A DNA stretch of 64,000 bases from Chthoniobacteraceae bacterium (lineage in GTDB: Bacteria; Verrucomicrobiota; Verrucomicrobiia; Chthoniobacterales; Chthoniobacteraceae): positions 1-64,000 of the forward strand of contig JBBCKI010000048.1 of assembly GCA_037190965.1 (NCBI GenBank), read 5' to 3'. Shown here piece by piece: positions 1 to 64,000 of this stretch (positions are counted from its first letter, which is position 1; every line of letters begins with the position of its first letter). Below the pieces are notes generated by a model. That model ran no database searches. It saw nothing but the letters and a program-made list of their open reading frames with translations, and had not been told where the DNA came from. Position numbers and translations under genes: made by a program.

Positions 1-127
1 GGCTCTATGGCTTCACGAGGGTCGCATCCCAACAACAGAAGCCCATCCTGCGGGGATGGGCATCAAACGCGATACTTCGCCCATCCCGCGCTCGACGGCG
101 CGAGCGGGCTACCGGTGCTGCCGCACC
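1..127. repeat. REPIN/MITE-like element family A, partial copy (left arm outside window)
   Basis: Right arm CCCGCGCTCGACGGCGCGAGCGGGCTACC (85-113) and internal TCCTGCGGGGATGGGCATCAAACGCG match the copies at 25052, 45883 and 55291. Confidence 0.8.
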
Positions 128-199
128 AACGGCGGCATATATGCCCCGCAAACTACACAACACCACCGCGAGCAACATCGATTCCGGGTTTAAAACGGA

Positions 200-227
200 A
201 ACAGGCCGGGATTTCTCCCGGCCTGTT
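200..227 (-). terminator. Intrinsic terminator ending the ribosomal cluster after rpsD
   Basis: Perfect 12-bp stem AACAGGCCGGGA-TTTC-TCCCGGCCTGTT followed by a T-rich tract on the minus strand. Confidence 0.8.
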
Positions 228-270
228 GCTATAAAGAACTGACAAATTGCTCGGCTCCGGACCCTCTCCC

Positions 271-882
271 TTAGCGGGAGTAGAGTTCGACGATCAACTG
301 TTCGTTGACGATCGGCGCAATCTCGTCGCGGGTCGGAATGCGGGAAACCGTCCCGGAGAAGTGCTCCTTGTCAGCTTCGAGCCAAGCCGGAATCGGCGCG
401 ATCTGCGTCAATTCCAAAAAGCGAGCGGCGAGGCTGCGGGAAGCGGGCTTGTCCTTGATGACGATCTTGTCGCCGGGGCGCACGCTGAACGAAGAGACGT
501 CCACCTTGCGGCCGTTCACCGTGACGTGACCGTGAGAAACCAACTGACGGGCCGCAGCGCGGGAATTTGCGAACCCGAGGCGATAAACGACGTTGTCGAG
601 GCGGGTTTCAAGCAGCTGAAGCAGGATTTCGCCCGTGATACCACGGCGGGTCGCCGCGATCTCGAAGTAGCGGCGGAACTGGCGTTCGAGGACACCGTAC
701 TGATAGCGGAGCTTCTGCTTTTCGGCGAGGGCCACCGAGTACTCCGACTGCTTGCGCCGGGAGCCTTTGGGGCCGTGCATGCCGGGACCGTAGTTCTTAC
801 GCTCCAATGCTTTTGAAGGGCCAAAGATAGGCACTCCGAAGCGGCGGCTGATTTTCGATTTAGGACCAGTATAACGAGCCAT
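271..882 (-). CDS. rpsD: 30S ribosomal protein S4
   Basis: MARYTGPK.. start, LETRLDNVVYRLGFA S4 motif, ends IVELYSR. Confidence 0.98.
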   Translation of the reverse strand: MARYTGPKSKISRRFGVPIFGPSKALERKNYGPGMHGPKGSRRKQSEYSVALAEKQKLRYQYGVLERQFRRYFEIAATRRGITGEILLQLLETRLDNVVYRLGFANSRAAARQLVSHGHVTVNGRKVDVSSFSVRPGDKIVIKDKPASRSLAARFLELTQIAPIPAWLEADKEHFSGTVSRIPTRDEIAPIVNEQLIVELYSR

Positions 883-920
883 AAAAAATGAGTTAGAAAA
901 CTGCTAACGATGCAGAGGCA

Positions 921-1511
921 TCAGACACGCCGCTGCTTCGGAGGACGGCAACCGTTATGAGGAACCGGGGTAACGTCACGAATCACCGTGATGTCGAGTC
1001 CCATGGCCTGCATGGCGCGGACAGCCGACTCGCGTCCGGCCCCAGGGCCTTTCACGCGGACTTCCACTTCCTTGAGGCCGTGCCCCATTGCCTGGCGGCA
1101 AGCGTCCTGCGCGACCATCTGGGCGGCATAAGCGGTGCTCTTACGGGAACCACGGAACCCGGCCTTGCCTGCGCTCGACCAACCGATGACGGCACCCGTG
1201 AGGTCGGTGATGCTGACGATCGTGTTGTTGAAGCTGGCTTGAACGTGCGCAACGCCCGTGTGGACGTTCTTGGCACCCTTGGCCTTGATAATCTTGACCG
1301 GCTCGATGACGTTCTGGTCCAGAGAGAGGTTTTCCTCTTTCTTCGGCTCGGCGGCAGCGGCTGCGGCTGCGGCTTTCTTCTTGGGCGCAGCCTTTTTCTT
1401 GGCGGGCGCGGCGGTGGCTCCCTCAGCGGCGGCTGCGGCTGGAGCCGCTGCTTCTGCAACAGGAGCGGCCGGGGTTTCCGGCGTCTCGGGTGCGTTCGTT
1501 TCTTCTGCCAT
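921..1511 (-). CDS. rpsK: 30S ribosomal protein S11 with long Ala/Pro/Glu/Lys-rich N-terminal extension
   Basis: [38 protein letters not shown]. Confidence 0.97.
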
Positions 1512-1572
1512 AAATGATCGGGTTCTTGTAATTCTAAGAAGCTCCAGGACTTACCTGACGCTATTTTTGGCG

Positions 1573-1956
1573 CTATTTCTTGTCCTTGGCACGCTGGACG
1601 CCAACGGTCCGGCGCGGACCCTTGCGGGTACGGGCGTTAGTAGAGGTGCGCTGACCGCGGACCGGGAGACCACGACGATGGCGCAAACCGCGATAGCAGT
1701 TGATCGCCTGGAGACGCTTCAGATTACTCTGAATATCCCGACGGAGATCGCCCTCGATGAGGATCTGGTTGGCGGTAATCGCCTGGATGATCTGGTTGAT
1801 CTGCTCCACCGACAGGTCCTTTGCGCGGGTGTCGGGATTGATGTTGGTCTGTTCGAGGATCTTTTTCGCCCAAGACGGTCCGATGCCGTAAATGTACGGC
1901 AGGGAGGCCTCAATGCGCTTATCGCCGGGAATCTCAACTCCAAGTAGTCGTGGCAT
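1573..1956 (-). CDS. rpsM: 30S ribosomal protein S13
   Basis: [10 protein letters not shown] start (ATG at 1956), [26 protein letters not shown]. Confidence 0.97.
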
Positions 1957-1982
1957 ATGCTGAAAATTTTCTGTCGCCGAGG

Positions 1983-2096
1983 TTAGCCTTGCCGCTGTTT
2001 GTGCCGAGCGTTTTTGCACAAAACGCGCACCACGTTCTTGCGTTTAACGATCTTGCAAGACTCGCACAATCTCTTAACCGATGCTCTAACTTTCAT
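1983..2096 (-). CDS. rpmJ: 50S ribosomal protein L36 (not in ORF track)
   Basis: Hand translation [37 protein letters not shown]; zinc-binding C/C/C/H type; canonical position. Confidence 0.97.
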
Positions 2097-2186
2097 AATT
2101 CTAAGCCCTGTCGGGTTCCAAAACTGGGGACGAAAAAACCGCTCGGAAAGAAACCGAATCTTTCCGGAGCGACTTTCTAAAAACAG

Positions 2187-2405
2187 TTACTTTTTTCTAA
2201 AGGTAATTCGCCCTTTCGACAAGTCGTAAGGGGACATTTCTAGCAGAACTTTGTCGCCTGGCAAGATTCTAATGAAGTGTAATCGCATTTTTCCTGAAAT
2301 ATGCGCCAAAACACGGTGTCCATTGGGCAGTTCCACCCGGAACATCGTGTTGGGGAGCAGTTCCAATACCCTGCCTTCTACTTCAATAGCGTCTTTTCTC
2401 GCCAT
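2187..2405 (-). CDS. infA: Translation initiation factor IF-1
   Basis: [42 protein letters not shown]. Confidence 0.98.
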
Positions 2406-3142
2406 GTAAGGATCTCCGGTTCTCCGCGGGTCACCAAAACGGTATGTTCAAAATGAGCCGAGGGTTTCGCGTCGGTCGTCACGACCGTCCAACCGTCGGG
2501 AAGGATGCGGACTCCGCTCCCGCCAAGGTTGACCATCGGTTCGATGGCCAGCGTCATTCCGGCCTTCAATCTCGGCCCGGTCCCGCGCCGTCCGTAATTC
2601 GGGATCTGCGGCTCTTCATGAAGCTGCCGCCCCACGCCGTGACCCACGAACTCCCGAACCACCGTGAAACCTCCCTCAACCACCTTTTCTTCAACGGAAG
2701 CACACAAATCGCCAAGCCGTCCGCCATCCACGGCGTAGGAAATCGCCTCGTAAAGAGACTCCTCTGTGACCTGCAACAACCGCTGCACGGCTTCATCCAC
2801 AACGCCAACGGGAACCGTTGTGGCCGTATCGCCAACCCAGCCGTTCTGGATGACGCCGATATCGATCTTTACCACGTCACCGTACTGGATCTTTCGAGCT
2901 CCCCCAATTCCGTGAACCACTTCTTCGTTCACCGAAATGCAAATGTGGCCCGGAAATCCCCGGTAGTTCAAAAACGCGCTCTTGCAACCGGCTTCCGCGA
3001 TCAAATCGGCCGCGGCCGAGTCGATTTCTCCGGTGGTCGCACCGGGACGGACAAGCCCGGCAAGCCGATCCCGGATCGCACCCGCGGTCTGGCAGGCGAT
3101 TCGCATCTTATCAATCTCCTTGGCAGTCTTGATCGGGATCAT
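2378..3142 (-). CDS. map: Methionine aminopeptidase type I
   Basis: [36 protein letters not shown]. Confidence 0.97.
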
Positions 3143-3786
3143 TCGGCCTCCAAAATTGAGGAAATCTGGGCGAACACCGTCTCAGGCCGCTCAGCAGCTT
3201 TCAACTCGAAAAGCAGCCCGCGTCCGCGATAGAAAGCGACGAGGGGCTCCGTTTTTTCATGATATTCGATCATGCGCTGCTCGAGGGCTTCGAGCGTGTC
3301 GTCATTGCGGCGGCACAGCGTCCCTCCGCACTCGGGACAGGCATCGCTTTCATTGGCGATCTGCAAGCCGATCTTGAAAATTCTGCCGCAGTCGCGGCAA
3401 CTCACCCGATTCAGAACCCGATTGCGGATCTCATCAAGGGAAACATTGAAGAAGAAAACCGCCTCAAGCGGTGTATTCCGCGCCGCCAGAAGATGGTCCA
3501 GCTCGACAGCCTGCGGAACCGTGCGTGGAAATCCGTCGAAAACAAAGGAATCACCATGACTTTCCAGCCACTTCCCGACGAGTTCCGTAACCATCGCGTC
3601 AGGGACGAGTTGACCCCGGCTTGTCAGTGCATTGGCCGCCGCACCCAGTTCGGTGCCCCGGCGTAACTCGTCGCGGAGCATGGCACCACTGGAAGTAGGC
3701 TCGATGTTAAAGCGGGCTTTGATCAGCTCGGCCTGCGTGCCCTTCCCCGATGCGGGTGGCCCAAGTAACACGATCCTTGTTTTCAC
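3139..3786 (-). CDS. adk: Adenylate kinase with Cys4 zinc LID
   Basis: GPPASGKGTQ P-loop, FDGFPRT, CRDC..CPEC. Confidence 0.96.
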   Translation of the reverse strand: MKTRIVLLGPPASGKGTQAELIKARFNIEPTSSGAMLRDELRRGTELGAAANALTSRGQLVPDAMVTELVGKWLESHGDSFVFDGFPRTVPQAVELDHLLAARNTPLEAVFFFNVSLDEIRNRVLNRVSCRDCGRIFKIGLQIANESDACPECGGTLCRRNDDTLEALEQRMIEYHEKTEPLVAFYRGRGLLFELKAAERPETVFAQISSILEAE

Positions 3787-3852
3787 GAGCCTGGTACCCT
3801 CGTTGATCTTGTTGAAGATGGTGACGTCGCCTTCAAAACAGACCCGGGCGGA

Positions 3853-5358
3853 TTAGCGGAAGCGTTGGGCGATATAGATCACCATGACACCCAGCACCAG
3901 AAGCGCCACGGCCGCGTAACCCCAAACCAGGGCACTCTGCTGGACTGCCTCGCCGCGTCCGGCAGGACTGCGGTCGGAGCGTCCCCGGATCTTCCCCTTG
4001 CGGAGGAACCCGTCGTAATGACGCTGAATGAGGTGAGTCTCGATCTGCCGCATCGTGTCGAGCACGACGCCGACGATAATCAGGAGGCCCGTGCCGCCAA
4101 AGAATTGAGCCGTCATCTGCGGGACGTGCAGTTGGCGGGCCAGCATCTGGGGAAGAATTGCAATGATCGTCAGGAAGACCGCACCGGCGAAGGTGAGACG
4201 GGTCATCGTGAAGTCGAGGAAGTCAGCCGTCGGCTTGCCCGGGCGAACGCCTGGGATATAACCGCCGTACTTCTTAAGATCCTCTGCAATCTGCTGGGGT
4301 TGGAACTGCGTCGCCACCCAGAAGTAGCTGAAGAAGAAAATCATCACGCCGTAGAGGCTGTAGTGAACCCAGCCATCCGTCAGCGCGGACGCGATCCGGC
4401 CTGCCAAGGGACTATTCTTGAAGGCCATGTTGACGATCTGCGCCGGGAACATCAGCAACGCTTGGGCGAAAATGATCGGCATGACCCCGGCGTAGTTCAC
4501 CTTCAGCGGCATGTACTGAGTCTGTCCGCCGTAGACCTTCCGGCCCACGACGCGTTTCGCGTACTGAACGCTGATCTTCCTTTGGGCCTGGGTGACGCAA
4601 ATAACGGCCGCGATCACCAACAGGAAGAACGCGATCAGCATCACCAGCACCATCGGACTCACCTGGCTTCCCTGTCCTGCGCTCGGAACAAAAATTCTCC
4701 AAGCCTGGATCAGAGCTCCGGGAAGCTGGGCAACGATGCCGACGGTAATGATCATCGACATCCCGTTCCCTACGCCGCGATCGGTGATTTGATCACCGAT
4801 CCACATCAGGAACGTTGTTGCCGCCGTCAACGTGATCACCGATGAAACGATGAACAATGGACCCGGATTCACGACGAGATCTCGCCCTAGGCGGGCAATC
4901 GTATCGTTGATGCCGTGAAGCATCGGGTTCGACGACGGATTCTGGAATGTCAGGGCCAGAAGATAGCCCTGGAAAATGCACAGCGCGATCGTTGCGTATC
5001 GCGTGTATTGCATGATCTTTTGCCTTCCCCCATCTTCCTTGGAAAGTTTGCTGAGCTGCGGGATGACCGCGGTCAACAACTGCAACATGATCGACGCGCT
5101 GATGTAGGGCATGACCCCCAGCGAGAAGATGGCACAGTTCTCCAAAGCGCCGCCGCTGAACAGGTTAAAGAGAGCGACGACGCTCCCGCCCTGTTGCTGG
5201 GTCACTTCCGTGGCGAACCACTCCTTCAACACCGAGGGATCGACACCGGGGACCGCAATGACGGCCCCGACGCGGACGACGATCAGAAGGAGCAGGGTGA
5301 AAATAACACGATTCCGGAGTTCCGGAATTTTAAACGTGTTGGAGAAGGCTGAAATCAT
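3853..5358 (-). CDS. secY: Preprotein translocase SecY with C-terminal extension
   Basis: IFSLGVMPYISASI, GVGNGMS, GYIPGVRPG, GGTGLLIIVGV. Confidence 0.98.
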   Translation of the reverse strand: MISAFSNTFKIPELRNRVIFTLLLLIVVRVGAVIAVPGVDPSVLKEWFATEVTQQQGGSVVALFNLFSGGALENCAIFSLGVMPYISASIMLQLLTAVIPQLSKLSKEDGGRQKIMQYTRYATIALCIFQGYLLALTFQNPSSNPMLHGINDTIARLGRDLVVNPGPLFIVSSVITLTAATTFLMWIGDQITDRGVGNGMSMIITVGIVAQLPGALIQAWRIFVPSAGQGSQVSPMVLVMLIAFFLLVIAAVICVTQAQRKISVQYAKRVVGRKVYGGQTQYMPLKVNYAGVMPIIFAQALLMFPAQIVNMAFKNSPLAGRIASALTDGWVHYSLYGVMIFFFSYFWVATQFQPQQIAEDLKKYGGYIPGVRPGKPTADFLDFTMTRLTFAGAVFLTIIAILPQMLARQLHVPQMTAQFFGGTGLLIIVGVVLDTMRQIETHLIQRHYDGFLRKGKIRGRSDRSPAGRGEAVQQSALVWGYAAVALLVLGVMVIYIAQRFR

Positions 5359-5376
5359 GCGGGCGGTTGGAACCCG

Positions 5377-5844
5377 TTATTTGGCTTCAGCTGAAGCGGC
5401 TTCAACCGTTGCAACAGAACCACCAGCCTTCTGGATCTTCTCTGCTGCGGCGGCGCTCACCTTGTCAACGCTGATGGTGAGTTTCTTGGTTACTTCGCCG
5501 GTTGCGAGGAGCTTCACTCCATCGTAATTCCCGCGAATGAGACCCTTCTCCAGCAACGCTGCCTCGTTCACCGTGGCACCGTCCTCGAAGGCCTCGAGGT
5601 CCGTCAGATTGACAACCGCGTAAACCGTCTTGAACTGAGCGTTGTTGAACCCGCGCTTGGGCAAGCGACGGATAAGGGGCATCTGGCCGCCTTCGAACCC
5701 GAGGCGGAGCGAACCGCCCGAACGGGCCTTCTGACCTTTGTGCCCTTTGCCGGAGGTCTTACCGTGTCCGGAGCTTTCGCCGCATCCAAGCCGCTTAACG
5801 CGGTGTTTGGAACCGGGGCGGGGCTTCAAGTTATTGAGATTCAT
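5377..5844 (-). CDS. rplO: 50S ribosomal protein L15
   Basis: GKTSGKGHKGQKAR, FEGGQMPLIRRLPKRGF. Confidence 0.97.
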   Translation of the reverse strand: MNLNNLKPRPGSKHRVKRLGCGESSGHGKTSGKGHKGQKARSGGSLRLGFEGGQMPLIRRLPKRGFNNAQFKTVYAVVNLTDLEAFEDGATVNEAALLEKGLIRGNYDGVKLLATGEVTKKLTISVDKVSAAAAEKIQKAGGSVATVEAASAEAK

Positions 5845-5889
5845 AGACAAATCTGTGATTAAGCTACTGTGAGCTTGATTGACCTCTGA

Positions 5890-6438
5890 TTAAACTTCGG
5901 CAGGAGCCGCGGCCGCCGGCTTTGCGATGCCGCGAATCTTGTAAATTTCGTCACGCTGACGCAGCCCGTGGAGCGCTTCAATGGTCGCCTTGACCACGTT
6001 GGCGTGGTTGCTGGAACCGAGCGACTTCGCGAGAACGTCGCGGATCCCCGCGGCTTCCACCACGGCGCGAACCCCGCCACCGGCGATGACACCGGTACCC
6101 GGAGAAGCAGGACGCAGGAGCACCCGGCCACCGCCGAATTCACCGATCACTTCGTGAGGGATGGTGTTTTCGCGGATTGCCACGGGGCGAAGCGCCTTCT
6201 TGGCGGCCTCAGAAGCCTTCCGAATCGCTTCGGAAACCTCATTCGCCTTGCCGAAGCCGTATCCGACCTTCCCGGCGCGGTTGCCGGTGACGATCAGGGC
6301 GCTGAAGCTGAAACGGCGTCCGCCTTTCACGACTTTGGCGCAACGATTGATGAAGACCACCTTTTCGGTGAGATCCGACTTCGGTTCGGAGGATTCCCTC
6401 CGCTCGCGGCGGTCGTTTTTACGTTGAGGAGCTGCCAT
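5890..6438 (-). CDS. rpsE: 30S ribosomal protein S5
   Basis: [26 protein letters not shown]. Confidence 0.97.
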
Positions 6439-6440
6439 AA

Positions 6441-6797
6441 TTAAAATTCAAGTCCCGCTTCACGCGCGGCGTCAGCCAGCGCTTTTACTTTACCGTGGTA
6501 CTGGAAGCCACCGCGGTCGAACACCACTTTGCTCACCTGGGCGCTTTTGCTGCGCTCGGCGATCAGTTTGCCGATCGTCAGGGCGGTGGCAACGTTGGCG
6601 CGGAGCGACTTATCGCCCTGAAGCCCCTTTTCCGTGGTGGTCGCAGCCGCGAGGGTGCGTCCCGCCACGTCGTCAATCACCTGGGCATAAATATTCTTGC
6701 CCGAAAAATGAACCGCCAACCGGGGGCGTTCAGCCGTTCCCGATACCCGTTTGCGAATCCGGGCGTGGCGCATCTTAACTTTTTGCAGAGAAGCCAT
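6441..6797 (-). CDS. rplR: 50S ribosomal protein L18
   Basis: [35 protein letters not shown]. Confidence 0.97.
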
Positions 6798-6815
6798 ACG
6801 ACGTTACTCCAAATA

Positions 6816-7355
6816 TTACTGAACTGTCTTACCTTCCTTACGCAGGATCTTCTCGCCGGCATACCGGACACCCTTGCCTTTGTAAGGCTCAGGCGGATAG
6901 TAGGAACGGATATCCGAGGCGACCTGACCGACCACCTTCTTGTCAATCCCTTCGATGCGGATCTTGGTGTTGTCGGTGACGGTGATTTTGATCCCTTCGG
7001 GGATCGGGAAGAGAATCGGGTGCGAGAAGCCGAGCGCCAGGTTGAGAACCGAGCCCTGAACGGCAGACTTGAAACCGACCCCGTGAATTTCGAGGTCCTT
7101 GACGAAACCGGTGGAAACGCCGGTCACCATGTTGGCGACCAAGGCGCGTGAGAGGCCGTGCAATGCGCGGACGTTGCGGTTGTCACCGCTGCGTTCCACG
7201 AGCACCGTCGAGTTCTCGATACGGGCAGAAATCTGCTTGGGCAGTGTCCACTCGAGCTTCCCCTTGGGACCTTCAACTTTCACCCCGCCCTCGGGCGAGA
7301 TGGCGATCTTTACCGAACCCGGCAGATCGATGATCTTTTTTCCAATTCGCGACAT
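6816..7355 (-). CDS. rplF: 50S ribosomal protein L6
   Basis: MSRIGK, PPEPYKGKGVRY. Confidence 0.97.
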   Translation of the reverse strand: MSRIGKKIIDLPGSVKIAISPEGGVKVEGPKGKLEWTLPKQISARIENSTVLVERSGDNRNVRALHGLSRALVANMVTGVSTGFVKDLEIHGVGFKSAVQGSVLNLALGFSHPILFPIPEGIKITVTDNTKIRIEGIDKKVVGQVASDIRSYYPPEPYKGKGVRYAGEKILRKEGKTVQ

Positions 7356-7370
7356 ACGGATTACCAGGTT

Positions 7371-7769
7371 TTACCAAACGTAGGCGAGCAGTTCGCCGCC
7401 GACATTCTGTTTCTTTGCTTCACGGCCCGTCACAATCCCGCGAGGGGTGGAAAGGATCGAAATCCCGAGACCGCCGAGAACGCGGGGGATTTCCTTGGAT
7501 CCAACGTAACGACGGAGACCAGGGCGGCTGACGCGCTTAAGGCCCGTGATCGCAGGGGTGCGATTCACGAACTTGTTCGCGATACGGATGACAGGAAACG
7601 TGCCCGTGGTGTCGAGTTCGTAGTTCGAGATGTACCCTTCCTGCTTGAGCAGGCGGGCGATCTCAATCTTGATCTTCGAGTAGGGAACAACGGTTTCCGC
7701 CTTCTGAGCGCCGGCGCTGTTACGCAGCCGCGTCAGGAAATCTGCTATAGGATCGGACAAATTGCTCAT
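7371..7769 (-). CDS. rpsH: 30S ribosomal protein S8
   Basis: DPIADFLTRLRN, SRPGLRRY, GGELLAYVW. Confidence 0.97.
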   Translation of the reverse strand: MSNLSDPIADFLTRLRNSAGAQKAETVVPYSKIKIEIARLLKQEGYISNYELDTTGTFPVIRIANKFVNRTPAITGLKRVSRPGLRRYVGSKEIPRVLGGLGISILSTPRGIVTGREAKKQNVGGELLAYVW

Positions 7770-7799
7770 ATAATAACTACAACCTCAAATGGGGCCAAA

Positions 7800-8360
7800 C
7801 TAAGCGGCCTTCTTCGCCTTGTCGGTGAAGGGGACACCCAATTCAACCAGCAACGCCTTCGCGTGTTCGTTGGTGCGGGCGCTGGTGACGATCGTCACGT
7901 CAAACCCGATGTTGCGCTTGATCTTATCGAGCTCAACCTCTGGGAAAATGCTCTGATCGGTGACGCCGAGCGTATAATTCCCCTGCCCGTCGAAGGCGCG
8001 AGGAGAAATGCCACGGAAGTCACGGATACGGGGAAGCGCCATGCGGATGAGGCGCTCGAGGAACTCATACATCCGGGCGCCACGAAGGGTCACCTTGGCG
8101 CCGATGGCCTGCGCTTCGCGGAGTTTGAAGTTCGAAATGCTCTTCTTTGCGCGGGTCTCGGCGGGGCGCTGACCGGTGATCAGCGTGAGTTCCGCTTTCG
8201 CGTCTTCAAGCGCCTGTTTCACATCCGAAGCCGAGCCGACGCTCGTGTTGATCACGATCTTTTCGACACGGGGAACCTCGTGGATGTTCTTGCAGCCGAG
8301 CTGGGCCGTAAGCGCGGGGATGACCCGTTCTTTGTATTCTTGGTAAAGTGCGACTGGCAT
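7800..8360 (-). CDS. rplE: 50S ribosomal protein L5
   Basis: LITGQRP, LPRIRDFRG, FDGQGNY. Confidence 0.97.
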   Translation of the reverse strand: MPVALYQEYKERVIPALTAQLGCKNIHEVPRVEKIVINTSVGSASDVKQALEDAKAELTLITGQRPAETRAKKSISNFKLREAQAIGAKVTLRGARMYEFLERLIRMALPRIRDFRGISPRAFDGQGNYTLGVTDQSIFPEVELDKIKRNIGFDVTIVTSARTNEHAKALLVELGVPFTDKAKKAA

Positions 8361-8404
8361 AAACAGATGCTAGCGATAAATGGCTTGGTTTGAACAGCCT
8401 TCTC

Positions 8405-8677
8405 TTAGGCCGCCTTTTTCTTTCCGGTGGTCTCGGACTTGTTGGCCTTCTCGACAACTTTGACGTTGGAGATGTGCACCGGCCCTTCGCGCTCGATGAT
8501 GGCGCCCTGAGGGTTGTCCTGGGACTTGCGGGTGTGTTTTTTGATGAGGCGAACGCCCTCGATCAACACGTGGCTTTTCTTGGGAAGAACCTGGAGGACT
8601 TTTCCTGTGGCCCCTTTATGGTTCCCGGAGATCACTTCCACCTGATCTCCCTTCTTAACGTGAAATTTCTGGCTCAT
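8405..8677 (-). CDS. rplX: 50S ribosomal protein L24
   Basis: VKKGDQVEVISG KOW motif, EGPVHISNV; ATG at 8677 preferred. Confidence 0.95.
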   Translation of the reverse strand: MSQKFHVKKGDQVEVISGNHKGATGKVLQVLPKKSHVLIEGVRLIKKHTRKSQDNPQGAIIEREGPVHISNVKVVEKANKSETTGKKKAA

Positions 8678-8703
8678 GGAGTTTGGAATGTCGGACTTAA
8701 ACC

Positions 8704-9069
8704 TCAAAGAACTTCAGGAGCAAGCGAGACGATCTTCATGAAGTTGCGCTCGCGCAACTCACGTGCGACCGGCCCGAAGATACGCGTTCCGCGTGGGTTC
8801 GAGTCTTTGTCAATGATGACGATGGCGTTCTTGTCGAAGCGGAGGTAGGAACCGTCTTCGCGGCGAACCGGCTGCCTGGTGCGAACAACCACTGCGCGGA
8901 CGACGTCGCCCTTCTTCACGCTCCCGCCGGGCGAAGCCTCGCGGATGTGGGCGGTGATGATATCACCCACGCGTGCTTCTTTCGTCGGCTTGCCGATGAC
9001 GCCAATCATCTTGGCCATGCGTGCGCCCGTGTTGTCGGCGACATCGAGTCTGGATCGAATCTGGAGCAT
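8704..9069 (-). CDS. rplN: 50S ribosomal protein L14
   Basis: [29 protein letters not shown]. Confidence 0.98.
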
Positions 9070-9096
9070 ATTGCGAAAAGGGGTATCTAGCTTACA

Positions 9097-9375
9097 CTAA
9101 TGTTTGAGGATTTCAACAATCCTCCAGCGCTTCAATTTGCTGAGGGGGCGGGTCTCCATGATGCGAACGGTGTCGCCGACCTGCGCCTTGTTTTCTTCGT
9201 CGTGCGCGTGGAACTTCTTCACCTGCTTGACAATCTTGCCGAAGCGGGGGTGCGGGACGCGCGTCACCGTCTCAATGACGGCGGTCTTGTTCATCTTGCT
9301 GGAAACCACCTGTCCCACCCTCGTCTTACGGAGGTTGCGGGCGTCCTGGTTTTCGATCGTTTGATTCTCGCTCAT
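9097..9375 (-). CDS. rpsQ: 30S ribosomal protein S17
   Basis: [26 protein letters not shown]. Confidence 0.97.
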
Positions 9376-9389
9376 GGTTTCGCTTGGGC

Positions 9390-9596
9390 TTACGCCTTGG
9401 TGGCCTGCTGGGCTTTGCGTTCGGTGATCACGGTCTCGATGCGGGCGATGTCGCGGCGCACCGCGCGGATCTCGCTCGGTTTCTCGAGCTGACCGATCTT
9501 GCCCTGAAGGCGGAGACGAAAAGTTGTTTCGCGAAGCTCGCGCTCGCGCACCTCCAGCTCCTCGGTGCTCAATTCTCTGATTTCTTTAATCTTCAT
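9390..9596 (-). CDS. rpmC: 50S ribosomal protein L29
   Basis: [21 protein letters not shown]; synteny. Confidence 0.95.
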
Positions 9597-9632
9597 ACCT
9601 GTTTGGTAAAGGGTCGGGCTTAAGGATCGGCC

Positions 9633-10055
9633 TTAGGCCGCGGCGCGATGGCGGGTCAGGAACCGGGTGCGGATCGGTAGCTTGGTCGCGGCGAGACGCA
9701 GCGACTCACGAGCCACCGATTCGGGAATCCCGTCGAGTTCGAACAGGATGTTCCCCGGGCGGACAACGGCGACCCAGTATTCGGGAGCACCCTTACCTTT
9801 ACCCATTCGGGTTTCCGGCGGCCGGGAAGTTACGGACTTGTCCGGGAAGATCCGGATCCAGAGCTTGCCTTTACGCTTCATGTTGCGGGTGAGCGCGACA
9901 CGGGCGGCTTCGATCTGGGTGTTAGTGATCCAAGCGCGCTCGAGCGTCTGCAACGCGTAAGCGCCGAAATCGATGGTCACGTTGCGCGAAGCAATCCCCT
10001 TGCGGCTTCCCCGCTGGGTCTTACGATACTTCACGCGTTTTGGCATCAATGGCAT
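9633..10055 (-). CDS. rplP: 50S ribosomal protein L16
   Basis: [24 protein letters not shown]. Confidence 0.98.
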
Positions 10056-10095
10056 AGTGAGTCTCCTCTAAAAATCTCGGGCTTGGTTGCGCCTG

Positions 10096-10797
10096 TTATC
10101 TGTTCCGGTCGCGATCACGATCACGGTCGCGGCCTTCCCGACCCTCACGGACGGGCTGCTCTTTCTCGGTGCCGGGTTCGGGCTTGCACAGCCAGACCTT
10201 GACGCCAATCTTCCCATAAACCGTCATCGCTTCCGCGAAGCCGTAGTCGATCGGGGTACGGAGGGTGTGCAGTGGCACTTTCCCTTCATGGTAACGCTCA
10301 GCACGGGAAATTTCCGCGCCGCCGAGACGTCCGGCGCAACGGACCTTGATCCCCTGGGCGCCGAAATCCATCGTGGTCTGCACGGCCTTCTTCATCGCGC
10401 GGCGGAACGAAATACGGCGCTCGATCTGGAGGGAGATGTTCTCCGCGACCAGCTGGGCGTCGAGTTCCGGGGTCTTGATCTCTTGAATGTCGATCTTGAC
10501 CTGCTTGCCACCCGACATGGAGGCGATCTCTTCGGTCATCCGCTCGATCTCGGTTCCTTTACGGCCGATCACGATCCCGGGGCGGGCCGTGTAGATCGTT
10601 ACGCGGAGGCTGTTCCAGGCGCGCTCGATGACGATCTTCGCCACAGCGGCCAGGGCCAGTTTCTTTTTGACGTAGCCACGGATCTTGAGGTCCGTGTGAA
10701 GGAATTCCGGGAAATCCTTGGGCGATGCATACCACCGCGAGCGCCAGTCCCGATTGAGGGCGAGGCGGTAGCCGATTGGATTAACTTTCTGACCCAT
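10096..10797 (-). CDS. rpsC: 30S ribosomal protein S3
   Basis: [25 protein letters not shown]. Confidence 0.98.
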
Positions 10798-10801
10798 AAA
10801 A

Positions 10802-11236
10802 TTACTTGCTCTCCTGACTTGCTGCGCTCTTACGGGCCCGGGCCGGCTTGGCGGCTCCCGATTTTGCCCGCTTTCTGCTCTTGGCTTCGCGCGTTTGAAT
10901 TTCGATCTCGTCGGTGAGGATGATCCTGATGTGTGAGGAACGCTTCAGGATTGGACCGGCACTGCCACGAGCCTTCGGCTGCGACCGCTTCAAGGACGGA
11001 CCTTCACCAACGGTGGCCTCCTTGACGACGAGCGTATCGACACGCAAGTTGGCGTTGTTTTCGGCGTTGGCGACTGCGCTCTTGAGCGTTTTCGCGACCA
11101 GCACGGCCGCTTTCTTCGGACTGAACGCAACGATGTCCAGCGCCGCCGCGACGGGCAGGCCCTGAATTTCGCGCGTCACCTCCCGAGCCTTGAAGGCCGA
11201 AATGCGCGCATACTTGTATGTCGAATGAATCTGCAT
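10802..11236 (-). CDS. rplV: 50S ribosomal protein L22 with basic C-terminal tail
   Basis: [31 protein letters not shown]. Confidence 0.96.
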
Positions 11237-11248
11237 GTTAGTTGAAAT

Positions 11249-12046
11249 TTACCTGGCATCCACCCTAAGGCGGTCGCCGACTTTAATTTTGTTCTTCTCA
11301 GAGTCCAGACTTTGTATCACTCCACCGCAAATTTTTTCGCGAACGTCCACCACCCGGATCACCCCGATGTCATTTCCATCGCGAATGATTCGGAAGGGCA
11401 TCCCCACTTTCACCCCATGGGCACTCCCGATATTGCCCACAACCAGTGACCACTCCTCTTTGATGCTGATCACCATCCCTTGGGTCAGGTCGGCCGGTGC
11501 CGAGTAAGGCTGGCCACTTCCCGGGATTCCGAGGGCCTCCGCCACACTGCGCATCCGGGCTTCCAACGCCAGGCGGGCCTCCGCATCTTCCGATGTGGCC
11601 CCTTTGGTGAAACGCAGCACCGCTTCGCTGAGTTGGACAAGCTCGTCGGCGAGCTTGTCTTTCTCGCTCTGCAGGAGCTGGAGATCGCGCACTCCTTTCA
11701 GAAGCCGCTGCTCGAGCTTGCGCTTGTCGCCGCTGAGTCCATCGACTCCGAGCGCCTCCATTCGCAACTTCAGCTCCGCCGCCTCTTTCCGGAACACCTC
11801 GGCTTCGCTGTTGGATACAGCGAGGCTTTCGGTGAGCGATTTCACTGCGGTCTGTGCTTCGGAGAGTTGCTGCTTGAGAAGTTGATTCTCGGCAGCAACC
11901 GTCTGAAGCGTGACCTTCGCTTCCGTAAATTCTATGTCTAGATCTGAGAAAGAACTCTCCCCATTGGCGACTGGCCCCATTGCCAGCGCCAAAAGCACCC
12001 CTCTTACGGCTTTCGCCGCTCCTGCCATTGTAGCAGGAAAACTCAC
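11249..12046 (-). CDS. Hypothetical exported coiled-coil protein with C-terminal beta-rich domain, embedded in the S10 operon
   Basis: Fills the whole rpsS-rplV gap; GTG overlaps the rpsS stop (TAGTG; alternative ATG at 12028); hydrophobic N-terminus, heptad-rich middle, C-terminal VVGNIGSAHGVKVG..IKVGD. Confidence 0.8.
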   Translation of the reverse strand: MSFPATMAGAAKAVRGVLLALAMGPVANGESSFSDLDIEFTEAKVTLQTVAAENQLLKQQLSEAQTAVKSLTESLAVSNSEAEVFRKEAAELKLRMEALGVDGLSGDKRKLEQRLLKGVRDLQLLQSEKDKLADELVQLSEAVLRFTKGATSEDAEARLALEARMRSVAEALGIPGSGQPYSAPADLTQGMVISIKEEWSLVVGNIGSAHGVKVGMPFRIIRDGNDIGVIRVVDVREKICGGVIQSLDSEKNKIKVGDRLRVDAR

Positions 12047-12324
12047 TACTTGCTGACCTTGGCCGTGTGCGCTCCGTGCTTCTTGAACACACGCGTCGGG
12101 GAAAATTCCCCGAGTTTGTGACCAACCATGTTCTCGGTCACAAATACCGAGTTGAAAATCTTGCCGTTGTGCACCAGGAACGTATGCCCAACGAAATCCG
12201 GCGTGATCATCGACCGGCGGGACCAGGTCTTGATCGGCTTCTTGACTCCGCCTTCGTTCATCTTGTCGATCTTTTCGAGCAGATGGAGGGCGACGAAAGG
12301 CCCTTTTTTCAGTGATCTTCCCAT
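12046..12324 (-). CDS. rpsS: 30S ribosomal protein S19
   Basis: [28 protein letters not shown]. Confidence 0.98.
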
Positions 12325-12336
12325 AAAATCTCGGCG

Positions 12337-13179
12337 TTACTTCTTGGCGTTGCGGCGCTGCACAATAAAGTTGTTGCTCTCCTTGTGCTTACGGCGGGTC
12401 TTGAAGCCCTTGGCGAGCTGACCCCATGGGCTCATCGGGTGGTGGCGTCCACCGCCGCCCTTCGACTTGCCCTGACCTCCACCCATCGGGTGGTCTACCG
12501 GGTTCATCACCATACCGCGGACGTGCGGACGGCGTCCGAGCCAGCGGCTACGGCCCGCTTTGCCCGAGGAGACGTTCATGTGGTCAACGTTGCCGACCTG
12601 TCCGATCGTCGCGTAAGCCGTTTCATGGATCTTGCGGATCTCACCGGAAGGCAACTTGACGAGGGCATAACCAGCTTCGCGGTTGCTGAGAACAGCCACC
12701 TGACCGGCGCTACGGGCGATCTGGCCGCCACGGCCGGGGATCAACTCGATATTGTGGATCGAAGAACCGAGCGGGATGCTCTTGAGAGGAAGAGCATTAC
12801 CGACTTCCGGTGCAGCCGTTTCCCCTGCGGAGACCTTGCGGCCGACGGTGAGACCCACTGGAGCGAGGATGTATGCCTTCTCGCCGTCTGCGTACTGGAG
12901 CAGCGCGATGCGGGCCGAACGGTTCGGATCGTACTCGATGCCAACCACTTCCGCGGCGATGTCGCGCTTGCTGCGCTTGAAGTCGATCAACCGATACTTC
13001 TGCTTGTGCCCACCGCCGATGTGGCGGGAGGTCAAGCGACCGCGGTTGTTACGCCCGCCGGTCCGCTTCTTGGGAGCAAGGAGGCTTTTCTCGGGCTTGG
13101 ATTTGGTGATCTCCTCGAAGGCCGGGAGCGCCTTGTAGCGCTGTGCCGGGGTCAAAGGACGGAAAGTTTTAAGTGCCAT
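12337..13179 (-). CDS. rplB: 50S ribosomal protein L2
   Basis: [23 protein letters not shown]. Confidence 0.98.
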
Positions 13180-13226
13180 GGTCCGTTATTCTTGTTTGGC
13201 GGCTCTGAGAGAACCCGGTTAGGCCG

Positions 13227-13511
13227 TTAGGCCAGTTCGATCTTCTCCCCTTTCTTGAGAGTAACGATCGCCTTTTTCCAGTGCGCGGTCCGCCCGGCGT
13301 CGGCCCGACGTTCCCGGCGCTTCTTGCCGGCATAGTTCGCGGTGTTGACCGACGCTACTTTCTTGCCGAAAAGCTTCTCGATGGCCTGCTTGATCTGGAG
13401 CTTGTTGGCGCGAGGCGAAACGCGGAAGACATACTTGCCGAGTTTTTCGCTCAGGAGCGTCGCCTTCTCCGTCAGGACAGGCGTTTGAATCAATTGATGC
13501 GGCTCGTTCAT
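13227..13511 (-). CDS. rplW: 50S ribosomal protein L23
   Basis: PVLTEKA, ANKLQIKQAIE, WKKAIVTL. Confidence 0.96.
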   Translation of the reverse strand: MNEPHQLIQTPVLTEKATLLSEKLGKYVFRVSPRANKLQIKQAIEKLFGKKVASVNTANYAGKKRRERRADAGRTAHWKKAIVTLKKGEKIELA

Positions 13512-14119
13512 TACTGGATCCTTTCTGCCAACTTCGCGAGGGCGTCTTTGGTAATGACGATCTTCTTGAACGCGAGGAGGTTTTCGGTATTCACCTCACT
13601 GGCCGTAATCAGGCGCGTCGGCTGGACGTTGCGGGCGGCCTTAAAGGTGTTCTCGTCGAACTGGGTCGAGATGATCAGCGTCTTCTCAACTCCGACGTTA
13701 TCTTTCACCCAACCGATAAACTGTTTGGTCTTCGGCTCGGCGATGGCAAAGCTGTCAACGGTCAGAACATCACCGGCAATAATCCGGGAGCTGAGCGCTT
13801 TCTTGAGGGCGAGGCGGCGAACCGACTTCGTGACCTTCTTGGAATAGTCGCGGGGCTTTGGGCCGAAAACGACACCACCACCCACCCAGACGGGCGAGCT
13901 CTTGTAGCCGGCGCGGGCGCGACCCGTGCCCTTCTGACGCCAGGGCTTGGAACCGGATCCGCTGACATCCGCCTTGGTCTTGGTGTTGGCGGTTCCGCTG
14001 CGGCGGTTGGCCCGGAGGGCGACAACTACGTCATGCACCGCTTGGGTGCCGCGGCCGTTTTCAATCAAGGCGAGATTCGCCTTCTTGGCTGCATCAATGG
14101 TGAGAACGGTAGCGCTCAT
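13511..14119 (-). CDS. rplD: 50S ribosomal protein L4
   Basis: KPWRQKGTGRARAG, GGGVVFGPKPRDY. Confidence 0.97.
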   Translation of the reverse strand: MSATVLTIDAAKKANLALIENGRGTQAVHDVVVALRANRRSGTANTKTKADVSGSGSKPWRQKGTGRARAGYKSSPVWVGGGVVFGPKPRDYSKKVTKSVRRLALKKALSSRIIAGDVLTVDSFAIAEPKTKQFIGWVKDNVGVEKTLIISTQFDENTFKAARNVQPTRLITASEVNTENLLAFKKIVITKDALAKLAERIQ

Positions 14120-14769
14120 TACTTAGCCTCCGCGGGAAGGGGTTTTTTCTTGGCAGGGCGGACGATCACATAACCGCCGTTGCTGCCGGGAACTGCGCCC
14201 TTGATGAGCAAAACCTGTTCGGCTTCGCGCACCTGGACGATGGAAAGATTCTGGACGGTGATACGATCATCACCCATGTGACCGGGCATCCCCTGGTTTT
14301 TCCAGATACGGCCTGGGGTAGAGCGGTTGCCGATGGCACCCGGACGGCGATGCATCATCGAACCGTGCGAAGCGGGCTGTCCCTGGAAGCCGTGCTTTTT
14401 GACGACACCCTGGAAACCGTGGCCCTTGGAACGCCCAATCACGTCAACGATCTGACCGACCTGGAAGTGCGAAGCGGTAAGATTGAGTTCCCCTTCGACC
14501 TTATCGCCGTCGAGGAGGCGGAATTCCGCAACCCGCTTTTTGGCTTCGGAGCCTGCCTTCTTGAAGTGGCCCAACTCAGCCTTGTTCACGCGGGATTCCT
14601 TCTGGGTATCAAACCCGACCTGGATGGCAGAGTAGCCGTCCTTTTCGAGAGTCTTAACCTGAAGAAGGGTGTTGCCGCCGACAGCGACGACGGTCACGGG
14701 GGTTGAACGCCCCTTCTCGTCGTACACTCGGGTCATCCCGACTTTCTTACCTATCAGTCCGTATTTCAT
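14119..14769 (-). CDS. rplC: 50S ribosomal protein L3
   Basis: GKKVGMT, DGYSAIQVG, KGHGFQGVVK, MPGHMG. Confidence 0.97.
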   Translation of the reverse strand: MKYGLIGKKVGMTRVYDEKGRSTPVTVVAVGGNTLLQVKTLEKDGYSAIQVGFDTQKESRVNKAELGHFKKAGSEAKKRVAEFRLLDGDKVEGELNLTASHFQVGQIVDVIGRSKGHGFQGVVKKHGFQGQPASHGSMMHRRPGAIGNRSTPGRIWKNQGMPGHMGDDRITVQNLSIVQVREAEQVLLIKGAVPGSNGGYVIVRPAKKKPLPAEAK

Positions 14770-14795
14770 TGCGTCTATTGGTTCGTGAACACCGG

Positions 14796-15107
14796 TCAGA
14801 TCTTGATGGTGATATCAACACCAGCCGGGAGGTTCAGCTTCTTGAGTTCATCTACCGTCTTTGCGGTCGGCTCGATGATATCCAGGAGGCGTTTGTGCGT
14901 CCGGATTTCGAACTGATCCATCGACTTCTTGTCGACGTGCGGGGAGCGGTTGACAGTAAATTTTTCGATCCGCGTAGGAAGCGGGATCGGCCCAGCCACC
15001 TTGGCGCCGGTGCGCTTGGCGGTCTCGACGATGTCCAGGGAGGACTGGTCGAGCGTCCGGTAATCGAAGGCTTTGAGCCGGATGCGAATTCGTTGGCCGT
15101 TGGTCAT
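14796..15107 (-). CDS. rpsJ: 30S ribosomal protein S10
   Basis: [22 protein letters not shown]. Confidence 0.98.
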
Positions 15108-15142
15108 AGAAATTTGCGGTTGCTAGCGTTGATCGAAACTTT

Positions 15143-17293
<2,151 letters not shown>

Positions 17294-17307
17294 GGCAATA
17301 AATTAAG

Positions 17308-17781
17308 TTAGAAGCGGAAGTGTGCGAACGCGCGATTGGCCTGTGCCATCTTGTGGGTGTCGTCGCGCTTTTTGATCGCGTTCCCCTGCCCGGCGGCGGC
17401 TTCCTTGAGTTCGTTGGCGAGAGCGTCAACCATCGGGATGCTCTTGCGCTTGCCGGCGAATCCGACGATCCATCGCATCGCGAGCGCCAACTGGCGGGCG
17501 GGCGGGACTTCCATCGGGACCTGGTAGGTCGCACCGCCGACGCGGCGGGATTTGACTTCGAGGCGCGGCTTGACGTTGTCGATCGCCTTGTTGAGCGTCT
17601 CGAGCGGATCAACCGCATCGGACCCCTCGCGGGTCTTCTCGATGGCGGTGTAAACAATCCGTTCAGCAACGGACTTTTTACCATCCTGCATGATCGTGCT
17701 GATCAACCGGGCAACCACTGGGCTACCGTAACGGCTGTCGAACTTCTCGGTTTTTTTGATGACTCTGCGGCGACGTGACAT
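17308..17781 (-). CDS. rpsG: 30S ribosomal protein S7
   Basis: EVKSRRVGGATYQVP, HKMAQANRAFAHFR. Confidence 0.98.
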   Translation of the reverse strand: MSRRRRVIKKTEKFDSRYGSPVVARLISTIMQDGKKSVAERIVYTAIEKTREGSDAVDPLETLNKAIDNVKPRLEVKSRRVGGATYQVPMEVPPARQLALAMRWIVGFAGKRKSIPMVDALANELKEAAAGQGNAIKKRDDTHKMAQANRAFAHFRF

Positions 17782-17802
17782 GGTGACGCTTTCTGAAGTT
17801 AA

Positions 17803-18222
17803 TTACTTGCGCTTCCCACCCTTGCCTTTGGCGGCGGCAGCTTCCTGACCGGGCTTCGGACGCTTGGCTCCGTATTTGGAGCGGGAACGACGGCGGCCGT
17901 CCACCCCGAGGGCGTCGAGCGTACCGCGGACGATATGATAACGAACGCCGGGAAGATCCTTCACACGACCGCCACGGACGAGCACGATGGAGTGCTCCTG
18001 AAGGTTGTGACCTTCACCGGGGATGTACGCGATGACTTCCTGACCGTTCGTCAACCGAACCTTGGCCACTTTACGAAGCGCGGAGTTGGGCTTTTTAGGC
18101 GTGCGGGTCATTACCTGCACACACACCCCACGGCGCTGTGGGCAATTCACGAGAGCCGGTGATTTGGATTTCACCGTCACCTGTTTGCGTCCCTTGCGGA
18201 CAAGCTGGTTGATCGTTGGCAT
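17803..18222 (-). CDS. rpsL: 30S ribosomal protein S12
   Basis: [28 protein letters not shown]. Confidence 0.98.
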
Positions 18223-18309
18223 TTCTATTAAAAATTTCCCTGGTTTACGGGACTAAAAACCCGCCTCTCAGTGGGCTTACCACGTCCACACTGGTTGCGG
18301 GGAGCGCGA

Positions 18310-18337
18310 ACTGTAGACGAATCCAATCCCGGCGCAA
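18310..18337 (-). promoter_or_regulatory. Putative sigma70 promoter of the ribosomal superoperon
   Basis: Minus strand TTGCGC-16nt-TACAGT about 90 nt upstream of rpsL. Confidence 0.45.
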
Positions 18338-18531
18338 GTAATTTTTCTGCGACGTGAGGACTTTTTTCGCCGCCCGGATAGCCGGGTCAGCCCAAAAGAA
18401 TACGGGGAGGTGATGTCTACCCTAGTCGCCGTTTTATCGCAAGGGGTGTTTTCAGAAATTATGAAGCGAGACATCCCGGTATTTCAGGTTGCCGCCGGTC
18501 CGGTTCGGGTTCAGCGTACCGCAGCGCCGCC

Positions 18532-19569
18532 ATGAAATACCGCACTTATCCTGACACCGATCTTACCGTGAGCGAGGTCGGCTTTGGCCTCTGGACCGTC
18601 TCGACCGGCTGGTGGGGAGACTACACCGACACCGAGGCTATCTCGCTGATGCACAAGGCATTAGACCTTGGAATCACCCTCTTCGACGCCGCCGATACCT
18701 ACGGGAATGGCCGGAGCGAAGAGCTTCTCGCCAAGGCGTTTCCGAAGCAGCGGGACGAGGTCGTGATTGCCACGAAGATCGGCTACGATTTCGTCAACTT
18801 CGGCGGCAGTGAGCGCCGTGGGCAACGCGAGATTCCTCACGATTTTTCGCCGGCAGGATTAACCCGCGCGACCGACGCCGCGCTCAAACGTCTCAGAACG
18901 GATCGCGTGGATTTGATGCAACTTCACAATATCCGAATGGAGCAGGTGGAAGACGATTCCGTTTGGGAAACCCTCGAATCGCTGCGAAAGGCCGGAAAGA
19001 TTCGCCAGTACGGAGCGGCCATCGGCCCGGCGATCGGCTGGTTATACGAAGGAGTTCGCGCCATCGAGGAGAGAAACTTCGCCAGCCTCCAACATATCTA
19101 CAACATTCTGGAACAGCACCCCGGGCGCACCCTGCACCAAACCGCCGCCGAGACAGGCAAGAAAACGATGTTTCTGGTCCGCGTCCCTCACTCCAGCGGA
19201 ATGCTGGAGGGCCATTATACTCCCGAAACTGTGTTTCCACCCAATGATCACCGGATCCACCGCCCGAAGAGCTGGCTCATCAACGGGTGCAGGAAGGTCG
19301 AGCAACTCCGCTTCCTGGAGAACAGCGAGCGCACCCTTGGGCAGGCAGCGCTCCAGTGGCTGCTGGCCGACACTCGCGTCGCCTCCACGCTCCCCAATAT
19401 CTACAACGAGGCGCAACTGACCGAGTTCGCAAAAGCTCCCGAATGTCCGCCCCTTACCGCCGACGACCGCGCCCGAATTGACGACCTCTATACGTCCCAT
19501 TTCGGAATCGACGAGTCGCCGCCAAAGTATAAAGGGACCATGTCGCCCGGTGGCGGCGAGGTCGATTGA
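18532..19569 (+). CDS. Aldo/keto reductase
   Basis: VSEVGFG, FDAADTYG, ATKIG, LKRLRTDRVDLMQLH. Confidence 0.92.
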   Translation: MKYRTYPDTDLTVSEVGFGLWTVSTGWWGDYTDTEAISLMHKALDLGITLFDAADTYGNGRSEELLAKAFPKQRDEVVIATKIGYDFVNFGGSERRGQREIPHDFSPAGLTRATDAALKRLRTDRVDLMQLHNIRMEQVEDDSVWETLESLRKAGKIRQYGAAIGPAIGWLYEGVRAIEERNFASLQHIYNILEQHPGRTLHQTAAETGKKTMFLVRVPHSSGMLEGHYTPETVFPPNDHRIHRPKSWLINGCRKVEQLRFLENSERTLGQAALQWLLADTRVASTLPNIYNEAQLTEFAKAPECPPLTADDRARIDDLYTSHFGIDESPPKYKGTMSPGGGEVD

Positions 19570-19644
19570 GGCGATTAGCCTCAAGACAACCAGGGGGGAG
19601 CAAATCGGCAGCTTTGCCGACATGAGCCGATCATGACACGGCGC

Positions 19645-19673
19645 TTGCAAAGAGGCTTTCCCCCACTGATAAT
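19645..19673 (+). promoter_or_regulatory. Putative promoter giving a leaderless or near-leaderless mRNA
   Basis: TTGCAA-17nt-GATAAT ending 7 nt before ATG 19681. Confidence 0.5.
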
Positions 19674-19680
19674 TAAGAGG

Positions 19681-20451
19681 ATGAATCTGGACCTGAACAA
19701 TCTCCTCGAAGGCTGGCCGCACGAGCCCGGGCAGATCCGTGTTCGCAAAGTGTTGGGCAATGATGGACGCGAAAAGCTCCAGCTTCGGATCGATCTCGGA
19801 CTTATCCAGATGGAACTGAATGGCCGACCTGATGGCCACCGCCCCCATGGCAGCGAATCGCTTCTCGAATGGCATAAGGAACGCGCAGAGGCAGCCGAAG
19901 CCAAAGGCGACTCTTTTACCCTAAGCCCGGAAGATTGTGCCGAGCTTCAGCACGAAGGCATCCAGTATTATCACCGTTATATCTCCTTCTTCCAGATCGA
20001 GGATTACCCCGGTGTCATCCGTGACACCCAGCGCAACCTCGAACTCCTGAACTTCGTCGTCAAATACGCGGAGCGCGAGGAACTGGCGTGGCAGATCGAG
20101 CAATTCCGCGCGTACCTCATCATGATGAACACGCGCGCCAAGGCTTCCATTGAACTGGACCGGAACGACTACACCGCCGCAATCCGCCAGATCGAGCGGG
20201 GCCGGGATAAGATTCTCGAAGCCTTGCAGGAGCAGGAGCGCCCCGAAGGGAGCCAAAACAGCGGGGAAATCCAGTTTCTGGAGCAATGGCTGGAAGAACT
20301 TCGAAACAAACGCCCGCTCTCCAAACTGGAAATGCTCCAACAGGAGATGGATCGAGCCATTGCCGCCGAGGCCTACGAGCGCGCCGCGGAGCTTCGCGAC
20401 GCCATCAAGGCGGAACGCGACACCGCGTCTTCCTCTTCGCCGTCCAGTTAA
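19681..20451 (+). CDS. UvrB/UvrC (UVR) motif-containing protein
   Basis: C-terminal EMDRAIAAEAYERAAELRD UVR motif; N-terminal LQLRIDLGLIQME..GRPDG. Confidence 0.8.
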   Translation: MNLDLNNLLEGWPHEPGQIRVRKVLGNDGREKLQLRIDLGLIQMELNGRPDGHRPHGSESLLEWHKERAEAAEAKGDSFTLSPEDCAELQHEGIQYYHRYISFFQIEDYPGVIRDTQRNLELLNFVVKYAEREELAWQIEQFRAYLIMMNTRAKASIELDRNDYTAAIRQIERGRDKILEALQEQERPEGSQNSGEIQFLEQWLEELRNKRPLSKLEMLQQEMDRAIAAEAYERAAELRDAIKAERDTASSSSPSS

Positions 20452-20499
20452 ACACGAGCTAGACACGCGGCCTTGTTTGATGGCAGGCTTCGCTTCCTC

Positions 20500-20913
20500 A
20501 TGAAGAGCCTGAAAAATATTTGCCCGCTGTTGCAAGTCGCAGACCTGGATCGTTCACGGGAGTTCTACACTCAAAAGCTGGGATTTCAGGAGACATGGAA
20601 AGATCCGGGCGGCTTCACCATCCTTTGCCGGGATGAATGCCTTCTTTTCATCTCCCCCAAGCAGCGCGAAGTCGACCTGCGGAATGCGACGGCCCGCCTG
20701 ACCAACGACGGTTACGCGAATTACGATCTCCACATCCACTGCTTCACGGGAAGCCTCGACGCGCTCTGGAAAGAATATAAAGAGGCAGGCGTGGAGATGG
20801 GGGCCTCCTTTGTCAATGGCCCCGTCACCCGGGACTACGGAGTGAGGGATTTTGCGGTAATCGATCCCGACGGGTATGACCTCGTCTTTGGGGAATCCAT
20901 TGAACCCGCGTAG
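20500..20913 (+). CDS. VOC/glyoxalase/bleomycin-resistance family protein
   Basis: LQVADLDRSREFYTQKLGF, YGVRDFAVIDPDG. Confidence 0.9.
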   Translation: MKSLKNICPLLQVADLDRSREFYTQKLGFQETWKDPGGFTILCRDECLLFISPKQREVDLRNATARLTNDGYANYDLHIHCFTGSLDALWKEYKEAGVEMGASFVNGPVTRDYGVRDFAVIDPDGYDLVFGESIEPA

Positions 20914-20944
20914 GCATAAGCCCTGCTACAGGAGGAAGTTGACC

Positions 20945-21025
20945 ATGCTCACTCTTTCTACGTTTGCCATTGCTGTCGGGTTTCTGTTCACCAGTGTCTG
21001 GTACGCCTGCAAAAGCGAGGACTGA
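20945..21025 (+). CDS. Putative 26-aa single-TM small protein (not in ORF track)
   Basis: AGGAGG Shine-Dalgarno upstream; MLTLSTFAIAVGFLFTSVWYACKSED*. Confidence 0.5.
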   Translation: MLTLSTFAIAVGFLFTSVWYACKSED

Positions 21026-21116
21026 TTAAAGATTCCATCACCCCTTGGGGATCCATCGGTTCCGTTTGCCATCGTGTGCCGGACAATTTCAGGGATGGCC
21101 GTGGATGCAAAGATGT

Positions 21117-21215
21117 GGCATCGCGGAGTTCCGCCCTCCGATGATCGCGCGGGAAAGCGTCAGGCAAAATTGGCGCGGCAGCGCCCCTCGACGGAGGGCG
21201 AAGCTCTGCGACGCC
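21117..21215. repeat. REP doublet family C (GGAGGGCG-type), copy 1
   Basis: Inverted arms GGCATCGCGGAGTTCCGCCCTCC / GGAGGGCGAAGCTCTGCGACGCC; similar pair at 59801-59909. Confidence 0.7.
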
Positions 21216-21257
21216 GTGAACGCCGCAGGCGCTTGCCCTTGCCTTTCTCCTCAGCGG

Positions 21258-22832
21258 CTACCCGCCCACATTATTCCCCGTCTTGACCTCAATGACATCG
21301 TGCGTTCCCGATTCCCGCTGGCCTGCCGGGGTGACGCGGATGTAGCGCGCTTTCTCCCGCAACTGCGGCAACGTGGCGGCACCGAGGTAACCCATGCCGG
21401 ACTGGATGCCCCCCACGAGTTGCGTGAGCACGGTGTCGATGGAAGCGGAAACCTCCTTGAGCGCCTCGACCCCTTCGGCCGCAACCTTCCGGGTGGTGTC
21501 GTTCTTTGAATGCCCGTAACGAGCGGCGGACCCTGCCTGCATCGCCGCGAGGCTACCCATGCCGCGATACTGTTTATAAAGCTTCCCGTTAATCTCCATG
21601 ATCTGCCCGGGCGCTTCCGGGCAACCGGCCAGAAGGCCGCCACAGATCACCGCGTCAGCCAATGTCAACGCCTTCACGATGTCGCCGGATTTAGTGACGC
21701 CGCCGTCGGCGATAATCCGCACCCCCTTTTTCTTCGCTTCCAAGGAGGCCACGTAAAGGGCGGTCAACTGGGGAATCCCCACCCCCGCGACGATTCGCGT
21801 GGTGCAGATGGACCCCGGGCCCTGCCCGACTTTGATCGCGCTGGCGCCGCACTCGGCCAGGAATTCAACCCCCGCGCCGCTGGTCACGTTCCCCGCGATA
21901 ATGGGGAGATCCGGGTAAGTCTCGCGCACCAGGCGCACCGTCTCCCCAACCCCCTTGCTGTGGCCGTGCGCCGTCGAGACGGCGATGACATCCGCGCCGC
22001 GCTCCACCAATGCCCCGACATGCGCGCGGATGCGCTCCTTGTCGAGTTCGCCGGTGGAACTCCGCGTTGCGGAGACGGCAGCCCCGCAAACGAGGCGAAA
22101 CTTGCTGTCGCGCGCCGGTTTTAACTGCGCGCTGTGCTCCTGCGTGATCCTCTCCACGTCGCTTAACGTAAAGAGACCGCGCAGGCGGTCCTCCCCATCG
22201 ACGACCAGGAGCTTGTGAATCCCGAGGTGTTCGGTGAAAAAGCGATCCGCTCGCGCGATCGGGTCATCGCCCAATTCATCGTGACGGAGGGTGTGCAGCG
22301 CGGAGCGCGGCGTCATCGCCTCGCTCACCAGTTTGGAGGCGTACCGTTGCTTGAGAACATGCCCCGGCAGCAGGCCCAGAAGCCGGTCGTGATCGTCCAC
22401 CACCGGGAAGGTGCTGAAGGAAAAACGCTTCTCCTCGATCCGTTGCAGCACATCGCCGATGTATTGCCCGGGGGCGACCTTGATCGGCTCCTGAATCAGC
22501 CCATGCACATGGTTTTTGACCCTACTGACCTCCGAGAGCTGCTGGCGCTCGGGCATGTTATAGTGGATCAAGCCAAGCCCGCCGCTCAGCGCCATCGAAA
22601 TCGCCATTCGCGACTCGGTGACGGTGTCCATATCGGCGGAAACAATCGGGATCTTGAGCCGAAGCGAATCAGCCAGCGTGGTTTCGAGGTTCGCGTCGCG
22701 CGGCAGAACGTCGGAGTAGAGAGTCGCCAGCGAGACGTCGTCGTAGGTGAGGCCGACGCTGGAATTGTCGGCGAAAAATTCGGTGGCCGCTTTGTAGAAT
22801 GCGGCGTCAGCGGAGGCGCGCACGGATGTCAT
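21258..22832 (-). CDS. guaB: IMP dehydrogenase with CBS pair
   Basis: [36 protein letters not shown]. Confidence 0.96.
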
Positions 22833-22869
22833 GGCCTACAATGAAGGAGATTATCGCACCCTTGCAAGC

Positions 22870-23109
22870 TCACAAAGCGGGGAAGTGATCGCGCTCGTTC
22901 AGGCTTCCGCAACGAGGGCATCGGGGGAGCGGCTCCTCAGTCGGGTCCTCAAACTCGAACGCGCAAAGACTGCACCGAACACGATGCCGCAACGCCAGCC
23001 GCTCGCGGCGCTGCCGCTTCCACCCTCCCCAGATCCAAAGCCCGAACACCACGCTCAGGAAGAGAAAGAGATAGATGAAAATAAGGGTGGTAAGGCTGAC
23101 CCGGATCAT
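22870..23109 (-). CDS. Small membrane protein with C-terminal zinc ribbon
   Basis: N-terminal TM then CSLC..CPRC; overlaps the upstream gene by 4 nt. Confidence 0.75.
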   Translation of the reverse strand: MIRVSLTTLIFIYLFLFLSVVFGLWIWGGWKRQRRERLALRHRVRCSLCAFEFEDPTEEPLPRCPRCGSLNERDHFPAL

Positions 23110-23897
23110 GGAGCGGTGGAAGATGAGGTCGAGGGGATTGGAGCCGCGAAAGCGTCCGCCCCCCAGGTAAACGTGGCGAATCCCCAGACCACCTCGGGCG
23201 CTCCTTCCTGCCGGGAAAATTCGTGCCGCAGAAGAATCCTCTCGGCTTCCTCATCCAGCGCGCGGCTCCCGGAGCTTGCCTGCAAGAAGGTATAAAGGAT
23301 CTCCCCCCGGTCGCCGATGCCGATCAGAAACACACTGGGCAGGAGACTTCCCTCGGCCCGGGTGGCAACGGCCATCGGCTCCCGCTTCCCGGCATCGCGC
23401 TGCTGCAATGCTTCGGAAAAAGTCAGTAAAGAAGGGGCCGCGCCCCGGGGTGTTTCGCGCGCGGCGGTCACCGGAGCCAAAAGCGTGAGCGGATCGTAGG
23501 CAGGCGGGTAAAAAGTAGACTCCGCCGCCGGTTCCGCCGGTTTCGGAAGCGTCTGCACCGTGGCGTAAGAGGGCAAATAGGCAATCTCCCCGAGCCCGGC
23601 AGGCAATGTCTCCTGAAGGCGCGGCGCCTTTGCGGGGTCCTGCGAATCGATCCACTCCAGCAATGCGGCATTGGCCGGAGAGGAAGGAGTGATCAACGTC
23701 ACCGATGCCGCAGGCGGCATCGTCGATGCCACGGGAGGGTAAACCACCTGAAACCCGTAAAAAGTCAGCGCATGCACCCCTACCGCGAGGACGAACAAAA
23801 GCGGGAGCACAAACGAGGCATTCCGCTCCGGCCACTGGAAAATCAAGCGCCCTCGGGCCAATGGCGGAGGCGGCGATGAAGGGGATGACGGGGTCAT
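23106..23897 (-). CDS. Membrane-anchored Pro-rich protein, TonB/TolA-like
   Basis: TM with conserved His (AVGVHAL), Pro-rich linker, C-terminal SSGSRALDEEA typical of TonB C-terminal domains; follows exbD. Confidence 0.6.
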   Translation of the reverse strand: MTPSSPSSPPPPLARGRLIFQWPERNASFVLPLLFVLAVGVHALTFYGFQVVYPPVASTMPPAASVTLITPSSPANAALLEWIDSQDPAKAPRLQETLPAGLGEIAYLPSYATVQTLPKPAEPAAESTFYPPAYDPLTLLAPVTAARETPRGAAPSLLTFSEALQQRDAGKREPMAVATRAEGSLLPSVFLIGIGDRGEILYTFLQASSGSRALDEEAERILLRHEFSRQEGAPEVVWGFATFTWGADAFAAPIPSTSSSTAP

Positions 23898-24307
23898 CGC
23901 TTCAGGGGCTGGGGAGCACTGGCGGCGATGGCCACGGAGAACCCGCGCTGCAGGCCGATGTTCATCACCTGGGTAACGATTTCATGGGGAGCGGAGCGAT
24001 CCGCCCGGATAATGAGCGAGCGTTCCTTGATCCCGGCCTCGGAAAGCATTTCGTCGAGCTCCTGGGGCGTCACCTTTTTCTCCTGAAAGTAAATCACCGG
24101 CACCGCCCCGGAGGCGATGCTGACAATCTGCGGATTCCGTTGCGGGCCGAGCACAAACGAAGTGAACGGCGGCGTGATGGAAATCCCCGGCTGCGAAACG
24201 AACGTCCCGCTCAACGTGACAAACGCCAGCACCAGCACCAGCACGTTCACCAACGGAACGAGAATGATATTCTGGGGGTTATGCCCGACGCTCCGGTGCA
24301 GTTTCAC
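23894..24307 (-). CDS. ExbD/TolR family protein
   Basis: LVPLVNVLVLVLAF TM, LIIRADRSAP. Confidence 0.88.
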   Translation of the reverse strand: MKLHRSVGHNPQNIILVPLVNVLVLVLAFVTLSGTFVSQPGISITPPFTSFVLGPQRNPQIVSIASGAVPVIYFQEKKVTPQELDEMLSEAGIKERSLIIRADRSAPHEIVTQVMNIGLQRGFSVAIAASAPQPLKR

Positions 24308-24319
24308 GAGATAAACCTT

Positions 24320-24988
24320 CTATTCCGCCACCAACGCGGCGGGATGGCGCGTGTCAAAGTCGATGATTCCATCCGCTTCGGGCGCTTTCTCGGTGATCAG
24401 GTTCACGATCTCAATGCCACCGCGCTCCATGTCATGGATCAGAGAGTTCACCCGCGAGGAGAGAAAGGCGTACGCCAGCGAAGTCGGAATCGCGACGACC
24501 AGCCCCGCCGCCGTCGTGAGCAGGCTTTTGTAGATCCCGGCGGAAACATCCATCGAAGTCGCCGACCCGGCCTGGCTGGAGAGCGCGACAAACGCGTCGA
24601 TCAGCCCGGTGACCGTCCCGAGCAACCCCACGAGAGGAGCGACATAGGCGATGGTCGCCAGCATCGGGAGGAAACGCTCCAGCTTGGGCACCTCGAGTTG
24701 CCCGGCCTCCTGCACAATCTCCTTGAGTTCCGGGCGTCTGGCGTCGTGCCGGATAATCGCGGCGTGAATCACCCGCGCCACCGGCCCGGGCGTCCCCGCG
24801 CTTTCATGGAGAGCCTCGGCAAAATTGCGTCGCCCGATCAGATTGGCCAGCCCCCGAAGAAATTCGCCCACGCGGATCGTCGCACGGTGGTAGTACACCA
24901 GGCGTTCGAAAAAGAGAGTGATGGAGAGGATGCTGAGGAGCAACAGGAGCCACATCAGGGGCCCGCCCTTCTGCATATAGTCGATCAT
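24320..24988 (-). CDS. MotA/TolQ/ExbB proton channel family protein
   Basis: GGPLMW, APLVGLLGTVTG, LLTTAAGLVVAIP. Confidence 0.93.
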   Translation of the reverse strand: MIDYMQKGGPLMWLLLLLSILSITLFFERLVYYHRATIRVGEFLRGLANLIGRRNFAEALHESAGTPGPVARVIHAAIIRHDARRPELKEIVQEAGQLEVPKLERFLPMLATIAYVAPLVGLLGTVTGLIDAFVALSSQAGSATSMDVSAGIYKSLLTTAAGLVVAIPTSLAYAFLSSRVNSLIHDMERGGIEIVNLITEKAPEADGIIDFDTRHPAALVAE

Positions 24989-25051
24989 GGAAGGAGTTTA
25001 TACCCCCTGTTTTTGGCAATTGCAACGCAGGGATGCAGGGGGGGCAGCACA

Positions 25052-25197
25052 GGTAGTCCGCTCGCGCCGTCGAGCGCGGGCATCGCCTCCTGTGGCCCTG
25101 AAGGTCAATCCACAATTCAAAAAGCCTGTCCTGCGGGGATGGACGCAAAACGCGACTCTGGAAACGCATCCCGCGCTCGCGGCGAGAGCGGGCTACC
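25052..25197. repeat. REPIN/MITE-like element family A
   Basis: GGTAG-initiated ~29-bp inverted arms, 146 bp total, shared internal GTCCTGCGGGGATGG motif. Confidence 0.85.
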
Positions 25198-25301
25198 TGG
25201 CCGGTCCTTCAATTCGGTCACTTTTCCGTCCTGCGCCGAGAGGGAGATCGGAAGAACTCTTGCAAAACCGGGAATCTCCCCGGAGGCTGGGGCGTCTTAT
25301 C

Positions 25302-26351
25302 ATGCCATCCATCCGCGAAATCATCCCCGCCCATCGCCCCCTGCTCATCCTGGCGCCGATGCAGGATGTAACCGACCTCCCCTTCTGGCGGGTGATGCAC
25401 CGGTACGGCGGCGCGGATCTTTATTATACGGAGTATTTCCGCGTCCACCGGGATTCCCAGCCCGAACGGCATATTCTGGCCGACATCGAAGGCAACCCGA
25501 CGGGCCGTCCCGTCATCGCCCAGATGATCGGGCAAGACATTCCCGCCCTGCTGCGAACCGCCGAGGCTCTCCAGAAGCGGAACATTCTCGGCATCGACCT
25601 CAACCTCGGTTGCCCCGCCCCCATCGTCTGCAAAAAGAACGCGGGCGGCGGGCTGCTCAAACACCCCGAGCAGATCGACGAGATTCTCGCCGCGCTCCGG
25701 CCCGCGATCAGCCTGCAATTCACGGTAAAGACCCGCATCGGCTACGACGACCCGTCGGAGTTTGACCGGGTATTAGAGATTTTCGCCAAGCATCGCGTCG
25801 ACGCCTTCACCGTCCATGGTCGAACCGTGCGGGAGATGTACCGGACGCGTGTTCACCTCGACCGGATCCGCCAGGCGGTGGAACGGCTCGATGCGCCGGT
25901 GTTCGCAAACGGCAATGTCCTCTCCGTCGGCTTGGCCCGGGAAACGCTCGCCCAAACGGGCGCCGCCGGGCTGATGATGGGGCGCGGAGCCATTCGCAAC
26001 CCGTGGCTCTTCCAGCAAATTCGAGACGACGCCGAGGGGCGGCCCGTCTTCCAACCGACGCTCCGCGATCTGCGCGGCTACATCGACATCCTTTACAAGG
26101 AGACGCGCCTGCCGCACCTCAACGAAGCCGCCAGCGTCTCCAAGATGAAGAAATATATGAACTTCATCGGCCAGGGGATCGGGCCCGAAGAGGCGTTCCT
26201 GCACTCCATTCGCCGCGCCACGACGGAACTGGAGTTCTTCGGTCTCTGCGATCAATACCTCAACACCGACGAACCATTTCCGGCGGAGCCGTCGCAGCGG
26301 GCACTGATCTGCACCCGCAGCGAACGACTGCCAGGCGCGATGGCCGGCTAA
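25302..26351 (+). CDS. tRNA-dihydrouridine synthase family protein
   Basis: LAPMQDVTD, IDLNLGCP, TVHGRT, ANGNV, MGRGAIRNPW; upstream part of the ORF-track call is REPIN sequence. Confidence 0.93.
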   Translation: MPSIREIIPAHRPLLILAPMQDVTDLPFWRVMHRYGGADLYYTEYFRVHRDSQPERHILADIEGNPTGRPVIAQMIGQDIPALLRTAEALQKRNILGIDLNLGCPAPIVCKKNAGGGLLKHPEQIDEILAALRPAISLQFTVKTRIGYDDPSEFDRVLEIFAKHRVDAFTVHGRTVREMYRTRVHLDRIRQAVERLDAPVFANGNVLSVGLARETLAQTGAAGLMMGRGAIRNPWLFQQIRDDAEGRPVFQPTLRDLRGYIDILYKETRLPHLNEAASVSKMKKYMNFIGQGIGPEEAFLHSIRRATTELEFFGLCDQYLNTDEPFPAEPSQRALICTRSERLPGAMAG

Positions 26352-26380
26352 ACCGGCTCGACCAGCGCGCCCGCAAAAAA

Positions 26381-26785
26381 TTACGAAGCGTAGTGGAACA
26401 CCACGGGCTTTTCCACCTCGGGATGGAGGCTCTGATGGACCGGGCAGGTCAACGCGGCGCGCTCCAGCGGCTCGCTCTTTTCGACGCCTGCGGGGAACCA
26501 GATTTCCGTGATGAGACGGGCGATCCGGCGCGGCGGCGTCTGCGTCATTTCCTTGGAAACCTCGATCCGCATCCCGCGCAAATCGATCTCGTGCCGCGCG
26601 GCATAGATCCCCATGACGGTCGCCATGCACGCTCCCATCCCGGTGGCAACCAAGTCGGTCGGCGAAAAGGACTCACCCCGCCCGTGGTTGTCAACCGGTG
26701 CGTCGGTTTCCAAAACCCGGCCGGACGGGCCGTGCGTGGCGGTACAATGAAGATCGCCGCCGTATTCGATGCCAATTTTTACCAT
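26381..26785 (-). CDS. OsmC family protein
   Basis: TDAPVDNHGRGESFSPTDL, ..GAC, CPVHQSL. Confidence 0.92.
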   Translation of the reverse strand: MVKIGIEYGGDLHCTATHGPSGRVLETDAPVDNHGRGESFSPTDLVATGMGACMATVMGIYAARHEIDLRGMRIEVSKEMTQTPPRRIARLITEIWFPAGVEKSEPLERAALTCPVHQSLHPEVEKPVVFHYAS

Positions 26786-26848
26786 GGGCGATTCTAAACC
26801 CGAAAGCGGAAAGAGGCGCGAGAGGAATTGTGAACGGCCGTCGCGTTA

Positions 26849-27661
26849 TCAATGCGTCGCACCCTGCCAACCGTCGCCACACGGTCCGCCGCCATCCGCT
26901 GCCGGGACATGGCTGACCACTTCCCCCCGCATATTGAAGATGGGGTGGTAAAACTTGGAAATTTGCTCGGATGCGTCGTCGATATAATGGCCGATAAACG
27001 TCCTCCGGGAACGATCTGTCGTGCGGTTCGGGCCGGAACCGTGAATCAGATTACCGCCAAAGAACATCGTTTCCCCCCGTTTCACCGGAACCGCCACCGG
27101 CTTTTCGTCGCGTGGAAACTTGGTGATATGGCTATCTCCGTAGTTCAGCCAGCGCTCCGCCCCCTCCTCGGGACAATAGATCCCCCTTTGATGGGAACGG
27201 GGGACGACCCAGAGGCAGCCGTTATTGACGTCCGCGCTGTCGATGGCCGTCCACGCCGCGATGCAGGTCGCGGGCTTTGCAAGAAGATAGAAGTTGTCCT
27301 GATGCATCCCCTGCCCCTTCGCGCCCGGCGGCTTGTAATAATACATCGTCTGCGCCCCGAGCGCGGGCTTGCCCAGCAACCGCTCCAGGACGGCGGCCAC
27401 CTTCGGGTTTACCAGCCACTCCAGCGCCTTGCGGCTGTAATGATGCGGATGCATGGCGCGCAACTGCCGCTGGGAAGGGTCAATCTCCTCGTACCCATTC
27501 CCCCCATCGAAGACCTTCCCACCGACATGGCGGTATTCTTCGAAGAAATTCTCGATTTCCTGAAGCTCCGTTTCCGAAAAGAGACCGGAAACCACGCAAT
27601 AGCCGAGTTCGGCAAACTGCGTCTCTTGAGCTGAATCCAGAGAACCCAATAGCGATGTCAT
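26849..27661 (-). CDS. Phytanoyl-CoA dioxygenase (PhyH) family Fe/2OG enzyme
   Basis: HQD motif, NGCLWVVPRSH, HGSGPN..RR. Confidence 0.9.
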   Translation of the reverse strand: MTSLLGSLDSAQETQFAELGYCVVSGLFSETELQEIENFFEEYRHVGGKVFDGGNGYEEIDPSQRQLRAMHPHHYSRKALEWLVNPKVAAVLERLLGKPALGAQTMYYYKPPGAKGQGMHQDNFYLLAKPATCIAAWTAIDSADVNNGCLWVVPRSHQRGIYCPEEGAERWLNYGDSHITKFPRDEKPVAVPVKRGETMFFGGNLIHGSGPNRTTDRSRRTFIGHYIDDASEQISKFYHPIFNMRGEVVSHVPAADGGGPCGDGWQGATH

Positions 27662-27736
27662 ATGGCCTCAATGATGCCGGACGCGCCCGAAAAAGAGAAT
27701 GGAACCCCCTCTCATAGACCTGTAATATCTTCCTGC

Positions 27737-28576
27737 ATGAGCTATCGGAACGCCACACCCCACCTCCCCGTCAGGGAACTCTACTGCGACGAATTCCGAC
27801 GCGGCCCCCGTTACACCAACTGGCGGCCCGGCGGCAGTGGCGACTGGCTCCTGATCTACACGGAGGGCGGCAGCGGGCGGTTTGCTTCCCCATCAGGCCC
27901 GCTCGATACTCAGCCGGGAGACGCCGTTCTCTACGCCCCGCAAGATTCGCAGGACTACAGCACTGCCCCGGGAACGAGCGAATGGCATCTTCTCTGGGTC
28001 CACTTCACCCCGAAACCGCATTGGCACGCCTTGCTCCATTGGCCCGCTGGCCCGGGCGGAATCCGCCTTCTCCAGTTGGAAAACGGCGAAGTGCGCGAGC
28101 AGTTCCGCCTCTCCATGCGCCGGATGCACAAACTCTATCGGCGCGAAATCCCCGGCGCATTCGAACTTGCCGCCAACGCTCTGGAAGGAGCGCTGCTCTG
28201 GGCCGGTGTTTCCGCCTCCCGCGAACCGTGGCTGACCATGGACGCGCGGGTGAGAAAAGCGGTGGATCACCTCATCGCGCACCTGCGGGAACCGTTCGCG
28301 CTCGGGGATCTCGCGGCGCACTGCGGCCTCTCCGTCTCACGCCTTGCCGCGCTCTTCAAACAGGAGACCGGCACCTCCCCCCAGCAGTTTCTGGAACGCC
28401 ACCGGATGCAGCACGCCTCCCAACTCCTGCGCCTCACCAGCCTCACCATCGCGGAGATCGCCACTGAAGTCGGCTTTGAAGACCCCTTCTACTTCACCAA
28501 CCGCTTTCGCCGCTATGCGGGAACAAGCCCTTCACACTTTCGGGCAAACGGCCCCAACCCGTCCACAAACAAATAA
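27737..28576 (+). CDS. AraC family transcriptional regulator, divergent from the PhyH gene
   Basis: N-terminal cupin-like domain, C-terminal LAAHCGLSVSRL..IAEIATEVGFEDPFYFTNRF. Confidence 0.93.
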   Translation: MSYRNATPHLPVRELYCDEFRRGPRYTNWRPGGSGDWLLIYTEGGSGRFASPSGPLDTQPGDAVLYAPQDSQDYSTAPGTSEWHLLWVHFTPKPHWHALLHWPAGPGGIRLLQLENGEVREQFRLSMRRMHKLYRREIPGAFELAANALEGALLWAGVSASREPWLTMDARVRKAVDHLIAHLREPFALGDLAAHCGLSVSRLAALFKQETGTSPQQFLERHRMQHASQLLRLTSLTIAEIATEVGFEDPFYFTNRFRRYAGTSPSHFRANGPNPSTNK

Positions 28577-28607
28577 AAAGCGGGGCAAGCCGGAAGGCTC
28601 GCCCCGC
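28576..28607. terminator. Terminator hairpin between convergent araC and PEP-CTERM genes
   Basis: GCGGGGCAAGCC-GGAA-GGCTCGCCCCGC with A-tract; near-identical copy at 31871-31900. Confidence 0.75.
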
Positions 28608-28636
28608 ATTACAAAACGCTTAATCTCTCGCGAAGC

Positions 28637-31516
28637 TTAGGCTACCCGCGATCCGCCATGCCGCTTCCTCCATCCCAGGAGCGCGCCCGCTCCAAGGACA
28701 AGCAGAGCCCAATTGCCGGGCTCGGGAACAACGGCGAACTCGCTATTGTGATTGATGACAGCCCAGACCGTCTTTTTCGAAACGTCGACTCCGTAGTATC
28801 CGAGAATAAAGTCGCTGCTTGCATCGAAGGCTTTCTCTCCGCGATTGAAGGCCGTTCCGCCGATGTTGCCATCGACCGCATTGACCCATTTGTTGGTCTC
28901 CGTATTCAACCAGCCAAGAATATTCCCGGCCGTGATGTCGGCAACCGTGATTTCAAGGACGAACATGTCCGTCTCCCCCGTGTTGCCATCAAGCACCGAG
29001 ACCCCGCTCAGGTGGAACACATTACCAAGGCGAAGATCATCATTGATTGCCAAGGAGCTTGCGGAAAAACTCCCTTCCAGCGTCGCTGCCCCCGAACTGG
29101 TGCCCGCTGCAATCCTGGCCTTGGTGGTCACGCCACCAATGGAGCCGGTGAGATTCATGGAATTAGTCAGGCTTGCGCCGGACTCGATCCCGCGTTCGAA
29201 ACTGCCGCCTTCCAGGGTGAGGGTGTTACCAAAATCAACGCCCGCGTTGATCGAAAGCGTCCCACTCTTGACGGTGACCGCTCCTGTGCCGAGAGCATAA
29301 TTGGCGCTGGCGACAAGACGCCCCGCTTCGAGCACAGTTCCACCACTGTAACTATTGCTGGCACTCAGAGTGAGAGAACCGACCCCCTGCTTGATAATCC
29401 GTCCGGTTCCGCTCACAGAGTTAGCGACGGCAATATCGGAGCCGACGCCCGCCTGCACGATGAGCGTGCCGCTCGTCATGCTGACGTTGCCGGTACCGAG
29501 AGCATCATTCGCGTTCACGACGATGCTACCCCCTTGAAGCGTCGTTCCGCCGCTATAGCTATTGCTGGCGCTTAGAGTCAGAGAACCGGCCCCTTGCTTG
29601 ATCACCCTCCCGGTTCCGCTCACGGAAGAAGCGATGGATATATTGGAGCCCGACTGCGCCGTCACCATGAGCGTGCCGCTGTTGATGGCCACGCCACCCG
29701 TCCCAAGAGCATGATCGGCGGTGACGGTCACGTTCCCCCCTTCGATAACCGTTCCGCCACTATAGCTATTACTGGCACTGAGGGTGAGAACCCCCGTTCC
29801 CTGTTTGATCAGCCCCCCACTCCCGCTCACCGAAGAGGTCACGGAAATGTTGAAGCCGTTGCTATCGATGTAAGCGCCGCCATTCCCGAAGGCGACCTCC
29901 CCGTTGGAGAAACCTGAAATAAAAGTGCTCGATCCAGCCTGGGCGCGAACTATTCCACCGTCCAAAACCAAAGAGGCCGTTCCTGAGCTATTGTTCTTTT
30001 TGATCTGTGTCGCTTCCAGAACGGCGCGGTTGCCTGCGCTGCCGGAAAGCGTGAGAGTGCCATTACCGGTAGCAGAACCACTCAGGCTGACCACTTTCGC
30101 TTTGACCAGACCGCTAGAGATGTCCAGAGCCCCGGTACCGCCGTCGCCAACGGTCAAGGCGGCGGTCGTCACATTCACTGTCCCGCTGGAAACCGTCACG
30201 ATTCCGTTACCGGTCGTGCCGGTTCCTATCGTCATTCCGTTCGCCGTGAGAACCCCTCCATTGAGCGCCATCGTAGCAGATCCGCTGCTTCCAACATGCA
30301 GGGTTGCGCTCGTATTCCATGTTCCGTCGGACATCGTCACATCGCCCCTGCCGTCCTTGCCACTTCCAATGTAAACCGTGGTGGTTTGAACAGCCCCACC
30401 GCTCACTGTCATCGCCGCCGTCCCCGAATTTCCCAAAGACAAATAGCCGGGGTTGAAAGTGCCGCCCGTAACGGTGATGTCGGCACGAGTGTTTGCGTTG
30501 GGTGCCGCGTAAAAACTCGCGCTGGAAAAAGTTCCACCGCTCACCTCCAACGAGGCTTTGTTGGTTTGCCCAAAGTAGATCGTGCTTCCATTGAAAGCAC
30601 CACTGCTGACCACCACCTCCCCCTCGCCGGTTCCGGCCCCAACATAAGTGGAACCGGTGGAAGAAACATACCCGCCATTGACCGTTAATGTCCCTTTACC
30701 CCTATTGCCGATGTACGGGGCGTTCAGGGTCAAAGTGCCGCTGGTAACGGTCACGGAGCCGACACCGGTGCCGCTGCCGCCGGAGGCACCGCCGATTGAG
30801 GAGCCAGTGCCTGCGGCGGAAACATTGCCGCCATTGATAACCATCGAGCCGGTGCCGGAACTACCCACCGTCAAGGTGCCCGTCATGTCCCATGTTCCAC
30901 CGGTGATCGAGGCGCTGCCGTTTGAGCCGCTACTATTTCCGATACTGCCACCAACGCTGGAAATGGAGCCACCGCTCATGTTGAGCACACCTTGTCCCTG
31001 ATGACCAACGTACAACGTATTGCTGCTGGTCCAGGTGCCGCTCGTGATGGTGGCCGTACCGCTCCCTAGAGCGTCAAATCCCAAGTAAGCCGCACCTCCA
31101 GTAAGCTGGCCGCCCGAGAGCGCTAGCGTTCCCGCTCCCCCGGAAGTATTCCCGAGATAGAGACTACCATAGCTTCCAGTAACACCGCTCCCAACAGAGG
31201 CAACGCCCTTGTTGTTGATGATGGTCGAGCCGCTTGTAGTCGGCACAGTCCCGCCGCTCCAATTCGAGCCGGTACCCCAAGAAGCACTGCTTCCCGTCCA
31301 TGACTTCTGGGCATATGCCGACGGCTGGGCGAAAAACATCCCCGCACTCAGGAGCGCCAGTGCACCCAAGTTTCTCGCGATGCGACTCACTTGACTTACC
31401 TCCCTGGACACAACGGGGCGATCGCCTGCAAGGTAAGTTGATGGACTGAAGTGGGCCTCTTCTTTGAATAAGAGGGCATGAGCAACGCTGGGGTTGGGTT
31501 GATTTTCGGTCTGCAT
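28637..31516 (-). CDS. PEP-CTERM sorted surface protein with Gly/Ser/Thr-rich beta-helix and autotransporter-associated repeats (paralog 1)
   Basis: Signal-like segment ending SAYA; 3x KQG.G.LTLSASNSYSGGT; C-terminal VVPEPGNWALLVLGAGALLGWRKR. Confidence 0.9.
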   Translation of the reverse strand: MQTENQPNPSVAHALLFKEEAHFSPSTYLAGDRPVVSREVSQVSRIARNLGALALLSAGMFFAQPSAYAQKSWTGSSASWGTGSNWSGGTVPTTSGSTIINNKGVASVGSGVTGSYGSLYLGNTSGGAGTLALSGGQLTGGAAYLGFDALGSGTATITSGTWTSSNTLYVGHQGQGVLNMSGGSISSVGGSIGNSSGSNGSASITGGTWDMTGTLTVGSSGTGSMVINGGNVSAAGTGSSIGGASGGSGTGVGSVTVTSGTLTLNAPYIGNRGKGTLTVNGGYVSSTGSTYVGAGTGEGEVVVSSGAFNGSTIYFGQTNKASLEVSGGTFSSASFYAAPNANTRADITVTGGTFNPGYLSLGNSGTAAMTVSGGAVQTTTVYIGSGKDGRGDVTMSDGTWNTSATLHVGSSGSATMALNGGVLTANGMTIGTGTTGNGIVTVSSGTVNVTTAALTVGDGGTGALDISSGLVKAKVVSLSGSATGNGTLTLSGSAGNRAVLEATQIKKNNSSGTASLVLDGGIVRAQAGSSTFISGFSNGEVAFGNGGAYIDSNGFNISVTSSVSGSGGLIKQGTGVLTLSASNSYSGGTVIEGGNVTVTADHALGTGGVAINSGTLMVTAQSGSNISIASSVSGTGRVIKQGAGSLTLSASNSYSGGTTLQGGSIVVNANDALGTGNVSMTSGTLIVQAGVGSDIAVANSVSGTGRIIKQGVGSLTLSASNSYSGGTVLEAGRLVASANYALGTGAVTVKSGTLSINAGVDFGNTLTLEGGSFERGIESGASLTNSMNLTGSIGGVTTKARIAAGTSSGAATLEGSFSASSLAINDDLRLGNVFHLSGVSVLDGNTGETDMFVLEITVADITAGNILGWLNTETNKWVNAVDGNIGGTAFNRGEKAFDASSDFILGYYGVDVSKKTVWAVINHNSEFAVVPEPGNWALLVLGAGALLGWRKRHGGSRVA

Positions 31517-31698
31517 GATAAGATTAGGGAAGCTGCGGCAAACTTCCTCGAAGCGAGGAGCGCCTCTCAAGACGACGAACCTCTTGATCAAAAGACAATT
31601 AGTCCATAGTCCAGGTTCGATTGAAGAGATGACTTCAACAACACAGTCATTTGTACCTCATACTGAATGCTCCAACAATCGGCGCAGATCGTCTTTTA

Positions 31699-31720
31699 TT
31701 TGTAGGACTTTCCCTACAAA
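31699..31720. promoter_or_regulatory. Palindromic operator-like site upstream of paralog 1
   Basis: TTTGTAGG-ACTTTC-CCTACAAA; conserved at 34976-34995. Confidence 0.6.
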
Positions 31721-31870
31721 CACCTGAGCTCTCAAGCAGAGCGATCGCCCGAAGCAAAACAGCCGCCCGGATCGAGATCCGAACGGCACCTTTGATGGGA
31801 ATGGACGGCGTGGTGAACGGTGAGGATGCCTTCGGCAGCGATCATGCCACGGAGATCATCCCAAATAAAA

Positions 31871-31900
31871 TACGGGGCTAGCCGGAAGGCTCGCCCCGTA
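31871..31900 (-). terminator. Intrinsic terminator of paralog 2
   Basis: TACGGGGCTAGCC-GGAA-GGCTCGCCCCGTA with T-tract on the minus strand. Confidence 0.75.
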
Positions 31901-31929
31901 TTACAAAAATGTTCAATCGCTGGCGAAGC

Positions 31930-34800
31930 TTAGGCTACCCGCGATCCGCCATGCCGCTTCCTCCACCCTAGAAGCGCACCCGCTCCAAGGACGAACAACG
32001 CCCAGCTGCCGGGCTCGGGAATGACGGTGAACTCGCTATTGTGGTTGATAACAGCCCAGACCGTTCCTTTCGAAACGTCGATTCCGTAATACCCGAGAAT
32101 GAAGTCGCTACTGGCATTATAGGCCTTGTCCCCGAGGTTAGTGGCCGTTCCACCGATGTTGCCATCGACCGCGTTGACCCATAGGTTGGTTTCCGCATTC
32201 AACCAACCGAGGATGTTGCCGGCCGCAATATCGGCAACCGCGATTTCAAGGACGAATATATCCGTCTCGCCCGTGTTGCCATCAAGCACGGAAACCCCGC
32301 TCAGGTGAAACACGTTCCCGATGCGAATTTCATCGTTGATCGCCGCGGAGTTCGCGGAGAAGCTGCCATCCAGTGTCGTTGCCCCCGAGCTGGTACCCCC
32401 CGCAATCCTGGCCCCGGTGGTGACGCCGCCGATGGAGCCGGTGAGATTCATAGAATCCACAAGGCTTGCTCCGGAGCTAATGCCACGCCTGAAATTACCG
32501 TCCTCCAGGGTGACGTCATTATCAAAGTCAACGCCCGCCTGCACCGAAAGCGTGCCGCTCTTGACGGTGACCGCGCCTGTACCCAGAGCGTGATTGGCGC
32601 CGGCGACTACGCTACCCGCTTCGACGACAGTTCCTCCACTGTAGCTATTGCTAGCGCTCAGAGTCAGCGCCCCCGTCCCCTGCTTGGTCAGCCCTCCGCT
32701 TCCGCTAACGGACGCAGCGATGCCAATATCGGAGCCAAGTTCCGCCTGCACCGTAAGCGAGCCGCTCTTGAGAGTAACGTCGCCCGTGCCGAGGGCGTGA
32801 TTGGCGCTGACGATAATGTCACCCGCTTCGAGAACCGTTCCACCGCTATAGCTATTGCTGGCGCTCAGAGTCAGCGCCCCCGCCCCCTGCTTGGTCAGCG
32901 CTCCGCTTCCGCTCACCGATGAGGTAATGGCAATATCGGAGCCGACTCCCGCCTGTACCGTAAGAGTGCCACTCTTGAGGGTGATGTCGCCCGTACCGAG
33001 AGCATGATTGGCGCTGACGATAATATCACCCGCTTCGAGAACCGTTCCGCCACTGTAGCTATTACTGGCGCTCAGAGTCAGCGCCCCCGCCCCCTGCTTG
33101 GTCAGCGCTCCGCTTCCGCTCACCGATGAGGTGATGGCAATATCGAAGCCATTGCTATCGATGTAAGCTCCGCCATTCCCTATGGCGACTTCCCCGGCGG
33201 CAAAATTGGAGATAAAGGCGTTCGACGCGGCCCGGGCGCGAAGGACTCCGCCATCGAACGCAACGGAAGCCGTTCCTGCGCTGCTGCCCCTCTGGACCTG
33301 CGTCGCCTCCAGAACGGCTCGGTTGCCTGCGCTGCCGGAAAGCTTCAGGGTGCCATTACCGCTGGAAGTACCCGCGACAATAACCGCCTGCGCGTTGACC
33401 AAACCGCCGGAAAGATCCAGAGTTCCTTTACCTTTGCCGGCAACGGTCAGGCCGGATGTTGTGACGTTCAGAGTCCCGCTGGTAACCGATACGGTTCCGT
33501 CGCCGGTGTCTTCCAGCCCGATCGTCATTCCAGTCGTCGTGAGAAGGCCGCCTTCAACCGCCATGGAAGCAGTTCCCCTGGTCCCAACGGCCATGGTTCC
33601 CGAGGTCCACGTTCCCCCGGTTAGACTGACGTCGGCGTTGGCGCCCGCGTTAGTACCGAAAGTGGTGCTACCTGTCGTGACAACCCCGCCGCTCACCGTC
33701 ATTGACGCCGCTCCATTTTGCCCAATGTGAGAAAGAGCAGTGCTGAATGTACCGCTCGAGACGGTTATATTAGCACTACCCTCCGCTCTGGAAGCCGCGT
33801 AAAATACGCCCGTGTTGTTGAGAAAGGTGCCGCCGCTCACTTCCAAAGAGCCTGCGCCGAAGTTTCCGACGGTAAAATTTGCACTCGAAGTAAAGGTACC
33901 ACTACTAACGACCATCTTCCCCTCGTTCGCCCCAGCCGCAACAATAACGGCGCCGGTATTGCTAACGTACCCACCATTGATGGTCATTGTTCCTTTTCCC
34001 TGAGAACCGACTGTCATGCCCGAGGCTGAGGTCAAGGTGCCACTGGTGACGGTGACGGTACCGACACTAGTATTTGAAGAACCGATAACCAGAACATAGC
34101 TGGTAACAGTGCCTCCATTGATCGCCATCGAGCCGGTACCGCTTTTGCCCACAATCAAGTTGCCAGACATTGCCCATGTCCCACCGGTAACCGAAGCACT
34201 GCCGTTTGCACCGGCCAAACTTCCGAAATCGACCATATTGCTGGAAATGCGACCACCGCTCAAGCTGACTACGCCCTGCCCTCCGTAGCCAAGAAACGTA
34301 GAGCCAGTGGTAGTCCAGGTACCGCTCGTAACGGTTGCGGTACCGCTCCCCAAGGCATCATACCCCAAGTAAGAAGCAGCCCCAGACAGTTGGCCACCCG
34401 TGATCGATATGGTCCCCGCCCCCCCGGATGTGTTCCCGAGGTGAAGATAGCTGTAGTTTCCAGTAACACCGGTCGCAACCGAAGCAACGCCTTTGTTATT
34501 AATCATGGTCGTGCCGCTTGCCGTCGGCACGCTTCCGCCGTTCCAGTTCGAGCCTGTACCCCAGGAACCGCTACTTCCCGTCCACGTCTTCTGAGCATTG
34601 GCCGAAGGTTGGGCGAAGAGCAGGCCCGCTCCCACGATCGCCAGTGCGCCGACGTTTCTCGTAAGGCCACTAACCCATCTTCCCCGCACCGACACAATCG
34701 GGCGGTTTTCCGCCAAGCAAGCTGATGATCTGGAGTGAGCCTCCTCACTGAGCAAGGAAGAAAAGGTAACGCTGGAGCTTGGAAGGTTCTCTGTAGACAT
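31930..34800 (-). CDS. PEP-CTERM sorted surface protein (paralog 2)
   Basis: Colinear with paralog 1; 180-bp near-identical internal repeats; C-terminal VIPEPGSWALFVLGAGALLGWRKR. Confidence 0.9.
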   Translation of the reverse strand: MSTENLPSSSVTFSSLLSEEAHSRSSACLAENRPIVSVRGRWVSGLTRNVGALAIVGAGLLFAQPSANAQKTWTGSSGSWGTGSNWNGGSVPTASGTTMINNKGVASVATGVTGNYSYLHLGNTSGGAGTISITGGQLSGAASYLGYDALGSGTATVTSGTWTTTGSTFLGYGGQGVVSLSGGRISSNMVDFGSLAGANGSASVTGGTWAMSGNLIVGKSGTGSMAINGGTVTSYVLVIGSSNTSVGTVTVTSGTLTSASGMTVGSQGKGTMTINGGYVSNTGAVIVAAGANEGKMVVSSGTFTSSANFTVGNFGAGSLEVSGGTFLNNTGVFYAASRAEGSANITVSSGTFSTALSHIGQNGAASMTVSGGVVTTGSTTFGTNAGANADVSLTGGTWTSGTMAVGTRGTASMAVEGGLLTTTGMTIGLEDTGDGTVSVTSGTLNVTTSGLTVAGKGKGTLDLSGGLVNAQAVIVAGTSSGNGTLKLSGSAGNRAVLEATQVQRGSSAGTASVAFDGGVLRARAASNAFISNFAAGEVAIGNGGAYIDSNGFDIAITSSVSGSGALTKQGAGALTLSASNSYSGGTVLEAGDIIVSANHALGTGDITLKSGTLTVQAGVGSDIAITSSVSGSGALTKQGAGALTLSASNSYSGGTVLEAGDIIVSANHALGTGDVTLKSGSLTVQAELGSDIGIAASVSGSGGLTKQGTGALTLSASNSYSGGTVVEAGSVVAGANHALGTGAVTVKSGTLSVQAGVDFDNDVTLEDGNFRRGISSGASLVDSMNLTGSIGGVTTGARIAGGTSSGATTLDGSFSANSAAINDEIRIGNVFHLSGVSVLDGNTGETDIFVLEIAVADIAAGNILGWLNAETNLWVNAVDGNIGGTATNLGDKAYNASSDFILGYYGIDVSKGTVWAVINHNSEFTVIPEPGSWALFVLGAGALLGWRKRHGGSRVA

Positions 34801-34975
34801 AATGTGGTTAAGGGAGTTGGGCGATCGTCCGTGGCGTGCGACCACCTCTTTGAAAGAGGCCGTGCCAATCAGAAGATCAGCAGTCCATCGCCGCTTACAA
34901 AGATGATCTCAATGAAGCGCCCCCTTTTTACTTTGATTCAGCATCCCCCGACAGTCGGCGCATATCGTCATTTTT

Positions 34976-34995
34976 TTGTAGGACTTTTCCTACAA
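34976..34995. promoter_or_regulatory. Palindromic operator-like site upstream of paralog 2
   Basis: TTGTAGG-ACTTTT-CCTACAA at a similar distance from the start codon as the 31699 site. Confidence 0.6.
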
Positions 34996-35175
34996 GCCCG
35001 GATTAGTAGTGGCGAATGAGCACCCTGCGATGTGCGCTTTGGGAGAGGTGACCGCGGTCTGAGAGGGAGAGCCCCTCCGGTCCCACGCCGGTATTCGACG
35101 AAATAAAGAGAGCCGCCCGGATTAAAATCCAGACGGCTCCTTTTGATCGGAATTTGCGGAGAGGCACCCGGGGGC

Positions 35176-35800
35176 CTATGAGGCCTTTACGATAGACCAC
35201 CGCTGACGAAGGCCAAGGAATATGGCTCCTCCAAAGAAAAGCAGCGCCAAGGCACCCGGCTCGGGGATCGCGGCAAAGTCGCTGTTGTGGTTGATAACCG
35301 CCCAAACCGTTCCGTTCGAAGATTGACTCCGTAATACCCAGTTAGTACCCAGTTAGTACCCAGCTAGTACCCAGTTAGTACCCAGCGTTACCGAGCTTGC
35401 TGAGATAGCTCCGCCACTTACCGTCATCGTGGCGCTCCCCGAGTTTGCCACGTAGAGGGTGGTAGCGCTGAAGGAGCCGCTTGTGACCGCGATGTCCGCA
35501 ACACTGTTCGCCTTGGCGCCTGCGTACATGATGCCGGCGGCAAAGGTTCCGCCGCTCACTTCCAATGAGCCCTTGCCGGAATCGGCGAGGTAGACGATTT
35601 GGTTGATGCTAAAGGTGCCGCTGCTTACAGCCAGCCTCCCCGAGCCGCTCGTTGTGGTTCCAACATAAATGGAACCGGTAGAGGAAACATATCCCCCATT
35701 GACGGTAAGTGCCCCTTTTCCATAATCGCCGATCGTTATGCACCTTCGAGCTCAAGGTGCCGCTCTTAACAGTCACTGTACCGGTACTATTATCCCTGCC
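35176..35800 (-). pseudogene. Collapsed third PEP-CTERM paralog
   Basis: Internal fragment (GKGALTVNGGYVSSTGSIYVG..SLEVSGGTF) fused to a frameshifted tail (GYYGVN/SNGTVWAVINHNSDFAAIPEPGALALLFFGG..*); no start, large internal deletion. Confidence 0.85.
35335..35385. repeat. 11-bp tandem repeat, about 4.6 copies
   Basis: TACCCAGTTAG x2, TACCCAGCTAG, TACCCAGTTAG, TACCCAG. Confidence 0.9.
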
Positions 35801-35819
35801 GCCGAGAAAGAAAGAAATA

Positions 35820-35855
35820 AAGGGGCCGCCCGGACCAAAGTCCGAACGACCCCTT
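35820..35855 (-). terminator. Intrinsic terminator after ppdK
   Basis: AAGGGGCCGCCCGGAC-CAAA-GTCCGAACGACCCCTT; pairs with G-U on the minus strand and is followed by T-rich sequence. Confidence 0.75.
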
Positions 35856-35906
35856 CTGATGGGAATCTTAGCTAGTCTGTAGCCTGGTTACATTCCCGCT
35901 GGATCA

Positions 35907-38900
35907 CTAGGCAAGTGCCGCCTGGGCTGCCGCGAGGCGCGCGACGGGCACACGGTAAGGCGAGCAGCTCACGTAGGTGAGGCCCAGCTTGTGGCAGAAC
36001 TTGACGGAATCGGGATCGCCGCCATGTTCGCCGCAGATGCCCAGCTTGATGCCGGGGCGGGCCTTGCGGCCCTTCTCGGAGGCGATCTCCATGAGCTGGC
36101 CGACGCCGGTCTGGTCGATCGTGGCGAAGGGGTTCTTCTTCACGATTTCCAGTTCCGCATAGTGCGGCAGGAACGAGCCCGAGTCGTCGCGGCTCATGCC
36201 CAGCGCGGTCTGCGTGAGGTCGTTGGTGCCGAAGCTGAAGAACTCGGCGGTCCCGGCGATTTCGTCCGCCGTGAGCGCGCCACGAGGCACTTCGATCATC
36301 GTACCGACGAGGTACTTGATCTTCACCTTCTGTTCCTTCTGCACTTCGTCAGCCACGCGGCGGACGATCTCCACCTGAATATCGAGCTCCTTCTTGAAGC
36401 CGACGAGCGGGATCATCACCTCGGGGTTCACCTTCACGCCGCTCTTCTGCACTTCGGCGGCGGCCTCGAAGATGGCGCGCGCCTGCATCTCGGTGATCTC
36501 GGGGAACGAGATCCCAAGACGGCAGCCACGGTGGCCGAGCATCGGGTTCATTTCATGCAGCTCGTGAACGCGCTTGGCGATCTTCTCGGCGGGCACTCCC
36601 AGCTTCTCGGCCAGCGCGCTCTGGGCGGCGTGGTCGTTGGGCAGGAATTCATGCAAGGGCGGATCGAGCAGGCGGATCGTGGCAGGCAGGCCTTTGAGCG
36701 CCTTGAAGATGCCCACGAAGTCGCCCTTCTGGAACGGCAGGAGGCGTTTGACCGCCGCCTTCCGGTCGTCGTCCTTGTCGGCGAGGATCATCTCGCGGAC
36801 CACGTCGATGCGCTCGCCCTCGAAGAACATGTGCTCCGTGCGGGTGAGGCCGATGCCGCTCGCGCCGAAGGCGATTGCGTTCTCGACCTGTTCCGGCGTG
36901 TCGGCGTTCGTGCGGACCTGGAGCTTGGTGGCTTTCGCGCACCAGTCCATGAGCTGGACGAAGTTCTTGTAGGTGCCGCCCTTCTTGGCAATGGCGTCGT
37001 TCTCGATGAGGCCCTGGATGACTTCCGAGGCCGCCGTCTTGAGTTCGCCGGCGTAAACCGCGCCGCTGGTGCCGTCGATGGAGAGGTAGTCCTCGCCTTC
37101 GCGGAACACCTGGCCGTCCACGGTCATTGTCCGGGCAGTGTAGTCGACCACGATGGCCGCAGCGCCGCAGACGCAGACTTTGCCCATCTGACGGGCGACG
37201 AGCGCCGCGTGCGAGGAGACCCCGCCGCGAGCGGTGAGGATGCCTTCGGCGGCGATCATGCCACGGAGATCTTCCGGGGAAGTCTCCACGCGAACGAGGA
37301 GCACTTTCTCGCCCTTGGCCGCAGCGGCAGCCGCGCGGTCGGCGTTCACATAGATCTTGCCGGTGGCCGCGCCCGGGCCCGCAGGCAGGCCGGTGGCGAT
37401 CACCTTGCTGTTCTTGACGGCGGTGCGATCGAAGATCGGCGCGAGCACCTGCTCAAGCTGGTCAGCCGGGACGCGATGCACGGCGGTCTTCCAGTCGATG
37501 AGCTTCTCCTTGACCATCTCGACAGCGAAGCGGACGGCGGCGACGCCGGTGCGCTTTCCGTTGCGGGTCTGGAGCATGAAGACAGTGCCGTCCTGAATGG
37601 TGAACTCGAAGTCCTGCACGTCCTTGAAGTGGGTCTCCAAGGTCTTGCGGATGCGGTCGAGCTCGGCGTAAGCCTTCGGGAGCTGCTTCTTAAGGTCGGC
37701 GACGGGCTCCGGCGTGCGAACGCCCGCCACCACGTCTTCGCCCTGCGCGTTGATGAGGAATTCTCCGTAGAACACCTTCTCGCCGGTGGCCGGGTCACGC
37801 GTGAAGGCGACGCCGGAACCGGAGTTTTCGCCGGTGTTGCCGAACACCATCGCCTGCACGTTGACGGCCGTGCCCCACTCGTGCGGGATGCCGTACTTGC
37901 GGCGGTAGACGATCGCGCGATCGTTCATCCAGGAGCCGAACACGGCACCCACCGCGCCCTTGAGCTGCGCCCACGGGTCGTTCGGGAAGTCCTTGCCGGT
38001 ACGCTCCTTAACGAGCTTCTTGAATCGGGCGACGAGTTCGCGGAAGTCGTCGGCGCTCAGCTGCGCGTCGGAGAGTTCGTGGTTGCCGTAGCGTTCGTCC
38101 TTAAGGTGCTCGATCACCGTTTCGAACGGTTCGTGATCTTCGCTCGGGAGCTTCTGCACGCCGAGAACGACGTCGCCGTACATCTGGATGAACCGGCGGT
38201 AGCAATCCCAGGCGAAACGCTCGTTCTTGGTGGCGGCGGCAACCGCCTGCACCGTCTCGTCATTGAGACCGAGGTTGAGAATCGTGTCCATCATGCCGGG
38301 CATCGAATCGCGCGCGCCGGAGCGGACAGCGACGAGCAGCGGCATCTTGGAGGTGTCGCCGAACTTCGTCCCCATGATCTTCTCCATGTTCTTGACGCCG
38401 GCTTCCACCTGCCCCTGGAGTTCCTGGGGATAGGTGCGCTTGTTGTCGTAGAAATAGGTGCAGACTTCCGTGGTGATGGTGAACCCGGGAGGCACCGGCA
38501 GGTTGATGCGGGTCATCTCGGCGAGGTTCGCGCCCTTGCCGCCGAGCAGCGCCTTCATCGTTCCGTTCCCGTCGGCCTTGCCTGCGCCCCAGGTGTAAAC
38601 GTACTTATTCTTGCGGGCAGTCGGCTTGGCTGCTGGCTTGGCGACCGGCTTGGCGGCTTTGACCGCTTTGACTGCCTTGGTAGCTGGCTTCACGGCTTTG
38701 GCTGCGGGCTTGGCTGCTGGCTTCACAGGCTTGACTGCCTTTACCGCTTTGACAGCCTTCACCGGCTTCACGGCCTTCGCCGCTTTGGCGGCCGGAGCTT
38801 TTTTGGCGGGAGCCGCTTTGGCGGCCGGTTTCACAGCCTTTGCTGGTGCCGCCTTCTTCGAGGCGACCTTCTTGGGAGCCGCCTTAAGAGCCTTCACGGC

Positions 38901-38930
38901 CTTAGGGGCTGACTTCGTTTTTTTGGGCAT
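35907..38930 (-). CDS. ppdK: Pyruvate phosphate dikinase with ~105-aa Lys/Ala/Pro-rich N-terminal extension
   Basis: [62 protein letters not shown]. Confidence 0.97.
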
Positions 38931-38963
38931 AATATTTCGTGGTTTCGAGGGTCCGGCCTTTGT

Positions 38964-39176
38964 CTAAGCCGGTGTGAGATTTTGTGCTTCCGTCAGCACT
39001 TTGGTGATGGCTCCGGTAAAGTCGCCAATCCCCGTGCTGGGGATGATGATGGTGTTGCGCCTTCCATGCGCTTCTTCGCAGATCCGCAAAAATTGTCCGC
39101 GATCATTCTCGCGGAACTCGACGGTAAGATGCTTCCGTTCAACCTGAAATTCTTGTTTGGCGATAACGTGGTCCAT
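38964..39176 (-). CDS. Single PUR-repeat (PurA-like) ssDNA/RNA-binding protein
   Basis: VERKHLTVEFRENDRGQFLRICEEAHGRRNTIIIP resembles the PUR repeat. Confidence 0.75.
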   Translation of the reverse strand: MDHVIAKQEFQVERKHLTVEFRENDRGQFLRICEEAHGRRNTIIIPSTGIGDFTGAITKVLTEAQNLTPA

Positions 39177-39411
39177 GAAAAAGCTCTACATCCGGGGAGA
39201 ACCAATCATCTCGTTTCGGGAAAAGTCGCCGCGCCATTCTTCCGCCGACCGGGAAGGGGTTTATCGAAATGTTGATTTGACAAAGAGAGCACGGGAAAGC
39301 CGCGAACTTTCTCACAGTTCACGAGAACCGTAAACAAGGAAAAATCGATGGCTGAGTTGTGCGGGATTGTGCGGGACGGCCAGGCGCCAAGCCAGACCGC
39401 AAGCCGCTTAG

Positions 39412-42400
39412 TCATCGTTGCGAGGGGGCGTCTTCGAAATAAATGGCCGCCTCGTCTTCTCCCGGCATGACGTAGAGGGATTTGTGACCACCGACGATTT
39501 CCTTTCCGTGGGGATAACGAACCATGAGAAAGACTTGCTGTGCAGGAGCATCGACAAACTCGAACCGGCCTTCCTGATCGGTCGTGAGTTCAGGGCTCGA
39601 AACTCCACTATTGTCGATGGTCCAGTTCAACCGGACGCCGGGGATTCCCGCCCCGGTGGATTTATCGAGGATCCGCCCGGCAACCCGCTTTCCATTTTTG
39701 AGGACCACCGGCTTCCCGCTCGAAAATTCAACCGGCGTTTCAGCGCGAAGATAACCGCCGCTCTCCGGTCGAAGAAAGAAGCGTTCCCCCGGTTCATCGC
39801 CTCCGACCCACAATGTGACGCGGCCACTGGCATCCGTTTGAAGGGAATGATCGCCCGCGATCCGCTCAAAACCATCCTTGAAGATCGATGTTGAAAGGCT
39901 GATCCCCGAGGCCGGTCGCCCGTCTTCACCCACCACAAGGATCTCGTACTTTCTTGGCTCGGGCAGCGTCAGAATGACATCGCTGACGGGATTGCGGGCA
40001 TTGATTCTGACAGGCTGGCTGATGACGAAACGGTTCCAGCAAGAAGCGACGACCTGATAACCCCTTCCACCAAACTCGATCGGTTTGGAAAGATACCATT
40101 CCCTCGCATCCTCCGGAGATGCCCCGTTCTTGATCTCGATGCGGTCCCACTCGCTGTCCCCTTTCCGTCGCCCCCAGACAAAGACGGATTGCGCCAGCTC
40201 TCCATTTTTCTCCAGAACTTTCACCCGTATCATTCCTGCGGGCTTAACGGGAATCGTCAGAACGGTGGGGTCTGTCGTGGCCTGATACTCGGCTTTTTCA
40301 TCAATCTTGCCCCCAAGCAACGTTGAATTGTTCAGCCGAAAGAGAGCAGTCCCCGGAAGCTCGAATTCCGCCTTACCCTCTTTGATGGGCACGTCAAAAC
40401 CTCTCCACGCTTCCGTCTTTCCCGGCAGTGCCCAGTTGAGCCAGAAACTTCCCGTGGGGGCCGCGCCGCCTCGTCCGGTATCCAGATTGAGAACGACCTT
40501 CACCTTCGCGGGCGGCTTGATTTTTGCATAGTCGATCGTGAACTCCGTGGTTTCTGCACTGAGTTCAGGCGAGTGACTCCAAAGGCCCAACATATAAATA
40601 TCCACTGGCAAGGGGCGGAGCCCGCGCAGTTCAACCTCAGCGATACCCTCGGCGATGGGCATTGTCACACGCGCTGAATCTGAGCCGTTCTCGGACGTTC
40701 TTTGACCATACTGAACCGTGATCTCCTTTTCGGGAACGTCCAGATTGATGATCTTGAGTTTCAACCGCCGCTCGCGAGGCAATCGCAACGTCAGGCTGTT
40801 TTCCTTGCCGGGGCTGATCCGAAATAGCGCCCCACGACGGAATGACGCGCCCGTCTCGTCGCGGATCGAAGCTTCCGCCTGCATTCCATAAATCACTTTC
40901 GGATCCAGCCCATCCAGCGTCGCCTGCCCCCCGGCATCGGTCCGCAATCCAGTGTAGTTCCATTTTGGCCATGCGAGCCCGGCGTTATTGGGCCACGCCT
41001 CGTTGATCCGAAGAGTAACGTCCTTGAGAGGAGTCCCGTCGAGTTCGTCGATGACGGTCAGCACAAATGGCGCTGTTCTTTTAAGCGCAAACTGAGGCGG
41101 TTCTGTTTGCGACCTCACCAGAAATCTCTCAATGCGGGCCGTCTGGTATCCCGGCGCGGAGATGCGAAGCTCTCCGAACCAGCGTTCGGGTTGATGCTTG
41201 AAATGAGCAAGGCCGTCAGCGTCAGTCGTCGAGCGCTGCTCCGAAATGCTCCATCCATAAGAGATCGCCACTTCCGCGCCGTGAATCGGCCTCGACTCCG
41301 TATCCACACAACGCACCGCATAAACGATGCCGCGTTTGAGCACGACGGAAACATTCTCCGACGATCTTGTCAGTTCAAAGATTTCCGACGCGAACGCAAA
41401 TTCCTCGGCTGTGACATAGAACCGCAGCAATCCATTGGGCAGCTCACCCTCGAACCTTCCATCGGCCAGGGTTTCTCCACGCGCGGTGGTCGAATTCGAG
41501 ACGGGAAGCATTCTCCAAACGGCGCGCGGCACCGGTTTTCCCATCTCGTCCACGATGGTGCCGGAGAAGCGACGCATTTCCTGCCGCTCTTGCGAAGGAT
41601 TTTGATAAACCCCGATCTGCCGCATGAACGGAGCCGCAAGGCGCTGAATCATCTCCACGCGCTCCTTGGCGGTTAACTGCTTGACGGCGAACCGCACGCC
41701 CTGCCCTGCCGCCACGAAAAACAGCGCCACGAGACAGGCGACGGCTCCCGCGCCGAGCCAACCCGCCGGAGTGCGTGGAATATGGCCCGGGTTCAGAAGC
41801 CGCATCACCCGGTCGCGCAACCCGCTCCGCGACTTCTTTCCATCTCCGCTTATCGCCATTGCGGCCCCGACAGCCTCTCCTCCGGCGTTGCGAGTCCACC
41901 AGATCAGCGCCTCTGCATAAACGGCGGGATCGCTGCAAAAATGACTAGCCATCGCATCGCAGCAGGCTTCCCGTTCGCGACGCACGGTTCGATTGAGCGC
42001 CCAGACGAAAGGGTTGAAGAAGAGCAATGCCTCGGTGCCCATTTGCAGCAGGTTGATCAGGAGATCCCACCGGACCACATGCGCCACTTCGTGCGCCAAC
42101 GCCGCGCGCAACACCTCGGGAGAAACGCCCGTCACAAGAGAGGCAGGCAACAGAATGACAGGCCGCGCTATTCCAACGACCACGGGAGAAAGAACGCGGT
42201 GGCAGGTTTTGAGCCGGATCGTCATCCGCGTTCCATAAGCCGCACAGACCTTGTCCAATTCCATGACCCAATCCGGATCTTTCACCAGCCTGGCTTCCCG
42301 GTGGAATTTCCGCGCGGAAGCAACCGAAGTGGCAATCCGCCAAAAGCCGATCGCCACGCCCGCCTGCCACACCATCAATAACCCGCTTTGCCACGGAAAG

Positions 42401-42717
42401 GCGGTGCGAGATACGGATAGGGACGAAACGGATGCGGGTTGGACCGTCGCCTGCAAGTCCGCATGAATACCGCCGGAAGCGTTCAAAGCGGGCGACTCCC
42501 TTTTCAATTCAGATTTCCGTTCTTGGGCAACTTCCCTTTCCAACAAAGTCCAAGTCGCAAACCATGCGGTCGTCACCAGGCAAACCGCTCCAAGTGCCAA
42601 CCGGTATCGCGCATTCGAGGCTCGCGCCGGAATGAATCGAAGAAGAAAAAATACAACCAGCCATGCCAATCCGCCCTGCCAGATCGAATGCAGCAATGAC
42701 GCGGATAGCGGATTCAT
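39412..42717 (-). CDS. BlaR1/M56 family membrane metallopeptidase with repeated carboxypeptidase-regulatory-like extracellular domains
   Basis: LLHSIWQG, ALAHEVAH (HExxH), FFNPFVW, EACCD; repeated G.PV.GA / TDADG motifs. Confidence 0.9.
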   Translation of the reverse strand: MNPLSASLLHSIWQGGLAWLVVFFLLRFIPARASNARYRLALGAVCLVTTAWFATWTLLEREVAQERKSELKRESPALNASGGIHADLQATVQPASVSSLSVSRTAFPWQSGLLMVWQAGVAIGFWRIATSVASARKFHREARLVKDPDWVMELDKVCAAYGTRMTIRLKTCHRVLSPVVVGIARPVILLPASLVTGVSPEVLRAALAHEVAHVVRWDLLINLLQMGTEALLFFNPFVWALNRTVRREREACCDAMASHFCSDPAVYAEALIWWTRNAGGEAVGAAMAISGDGKKSRSGLRDRVMRLLNPGHIPRTPAGWLGAGAVACLVALFFVAAGQGVRFAVKQLTAKERVEMIQRLAAPFMRQIGVYQNPSQERQEMRRFSGTIVDEMGKPVPRAVWRMLPVSNSTTARGETLADGRFEGELPNGLLRFYVTAEEFAFASEIFELTRSSENVSVVLKRGIVYAVRCVDTESRPIHGAEVAISYGWSISEQRSTTDADGLAHFKHQPERWFGELRISAPGYQTARIERFLVRSQTEPPQFALKRTAPFVLTVIDELDGTPLKDVTLRINEAWPNNAGLAWPKWNYTGLRTDAGGQATLDGLDPKVIYGMQAEASIRDETGASFRRGALFRISPGKENSLTLRLPRERRLKLKIINLDVPEKEITVQYGQRTSENGSDSARVTMPIAEGIAEVELRGLRPLPVDIYMLGLWSHSPELSAETTEFTIDYAKIKPPAKVKVVLNLDTGRGGAAPTGSFWLNWALPGKTEAWRGFDVPIKEGKAEFELPGTALFRLNNSTLLGGKIDEKAEYQATTDPTVLTIPVKPAGMIRVKVLEKNGELAQSVFVWGRRKGDSEWDRIEIKNGASPEDAREWYLSKPIEFGGRGYQVVASCWNRFVISQPVRINARNPVSDVILTLPEPRKYEILVVGEDGRPASGISLSTSIFKDGFERIAGDHSLQTDASGRVTLWVGGDEPGERFFLRPESGGYLRAETPVEFSSGKPVVLKNGKRVAGRILDKSTGAGIPGVRLNWTIDNSGVSSPELTTDQEGRFEFVDAPAQQVFLMVRYPHGKEIVGGHKSLYVMPGEDEAAIYFEDAPSQR

Positions 42718-43088
42718 TCCTTGGCCCTCCTTTTGTGTACCCGGATCATCCGTTCGATCTCGGAAAGCTCCGCTTCGCTAACATCGCCCGATTCCAAAAG
42801 CTGCATGAACACCGCCGAAGGCTTGCCGCCAAACACCTTCTGAACCATCTCTCCAAGATACTGCCCAAGGACGCTTTGCTTTGGATTGGCCGGTCTCCAA
42901 CGATCCGTCAGCCCTTCCCTCTTTCGTTTGACCAGCCCCTTTCGATCCATGATTTGAAGGATCGAAAGAATGCTGGTGTAAGCCCGTTCCTTCTGATCGG
43001 GCATATTCTCCAACACCTCCCTTGCCGTCGACGGACCACGCTCCCACAAGACCACAAGAATCTGCATCTCAAGTTCAGACGGCTTCAT
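42714..43088 (-). CDS. BlaI/MecI/CopY family repressor
   Basis: PSELEMQILVVLWERGPSTAREV, AYTSILSILQIMDRKGLV, FGG; 4-nt overlap with the M56 gene. Confidence 0.93.
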   Translation of the reverse strand: MKPSELEMQILVVLWERGPSTAREVLENMPDQKERAYTSILSILQIMDRKGLVKRKREGLTDRWRPANPKQSVLGQYLGEMVQKVFGGKPSAVFMQLLESGDVSEAELSEIERMIRVHKRRAKE

Positions 43089-43130
43089 ACTAATAACTCA
43101 GTAGGTACTGAATTATTAGTAGGATGTCAA
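43088..43130 (-). promoter_or_regulatory. BlaI-type double operator overlapping the promoter
   Basis: TACTAATAACTCAGTA-GG-TACTGAATTATTAGTA (two TACT-N8-AGTA boxes in one large palindrome); TTGACA on the minus strand at 43125-43130. Confidence 0.8.
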
Positions 43131-43209
43131 CCGTGCCGTTTCAGCAGGCCGCTCATTCGGAGGCGAAAAGATGGCAGGCAGCTTGAGGGAAGGGCGCGCG
43201 CCAAACGCC

Positions 43210-43308
43210 AAAGCGGCGGGGGCGCCGCACTCCAAGGCGCTCTCGCGCCTGCATGGCGCACGACGGAACGCGGCAGCGTCTTGGAGTGCTGCGGTTTTCC
43301 GCAGCTTT
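43210..43308. repeat. REP doublet family B (TTGGAGTGCGG-type), copy 1
   Basis: AAAGCGGCG..CGCCGCACTCCAAG / CTTGGAGTGC..GCTTT; 99 bp, matching 63028-63126. Confidence 0.75.
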
Positions 43309-43422
43309 CGTGCGCAGGCCCCCCCTTCGAACTCAGTGGAAAACTCCAGGCGGACTCACCCCGTGAGTCCCTTCACCCAATCCAGTCTCGCCTGCATCCA
43401 CGGGAAATCACCGTATCTCGTT

Positions 43423-45729
43423 TCATCCCCGCCGCCTCTTTTTCATCCCGGCACGATCTTCTCTCCTGCCCTTGAAACCTTTCGCCCCTTTTAGCTCTCC
43501 ACCCGCTTTCGGCGTTCTCACTCCACGTCCCTCTTTCTCCGGCGCAGGCTTGAAGTCGATCTGCTGTTTATAGACATCAACCTTGAGCACCGCCACACGG
43601 AGGCGTTCCCCAACGGCGTAAACCTTGTGCGTCTTCCGCCCGACAAAACGGAAGCGGACAGGATCGAACATATAGAAGTCACCCGAGAGCGCGGAGACAT
43701 GCACCAGCCCGGAGATCAGATACTCCGGCAATTCGATCACTAACCCATAGTTGCGAACATCGAGAATCACCGCTTCAAACTCGTCCTGCCGCGCGGCGGC
43801 GAGGGAGAAATATTCGATCTTCTTGAGCTTCACCGATTCGCGCTCGGCCTCTTCCGCCGTTCTCTCCGTCTGCGAAATATGCGCGGTTACCGAAGGGAGA
43901 TCCGCCGCCGCGATCCGCTGACGCGCTTCGCCGATATGGCCCACCACCCGGTGCACGACGAGATCCGCATACCGTCGGATCGGGCTGGTGAAATGAGTAT
44001 AGTTAACCTTCGACAACCCAAAGTGGCCCAGCGGCTCGACGCCGTACGCCGCTCGCTTGAGGCTCTTTAGAAATGCGATCTTCAACGCGTACTCTTCGGG
44101 CTGGCCCTTGATCGCTTCCAGTAGCCGCGCCAACTCGGCGCGCTGTTTGAGATCGCCGACCTTATAGTCGTAGTTCCTCACCAGCTCGCGAAATTCCGCC
44201 AACTTCTCCTCCGCCGGGTCCTCATGGACGCGGTAGACCGAAGGGTAGTTGCGCGACCGCGTTTCCTTGGCCACCGCTTCATTGGCAACGAGCATGAACT
44301 CCTCGATGAGCTGGTGCGAGATATCGTTCTCAATCTTCTCCAGCTTGACCGGGGTTCCCTGTTCGTTGAGCCAGACTTTGACCTCCGGGAAGTCGAGATC
44401 AAGCGACCCGGATTGAAAGCGGTTCTTCCGCAGGATCGACGCCAATTCCCACGCGAGCTTGATATTCTCCACCACGGCGGTCGGAATGACCTCCGTGCGA
44501 TCCGGCACCGTCGCGGGCAGCGGCTCGGGCGTTTTGCCGGTGAGAATCGCGTAGGCCTGTTTGTATGTCAGCCGCGCGACGCTCCGGATCACGCTCTTGG
44601 AGAACCTTGCCTTCTTCATCTTGCCATTGCGGCTGAACTCAATGAAGGCGGAGCGGGTCAGGCGATCCACAGTCGGCTTTAATGAACAGATGCCGTTGCT
44701 CAGCCGCTCGGGAAGCATCGGGATCACGCGGTCCGCGAGGTAGACGCTATTACCACGCTGGAACGCTTCCTTGTCGAGCGCTGTCCCCGGCTGAACATAG
44801 TGAGAAACGTCGGCGATATGCACACCGACCCGCCATCCATCGCTAGTCTTTTCCACCTGGATCGCGTCGTCGAAATCGCGCGCGTCATCGGGGTCGATCG
44901 TATAGATCAATTCCCCGCGCAGATCTTCACGCCGCGCGATCTCATGAGGCGGCACCGCCTCCGAAACCCCGTGCGCCTCCTTCACCACCTCGGAGGGAAA
45001 CTCGACGGGGAGATGGTGCTTGCGGACGATGGATAGCATATCCACGCCGGGAGCCGAAGCCGGCCCGAGGACTTCGATAATCGCGCCTTCGGGATTGATG
45101 TGGCGCGAGGTCCATTCATCGAGCCGAACCACTACTTTGTCTCCCACGCGCGGCGGTGCAGGCAGCGGCGACTCACCGGGATGCACATAGACATCGTGGA
45201 TGAACCGGGGATCGTCGGGGATGACGTAATGGAATTTCTTTGTCGTCTGGAGCGTGCCGACGATGGTGTCGGTGGCACGCTTGAGAATGCGAATGACACG
45301 CCCCTCCCGCCGCTCTCCGGGCGCAGGACGGCGGCGGCCCCGCAAGGTTTCGACACCTTCCATCCCTTCATGAATAATGCGGGCGACCACGGTGTCATTG
45401 GGCATCGCCGTCCAGGTGTTCTCTCCGGCGATATAGAGATCGGGCTGCCCCTTGCGTTCACTCAAGAGATGCGCGTTGCCGTTGGCGTGAATCTGGATCA
45501 CCCCTGTGACCAGCTGCGCCTCTTCGGGAAGCACATAGCGATCTTTGCGAACGCGGGCGATCTCGCCGCGTTGTTCGAGTTCCTTGAGAATGCCGCGAAG
45601 AAGGCTCCGGTCGTCCAAACCTAGCTTGAGCTTCTTGCTGATCTCGACTTTATCGAGCGGTTGGTAACGCGGTGAACGCATCAGCGCAAGAATGCGTTGA
45701 GCAATGATGGTGCTGGCGGGGGTGCTCAT
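43423..45729 (-). CDS. rnr: Ribonuclease R
   Basis: TIDPDDARDFDDA, HIADVS, YTHFTSPIRRYADL, C-terminal S1 domain and basic tail. Confidence 0.96.
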   Translation of the reverse strand: MSTPASTIIAQRILALMRSPRYQPLDKVEISKKLKLGLDDRSLLRGILKELEQRGEIARVRKDRYVLPEEAQLVTGVIQIHANGNAHLLSERKGQPDLYIAGENTWTAMPNDTVVARIIHEGMEGVETLRGRRRPAPGERREGRVIRILKRATDTIVGTLQTTKKFHYVIPDDPRFIHDVYVHPGESPLPAPPRVGDKVVVRLDEWTSRHINPEGAIIEVLGPASAPGVDMLSIVRKHHLPVEFPSEVVKEAHGVSEAVPPHEIARREDLRGELIYTIDPDDARDFDDAIQVEKTSDGWRVGVHIADVSHYVQPGTALDKEAFQRGNSVYLADRVIPMLPERLSNGICSLKPTVDRLTRSAFIEFSRNGKMKKARFSKSVIRSVARLTYKQAYAILTGKTPEPLPATVPDRTEVIPTAVVENIKLAWELASILRKNRFQSGSLDLDFPEVKVWLNEQGTPVKLEKIENDISHQLIEEFMLVANEAVAKETRSRNYPSVYRVHEDPAEEKLAEFRELVRNYDYKVGDLKQRAELARLLEAIKGQPEEYALKIAFLKSLKRAAYGVEPLGHFGLSKVNYTHFTSPIRRYADLVVHRVVGHIGEARQRIAAADLPSVTAHISQTERTAEEAERESVKLKKIEYFSLAAARQDEFEAVILDVRNYGLVIELPEYLISGLVHVSALSGDFYMFDPVRFRFVGRKTHKVYAVGERLRVAVLKVDVYKQQIDFKPAPEKEGRGVRTPKAGGELKGAKGFKGRREDRAGMKKRRRG

Positions 45730-45882
45730 AGAGGTTCAGCGGGAAAAAGTGTTTTGGAATTACGAAGCCCAACCCAAAAGCTGCTTTGGACTTGCGCATC
45801 GCCTCCCTTGCAGAATGTACCACCCCAACTCGAAAGTTGGAAGCGGCATTGCACAGGGCAGACGCATCGGGTGCAGCGGCAA

Positions 45883-46027
45883 GGTAGTCCGCTCTCGCCG
45901 AGAGCGCGGGATCGATTGACGAGTCGCGTTTGGCGTCCATCCCCGCAGGACGGGCTGCTGCTTGTCGGGGCGGTCCCATGAAGCCACGGGAGCCAAACCC
46001 CGCGCTCGGCGGCGCGAGCGGGCTACC
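45883..46027. repeat. REPIN/MITE-like element family A, reverse orientation
   Basis: GGTAG..CTACC inverted arms, 145 bp, internal motif on the minus strand. Confidence 0.85.
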
Positions 46028-46070
46028 GGTGCTGCCGCACCCCTCTGATTTGCGCGCTACGCCAGTCTCG

Positions 46071-48707
46071 CTACTTCCCGTCCTTCGACTCGGGCCGTAC
46101 CACGGCCAGGATGGAAGGCGTGTCCGCAAAGTATTTTTGCGCGACCGCCTTCACTTCCTTCAGCGTGATCGCCTCGATCCGCGTCCGCAGGCGTCGGTAG
46201 TCATCGAAGCCCAGCCCGTAAAGCTCATCAAGGGCGCAAGCGTGCGCAAAGGCATCGTTGCTTTGATTGCGAATTTCCTGCTGCCCGAGCAGCTTTTCTT
46301 TCGCGCGGCGAAGCTCGTCCACCGTCAGCCCTTCCTTGGCCAGCTGGCTGATCTCATCGAGGAACTCGGCCTTGACCGCTTCCACCTTCGCGGGCGCGGT
46401 GCCCAAATAGAAAACAAACGGCCCGGGAACCAACCCCGCCAACTGGCTCGTGCCGACAAAATAGGCCAACCCCAGTTTTTCGCGGATGCGGATGAAGAAG
46501 CGCGAACCGAGATCACTGCTCGCTTCGTCGATCAACTCGAGGGCAAGACGATCCGGGCTATAAAGATCGGTGCCCCGATAGCCGATCATCACAATCGCCT
46601 GCGCCTTGTCTTTGAATTCCTCGACACTTTTCGCCTCGGTAAGCGGCGCCGGTTGCGGCAACTTCGCGAGCGCGGGCTCTCCCTTGGGGAGATTACCAAG
46701 GGCCTTCTCCACCAGCGCCTTGACCTCGGCGGCCTTCACATCGCCGAAGACAGCGATGACCCCATTGCTTCCCGCGACATATTGCTGATGAAAAGCGGCG
46801 AGTTGATCGCGGTCCAGCGCCTTGACGCTTTCCACCGATCCATTGCCGCGCAAGCCATAGGGATGCCCCGGGTAGAGATTGCGCCTCAGGAGGTTACGCG
46901 CCATCGTCGTCATCTCCTCCTCCTCGGCCTTGATGGAGGCAAGCTGCGCTTCCTTCTCGCGGGCAATCGCCTTTTCCGGGAACGCCGGATTGCGAAGCAC
47001 ATCCGCCAGAATCTCCAGCCCGGTGGCCAGATCGGGCTCCATGACCTTCACCGAAATGTTGAACGAGTTGTTCCCCGCCTCCGCGCCGATCCCGCCGCCG
47101 AGCGATTCGATTTCCTCGGCGATCTGTTCAGCGCTACGGGTTTTCGTCCCCTTGAGGAGCGTCCTCGAAAAAAGCTTGGTGATGCCGTTGGATTCCGTGT
47201 TCTCCACCAGCAGCCCGGCCTTGAAGGTCGCTACCATGGAAACGAGCGGCAACCGGGCATCTTCGCGAACGAGAAGCCGGAGGCCGTTGGAAAGCGTGAA
47301 CTTCTGGATCTCCCCCGCCGCCAGCGGTGCCGCTTCCTGGGCCGCCGCCGCCAGCGAACCGACCGGGTTCAAGGAGGAGACCGTCAGGTTGCGATCTTCA
47401 AAGTAAGTCTGCAAAACGCGGGTGATATCGGCCACCGTCACTTTCTGCACCGCTTCAAGATAATCGCGGGTGAAGTCGAGGTTACGGATCAGCATCCAGT
47501 TCGTCCCGAGATCGGACGCCTTGCCGCGCGTGGTGGCGAGGCCGCTGAGATGTCCGGCGAGAGTCTGCTTCTTCGCCTTGGCGAGTTCCTCCGGCGTGAT
47601 GCCGTCGCGTTTCAACTCTTCCAGGATCGCCAGCACCCCTTTTTGGACGGTCTCCCGTTTATCGGGGTCAAGGGTCGCATCGACGCCGAAAAGCCCAGGC
47701 TGCCCCGGGGTATAACACCAGGCGTGAATGGCATGGGCGGAGCCCTCCTCTTCACGCAGCTTGCGATAAAGGCGGCTGGAGCGCCCGCCCCCCAGCACGA
47801 GCGCGAGAAGATCCAGCGCGGGCACGTCGGGATGGGTGACCTCCGGGATGTGCCACGCCATGTCGAGCCGGGTCAGCTCCGTCGGAAACTCCCGATGCTC
47901 TTCGCGGCGGCCGAGTTGCATCGGCTCCTGCGGAATATAAACCGGAGCAATGGCCTGCCGGGGATATTTCTCGAAATAGGTCGCGATCTGTTTGTAGACC
48001 TCCTCGGCGTTGACATCGCCGACCACGACAAAAAAGAGGTTATTCGGCACGTACCGGGCCTTGTAATAGGCCATCACATCGTCGCGCGTCAGCGTGTTGT
48101 AGACGTCCAGATGCCCGATGACCGGATAACGGTAAGGGTGCTCGCGGTACGCGGTGGCAAAAAGTTTGCGCGAGCTCACCCGGTCCGGGTCATCCTCGCC
48201 CATGGCGAACTCGCGACGGATCACCTCCTGCTCCTTGACGTATTCTTCCGCCGGGAGCGTGGAGTTCATCATCGCGTCGGCAAGAATATCGATCGCCGTC
48301 GCGGTGCCCTTGGAGGGGAGATCGATCCAGTAGACCGTCCGCTCAAACGAGGTATAGGCGTTGATGTAACCGCCGAGATCCTGCACCGACTGCGCGATCT
48401 CGTTCGGTTGGCGCGTGGTCGTCCCCTTAAAGAGCATGTGCTCCAAAATATGGGAGAGCCCCGCGCCGAGCTGTTTATCCTCGGTGATCGACCCCGTCTC
48501 GCACCACGCCTGCACGCTGGCTACCGGCGCGGAGTGATCTTCCTGCACGATCACCACAAGCCCATTGGGCAACGTCCATTGCCGCGCGGTCGTGGCGGGG
48601 AAAATGCCGGAGGCGGCAGCGGAAAGTTCAGGCTTGGCTTTTTGAGCTTCGGATAAAGTCGGCATGAGGAAAAAAACGGTCGCGAGCGCCGCAGAGATGC
48701 CTTTCAT
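46071..48707 (-). CDS. M16 (pitrilysin/insulinase) family zinc peptidase, fused two-half form
   Basis: HILEHMLFKGT (HxxEH), NAYTS, second LSNGLRL half lacking the motif. Confidence 0.93.
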   Translation of the reverse strand: MKGISAALATVFFLMPTLSEAQKAKPELSAAASGIFPATTARQWTLPNGLVVIVQEDHSAPVASVQAWCETGSITEDKQLGAGLSHILEHMLFKGTTTRQPNEIAQSVQDLGGYINAYTSFERTVYWIDLPSKGTATAIDILADAMMNSTLPAEEYVKEQEVIRREFAMGEDDPDRVSSRKLFATAYREHPYRYPVIGHLDVYNTLTRDDVMAYYKARYVPNNLFFVVVGDVNAEEVYKQIATYFEKYPRQAIAPVYIPQEPMQLGRREEHREFPTELTRLDMAWHIPEVTHPDVPALDLLALVLGGGRSSRLYRKLREEEGSAHAIHAWCYTPGQPGLFGVDATLDPDKRETVQKGVLAILEELKRDGITPEELAKAKKQTLAGHLSGLATTRGKASDLGTNWMLIRNLDFTRDYLEAVQKVTVADITRVLQTYFEDRNLTVSSLNPVGSLAAAAQEAAPLAAGEIQKFTLSNGLRLLVREDARLPLVSMVATFKAGLLVENTESNGITKLFSRTLLKGTKTRSAEQIAEEIESLGGGIGAEAGNNSFNISVKVMEPDLATGLEILADVLRNPAFPEKAIAREKEAQLASIKAEEEEMTTMARNLLRRNLYPGHPYGLRGNGSVESVKALDRDQLAAFHQQYVAGSNGVIAVFGDVKAAEVKALVEKALGNLPKGEPALAKLPQPAPLTEAKSVEEFKDKAQAIVMIGYRGTDLYSPDRLALELIDEASSDLGSRFFIRIREKLGLAYFVGTSQLAGLVPGPFVFYLGTAPAKVEAVKAEFLDEISQLAKEGLTVDELRRAKEKLLGQQEIRNQSNDAFAHACALDELYGLGFDDYRRLRTRIEAITLKEVKAVAQKYFADTPSILAVVRPESKDGK

Positions 48708-48734
48708 AAGGCAAAAAACAGAAAAACCTACGTC

Positions 48735-49208
48735 CTACCCTTCTTTGCCGTCGCTCTTGGCGGCGACGCTCTTGCGCTTGGGCGCACGGGTGGGGAGCGA
48801 AGCAGGGACCACGGCCAACACCGGCTTTTCAGGCAGGTAAGGCTTCACGAAGGCTTCGTGGAAATCGTAGCAGTTCTTGAAATCCTCGATGCTGTCGGTC
48901 TCCGTTTTACCAAAGATCCCCGCGTTGATGAGGTTGAAAACCATATGCCCGACATCGGTGCATTCCTTGACGCCCCAGGTATCGAAGACCGTGGGCACCA
49001 TCGGGCCGAACTCCTGAATCGCAAACTGGCGCACTCCTTCGAGCAATTCCGGCCCCGTGACATGCCGGGAGAGATCGGACTTCTGTTTCTTCCGACTTTT
49101 GATGGTGAAATCGAGAGCGTCCCGCAGGAAGAGATACGCCTCTTTATCGAAGCGTCTGTCTTCGGCGACAATCTGATCCAAGGCTTCCGCGAAACCGATT
49201 TTCTGCAT
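48735..49208 (-). CDS. PVC-restricted conserved protein (Minf_1886-like)
   Basis: AYLFLRDALDFT, HVTGPELLEG, EFGPM, WGV..DVGHMVFNL, KTETDSIEDF. Confidence 0.8.
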   Translation of the reverse strand: MQKIGFAEALDQIVAEDRRFDKEAYLFLRDALDFTIKSRKKQKSDLSRHVTGPELLEGVRQFAIQEFGPMVPTVFDTWGVKECTDVGHMVFNLINAGIFGKTETDSIEDFKNCYDFHEAFVKPYLPEKPVLAVVPASLPTRAPKRKSVAAKSDGKEG

Positions 49209-49221
49209 AATAATTTGGATT

Positions 49222-49395
49222 TCAACGCGTTCCGTCACCCGAGGCGTGCTTCCGCACCTCTCCCGCCGCCCCCACCTTCCGTGAGAGCCCAGGGCCCTCC
49301 CCTGGATGCCGGAACCAGCGCACTGTTATTCCGATCGTAATCGAAATCAACACTGCGCCCACGAGAATCGCCTCGCGATGGGTCAACCGAAACAT
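49222..49395 (-). CDS. Putative 57-aa single-TM protein (not in ORF track)
   Basis: MFRLTHREAILVGAVLISITIGITVRWFRHP..; stops 13 nt before the Minf_1886-like ATG. Confidence 0.5.
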   Translation of the reverse strand: MFRLTHREAILVGAVLISITIGITVRWFRHPGEGPGLSRKVGAAGEVRKHASGDGTR

Positions 49396-49737
49396 GCTGA
49401 AACCCCGGGAGCCTACGCGGAGGGAAGAGGAGCGTCAACTCTCCCGGAAGCCCCGGAGTTTGCGGGGCTCCCTTAATTCCTCTCGCCTCCCTAGGCCCTT
49501 CCCCTCTTCAGAGAGGCGCAATCTCCATTGCCGCTCCGAATCCCGTAGAAGAAAAAATGAAATCCTCTCATTGACAACCGGCGATCACCCCCTAGGATTC
49601 CCCTTCGCGCTGGCCCAGTATTTACAGCAGCCGCGTCTGAAGAAATTCGAGAGCCACCACTCGAGGATCTGAAAAAAAATTAAAAAATTTAGCCCGACTT
49701 AACCGTCTTTTAGACCAGGACCGAAAAGGAGAAAACC

Positions 49738-49932
49738 ATGCCAGAAGTTGTCGTTCGCAAAGGGGAACCCATCGACCGCGCATTGAAGCGTTTGAAGAAC
49801 AAGCTCGATTCCGAAGGGGTGATGGAAGAAGTTCGCCGTCTGCGCGCCTTCGAAACCCCGACGCAAAAGACCAAGCGCAAAGCCAAAGCCAACGCCAAGC
49901 GCATGAAGATGAAGTTCCGCTTCAGCTCCTAG
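49738..49932 (+). CDS. rpsU: 30S ribosomal protein S21
   Basis: MPEVVVRKGEPIDRALKRLK, FETP; AGGAG RBS. Confidence 0.93.
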   Translation: MPEVVVRKGEPIDRALKRLKNKLDSEGVMEEVRRLRAFETPTQKTKRKAKANAKRMKMKFRFSS

Positions 49933-49970
49933 CGTCCAAAAAATTTCGCGCATTTAGCTGCGCCCCCTAC

Positions 49971-50016
49971 AAACAGCCACTGCTTCGCGGATTCTGCGGG
50001 CAGTGGCTGTTTTTTT
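49971..50016 (+). terminator. Intrinsic terminator after rpsU
   Basis: AAACAGCCACTGCTTCGCGG..CTGCGGGCAGTGGCTGTTTTTTT. Confidence 0.85.
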
Positions 50017-50149
50017 GCAGAAATCGGATTGCGGAATGCGCGCCGGAGGCGCGGCAAAAGCTCACCCCTCGTTCCCAATCTCCAGATTGGGAACGCCCTT
50101 GTCTTCGAATCTTCGGTTCGTCCGCTTACGGGATTCCCAAGGCGTCCCC

Positions 50150-50773
50150 CTACCCCACCGCCAGATCCAACTCCGTCTGTCCCGGCTCGATCACCAGAAG
50201 CGGTGGCCGTCCCAGGAGGTTTGAGAGCATTTCTCTGTTCGTCGCCCCAGCGACATCCCCTGCGGGCTCCGTTTCGTTGAAAATGAACCCGGCAAAGGGA
50301 ATCCCGCGCCGCTCGATGTCGCGCACGGTTAGGAGCGTGTGATTGATCGCGCCGAGCCTGTTTTTCACCACGACCGCCACGGGGAGGGCAAACTCCGCCG
50401 CGAGGTCGGCCACGAAAAAATCGCGCTCGATCGGCACGAGCCATCCCCCCACCCCTTCGACGATGAGCGAACGATGCCGCGCCCGGAGGGATTGGAACAC
50501 CTCCCGAATCAGGGCCAGATCGACCGGACGGTTCTCCACCATCGCGGCGGTATAGGGAGCCGCCGGGGTTCGAAACCAGACCGGGTTGATCACGTTGAGC
50601 GGCTCCTCGCCGTCGCAGGCGCGGTGCAGCACCTCCGCGTCCTCCCGGTCACCCGCGCAGATCGGCTTCATCGGCGCGGTGTCAAACCCCGCCCGGCGCA
50701 AGGCACGGACGAGAAGCGACGCGACGTGGGTTTTGCCCACGCCGGTATCGGTCCCTGTCAGGAAGAGATTCAT
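50150..50773 (-). CDS. bioD: Dethiobiotin synthase
   Basis: FLTGTDTGVGKT, VEGVGG, LGAINHTLLT. Confidence 0.95.
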   Translation of the reverse strand: MNLFLTGTDTGVGKTHVASLLVRALRRAGFDTAPMKPICAGDREDAEVLHRACDGEEPLNVINPVWFRTPAAPYTAAMVENRPVDLALIREVFQSLRARHRSLIVEGVGGWLVPIERDFFVADLAAEFALPVAVVVKNRLGAINHTLLTVRDIERRGIPFAGFIFNETEPAGDVAGATNREMLSNLLGRPPLLVIEPGQTELDLAVG

Positions 50774-52173
50774 ACGCCGATCTTTTCAAGGATCGCCCCG
50801 GCGATCCTGTCCGCGTGCGCGGAAATGTGCGTGTCGTCGCGCCCCTCGATCAGAAGCCGGATCTTCGGCTCCGTCCCCGAGTAGCGAAGCAGCACGCGAC
50901 CTGCCCCCTTGAGTGAGGCTTCCGCCTCTTTGACCAGCGCGAGTACTTCGGGAAGCTGCTCCAAGGGACGCTTCTCGCGAACTTTGAGATTCCGTTGCGC
51001 TTGCGGGTACTTCCGCAGGCACTTCTTGAGTTCGCTGAGCGGGACGCCCGTTTCGGTCATGATCCGGAGGATCTGAAGCGCGCTCACGATCCCGTCGCCG
51101 GTGGTCGAATAATCGTTGAAGATCATGTGGCCGCTCTGTTCGCCGCCGACATTGTAACCGCCGCGCATCATTTCTTCGATCACGTAACGGTCGCCAACCT
51201 TCGTGCGGATAACCCGCCCCCCGGCGCTGGAAAGCGTTTCGTCGAGGCCGAAGTTGCTCATGATCGTGGCGACCAGCGTGTTGCTGATCAGCCGCCCCTG
51301 CCGAAGCAGGTCGAGCGCGGCGATCGCCATAATCTCATCCCCGTCCACGACTTCGCCACTTTCATCGCACAACAGGACGCGATCCGCGTCGCCGTCGTGG
51401 CTGATTCCAACGCGCGCGCCGGTTTCCTTGACGAGCCGGGCGATCTCCTCGGGGTGCGTGCTGCCGCAGTTCGCGTTGATGTTACGACCGTTTGGCGCAT
51501 TGTGAGCCACGATCAGATCGGCCCCCAACTCGCGAAGAATGCACGGGCTAGATTTGTAAGCGGCTCCGTTGGCGCAATCGAGGACGACCTTCATCCCCTC
51601 GAGCGTCAATCCTCGGGGGAAGCTCGCCTTGGCGTACTCGATGTAGCGGCCCAGGGCGTCGTCGATGCGCGTGGCGCGGCCAATGTTATCGGCGGTGGGG
51701 CGGATCGACTCGATCTCGCCGCTGAAAACCAAGTTCTCGATCTTCGCCTCGATGGCATCGTCGAGCTTGTAGCCGTCATGCCGGAAAAACTTGATCCCGT
51801 TATCCTCGTAAGGATTGTGCGAGGCGCTCAGGACAATCCCCGCGTCGGCCCGCAGCGAACGGGTGATATAGGCGACCCCGGGGGTCGGCAGCGGCCCGAT
51901 TACGAGCACATCGACGCCGAGCGAGGTGATCCCCGCGACGAGCGCATTCTCCAGCATGTAGCCGGAAATCCGCGTGTCTTTGCCGATGACGATCTTGGGG
52001 CGCACGCCGTCGCGATGCGCGCGTGGCGCCAGAGTGGTGATGATGTGAGCGGCGGCACGGCCAAGCTTGAGCGCCGTTTCAGCCGTTACCGGCTCGACAT
52101 TGGCGACGCCGCGCACGCCATCGGTGCCGAAGATTTTACGGGGGAGTGAGGAAGGATTAGTGGTGGATGACAT
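50770..52173 (-). CDS. glmM: Phosphoglucosamine mutase
   Basis: FGTDGVRG, SASHNP, DGDADR, GGEQSGH, RYSGTEP. Confidence 0.97.
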   Translation of the reverse strand: MSSTTNPSSLPRKIFGTDGVRGVANVEPVTAETALKLGRAAAHIITTLAPRAHRDGVRPKIVIGKDTRISGYMLENALVAGITSLGVDVLVIGPLPTPGVAYITRSLRADAGIVLSASHNPYEDNGIKFFRHDGYKLDDAIEAKIENLVFSGEIESIRPTADNIGRATRIDDALGRYIEYAKASFPRGLTLEGMKVVLDCANGAAYKSSPCILRELGADLIVAHNAPNGRNINANCGSTHPEEIARLVKETGARVGISHDGDADRVLLCDESGEVVDGDEIMAIAALDLLRQGRLISNTLVATIMSNFGLDETLSSAGGRVIRTKVGDRYVIEEMMRGGYNVGGEQSGHMIFNDYSTTGDGIVSALQILRIMTETGVPLSELKKCLRKYPQAQRNLKVREKRPLEQLPEVLALVKEAEASLKGAGRVLLRYSGTEPKIRLLIEGRDDTHISAHADRIAGAILEKIGV

Positions 52174-52300
52174 CAGAATGGGCAGGATTATAGCTCCTCG
52201 ACGTTGTATCGATGTTCTTTTTTATGAGAAACCAGAGGGTTGTCGCGATCAGCAGCGAGACGAGCTTCGCCCCCCAATTGTTCAGAATCAGATTCTTCAT
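52157..52300 (-). CDS. Minimal CdaR-like single-TM peptide (47 aa)
   Basis: MKNLILNNWGAKLVSLLIATTLWFLIKK resembles the CdaR/YbbR N-terminal anchor; lies in the cdaR position between cdaA and glmM. Confidence 0.65.
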   Translation of the reverse strand: MKNLILNNWGAKLVSLLIATTLWFLIKKNIDTTSRSYNPAHSDVIHH

Positions 52301-53075
52301 ACTTTTCGAGCAACAGCAGTTGGCCAAGACGGCGCTTAAAACTATCAGGGTCGAAGTTCCGTTCGACACGACCCCGGTGGCAAATGGAAACAATCCCCGT
52401 CTCCTCGCTCACGACGATGGTAATGGCATCGCTCTCTTCGGTGATCCCGAGTCCGGCACGATGCCGCAAGCCAAGGTTGCGATCCAGATCGTGGCGCTGG
52501 CTGATCGGGAAAACGCAGGCCGCCGCGAGCACGCGGTCGTTACGGATAATCACGCCGCCGTCGTGGAGGGGCGTTTTTGGATGGAAAAAAGTCACCAGCA
52601 ACTCCGGCGATAGCTCGGAATCGACCTTCACACCGGTCTCGGCCATCGGGTGCAGATTGGTGTCGCGCTCAAGGGCGATCAGCGCGCCGAACTGCCGGTT
52701 GGAGAGTTCGAAGGCGGTCTCCGTCAGGAGCTCGATGGTTTCCCGGTTCTGGGTGACCGTTGCAAAAACATGCTGGCTCCCGAGCGCCGCCAGCGCCCGC
52801 CGCAGTTCCGGCTGAAAGATCACGACAAGGGCGATGGCGAGAAAGGCGGTGAACGAACGGATCAACCAGTAAATGACCTCCAACTGAAGGAGTTGCGAAA
52901 TCAGCGTGAACGTCAGCAACAACCCGAGAAGCCCGGTCAGCACCTTGGCCCCGCGCGTGCCGCGGAAGTAAAGGTAGCTGTAGTAAATGACGACCGTCAG
53001 AATCGCGATCTCCAGCGGAGAGCGCCAGCTCTCCGCGATGAAGTCGAATACGCGGCTCAATCCGTCGGCAATCAT
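52188..53075 (-). CDS. cdaA: Diadenylate cyclase CdaA/DacA
   Basis: Three N-terminal TMs, VIFQPELRRAL, PLHDGG, GLRHRA, VVSEETG. Confidence 0.94.
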   Translation of the reverse strand: MIADGLSRVFDFIAESWRSPLEIAILTVVIYYSYLYFRGTRGAKVLTGLLGLLLTFTLISQLLQLEVIYWLIRSFTAFLAIALVVIFQPELRRALAALGSQHVFATVTQNRETIELLTETAFELSNRQFGALIALERDTNLHPMAETGVKVDSELSPELLVTFFHPKTPLHDGGVIIRNDRVLAAACVFPISQRHDLDRNLGLRHRAGLGITEESDAITIVVSEETGIVSICHRGRVERNFDPDSFKRRLGQLLLLEKYEESDSEQLGGEARLAADRDNPLVSHKKEHRYNVEEL

Positions 53076-53914
53076 GGTGAAAGAATCGCGTCGGCCACTC
53101 GAAGCGCCTCCACATTGGGTTTCACGTCATGAACCCGAAGCACCTGCGCCCCCAGTTCACGACCCAGGCTTGTCATCGCCACCGTGGGCCAGAGCCGCTG
53201 CTCAGGATCGCTGTTGTCGGTCAGCTTCCCAAGAAATGATTTCCGGGAAACTCCGAGGACGATGGGCCGTTCTGCCGCCCGCAAGTCTTCCAACCGCCGC
53301 AGCAGCATCAGATTGTGCGCCTGCGTTTTTCCAAAACCGATTCCCGGATCCAATGCGATGCACTCGGCAGCAATGCCCGCCCCGACTGCCCGCAAATACC
53401 TTTGCCTGAGGAACTCCCTTACCTCCGGGATCAGGTCGCCGTACCATGGACCATCCTGCATATTTTTAGGGGTACCCTTCATGTGCATCAGGACAATCCC
53501 AGCACCGCTCTCCGCAATAACCTTGAGCATCTCGGGATCGCGGAGCGCCGTGATGTCGTTGACGATCTCCGCACCCCGTTCCACGGCGGCGCGCGCCACG
53601 GCGGGCTTGTACGTGTCGATCGAGATGGCGGCTTTCAGGCGACCCTGGAGGAGTTCCAGAACCGGAATCACCCGGGCGAGTTCCTCCTCTTCCGACACGG
53701 GGTCCGAGCCGGGGCGGGTCGATTCCCCGCCAATGTCGATGATTTCCGCCCCCTCGGCCTCCATCTGCAAGGCATGTTCAACGGCCGCCTCAGGGGCCTT
53801 AGGGGAACCAAAACACCCCGCGTCAGAGAACGAATCGGGCGTCAGGTTGAGAATGCCCATGATCGCCCCGCGCGAGCGGAAGTCGAATTCGCGATTTTTG
53901 GTCTTCCAAATCAT
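53072..53914 (-). CDS. folP: Dihydropteroate synthase
   Basis: MGILNLTPDSFSD, DIGGESTRPG, DPGIGFGK, SRKSF, RVHDV. Confidence 0.96.
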   Translation of the reverse strand: MIWKTKNREFDFRSRGAIMGILNLTPDSFSDAGCFGSPKAPEAAVEHALQMEAEGAEIIDIGGESTRPGSDPVSEEEELARVIPVLELLQGRLKAAISIDTYKPAVARAAVERGAEIVNDITALRDPEMLKVIAESGAGIVLMHMKGTPKNMQDGPWYGDLIPEVREFLRQRYLRAVGAGIAAECIALDPGIGFGKTQAHNLMLLRRLEDLRAAERPIVLGVSRKSFLGKLTDNSDPEQRLWPTVAMTSLGRELGAQVLRVHDVKPNVEALRVADAILSP

Positions 53915-54049
53915 CGTTTCAAAGTTTCGAATTGAAGTCACGGTTCCCTGGCAGCCGCGCGAAAGGGGTCCGGTAGGTTTATTAAATTGAGGATCGAGGC
54001 GACTCAAGCGGCAACGGTCGTCTTTCCGTATCAAAACAGAACGAAGCTC

Positions 54050-55210
54050 ATGCACACAATCACCAATCAGCCTTCTTCTCACCGTAATTTTCCTCCATTT
54101 AGCCTGACGCGCCTCCTAAAAACAGTTTTTGCGCCAAAAGCCGGTGAACGGATCTGCATTTTGATCGATCTCGCCGATCCTCGGGACGTCAAGGACTTCG
54201 GCTTCCTCCGGAACCCTGCGCTGACCATCCAGCGCCATGCTTACGAGGATTTCTACCAGACCCTCAAAAACGGCGGCATGGCAGAGATGGGGCTCACCGG
54301 GGGCGACTTCTACGCCTACGAAATCACCGGCGGCAGCAATCTCGACCTGCCGGACGCAGCCTTTGCCCCGGATGGCCGGGAACTCTCCCTTGAGCGGGAC
54401 ATTTACCCGAACTACGATCTCATCCTCTGCATCTCCACCTATTCGGCCACCGCGCCGCTGACCGCTTTTGCGAAAAAGTACGGCTTCCGGGGGGCGACGC
54501 TCCACGGAGTCAACGCGATCATCCTCGGCTCCGGCCTCGCGGTCAATTACGACGAGGTGAGCCGCGACGCGGAGAAACTGCGCCTCGGGATGACCAAGGC
54601 CGACGCCGTGGAGATCGACTTTGACGTGGAAGGCCACCGCCACACCCTGCGCCTCGAACTCGCCGGGCAAGAGGCGCAGAAGAGCCACGGCCTCTGCCGG
54701 GGCGGCCCCGACGTTGCCAACCTCCCGGCGGGCGAAATCTACTACGTCCCCGCAGGCGCGGAGGGCGAGTTCCCGATGAAGTACGAAGACGGCACGCTCG
54801 GCCTGATGCGCGTCACCGGCGGGCGAATCGTGGAAGCCACGCTCATCAACGGCGACGCCAAAACCATCGAGGCACACAACGCCAAGCTGAAGAGCGACCC
54901 CGTGACCGGCGAACTCGGCGAGCTCGGTTTCGGCACGCAGGTCCTCCCCGTCTCAGGCCGCGACATTCAGGATGAAAAGGTGCTCGGCACGCTCCACGTC
55001 GCCACCGGCCGTAGCGATCATCTGGGAGGCAAACTGACGCCGGACCGTTTCGCCAACAAAATGAACGCCACCCACGACGACATCCTCTTCGCCCCGCACA
55101 AAACCCCCGAGGTCAACGTCACCCAGGCGCGGATGTTCAAAAACGGCGAAGTGAAGATCCTCATCGAGAACTTCGAACCTCGCTATATGCAGGAATTGCT
55201 GGAGGCGTAG
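54050..55210 (+). CDS. Probable M29-like (thermophilic metalloprotease) aminopeptidase
   Basis: NLPAGE, GELGFG, DEKVLGTLHVATG, H.D near the C-terminus. Confidence 0.65.
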   Translation: MHTITNQPSSHRNFPPFSLTRLLKTVFAPKAGERICILIDLADPRDVKDFGFLRNPALTIQRHAYEDFYQTLKNGGMAEMGLTGGDFYAYEITGGSNLDLPDAAFAPDGRELSLERDIYPNYDLILCISTYSATAPLTAFAKKYGFRGATLHGVNAIILGSGLAVNYDEVSRDAEKLRLGMTKADAVEIDFDVEGHRHTLRLELAGQEAQKSHGLCRGGPDVANLPAGEIYYVPAGAEGEFPMKYEDGTLGLMRVTGGRIVEATLINGDAKTIEAHNAKLKSDPVTGELGELGFGTQVLPVSGRDIQDEKVLGTLHVATGRSDHLGGKLTPDRFANKMNATHDDILFAPHKTPEVNVTQARMFKNGEVKILIENFEPRYMQELLEA

Positions 55211-55290
55211 AAATTCACGACTCTCGGATTAACGGCAGCCCAGCACCGTCCGCTGGCTGCCGAGGGGGGGGGGCCTTGGTGCGGCAGCAC

Positions 55291-55436
55291 GGTAGCCCGC
55301 TCGCGCCGTCGAGCGCGGGTATCGGCTCCCGTAGCTTCATGAGGGCCTCATCCCAACACCGATAACCCGTCCTGCGGGGATGGGCGTCAAACGCGGCTCT
55401 TCGCCGATCCCGCGCTCTCGGCGAGAGCGGGCTACC
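55291..55436. repeat. REPIN/MITE-like element family A
   Basis: GGTAGCCCGCTCGCGCCGTCGAGCGCGGG .. CCCGCGCTCTCGGCGAGAGCGGGCTACC, 146 bp. Confidence 0.85.
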
Positions 55437-56087
55437 CGTCCCCCAAATCGATTGCGTTTCCGTCACGCATCCGATCGGGCGAAGCTCTGGCCCTTTCCTT
55501 GGTGCTCGCCATCTCTACTGGATTTTCAAGGGATGTTCGCTTTCAGGACCTTCAGATTAGCAGGCCAACAGAATGGACTATTGCTTCACCTGAGCGTTCG
55601 AATGCGTAGGCAGCTCGGTCGCGGAAACACTGATGCTTCGCAGTGCAGATGGCACCATGTAGATTACTGCTCAAAAGTTACCCCAGCGAATTTTCAATCA
55701 GATAATGGAAGCAATGAAGAAGGAATTTGTCGAAATCGGCTTGGAAAGACGCAAAATGACAAGCTTACGGCATAGCTCGCTTTAATCAGTGGTTCCTTAG
55801 GCAATATTGCTGGCTACCCCTTCTCCATCTTTCAATTCCTCCGATTCCAATAACACTCCAGGGCTATTCAATTTCCAACATTACAGAGCTACTTCTCGCT
55901 TCTATTCACTTCAAAAACCGCGCGCAACTGCGTGGCAATCGCGAGGACGTTCCGCCAGCGCCCTCCCCTTTTGACCTTGACTATAGAGCGGGCAAAGTTG
56001 TGTAACGTACCCAGATTCATGGCGGAAGGAAGAAAGCCTCTTTCCACCAGGAAGGGAGCATCCCAAAAACGAAGGTTTGATAATAAT

Positions 56088-58151
56088 ATGAAAAGGAAGG
56101 CCAACAAAACGGATCGATGGAAACTACAGATGGGCGCGCAAGCAGTACGCCCCCCGCGAAGCACAAACTGGTTTAAGATGCTTCCGACTATCATCTTAAA
56201 CATTGCCGCTGCTTCATCGGCAATGGCGTCTGCTTGGACAGGTGAAGGCACAAACAGCTATTTCGACAATCCCGTCAACTGGAGCAGCGGCGTCCTGCCT
56301 TCAAGCAATGGTGCTAGCGCGGTGTTTGATCGGCTCGCGAGTGTGGAATTCCGAGCATCCGGCGGAGCCTCCTCCCTTTTCATAGGCCAGTCCACGAGTT
56401 TTCTTCTCCAGGGGCGGACATTTTCGACCTCCTCTACCTATATTAATCAGAAAGCATTTTTTACCATAGATGGCGGAATGGCCTCTCTGGGTGACGTCAG
56501 CCTATCCGGCGGAATTACGGCAAAAGGCGCCGGAACGATCGTGTCCGCAGGTTCCATCCAAGGTGAAGGCTCCGGCGTAAGTATCTTGCAATTCAGCAAT
56601 GGCGCTATTTTAAGCGCCGATTCTGTTTCCGGCGTAAAGTCCATCCAGTTTCTCTCCGGTGCCGTGGGCGACGTGGGAGGCCTTGGGCTTATGCAGGGGC
56701 AATCCCTGGTGGTAAGCGGGGCAGGAACAAGCCTTGGCGTTTCTTCTCTCTCCAACAATGGAGGCCAAGTTTCGCTTAGCGCCGGAGCGCAACTGAACTC
56801 GACTGGATACAACGCAATTGGAAACCTCTCGGTTTCCGGAGCTGGAAGCCAATTTATCGGCGAATGGTTGACCGATGCCAGATCGGTCTCCATTAGTGAT
56901 GGAGGCAGTCTTTCTGTCCTAGGTGTTGATTTCAGCTACGGTGGTCAACTTACTGTTTCCGGTCCGGGCAGCAGCCTTTCGAGCCGTCACCTTACCGGTT
57001 CGGTGGACATTAACATTTCCAATGGAGGCTCCATCACGGCAGTAGAAACTCAAAATCTGGGCAGCCTTTCGATTTCGGGTGGAAGTTCAAGCTACAAGAG
57101 TTCCAGTACAACCAGAATCAAGGATGTATTTTCCCTCCGTGATGGCGCCAGCATGTCGGTTCAGCAGTTAAATCTTTCGGGCGCCTCTTCCATCCAGAAT
57201 GCTGTTCTGATCGCCAATCAAATTGATAACTCAGGTGCCCTGGAGATCCGGGAAAGCAGCATCGCTCCTCGCGACAAGGGCGGCGCATTCACCAACTCCG
57301 GTTCCCTAACCGGAGATTTCGCCTCCGAATACCAGTTGAACAATTTCGGTCACGTATCCATCGAACGCGAGGATTCGATGGTGTTTCGAAGAGGCGGAAA
57401 CTATTCCATCGGCTATATCAACGTACGCGGTTCGATGGAGTTCCTTGAATATTTCACCAATGACGGCACGATTGTGCTTTCCGGGTCGCTCCGGGCCAAT
57501 GACTTGCTTACCAACCAGCGCACGATTGAAGTCAGCGGTACGGCCAGTATTGGGGGTGGAGATTTCTACAACAACACGTCGGGTTCGGTCGCCGTACTCG
57601 GGCAGTCCAGGGTGAATTTCCTGGATGACGTCGTGAACGATGGCACGATCGCAATCGCCCTTGATTCAACGGCCGTTTTCCATGGGAGTTATTCCGGCAA
57701 CGGTTCGATTACCGGTACGGGAACTTCGGTTTTGCTCGGCGATCTCCGCCCCGGCCATAGCCCCGGCAGTCAAACCTTCGAAGGCGATGTCGTTTTTGGA
57801 GATGATTTCAGCTACACCGTCGAAATTGGCGGGCTTACTCAGGGAAGCGAGTATGACGTCATCCACGTTGGCGGTCTTCTCACTCTGGATGGAACCCTCT
57901 CCATTTCGCTATTGAACGGCGTTTCCTTGAAACAAGGAGATACTTTCGAGATTCTAACCTTCGGAGCGATTGAGGGAGAGTTCGCCGCGTTTCAGGGCCT
58001 TACGTTTGAGGGCCTCTCTTTCGAAACCATCTGGGGCGCGAATAATTTGACGCTTATGGTGATTCCCGAGCCGAACGCGGCGACCCTGCTGCTCCCTGGC
58101 TTGGCTGGCGTCATCGCCTTCGGCTGGCGTCGTCGCTGGAAGCAATCTTAG
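56088..58151 (+). CDS. PEP-CTERM sorted Gly/Ser-rich surface protein (start uncertain; alternative 56178)
   Basis: Signal-like IILNIAAASSAMA, WTG..NW motif, LRPGHSPG, C-terminal VIPEPNAATLLLPGLAGVIAFGWRRR. Confidence 0.87.
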   Translation: MKRKANKTDRWKLQMGAQAVRPPRSTNWFKMLPTIILNIAAASSAMASAWTGEGTNSYFDNPVNWSSGVLPSSNGASAVFDRLASVEFRASGGASSLFIGQSTSFLLQGRTFSTSSTYINQKAFFTIDGGMASLGDVSLSGGITAKGAGTIVSAGSIQGEGSGVSILQFSNGAILSADSVSGVKSIQFLSGAVGDVGGLGLMQGQSLVVSGAGTSLGVSSLSNNGGQVSLSAGAQLNSTGYNAIGNLSVSGAGSQFIGEWLTDARSVSISDGGSLSVLGVDFSYGGQLTVSGPGSSLSSRHLTGSVDINISNGGSITAVETQNLGSLSISGGSSSYKSSSTTRIKDVFSLRDGASMSVQQLNLSGASSIQNAVLIANQIDNSGALEIRESSIAPRDKGGAFTNSGSLTGDFASEYQLNNFGHVSIEREDSMVFRRGGNYSIGYINVRGSMEFLEYFTNDGTIVLSGSLRANDLLTNQRTIEVSGTASIGGGDFYNNTSGSVAVLGQSRVNFLDDVVNDGTIAIALDSTAVFHGSYSGNGSITGTGTSVLLGDLRPGHSPGSQTFEGDVVFGDDFSYTVEIGGLTQGSEYDVIHVGGLLTLDGTLSISLLNGVSLKQGDTFEILTFGAIEGEFAAFQGLTFEGLSFETIWGANNLTLMVIPEPNAATLLLPGLAGVIAFGWRRRWKQS

Positions 58152-58189
58152 GGCAGAATCGAGTTCGCACGCAAGCGGGGTAGACTCTT

Positions 58190-58544
58190 CGGGCGTCGAC
58201 CCGATTGAACACACGTCCGGGCAAAGCCGGTGTTCCGTTCCATGCTGGAACGGGAAGAATCGGCGGTTTCCGGTCTTTACTCCAAACGCTTGTACCGGTA
58301 ATGTTTGGGTGTTCGGCAATAGTCGAATCGGGGTGTAAGAGCCCCGCCAAAGCGGTTCGGTATTGACCGGAACAATGCCGTCTTCTCGTCCTCAAAAAGG
58401 TCGGGGAGACGGCGACGCATGTCCAGGCTGTGGCCTCGCGCCACGGCTAAAGGTCGTCGTGGCTGTCTTTGGCGGTCTCTTAACTCCCCGACCACCTTGA
58501 GAAATCAAGGTGGTCGCTTTGTTAACCGCCCAGACGGACCGACC
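58190..58544 (+). ncRNA. Candidate large structured RNA of unknown class
   Basis: About nine helices tile the region, with G-U pairs on the + strand, a 12-bp GAAA-capped hairpin (58489-58516) and a TAGACT -10-like box at 58181-58186. Confidence 0.6.
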
Positions 58545-59219
58545 ATGAATGACGATCCCTTTATTCCCACCTCCGAAACCGTGACAGTTGCGCAGGGCTG
58601 TCAGGAAGAGATGCCCCTTGAAGCATTGTTCAGGATTTCGACCTGCTACGCGGGTATTGGCTCCAGAAACACCCCGCGTCCAGTCCTGATCCTTATGGGC
58701 GAGATTGCCATGATGCTGGCCGACTACGGCTTGATTCTTCGGAGCGGAGGAGCCCCCGGAGCAGACACCGCCTTTGAAAATGGGTGCGATCGGAGGGGCA
58801 GAAAGAAGGAAATCTTCCTTCCGTGGAAAAGGTTCAATAATCACCCGTCCCCTTTCTTCGATCCTCCTGAAGACGCCCGGATACTCGCCTCCTTTTGCCA
58901 TCCAAACTGGACGGCTTGCGGATCTACCGCTCGTAAGCTTCACGCCAGAAATTGCCAACAGGTGGTTGGTCTTCATCTGAACGACCCGGTGGATTTCGTC
59001 CTCTTGTGGGCTCCCGAAGAGAGCGGCCGGGTTAAAGGAGGCACGGCCACCGCCGTGAACCTCGCCCGACGAATGAAGATTCCGACCTTCAATTTGTGGG
59101 ATGAATCCACCTATGAACGGTGGAAGGAAATGATAGCCACCCATCAGAGACGCCAGGAACTCCTCTGGCGCCGCATTCTTTCGTGGTTGGGAAATAGGGA
59201 AGGCGAGGACCATGACTGA
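58545..59219 (+). CDS. Stand-alone DprA/Smf-like SLOG-fold protein (alternative start 58611)
   Basis: YAGIGSRNTP, LRSGGAPGADTAFE, IFLPW, LHARN, KGGTATA, IPTFNL. Confidence 0.8.
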   Translation: MNDDPFIPTSETVTVAQGCQEEMPLEALFRISTCYAGIGSRNTPRPVLILMGEIAMMLADYGLILRSGGAPGADTAFENGCDRRGRKKEIFLPWKRFNNHPSPFFDPPEDARILASFCHPNWTACGSTARKLHARNCQQVVGLHLNDPVDFVLLWAPEESGRVKGGTATAVNLARRMKIPTFNLWDESTYERWKEMIATHQRRQELLWRRILSWLGNREGEDHD

Positions 59220-59461
59220 TCCCTCACTCAAGCAGCATGGATCATGTCCTTGATCTCCGTTTAAAATACTGGTGTCCGAGTCCTCATTTTTTGGCGAACA
59301 CCAAGAATCAGGCACCGGCAATTGAACCAAAAGGTACTGAGATCGCCGCAAGATCGGCAAGATTGCCTGAAAGGGAGATATTGAACTCCGAAGTTCACTC
59401 AATTGTTGAATGGACTCGACCCCTCTCCAATACTCTGGGAACCCATCTCGCCTAAGGCACA

Positions 59462-59779
59462 ATGAAAGAATCTGATTAGAAGATTTTCAGCCGGGAGCTT
59501 TATCCGTCCGCGCGCACCCGGTATTCGCAAAAGACGCTTGATGATCTGGCAGCGCTCTCTGCGAATAGCGAAAAGGATCCTCACGAAAGATATCTCGATA
59601 TTTCCGAGCTAATCCGAAAGAGAAATAAGGAAATCGCCCAGATATTCGCCAGTCTCTCACGTTCGAGTGCCTTTTTGGGGTTTCAAATTTACTCCCGAAA
59701 CCTGATCACCGAAAATCAGTTGATGAAACTATCCCCGGAAACCCGCGCCAGTCTGCATTCACAAATTGAGAAAAGGTGA
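59462..59779 (+). pseudogene. Small helical hypothetical protein gene with in-frame TAG at codon 6
   Basis: MKESD*KIFSRELYP..HERYLDI..LSRSSA..LSPETR; otherwise open for 105 codons. Confidence 0.6.
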
Positions 59780-59800
59780 GCCTTCGGCTGCAAGGAGTGC

Positions 59801-59909
59801 GGCGTCGCGGAGCTCCGCCCTCCGTTGGGGGGTGTTGCCACATCGGAAGAACCTCTCGCCCTGCGCGCGCTTGCCGCGCGGGAGAGGGAGGGCGGAGTTC
59901 CACGACGCC
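59801..59909. repeat. REP doublet family C, copy 2
   Basis: GGCGTCGCGGAGCTCCGCCCTCC / GGAGGGCGGAGTTCCACGACGCC. Confidence 0.7.
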
Positions 59910-59985
59910 GCCTGTGGCCAAAGGCCCTTTACTTCTTCTTCTCAACCACTCGTGGTTGTGCCGCCTTTTCGAGGTTGAAAGGAAA

Positions 59986-62928
59986 TCAGTGAAGACCAAG
60001 CAGCGAAGCCAAGGCTGATATCGTCACCTGCCCTGCGACAGCACCCCCTGGCGTCAACTCCTCCCGGCCAAAAGACAGGCGGTAAGGATTAGCCGGTTTT
60101 CCTGCAAGGAATTCCTGACTTGCCTTGAAGGGATAAAGGGCCGTTGGCTTTTGGGCCGGGGTCCCCACCGAGGCCACCGCCTCCCAGATCATCTTGGGAT
60201 CACTCACTTCTCTCAACGCCGAAGCGGAGCGCCCCTTTGGATTCAGCTTGAAGAGATGTACCGCAATCGCATCCCGCTCTGCGGCTGGAAGGCGAACATG
60301 CGATGAGGCGCTGAGAAGACGCTTCCAGGCATTGAGATACTCGGGATCAAGCGCGACCGCCTTCCGATAGTGAGCCAGCGCTTCATCATAGCGCTTCTGC
60401 TCATCCCGCAGATAGCCAAGGAGGTAAAAGACCTGAGGCTTGTCCGGATTTTTCCGGCTCAAATCGGTAAAGATCGTTTCCGCGATCCCTTGCTGCTGCG
60501 TCCCTTCAAACGCCTGTTCGCAGCCAAAGCAATGACTCTCCACCCGTCCGAAGCTATCCGGCATCAATTCGTAAGCCCGCCGATAATGCTCTTCGGCTTC
60601 CTTCATCCTGCCGAGATTGAAAAGCTGCCGCGCAAGCCGCGATTGGATGCAATAGGCATCCGCAAAATGAGTCAGCGACTCCTGGTACATTTTTACCGCC
60701 CGGCTCAGCAACCCCGCCTCGTAGAACCGATCAGCCTTCTCCGAAAGCCGAATTGCCTTCACAACGTTACGGTATAAAGCCACGTCCTTTGTATCCCCCC
60801 GGGCTTCGAGAATATCCGCCAGGATAGCGTAAGCGCGCATCCGGTCGTTGGGGCCCTGCTCCCCGTCGGACGGATCAATCGCGATGGCCTTGCGGATCGT
60901 CGCCTCCGCTTCCGGTAGCCGCTTGGCATCCAATAGGAGTTTCGCCTTCCAGATCAACGGCCGTTCCTCAAAGGGATCCGCCGCAAAAAGGGCATCCAGC
61001 TTCGCCTCGGCTTCCGGTCCAGCCAGTTCCAATAGAAGTTCATAGCCACGATCGAAGCCAGGTCGATCCGTCAACGTCGCTTCGATAATGGGACGAGCCG
61101 CTGCCGCCTGACCGGTCTTGGCCAAAGCCGCTGCAACCAGGTACCCGACAGGAAAGTCTTCCTTCGCCGAACCCAAAGCATCCGTCTGCCTGGAATAAAT
61201 TGCAGCCAGATCCGCAACACCCCAATCGGGAGATTGATCCATGAGCGCAAGCACATCGCGATAGTTGCCGGATTGGTGATACAACGCCGCGAGACTTAGA
61301 AGTGCATCCTGACATCCATCGGGCGATGCATAGCCTCCGGAAGCGGCAGCTTTGTTCTGCTTGACCTTGCTCAGCAAATAGTCCGCCAGGACTTTCTCGG
61401 CAGCACCGTTTTTGCCTGCCGCAAAAAGAATTCCGGCAATCTGCTGATCGTTTTGGTCAGCGCTGCTGTCGAAAGCCGTCTTCTCGGCAGCACCGTCGGC
61501 ACGCAAAATTGCCAGCCCCTCCTCCACCAACGCAGGCTTCTGCAAGACTAACCCGAGTTGAGCTAAACGAAGCGCTAACTCAGAACGCTTTTTACTAGCC
61601 TCCGATGGGCTTCCCGTCCCTTTTTCACCGGCCACCAAAGCCTTTCGGATCACCGCCAATCCTTCCTCCACCTGATCGGCGGCAAGCAGGGCATCGATCA
61701 GAGCCTCATCCAACTCATTTCGCCTTTCCGGGGACAAAGTCTTCACGGCCACCCCCGCCCGGACTCGTTCCAACATCTTATCCGTCGCTCCGACCTTGGC
61801 AGAAAGCCCGATATAGAAACTCCAGAAAGGAAGATCCGGATTTTTGGAAAGGAGCTTATCAAGAAAATCGAAGGCCTGCTCGCCCCGCCCCGCCTTTACC
61901 AGGGCTGCAAGGGAAGGCCCCGCAATACCGCCCTCCGAGGGAAACTTTTCCGCAACGGCAAGCGCCTTTTCTGTTTCGCCCCGCGCAATCAAACCTACTA
62001 GATAGTAAACCCTCGCCTCTCTTGCATCATAGTCCTGTTGACTGGAAATATCGGCGGGAAAGCGGCGCTCCAACGCCTCATAAAGCTCTCCGGCATCGAG
62101 GGAGGCCGCCAGCGCCCATTGAGGACTTTTCAAAGCATCCACCCGCTCCAATGCGATTTTCCGGGCTAGTTCCAGCGTCTTATCCCCCTCCGAAACGGAA
62201 AGTTTGACGTTCTCAGCCGTCAATGCCGTTCGGAGAACTTCTGCCGCGCGCTCTTCCCCCAGGATCGTGGCCAGATCCGGAACGGCAAAATCCATGGGAT
62301 AAGACATCTTGTTCTTCTGGAGCCACTTCAGCTGCTCTTGAAGACTATTGAGAATTTGATTTGGATCATCCGATCTGTCGATCAGCGCCTGTCTCAAGAG
62401 ATAAAGAAGTTGGGCGGATTGCCCTCCGTAACGAGGATCTTCCGTCTCGCCCGCAGCCTCCAAAGCCGAGAATTCCTTCTCAAACGCGGCGCGGTCGGAC
62501 GTCAAGCTTGCCACGAGCATCCGAAGACCGATCTCGCGAACCGTCGCTTTCGCCTTCGCCGTAGGCCGCGCCAGGACTTCCTTTTTCAGAACATCCCAAG
62601 CTGCGGGCGGCGGAAGAGCGGCGATCAGCAATCTCCCTTCCGGCACATATCCAAACTGTTCTGTCAAAGACGCATGGGCATCGAAGAGACTCAGCCATTC
62701 CTTGACGGCCGCTTCCACAGGGAGACCAGCCCCCTTCTTCTGCAAATCGCCCACCCGCCTCTTCCACAATTCGCGGGCGTCGGGTGGAAGAGCATCGCCG
62801 CCTTCAGCGGCAACCCGTTTCAAAATCGCCTCCGCTCCTTGGTAATGATCTGCCGCTCTCAATGGACAGAGCGACAACAACGTGACAGCGACAAGATAGG
62901 GGGAAAATCGCGCGGCAACCGTGACCAT
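59986..62928 (-). CDS. Large exported tetratricopeptide-repeat protein
   Basis: Signal peptide (LVAVTLLSLCPLRA), TPR motifs such as ALAHYRKAVALDPEYLNAW. Confidence 0.85.
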   Translation of the reverse strand: MVTVAARFSPYLVAVTLLSLCPLRAADHYQGAEAILKRVAAEGGDALPPDARELWKRRVGDLQKKGAGLPVEAAVKEWLSLFDAHASLTEQFGYVPEGRLLIAALPPPAAWDVLKKEVLARPTAKAKATVREIGLRMLVASLTSDRAAFEKEFSALEAAGETEDPRYGGQSAQLLYLLRQALIDRSDDPNQILNSLQEQLKWLQKNKMSYPMDFAVPDLATILGEERAAEVLRTALTAENVKLSVSEGDKTLELARKIALERVDALKSPQWALAASLDAGELYEALERRFPADISSQQDYDAREARVYYLVGLIARGETEKALAVAEKFPSEGGIAGPSLAALVKAGRGEQAFDFLDKLLSKNPDLPFWSFYIGLSAKVGATDKMLERVRAGVAVKTLSPERRNELDEALIDALLAADQVEEGLAVIRKALVAGEKGTGSPSEASKKRSELALRLAQLGLVLQKPALVEEGLAILRADGAAEKTAFDSSADQNDQQIAGILFAAGKNGAAEKVLADYLLSKVKQNKAAASGGYASPDGCQDALLSLAALYHQSGNYRDVLALMDQSPDWGVADLAAIYSRQTDALGSAKEDFPVGYLVAAALAKTGQAAAARPIIEATLTDRPGFDRGYELLLELAGPEAEAKLDALFAADPFEERPLIWKAKLLLDAKRLPEAEATIRKAIAIDPSDGEQGPNDRMRAYAILADILEARGDTKDVALYRNVVKAIRLSEKADRFYEAGLLSRAVKMYQESLTHFADAYCIQSRLARQLFNLGRMKEAEEHYRRAYELMPDSFGRVESHCFGCEQAFEGTQQQGIAETIFTDLSRKNPDKPQVFYLLGYLRDEQKRYDEALAHYRKAVALDPEYLNAWKRLLSASSHVRLPAAERDAIAVHLFKLNPKGRSASALREVSDPKMIWEAVASVGTPAQKPTALYPFKASQEFLAGKPANPYRLSFGREELTPGGAVAGQVTISALASLLGLH

Positions 62929-63027
62929 TTGCCCGTGTTAAACAATCACACTCAATATAGCCAGCCTTTTCAGGCAGCCGACGTTCGAAGGAAGTATCAG
63001 CAGATCTAAACGCCACTTCCGCGAACG

Positions 63028-63126
63028 AAAGCGGCGGGAAACCGCCGCACTCCAAGACGCTGCCGCGAGTCTCGGAGCGTTCTATGGCGCGCCAGCGTCT
63101 TGGGTGCGGTGGCTCGATACCGCTTT
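63028..63126. repeat. REP doublet family B, copy 2
   Basis: AAAGCGGCGGGAAACCGCCGCACTCCAAGACGCT .. AGCGTCTTGGGTGCGG..CCGCTTT, 99 bp. Confidence 0.75.
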
Positions 63127-63168
63127 GGAACGAGACGCCGAGACTATTTGCCATGACCGTCCAAAACG

Positions 63169-63202
63169 CAAACAAGCCGCAGGTTCCCCTGCGGCTTGTT
63201 TG
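63169..63202 (-). terminator. Intrinsic terminator after tsf
   Basis: 15-bp perfect stem CAAACAAGCCGCAGG-TTCC-CCTGCGGCTTGTTTG. Confidence 0.85.
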
Positions 63203-63230
63203 TTGGAATTGATTCTCGAAAAACGAGGGC

Positions 63231-63854
63231 TTACTCCGCGGCGGGAGTGGCTTCGCCTTCGACGCCTTCGCCCACCATGTAGCGGGTGAAGCGGCGGATG
63301 ATGATGTTCTCACCGAGTTCCGCGATCTTGCTCTTCACGACATCCTGGATGGTCATGTCGGGGTTCTTGATGAACGGCTGCTCGAGGAGAGCGACCGAGG
63401 CGCAGAATTTGTCGATCTTGCCGTCGACGATCTTCTCCACGATGTTCTCGGGCTTGCCTTTGACCTGGTCGCGGGCGATCTCGCGCTCACGAGCGATCAG
63501 CGCCGGGGAGATTTCCTCACGGCTGATGCAGATCGGGCTGGCGGCGGCGATGTGAAGGGTGATGTCCTTGACGAAGTCGCGGAAGCTCTCGTTCTTCGCA
63601 ACGAAGTCGGTTTCGCAGTTGATCTCGACGAGCACGCCCACCTTGCCCTGCATGTGAATGTAGGAGGCAATGGTGCCTTCCTTCGCGGCGCGGGAGGCTT
63701 TCTTCCCGGCGCTGGCAATGCCTTTCTTGCGGAGAATGTCTTCGGCCTTCTCGATGTCGCCACCGGATTCGGTAAGAGCGCGCTTGCAATCCATCATGCC
63801 GGCGTTGGTCTTTTCGCGAAGGGTCTTTACGAGTTGAGGAGTAATTTCGCTCAT
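63231..63854 (-). CDS. tsf: Elongation factor Ts (short form)
   Basis: VKTLREKTNAGMMDCKRAL, EINCETDFVA, LLEQPFIK, RRFTRY. Confidence 0.97.
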   Translation of the reverse strand: MSEITPQLVKTLREKTNAGMMDCKRALTESGGDIEKAEDILRKKGIASAGKKASRAAKEGTIASYIHMQGKVGVLVEINCETDFVAKNESFRDFVKDITLHIAAASPICISREEISPALIAREREIARDQVKGKPENIVEKIVDGKIDKFCASVALLEQPFIKNPDMTIQDVVKSKIAELGENIIIRRFTRYMVGEGVEGEATPAAE

Positions 63855-63886
63855 AGAAAAATGATTAAAGGGTCAAAAGTAGGGTC

Positions 63887-63923
63887 AAAAAAGCGCAGCC
63901 GAAGAGAATCCCCTCGGCTGCGC
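63887..63923 (-). terminator. Terminator/attenuator hairpin between rpsB and tsf
   Basis: GCGCAGCCGA..TCGGCTGCGC stem followed by T6 on the minus strand. Confidence 0.7.
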
Positions 63924-63955
63924 GCACTGCTTCTCAGGTTTGACTGAAAAGGGTA

Positions 63956-64000
63956 TTACTCGGCGATCGCAGCCAGCGAGGCCGGCTCGGAAGCAGGCAC
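63956..64000 (-). CDS. 3' end of the upstream gene, probably ribosomal protein S2 (partial)
   Basis: ..VPASEPASLAAIAE*; identity inferred only from the usual rpsB-tsf synteny. Confidence 0.5.
   Translation of the reverse strand: MPASEPASLAAIAE

Follow-up and report, generated by a model that had tools for sequence, protein, structure and literature searches.

Results

Organization of the locus

The window, by which we mean the whole 64,000-nt stretch of DNA analysed here, carries a DprA-like/SLOG gene that is preceded on the same strand by a structured leader RNA. The features of this region are listed below by position and strand.

58276-58304, + strand: putative promoter; TTTACT (58276-81), 17-nt spacer, TAATGT (58299-304)
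58311-58523, + strand: conserved leader RNA comprising a 5' domain, an Xcc1-like three-way junction, a terminator and a T tract (alignments A1 and A4)
58311-58328, + strand: H1 hairpin, variable in sequence but kept as a hairpin among members
58329-58346, + strand: H2 hairpin CGGGG/CCCCG, 86.9% of cells paired
58336-41, + strand: address b1, the H2 loop TAAGAG, pairing with 58477-82
58344-58352, + strand: address a1, the linker CCGCCAAAG, pairing with 58467-75 (P3 loop and P3 3' arm)
58358-65/58373-80, + strand: S2 helix CGGTATTG/CAATGCCG, whose 3' arm overlaps the tail
58377-88/58402-13, + strand: tail hairpin GCCGTCTTCTCG/CGGGGAGACGGC, whose 3' partner is the 5' strand of P1/P2
58399-58493, + strand: Xcc1-like three-way junction formed by P1, P2 and P3
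58399-408/58484-93, + strand: P1, 90.3% of cells paired, with covariation
58409-16/58453-60, + strand: P2, 100% of cells paired, with covariation
58461-65/58473-77, + strand: P3, 98.1% of cells paired, with covariation
58419-26 and 58448-52, + strand: near-invariant internal loop, ATGTCCAG and TAAAG
58427-47, + strand: variable hairpin within the junction
58489-58523, + strand: intrinsic terminator; 12-bp stem with GAAA loop (58489-58516), tail CTTTGTT
58545-59219, + strand: DprA-like/SLOG gene, 224 aa (phrog_768), the cargo of the window copy

Residues 33-203 of the SLOG protein match phrog_768 ('DprA-like DNA recombination-mediator protein') at E 2.2e-62, which identifies the protein as DprA-like/SLOG at the profile level, while Pfam PF02481 scores 13.6 bits against a cut-off of 29.6. 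Some relatives of the protein carry precomputed PF02481 and PF18306 labels, and matches to its paralogues start at residues 20-25. Base composition at the locus reveals no sharp island edge, and synteny of the locus was not found in four same-genus genomes. GC content dips to 0.48 at 59200-59800.

A compact leader RNA with a putative promoter

Folding energies were compared with those of shuffled sequences over 58181-58547. The + strand folds better than its shuffles (z -7.35, 0/100 as good) and the - strand does so more weakly (z -5.07), in keeping with the original prediction of a highly structured RNA read from the + strand. Inspection of the separate parts indicates that this signal is confined almost wholly to 58311-58525 (+), where z is -10.44 and 0/200 shuffles are equal, versus z -1.84 and 8/200 equally good shuffles for 58181-58310, a 5' part in which the copies are not alignable. 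The structured leader is judged to be real, with a modelled extent of ~215 nt (58311-58525, + strand), strongly folded and shorter than the ~355 nt (58181-58544) first proposed. Because the 5' part is unremarkable and unalignable, the elements originally drawn there, namely two upstream helices (58190-96/58213-19 and 58226-42/58246-64), a multiloop-closing helix (58268-75/58365-72) and a pseudoknot (58292-98/58357-63), are left without comparative support. The hairpins proposed at 58311-28, 58329-46, 58377-58413 and 58426-48, together with the perfect 12-bp GAAA-capped hairpin at 58489-58516, are genuine and recur among relatives. H1 was judged by eye in each sequence, since the column alignment there is poor. 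Non-Watson-Crick pairs are G-U on the + strand family-wide, as had been noted for the single sequence; two pairs, for example, are GU in 22/32 rows. The last stem had been drawn as reaching the ATG; the hairpin in fact stops at 58516 and is followed by a T-rich tract to 58523, with the ATG at 58545.

The -10-like box TAGACT suggested at 58181 is not borne out, as a strict consensus scan returns 0 promoter-like sites there. The same scan does not pass the site at 58276-58304, which has TTT in place of TTG, and this TTTACT/TAATGT element would be a weak promoter. It is more likely a promoter than an RNA helix, and it would place the RNA 5' end near 58311. Among the family members, a TTG hexamer lies 47-58 nt upstream of H2 in 23/32, compared with a mean of 6.3 in control windows.

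The leader precedes diverse genes in several phyla

Eleven copies of the core occur in three of the five same-genus genomes tested. Model R1, built from the window family, scores 41-107 bits at 18/80 pattern-selected loci from other phyla, and the family is also matched by 7/62 loci on viral contigs and by 23/151 sampled Alphaproteobacteria (a tally that includes G042 and G382). Besides the genus of the window, its hosts are Alphaproteobacteria, Planctomycetota, Vampirovibrionales and viral contigs, and the RNA always lies just upstream of a gene, with the start codon 11-22 nt past the model end in most copies. A search with R1 of 150 other genomes of the window's phylum found nothing, its sensitivity being limited because only 22 first-look candidates per genome were scored, and blastn of one family member matched nothing in plasmid and phage collections at E 1e-3.

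The downstream genes vary, from SLOG in the window to the defence gene UzuA, nucleases, GYF membrane proteins and lipoproteins elsewhere. The other 10 genus copies precede a 73-aa helical protein, a GYF protein, a secreted protein, or short or broken reading frames, and all 18 copies from other phyla stand before non-SLOG genes. A functionally coherent regulon was not found among this cargo (SLOG, UzuA, GIY-YIG, Mrr-like, GYF_2, pilin-like, lipoproteins). Such unrelated functions among downstream genes are unusual for a metabolite riboswitch.

This distribution largely refutes the proposal that the leader at 58311-58523 and the SLOG/DprA-like protein make up a dedicated ncRNA-protein module, with the protein binding or using the RNA, a reading that we now consider highly improbable. 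In addition to the non-SLOG cargo of the 10 genus copies and the 18 copies from other phyla, this leader is missing from the other SLOG-paralogue loci, with 0/11 having an R1 match at the upstream site and none showing blastn similarity. The module would fit the closest orthologue, L270 (87% identical protein), in which the terminator 3' arm and the T tract are retained ahead of the start codon; this was the one close relative returned by a metagenome orthologue search, on a contig ending 37 nt upstream of the gene. It would also fit the strongly structured upstream regions at 7/12 SLOG loci in the genus, six of which have another conserved leader in common. That different structured leader (alignment A5) is carried by six to eight other SLOG paralogues. 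SLOG/DprA-like genes of the genus thus follow long structured leaders that fall into two unrelated kinds, a hint at tightly restrained expression.

The 3' half is a distant relative of sRNA-Xcc1

The leader had been called undescribed. This holds insofar as Rfam gives 0 matches at gathering score over the whole window, and it fails insofar as the 3' half is a sub-threshold, full-length and reciprocal match to sRNA-Xcc1 (RF02221). The RF02221 alignment at 58400-58500 spans model positions 1-87 of 87 with 26.6 bits (E 0.024), and the window's relatives score 26-38 bits. Reciprocally, R1 run with filters off matches 10/10 genuine Xcc1 loci at the Xcc1 site (12.4-35.9 bits, E 2.4e-7 to 0.22), where the weaker half of the matches would be insufficient taken alone. 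Sub-threshold matches to ctRNA_pGA1 (13.9 bits) and sR14 (12.7 bits) are at chance level and were rejected.

Both RNAs form a three-way junction of a closing helix and two hairpins, with P1, P2 and P3 90-100% paired and supported by compensatory changes. Both are multi-copy in accessory regions (for Xcc1, in the account of PMC12189769), and each is followed on its own strand by a small gene of accessory, toxin or antirepressor type. Xcc1 is described as adjoining the symE toxin gene on its upstream side (bioRxiv 10.1101/2025.06.18.660453), and downstream of the genuine Xcc1 loci sampled here we found SymE_toxin twice, P22_AR_N and KilA-N. Genuine Xcc1 loci resemble the window family in further respects: a hairpin lies upstream, the linker is complementary to the P3 loop, the tail pairs with the P1 5' strand, and a small hairpin resembles a terminator; the Rfam Xcc1 model describes the 3' half of this unit only.

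The differences are equally apparent. The RF02221 score is half of the gathering threshold (26.6 versus 53 bits), and the internal loop is AUGUCCAG/UAAAG in the window family as opposed to AAUACAA/GAAAUA-like in Xcc1. Hosts of Xcc1 are Gamma- and Betaproteobacteria, whereas those of the window family are Verrucomicrobiota, Alphaproteobacteria and others. Most members of the window family, the window included, do not have the address copies near the Shine-Dalgarno sequence that we read in genuine Xcc1, a feature of our own reading and not a published criterion. The family is a broad, uncatalogued, distant and longer relative of sRNA-Xcc1, and it is not specific to SLOG.

Settings described for Xcc1 are Xanthomonas campestris, integron cassettes, islands and prophages. 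An integron attC site was considered because Xcc1 occurs in cassettes, and was dropped by judgement, the element being a branched fold with promoter and terminator and not an imperfect palindrome. A comparison of the 73-aa protein behind two copies in genome G000 with a small protein behind one genuine Xcc1 gave E 0.066, a value that does not show a relation between them.

The c4 antisense RNA of phages P1 and P7 (RF01695) offers a second comparison, as it too is a leader-encoded three-helix RNA with two variable segments complementary to upstream sites on its own transcript, and in some window relatives complements are also found at the ribosome-binding site of the downstream gene. As outlined in PMC5320573 and PMC8198154, the c4 system has a1b1 and a2b2 sites; an antirepressor or harmful gene is often the cargo on both sides of the comparison. 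The window, in contrast, has no clear a2/b2 target, and the apparent output of its family is an intrinsic terminator overlapping P1. RF01695 gives no match at E up to 10 in 58050-58700, and the papers found in a search for a published link between Xcc1 and c4/isrK do no more than name these RNAs alongside one another. By published layout only, the leader may also be likened to the Bartonella RNAs Brt1-9, which are described as ~200 nt and multi-copy, each forming a separate transcript that stops just short of a barely transcribed downstream gene (PMC5387305), and which Tu et al. (2016, PMC5387305) propose to act both as sRNAs in trans and in the manner of riboswitch leaders. In that account the Brt cargo is an XRE-type regulator (trp genes), as against a SLOG protein in the window; in a 1.8-Mb alphaproteobacterial genome with 6 copies of our family, the cargo consists of small basic proteins that are not obvious XRE regulators.

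Covariation supports two competing folds

Helices were scored across 32 family members. The tail hairpin excludes the three-way junction because it takes 58402-13, the P1/P2 5' strand, and the pairings group into a Fold I with the junction and a Fold II with the tail hairpin. Fold I pairs 91.5% of cells versus 78.4% in shuffles (slid controls 32-51%) and Fold II 89.4% versus 77.6%, percentages that are inflated because the structures derive from the same sequences as the alignment (A4, MAFFT), and that come from 32 rows which include kin and are not independent. In Fold I, 32/42 pairs are changed on both sides, and 0/500 shuffles are as high. For Fold II, 0/500 shuffles are as high in cells paired, both-side-changed cells or covariation score, and 2/500 and 1/500 are as high in the pair-counting and pair-type-counting measures, respectively. 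Among single helices, S2 is 85.8% paired with both-side changes at 7/8 pairs, and the tail hairpin (58377-58413) is 92.2% paired with such changes at 6/12 pairs.

Two long-range contacts link the 5' domain to the junction. The loop-junction helix 58336-41/58477-82 is 88% paired, with both-side changes at 5/6 pairs, and linker-P3 complementarity averages 8.36 for cognate versus 4.38 for non-cognate combinations, exceeding the non-cognate 95th percentile in 31/32 members. The address sequences are unlike in every copy. Covariation thus supports two predicted, mutually exclusive folds together with two putative long-range pairings.

Nearest-neighbour energies favour Fold II. The minimum-energy fold of the window sequence is Fold II with the tail hairpin and the full terminator (-116 kcal/mol); enforced Fold I reaches -98.3 kcal/mol with its two pseudoknots not counted, a difference of about 17 kcal/mol.

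The terminator hairpin with its T-rich tail is present in 29/32 members and shares at least 3 nt with the P1 3' strand in 25/32 (median overlap 5 nt). In the window, the first 5 nt of the terminator are the P1 3' end. The leader thereby has the general make-up of an attenuator, a conserved sensor domain together with an intrinsic terminator in competition with the sensor helix P1. Fold I might not block termination, since P1 sequesters 5/12 terminator stem pairs and the window's T tract is poor (CTTTGTT). In the folds of L108, L063, L082 and L084, the P1 3' strand CUCCC can pair with a GGGAG Shine-Dalgarno sequence.

Possible alternative uses of the junction and the addresses

Inspection of the junction reveals that its unpaired nucleotides are nearly invariant across phyla and its helices variable. 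Such a pattern would suit a ligand-sensing riboswitch. Its pocket, built from the internal loop AUGUCCAG/UAAAG together with the junction, would take up a small molecule or second messenger and thereby stabilise Fold I, and the two exclusive folds with a terminator platform would serve it well. Second-messenger riboswitches also precede heterogeneous genes. We nevertheless regard this reading as quite unlikely, as no common thread of metabolism or transport runs through the cargo, the family is patchily distributed and associated with mobile elements, and the closest relatives, Xcc1 and c4, are known or thought to act by RNA-RNA pairing.

The same loop contains a conserved AUG (58419) that opens a 6-codon frame, MS[RK]xxx-stop, so that translation of a leader peptide might pick the fold. 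The exact frame, ending at a conserved TAA, is found in 21/31 members with ATGTCCA, and GGGAGG stands 9-10 nt upstream of the AUG. The frame is, however, lost or lengthened in the other 10/31, among them the window, where it stays open and joins the SLOG ORF in frame. Its variable codons change as hairpin base pairs and not at synonymous sites, the Shine-Dalgarno-like sequence is paired in both folds, and two members have an insertion between that sequence and the AUG. Peptide-driven attenuation is accordingly given very little weight.

Addresses that differ between all copies could also belong to a stand-alone trans-acting sRNA, released at its own terminator and acting antisense through its P3-loop and junction addresses, with the downstream gene incidental or one target among others. 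The order of upstream copies of both addresses followed by a three-helix RNA with their complements is c4-like (as c4 is laid out in PMC5320573). Genuine Xcc1 loci have further copies of both addresses next to the Shine-Dalgarno sequence, in at least 12/17 rows by eye (cognate mean 7.41 versus 5.76), and a start-region copy is present in a minority of the window family (L047, L097, L196, L202, L230 and L248). A third, start-codon-proximal copy is not general in that family, however: the mean is 6.66 versus 5.98, 4/37 exceed the non-cognate 95th percentile, and the test is not significant. The best downstream match in the window, the 6-bp ACCGCC/GGCGGT, is within background. The tight, constant spacing to the start codon and the terminator/P1 overlap point instead to cis coupling, and we hold the trans-acting reading to be rather unlikely, while noting that it can coexist with a cis role.

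Discussion

We propose, at a probability of roughly 0.55, that the leader is a cis-acting two-state attenuator of an Xcc1/c4-like superfamily that gates the next gene. This proposal starts from a demonstrated RNA family in which both helix sets covary, the terminator overlaps P1 and the position before diverse genes is fixed. The original prediction had allowed for a complex cis-regulatory leader, and that part of it gains support from the conserved structure, the terminator that overlaps a helix strand, and the fixed short distance to the start codon.

Under the two-state attenuator, the ~215-nt leader (58311-58523) would probably be made from its own weak promoter at 58276-58304. In Fold II, the tail (58377-88) would pair with the P1/P2 5' strand, while the H2 loop and linker would be engaged in pairing with P3 (its loop and 3' arm) and with the junction. 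The freed P1 3' strand would then complete the 12-bp terminator (58489-58516), and transcription would stop 20-30 nt upstream of the SLOG start codon. In Fold I, the Xcc1-like junction P1-P2-P3 would form with S2 holding the start of the tail, and the 5' domain would dock through pairings a (58344-52/58467-75) and b (58336-41/58477-82). P1 would hold 5 nt of the terminator 5' arm, such that read-through would be favoured. A ligand, a protein, an antisense partner or folding kinetics are candidate triggers of the switch. Transcription of the leader, the direction of the switch and regulation of the gene are inferred. A purely cis role is not established, since Xcc1 and Brt1 are reported as trans-acting sRNAs.

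The work adds Verrucomicrobiota, Alphaproteobacteria, Planctomycetota and predicted viral contigs to the range of the family, and Xcc1, catalogued but poorly understood, is recast as the half so far seen of a larger leader whose mechanism can be tested. Rfam thresholds miss the family, and a new model could capture it. A broader and doubtful extension is that leaders of the Xcc1/Brt type serve as portable RNA locks on cargo that is harmful or only conditionally useful, which would include defence nucleases such as UzuA, SymE toxins, antirepressors, SLOG proteins and surface proteins. If true, every cassette would come with its own promoter, a terminator and a bistable RNA whose address helices are specific to the copy, and its cargo would stay silent until the fold is flipped by a signal such as phage infection or a cognate antisense partner. 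Distinct addresses would allow independent control of several cassettes per cell, and several phyla would then share a widespread RNA-based counterpart to type I toxin-antitoxin and c4-ant control. Given that defence genes, toxins and antirepressors are found behind such leaders, the leaders may be a general silence-and-release device for mobile cargo and, if so, would represent a ready-made set of orthogonal RNA switches.

A leader RNA of ~215 nt precedes the SLOG gene

Comparison with dinucleotide shuffles bears out the strong folding that the original prediction had placed across 58181-58544, where the span 58181-58547 yields z scores of -7.35 on the + strand and -5.07 on the - strand. The extent first proposed is nevertheless too long. 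That is to say, 58311-58525 gives z -10.44, with 0/200 shuffles as good, versus z -1.84 for 58181-58310, where 8/200 shuffles are as good, which shows the location of the folding signal. Common to the copies of the RNA is a stretch of ~215 nt running from the hairpin at 58311 through the T tract at 58523, and sequence 5' of 58311 is unrelated from copy to copy. The predicted feature thus stands as a real, shorter leader RNA with two modeled folds, the observation being confirmed in part and its interpretation supported in part. A strong local hairpin also lies at 58226-58264 (10-bp stem TTCCGTTCCA/TGGAACGGGA, 58232-58254), ~80 nt past the PEP-CTERM stop codon. It carries no T run, is not kept in other copies, and may be a 3' structure of the PEP-CTERM gene.

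The region had at first been matched to no common class of known RNA, and inspection of Rfam at gathering score reveals no family across the 64-kb window. Under permissive filters, 58400-58500 (+) aligns to all 87 positions of sRNA-Xcc1 (RF02221), a full-length but sub-threshold match (26.6 bits; threshold 53).

Covariation supports two exclusive folds

Pairs of two named structures were counted on A4, a 32-member MAFFT alignment of the family, where Fold I is a three-way junction state and Fold II is a tail hairpin state with the full intrinsic terminator.

Helices of the leader RNA in the window
58329-33/58342-46, + strand: H2 (Fold I)
58358-65/58373-80, + strand: S2 (Fold I)
58399-408/58484-93, + strand: P1 of the three-way junction (Fold I)
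58409-16/58453-60, + strand: P2 of the three-way junction (Fold I)
58461-65/58473-77, + strand: P3 of the three-way junction (Fold I)
58336-41/58477-82, + strand: pseudoknot of the H2 loop with the junction (Folds I and II)
58377-88/58402-13, + strand: tail with the 5' strand of P1/P2 (Fold II)
58344-52/58467-75, + strand: inner part of the long-range helix, linker with the P3 loop and 3' arm (permutation test)

Fold I has paired bases in 91.5% of cells versus 78.4% in shuffles and 32-51% in slid controls, both sides change in 32 of the 42 pairs, and 0/500 shuffles reach any measure. Fold II, which also includes the outer part of the long-range helix, has 89.4% of cells paired versus 77.6% in shuffles; 0/500 shuffles match its paired cells, both-side-changed cells or covariation score, and 2/500 and 1/500 match the measures counting pairs and pair types, where for both folds the structures derive from the same sequences, the alignment is that of MAFFT and the related sequences are not independent. 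The inner part of the long-range helix varies too much to be aligned by MAFFT and was tested by permutation instead. Linker/P3 complementarity averages 8.36 for cognate versus 4.38 for non-cognate combinations, and 31/32 cognates exceed the non-cognate 95th percentile.

Because the tail hairpin is incompatible with P1/P2, and the extended long-range helix with P3 and H2, the leader RNA has two mutually exclusive, selected folds. Fold II (-115 kcal/mol) all but coincides with the window RNA's minimum-energy structure (-116 kcal/mol), and Fold I, when enforced, reaches -98.3 kcal/mol with the two pseudoknots left out.

Terminator, start codon and promoter

A terminator scan of 58100-58620 returned two terminator-like sites. 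One is a 12-bp hairpin (58489-58516) with CTTTGTT behind it, and the first five bases of the hairpin double as the final five of the P1 3' strand. A hairpin and T-rich tail occupy this place in 29/32 family members, and in 25/32 the terminator shares at least 3 nt (median 5) with the P1 3' strand. In most copies the next start codon falls 11-22 nt past the end of R1, a covariance model of the leader 3' domain. Several members have a GGGAG Shine-Dalgarno sequence with which, in their predicted folds, CUCCC of the P1 3' strand can also pair; the window has no clear Shine-Dalgarno sequence before the SLOG gene.

Upstream, 23/32 members have a TTG hexamer 47-58 nt 5' of H2, where control windows average 6.3 members and never exceed 10. 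A TAnnnT-like or GAACnT hexamer usually comes next, across a 17-nt spacer. The window candidate, TTTACT-N17-TAATGT at 58276-58304, is weak and fails a strict promoter scan, and for this reason we only infer that transcription of the leader RNA starts near 58311 from a promoter of its own. Read-through transcription from the PEP-CTERM gene ending at 58151 would be an alternative source of the RNA. Both transcription of the leader RNA and the direction of its switch are putative.

A near-invariant ATGTCCA...TAAAG (window 58419-58452; same A4 columns) delimits a mini-ORF of 6 codons (MS[RK]xxx-stop) in 21/31 members, with GGGAGG 9-10 nt 5' of the ATG. In the window this frame continues in frame into the SLOG ORF (58419..59219), and its translation is putative.

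The leader RNA precedes diverse genes

The gene at 58545-59219 encodes a DprA-like/SLOG protein (phrog_768, E 2.2e-62) with only a sub-threshold Pfam match to PF02481 and nothing found in NCBIfam or PDB sequences. Its relatives at E <= 1e-10 number 1834, some labelled PF02481 or PF18306. SLOG paralogues occur as 3-5 matches per genome in 5/6 genomes of the genus, the window's own counted, and are absent from the 35 genomes of 34 other genera searched. One close orthologue in metagenomes is 87% identical and retains the terminator 3' arm and T tract, where its contig ends. The ~770 bases 3' of the SLOG gene (59220-59985) are lower in G+C (0.48) and hold no more than short ORFs, followed by a convergent TPR gene.

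Part of the leader region recurs on another contig of the window's genome, before a 73-aa ORF and with compensatory changes in a helix. RF02221 gives 11 full-length matches, all sub-threshold, over five same-genus genomes; R1 recovers the same 11 places, in 3/5 of these genomes, and no others, these 11 being its training set. Behind the same-genus copies lie SLOG (window only), a 73-aa helical protein, a GYF_2 membrane protein, a small secreted protein and short or broken reading frames. Neither blastn nor R1 with filters off found the leader RNA at 11 SLOG paralogue loci. With differing genes behind the copies and 0/11 paralogue loci carrying the RNA, the proposed coupling of RNA and SLOG protein is not borne out. 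One copy (L036/L027, G001:C108:30302-30429) has a 3' domain 91% identical to that of the window and a 5' domain that is not alignable, a pattern that suggests domain replacement or decay.

In the wider family, the genes behind the leader include UzuA, a defence gene (E 3.4e-93), as well as genes for GIY-YIG and Mrr-like nucleases, GYF_2 proteins, a pilin-like protein and lipoproteins. UzuA is the single-gene Uzume anti-phage defence; in an alphaproteobacterial MAG (L108:1303-2115), a family member stands directly before a full-length UzuA identified by PADLOC.

A second structured leader accompanies other SLOG paralogues

Among the other SLOG paralogues in the genus, six to eight stand behind a conserved leader of another type, a long irregular hairpin of ~120 nt and then a GC hairpin with a T run, unrelated to the 58311-58523 RNA.

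Matches of the second leader
G000:C48:139248-139343: on the window's contig, beyond the window
L004:1270-1476: collected locus
L009:2125-2332, - strand: collected locus
L005:2089-2296, - strand: collected locus
L010 and L012:2023-2230, - strand: collected loci

Its genomic matches lie directly 5' of SLOG genes in 8/9 cases, 20/44 predicted pairs are compensatory among six sequences, and Rfam gives no match at E 0.1. On these sequence comparisons it may be the actual SLOG-associated RNA of the genus. Given its presence on six to eight paralogues, SLOG genes here tend to sit behind structured RNAs, only not behind the 58311-58523 RNA. Adjoining the SLOG paralogue at L009, in a same-genus genome, are two inverted Acido-Lenti-1 matches (1267-1311(-) and 1428-1473(+)), near-threshold at 34 bits versus a gathering score of 37.

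The family is centred in Alphaproteobacteria

A pattern built from the conserved internal loop, scanned with one genome per species, yielded at least 119 stretches, 80 of which were examined as loci. Eighteen of the 80 are true R1 matches at the pattern site (41-107 bits among the matches listed), one of them identical to a same-genus copy; a nineteenth match is weak and off-site. Going by record titles, these 18 belong to Alphaproteobacteria (Rhodospirillales, Sneathiella, Tistlia, Micavibrio, Rickettsiales), Verrucomicrobiota (Chthoniobacteraceae, Spartobacteria, Verrucomicrobium, Akkermansiaceae), Planctomycetota and Vampirovibrionales. The sole Rfam match is again RF02221, at 37-38 bits in 4 of the 18. 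Four of these loci led to genomes with 1-3 copies apiece, and on viral contigs 7/62 pattern loci are true R1 matches.

In even samples at E <= 1e-5, with 22 first-look candidates scored per genome, R1 matches 23/151 Alphaproteobacteria (a tally that includes the centre genome and G382) versus 0/150 other genomes of the window's phylum. Alphaproteobacteria are therefore the centre of the family, which occurs patchily outside them, a distribution that fits horizontal spread.

Relation to sRNA-Xcc1 and c4

Genuine Xcc1 was sampled in Gammaproteobacteria, where 9/151 genomes exceed the cut-off (tallies include G084 and G186, whose loci were left out). R1 matches 10/10 of the genuine Xcc1 loci given to it, at 12-36 bits. 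As in the leader family, the flanks of genuine Xcc1 contain an upstream hairpin, a linker that complements the P3 loop, a tail that pairs with the 5' strand of P1 and a small terminator-like hairpin, then a Shine-Dalgarno sequence and ATG. By eye, both addresses (the copy-specific pairing segments of H2 loop and linker) recur beside the Shine-Dalgarno sequence in at least 12/17 rows of genuine Xcc1; permutation gives 7.41 versus 5.76 with 4/17 over the 95th percentile, weaker than the by-eye reading. In contrast, a start-proximal address copy is not general in the leader family.

Phage c4 RNA, as outlined in passages of PMC5320573 and PMC8198154, comprises a1b1 sites, a'b' loops and an a2b2 target. 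Genuine Xcc1 loci (L173-L192) resemble this a1b1/a'b'/a2b2 layout, where the P3 loop and 3' junction are complementary to the upstream hairpin loop and linker, and a second complementary copy abuts the Shine-Dalgarno sequence of the next gene. Our literature search found no paper stating such a layout for sRNA-Xcc1 loci. Among the genes behind them in the sampled Gammaproteobacteria are two for SymE toxin, one for a P22-type antirepressor and one for a KilA-N protein; a preprint reports Xcc1 upstream of symE in Xanthomonas cassettes (bioRxiv 10.1101/2025.06.18.660453), and a separate paper reports that in APSE phages it precedes an ORF6N protein. Judged by sequence and predicted structure, the window RNA is a new and longer form of Xcc1-type RNA, a kind rarely met in this phylum and here standing before a SLOG gene.
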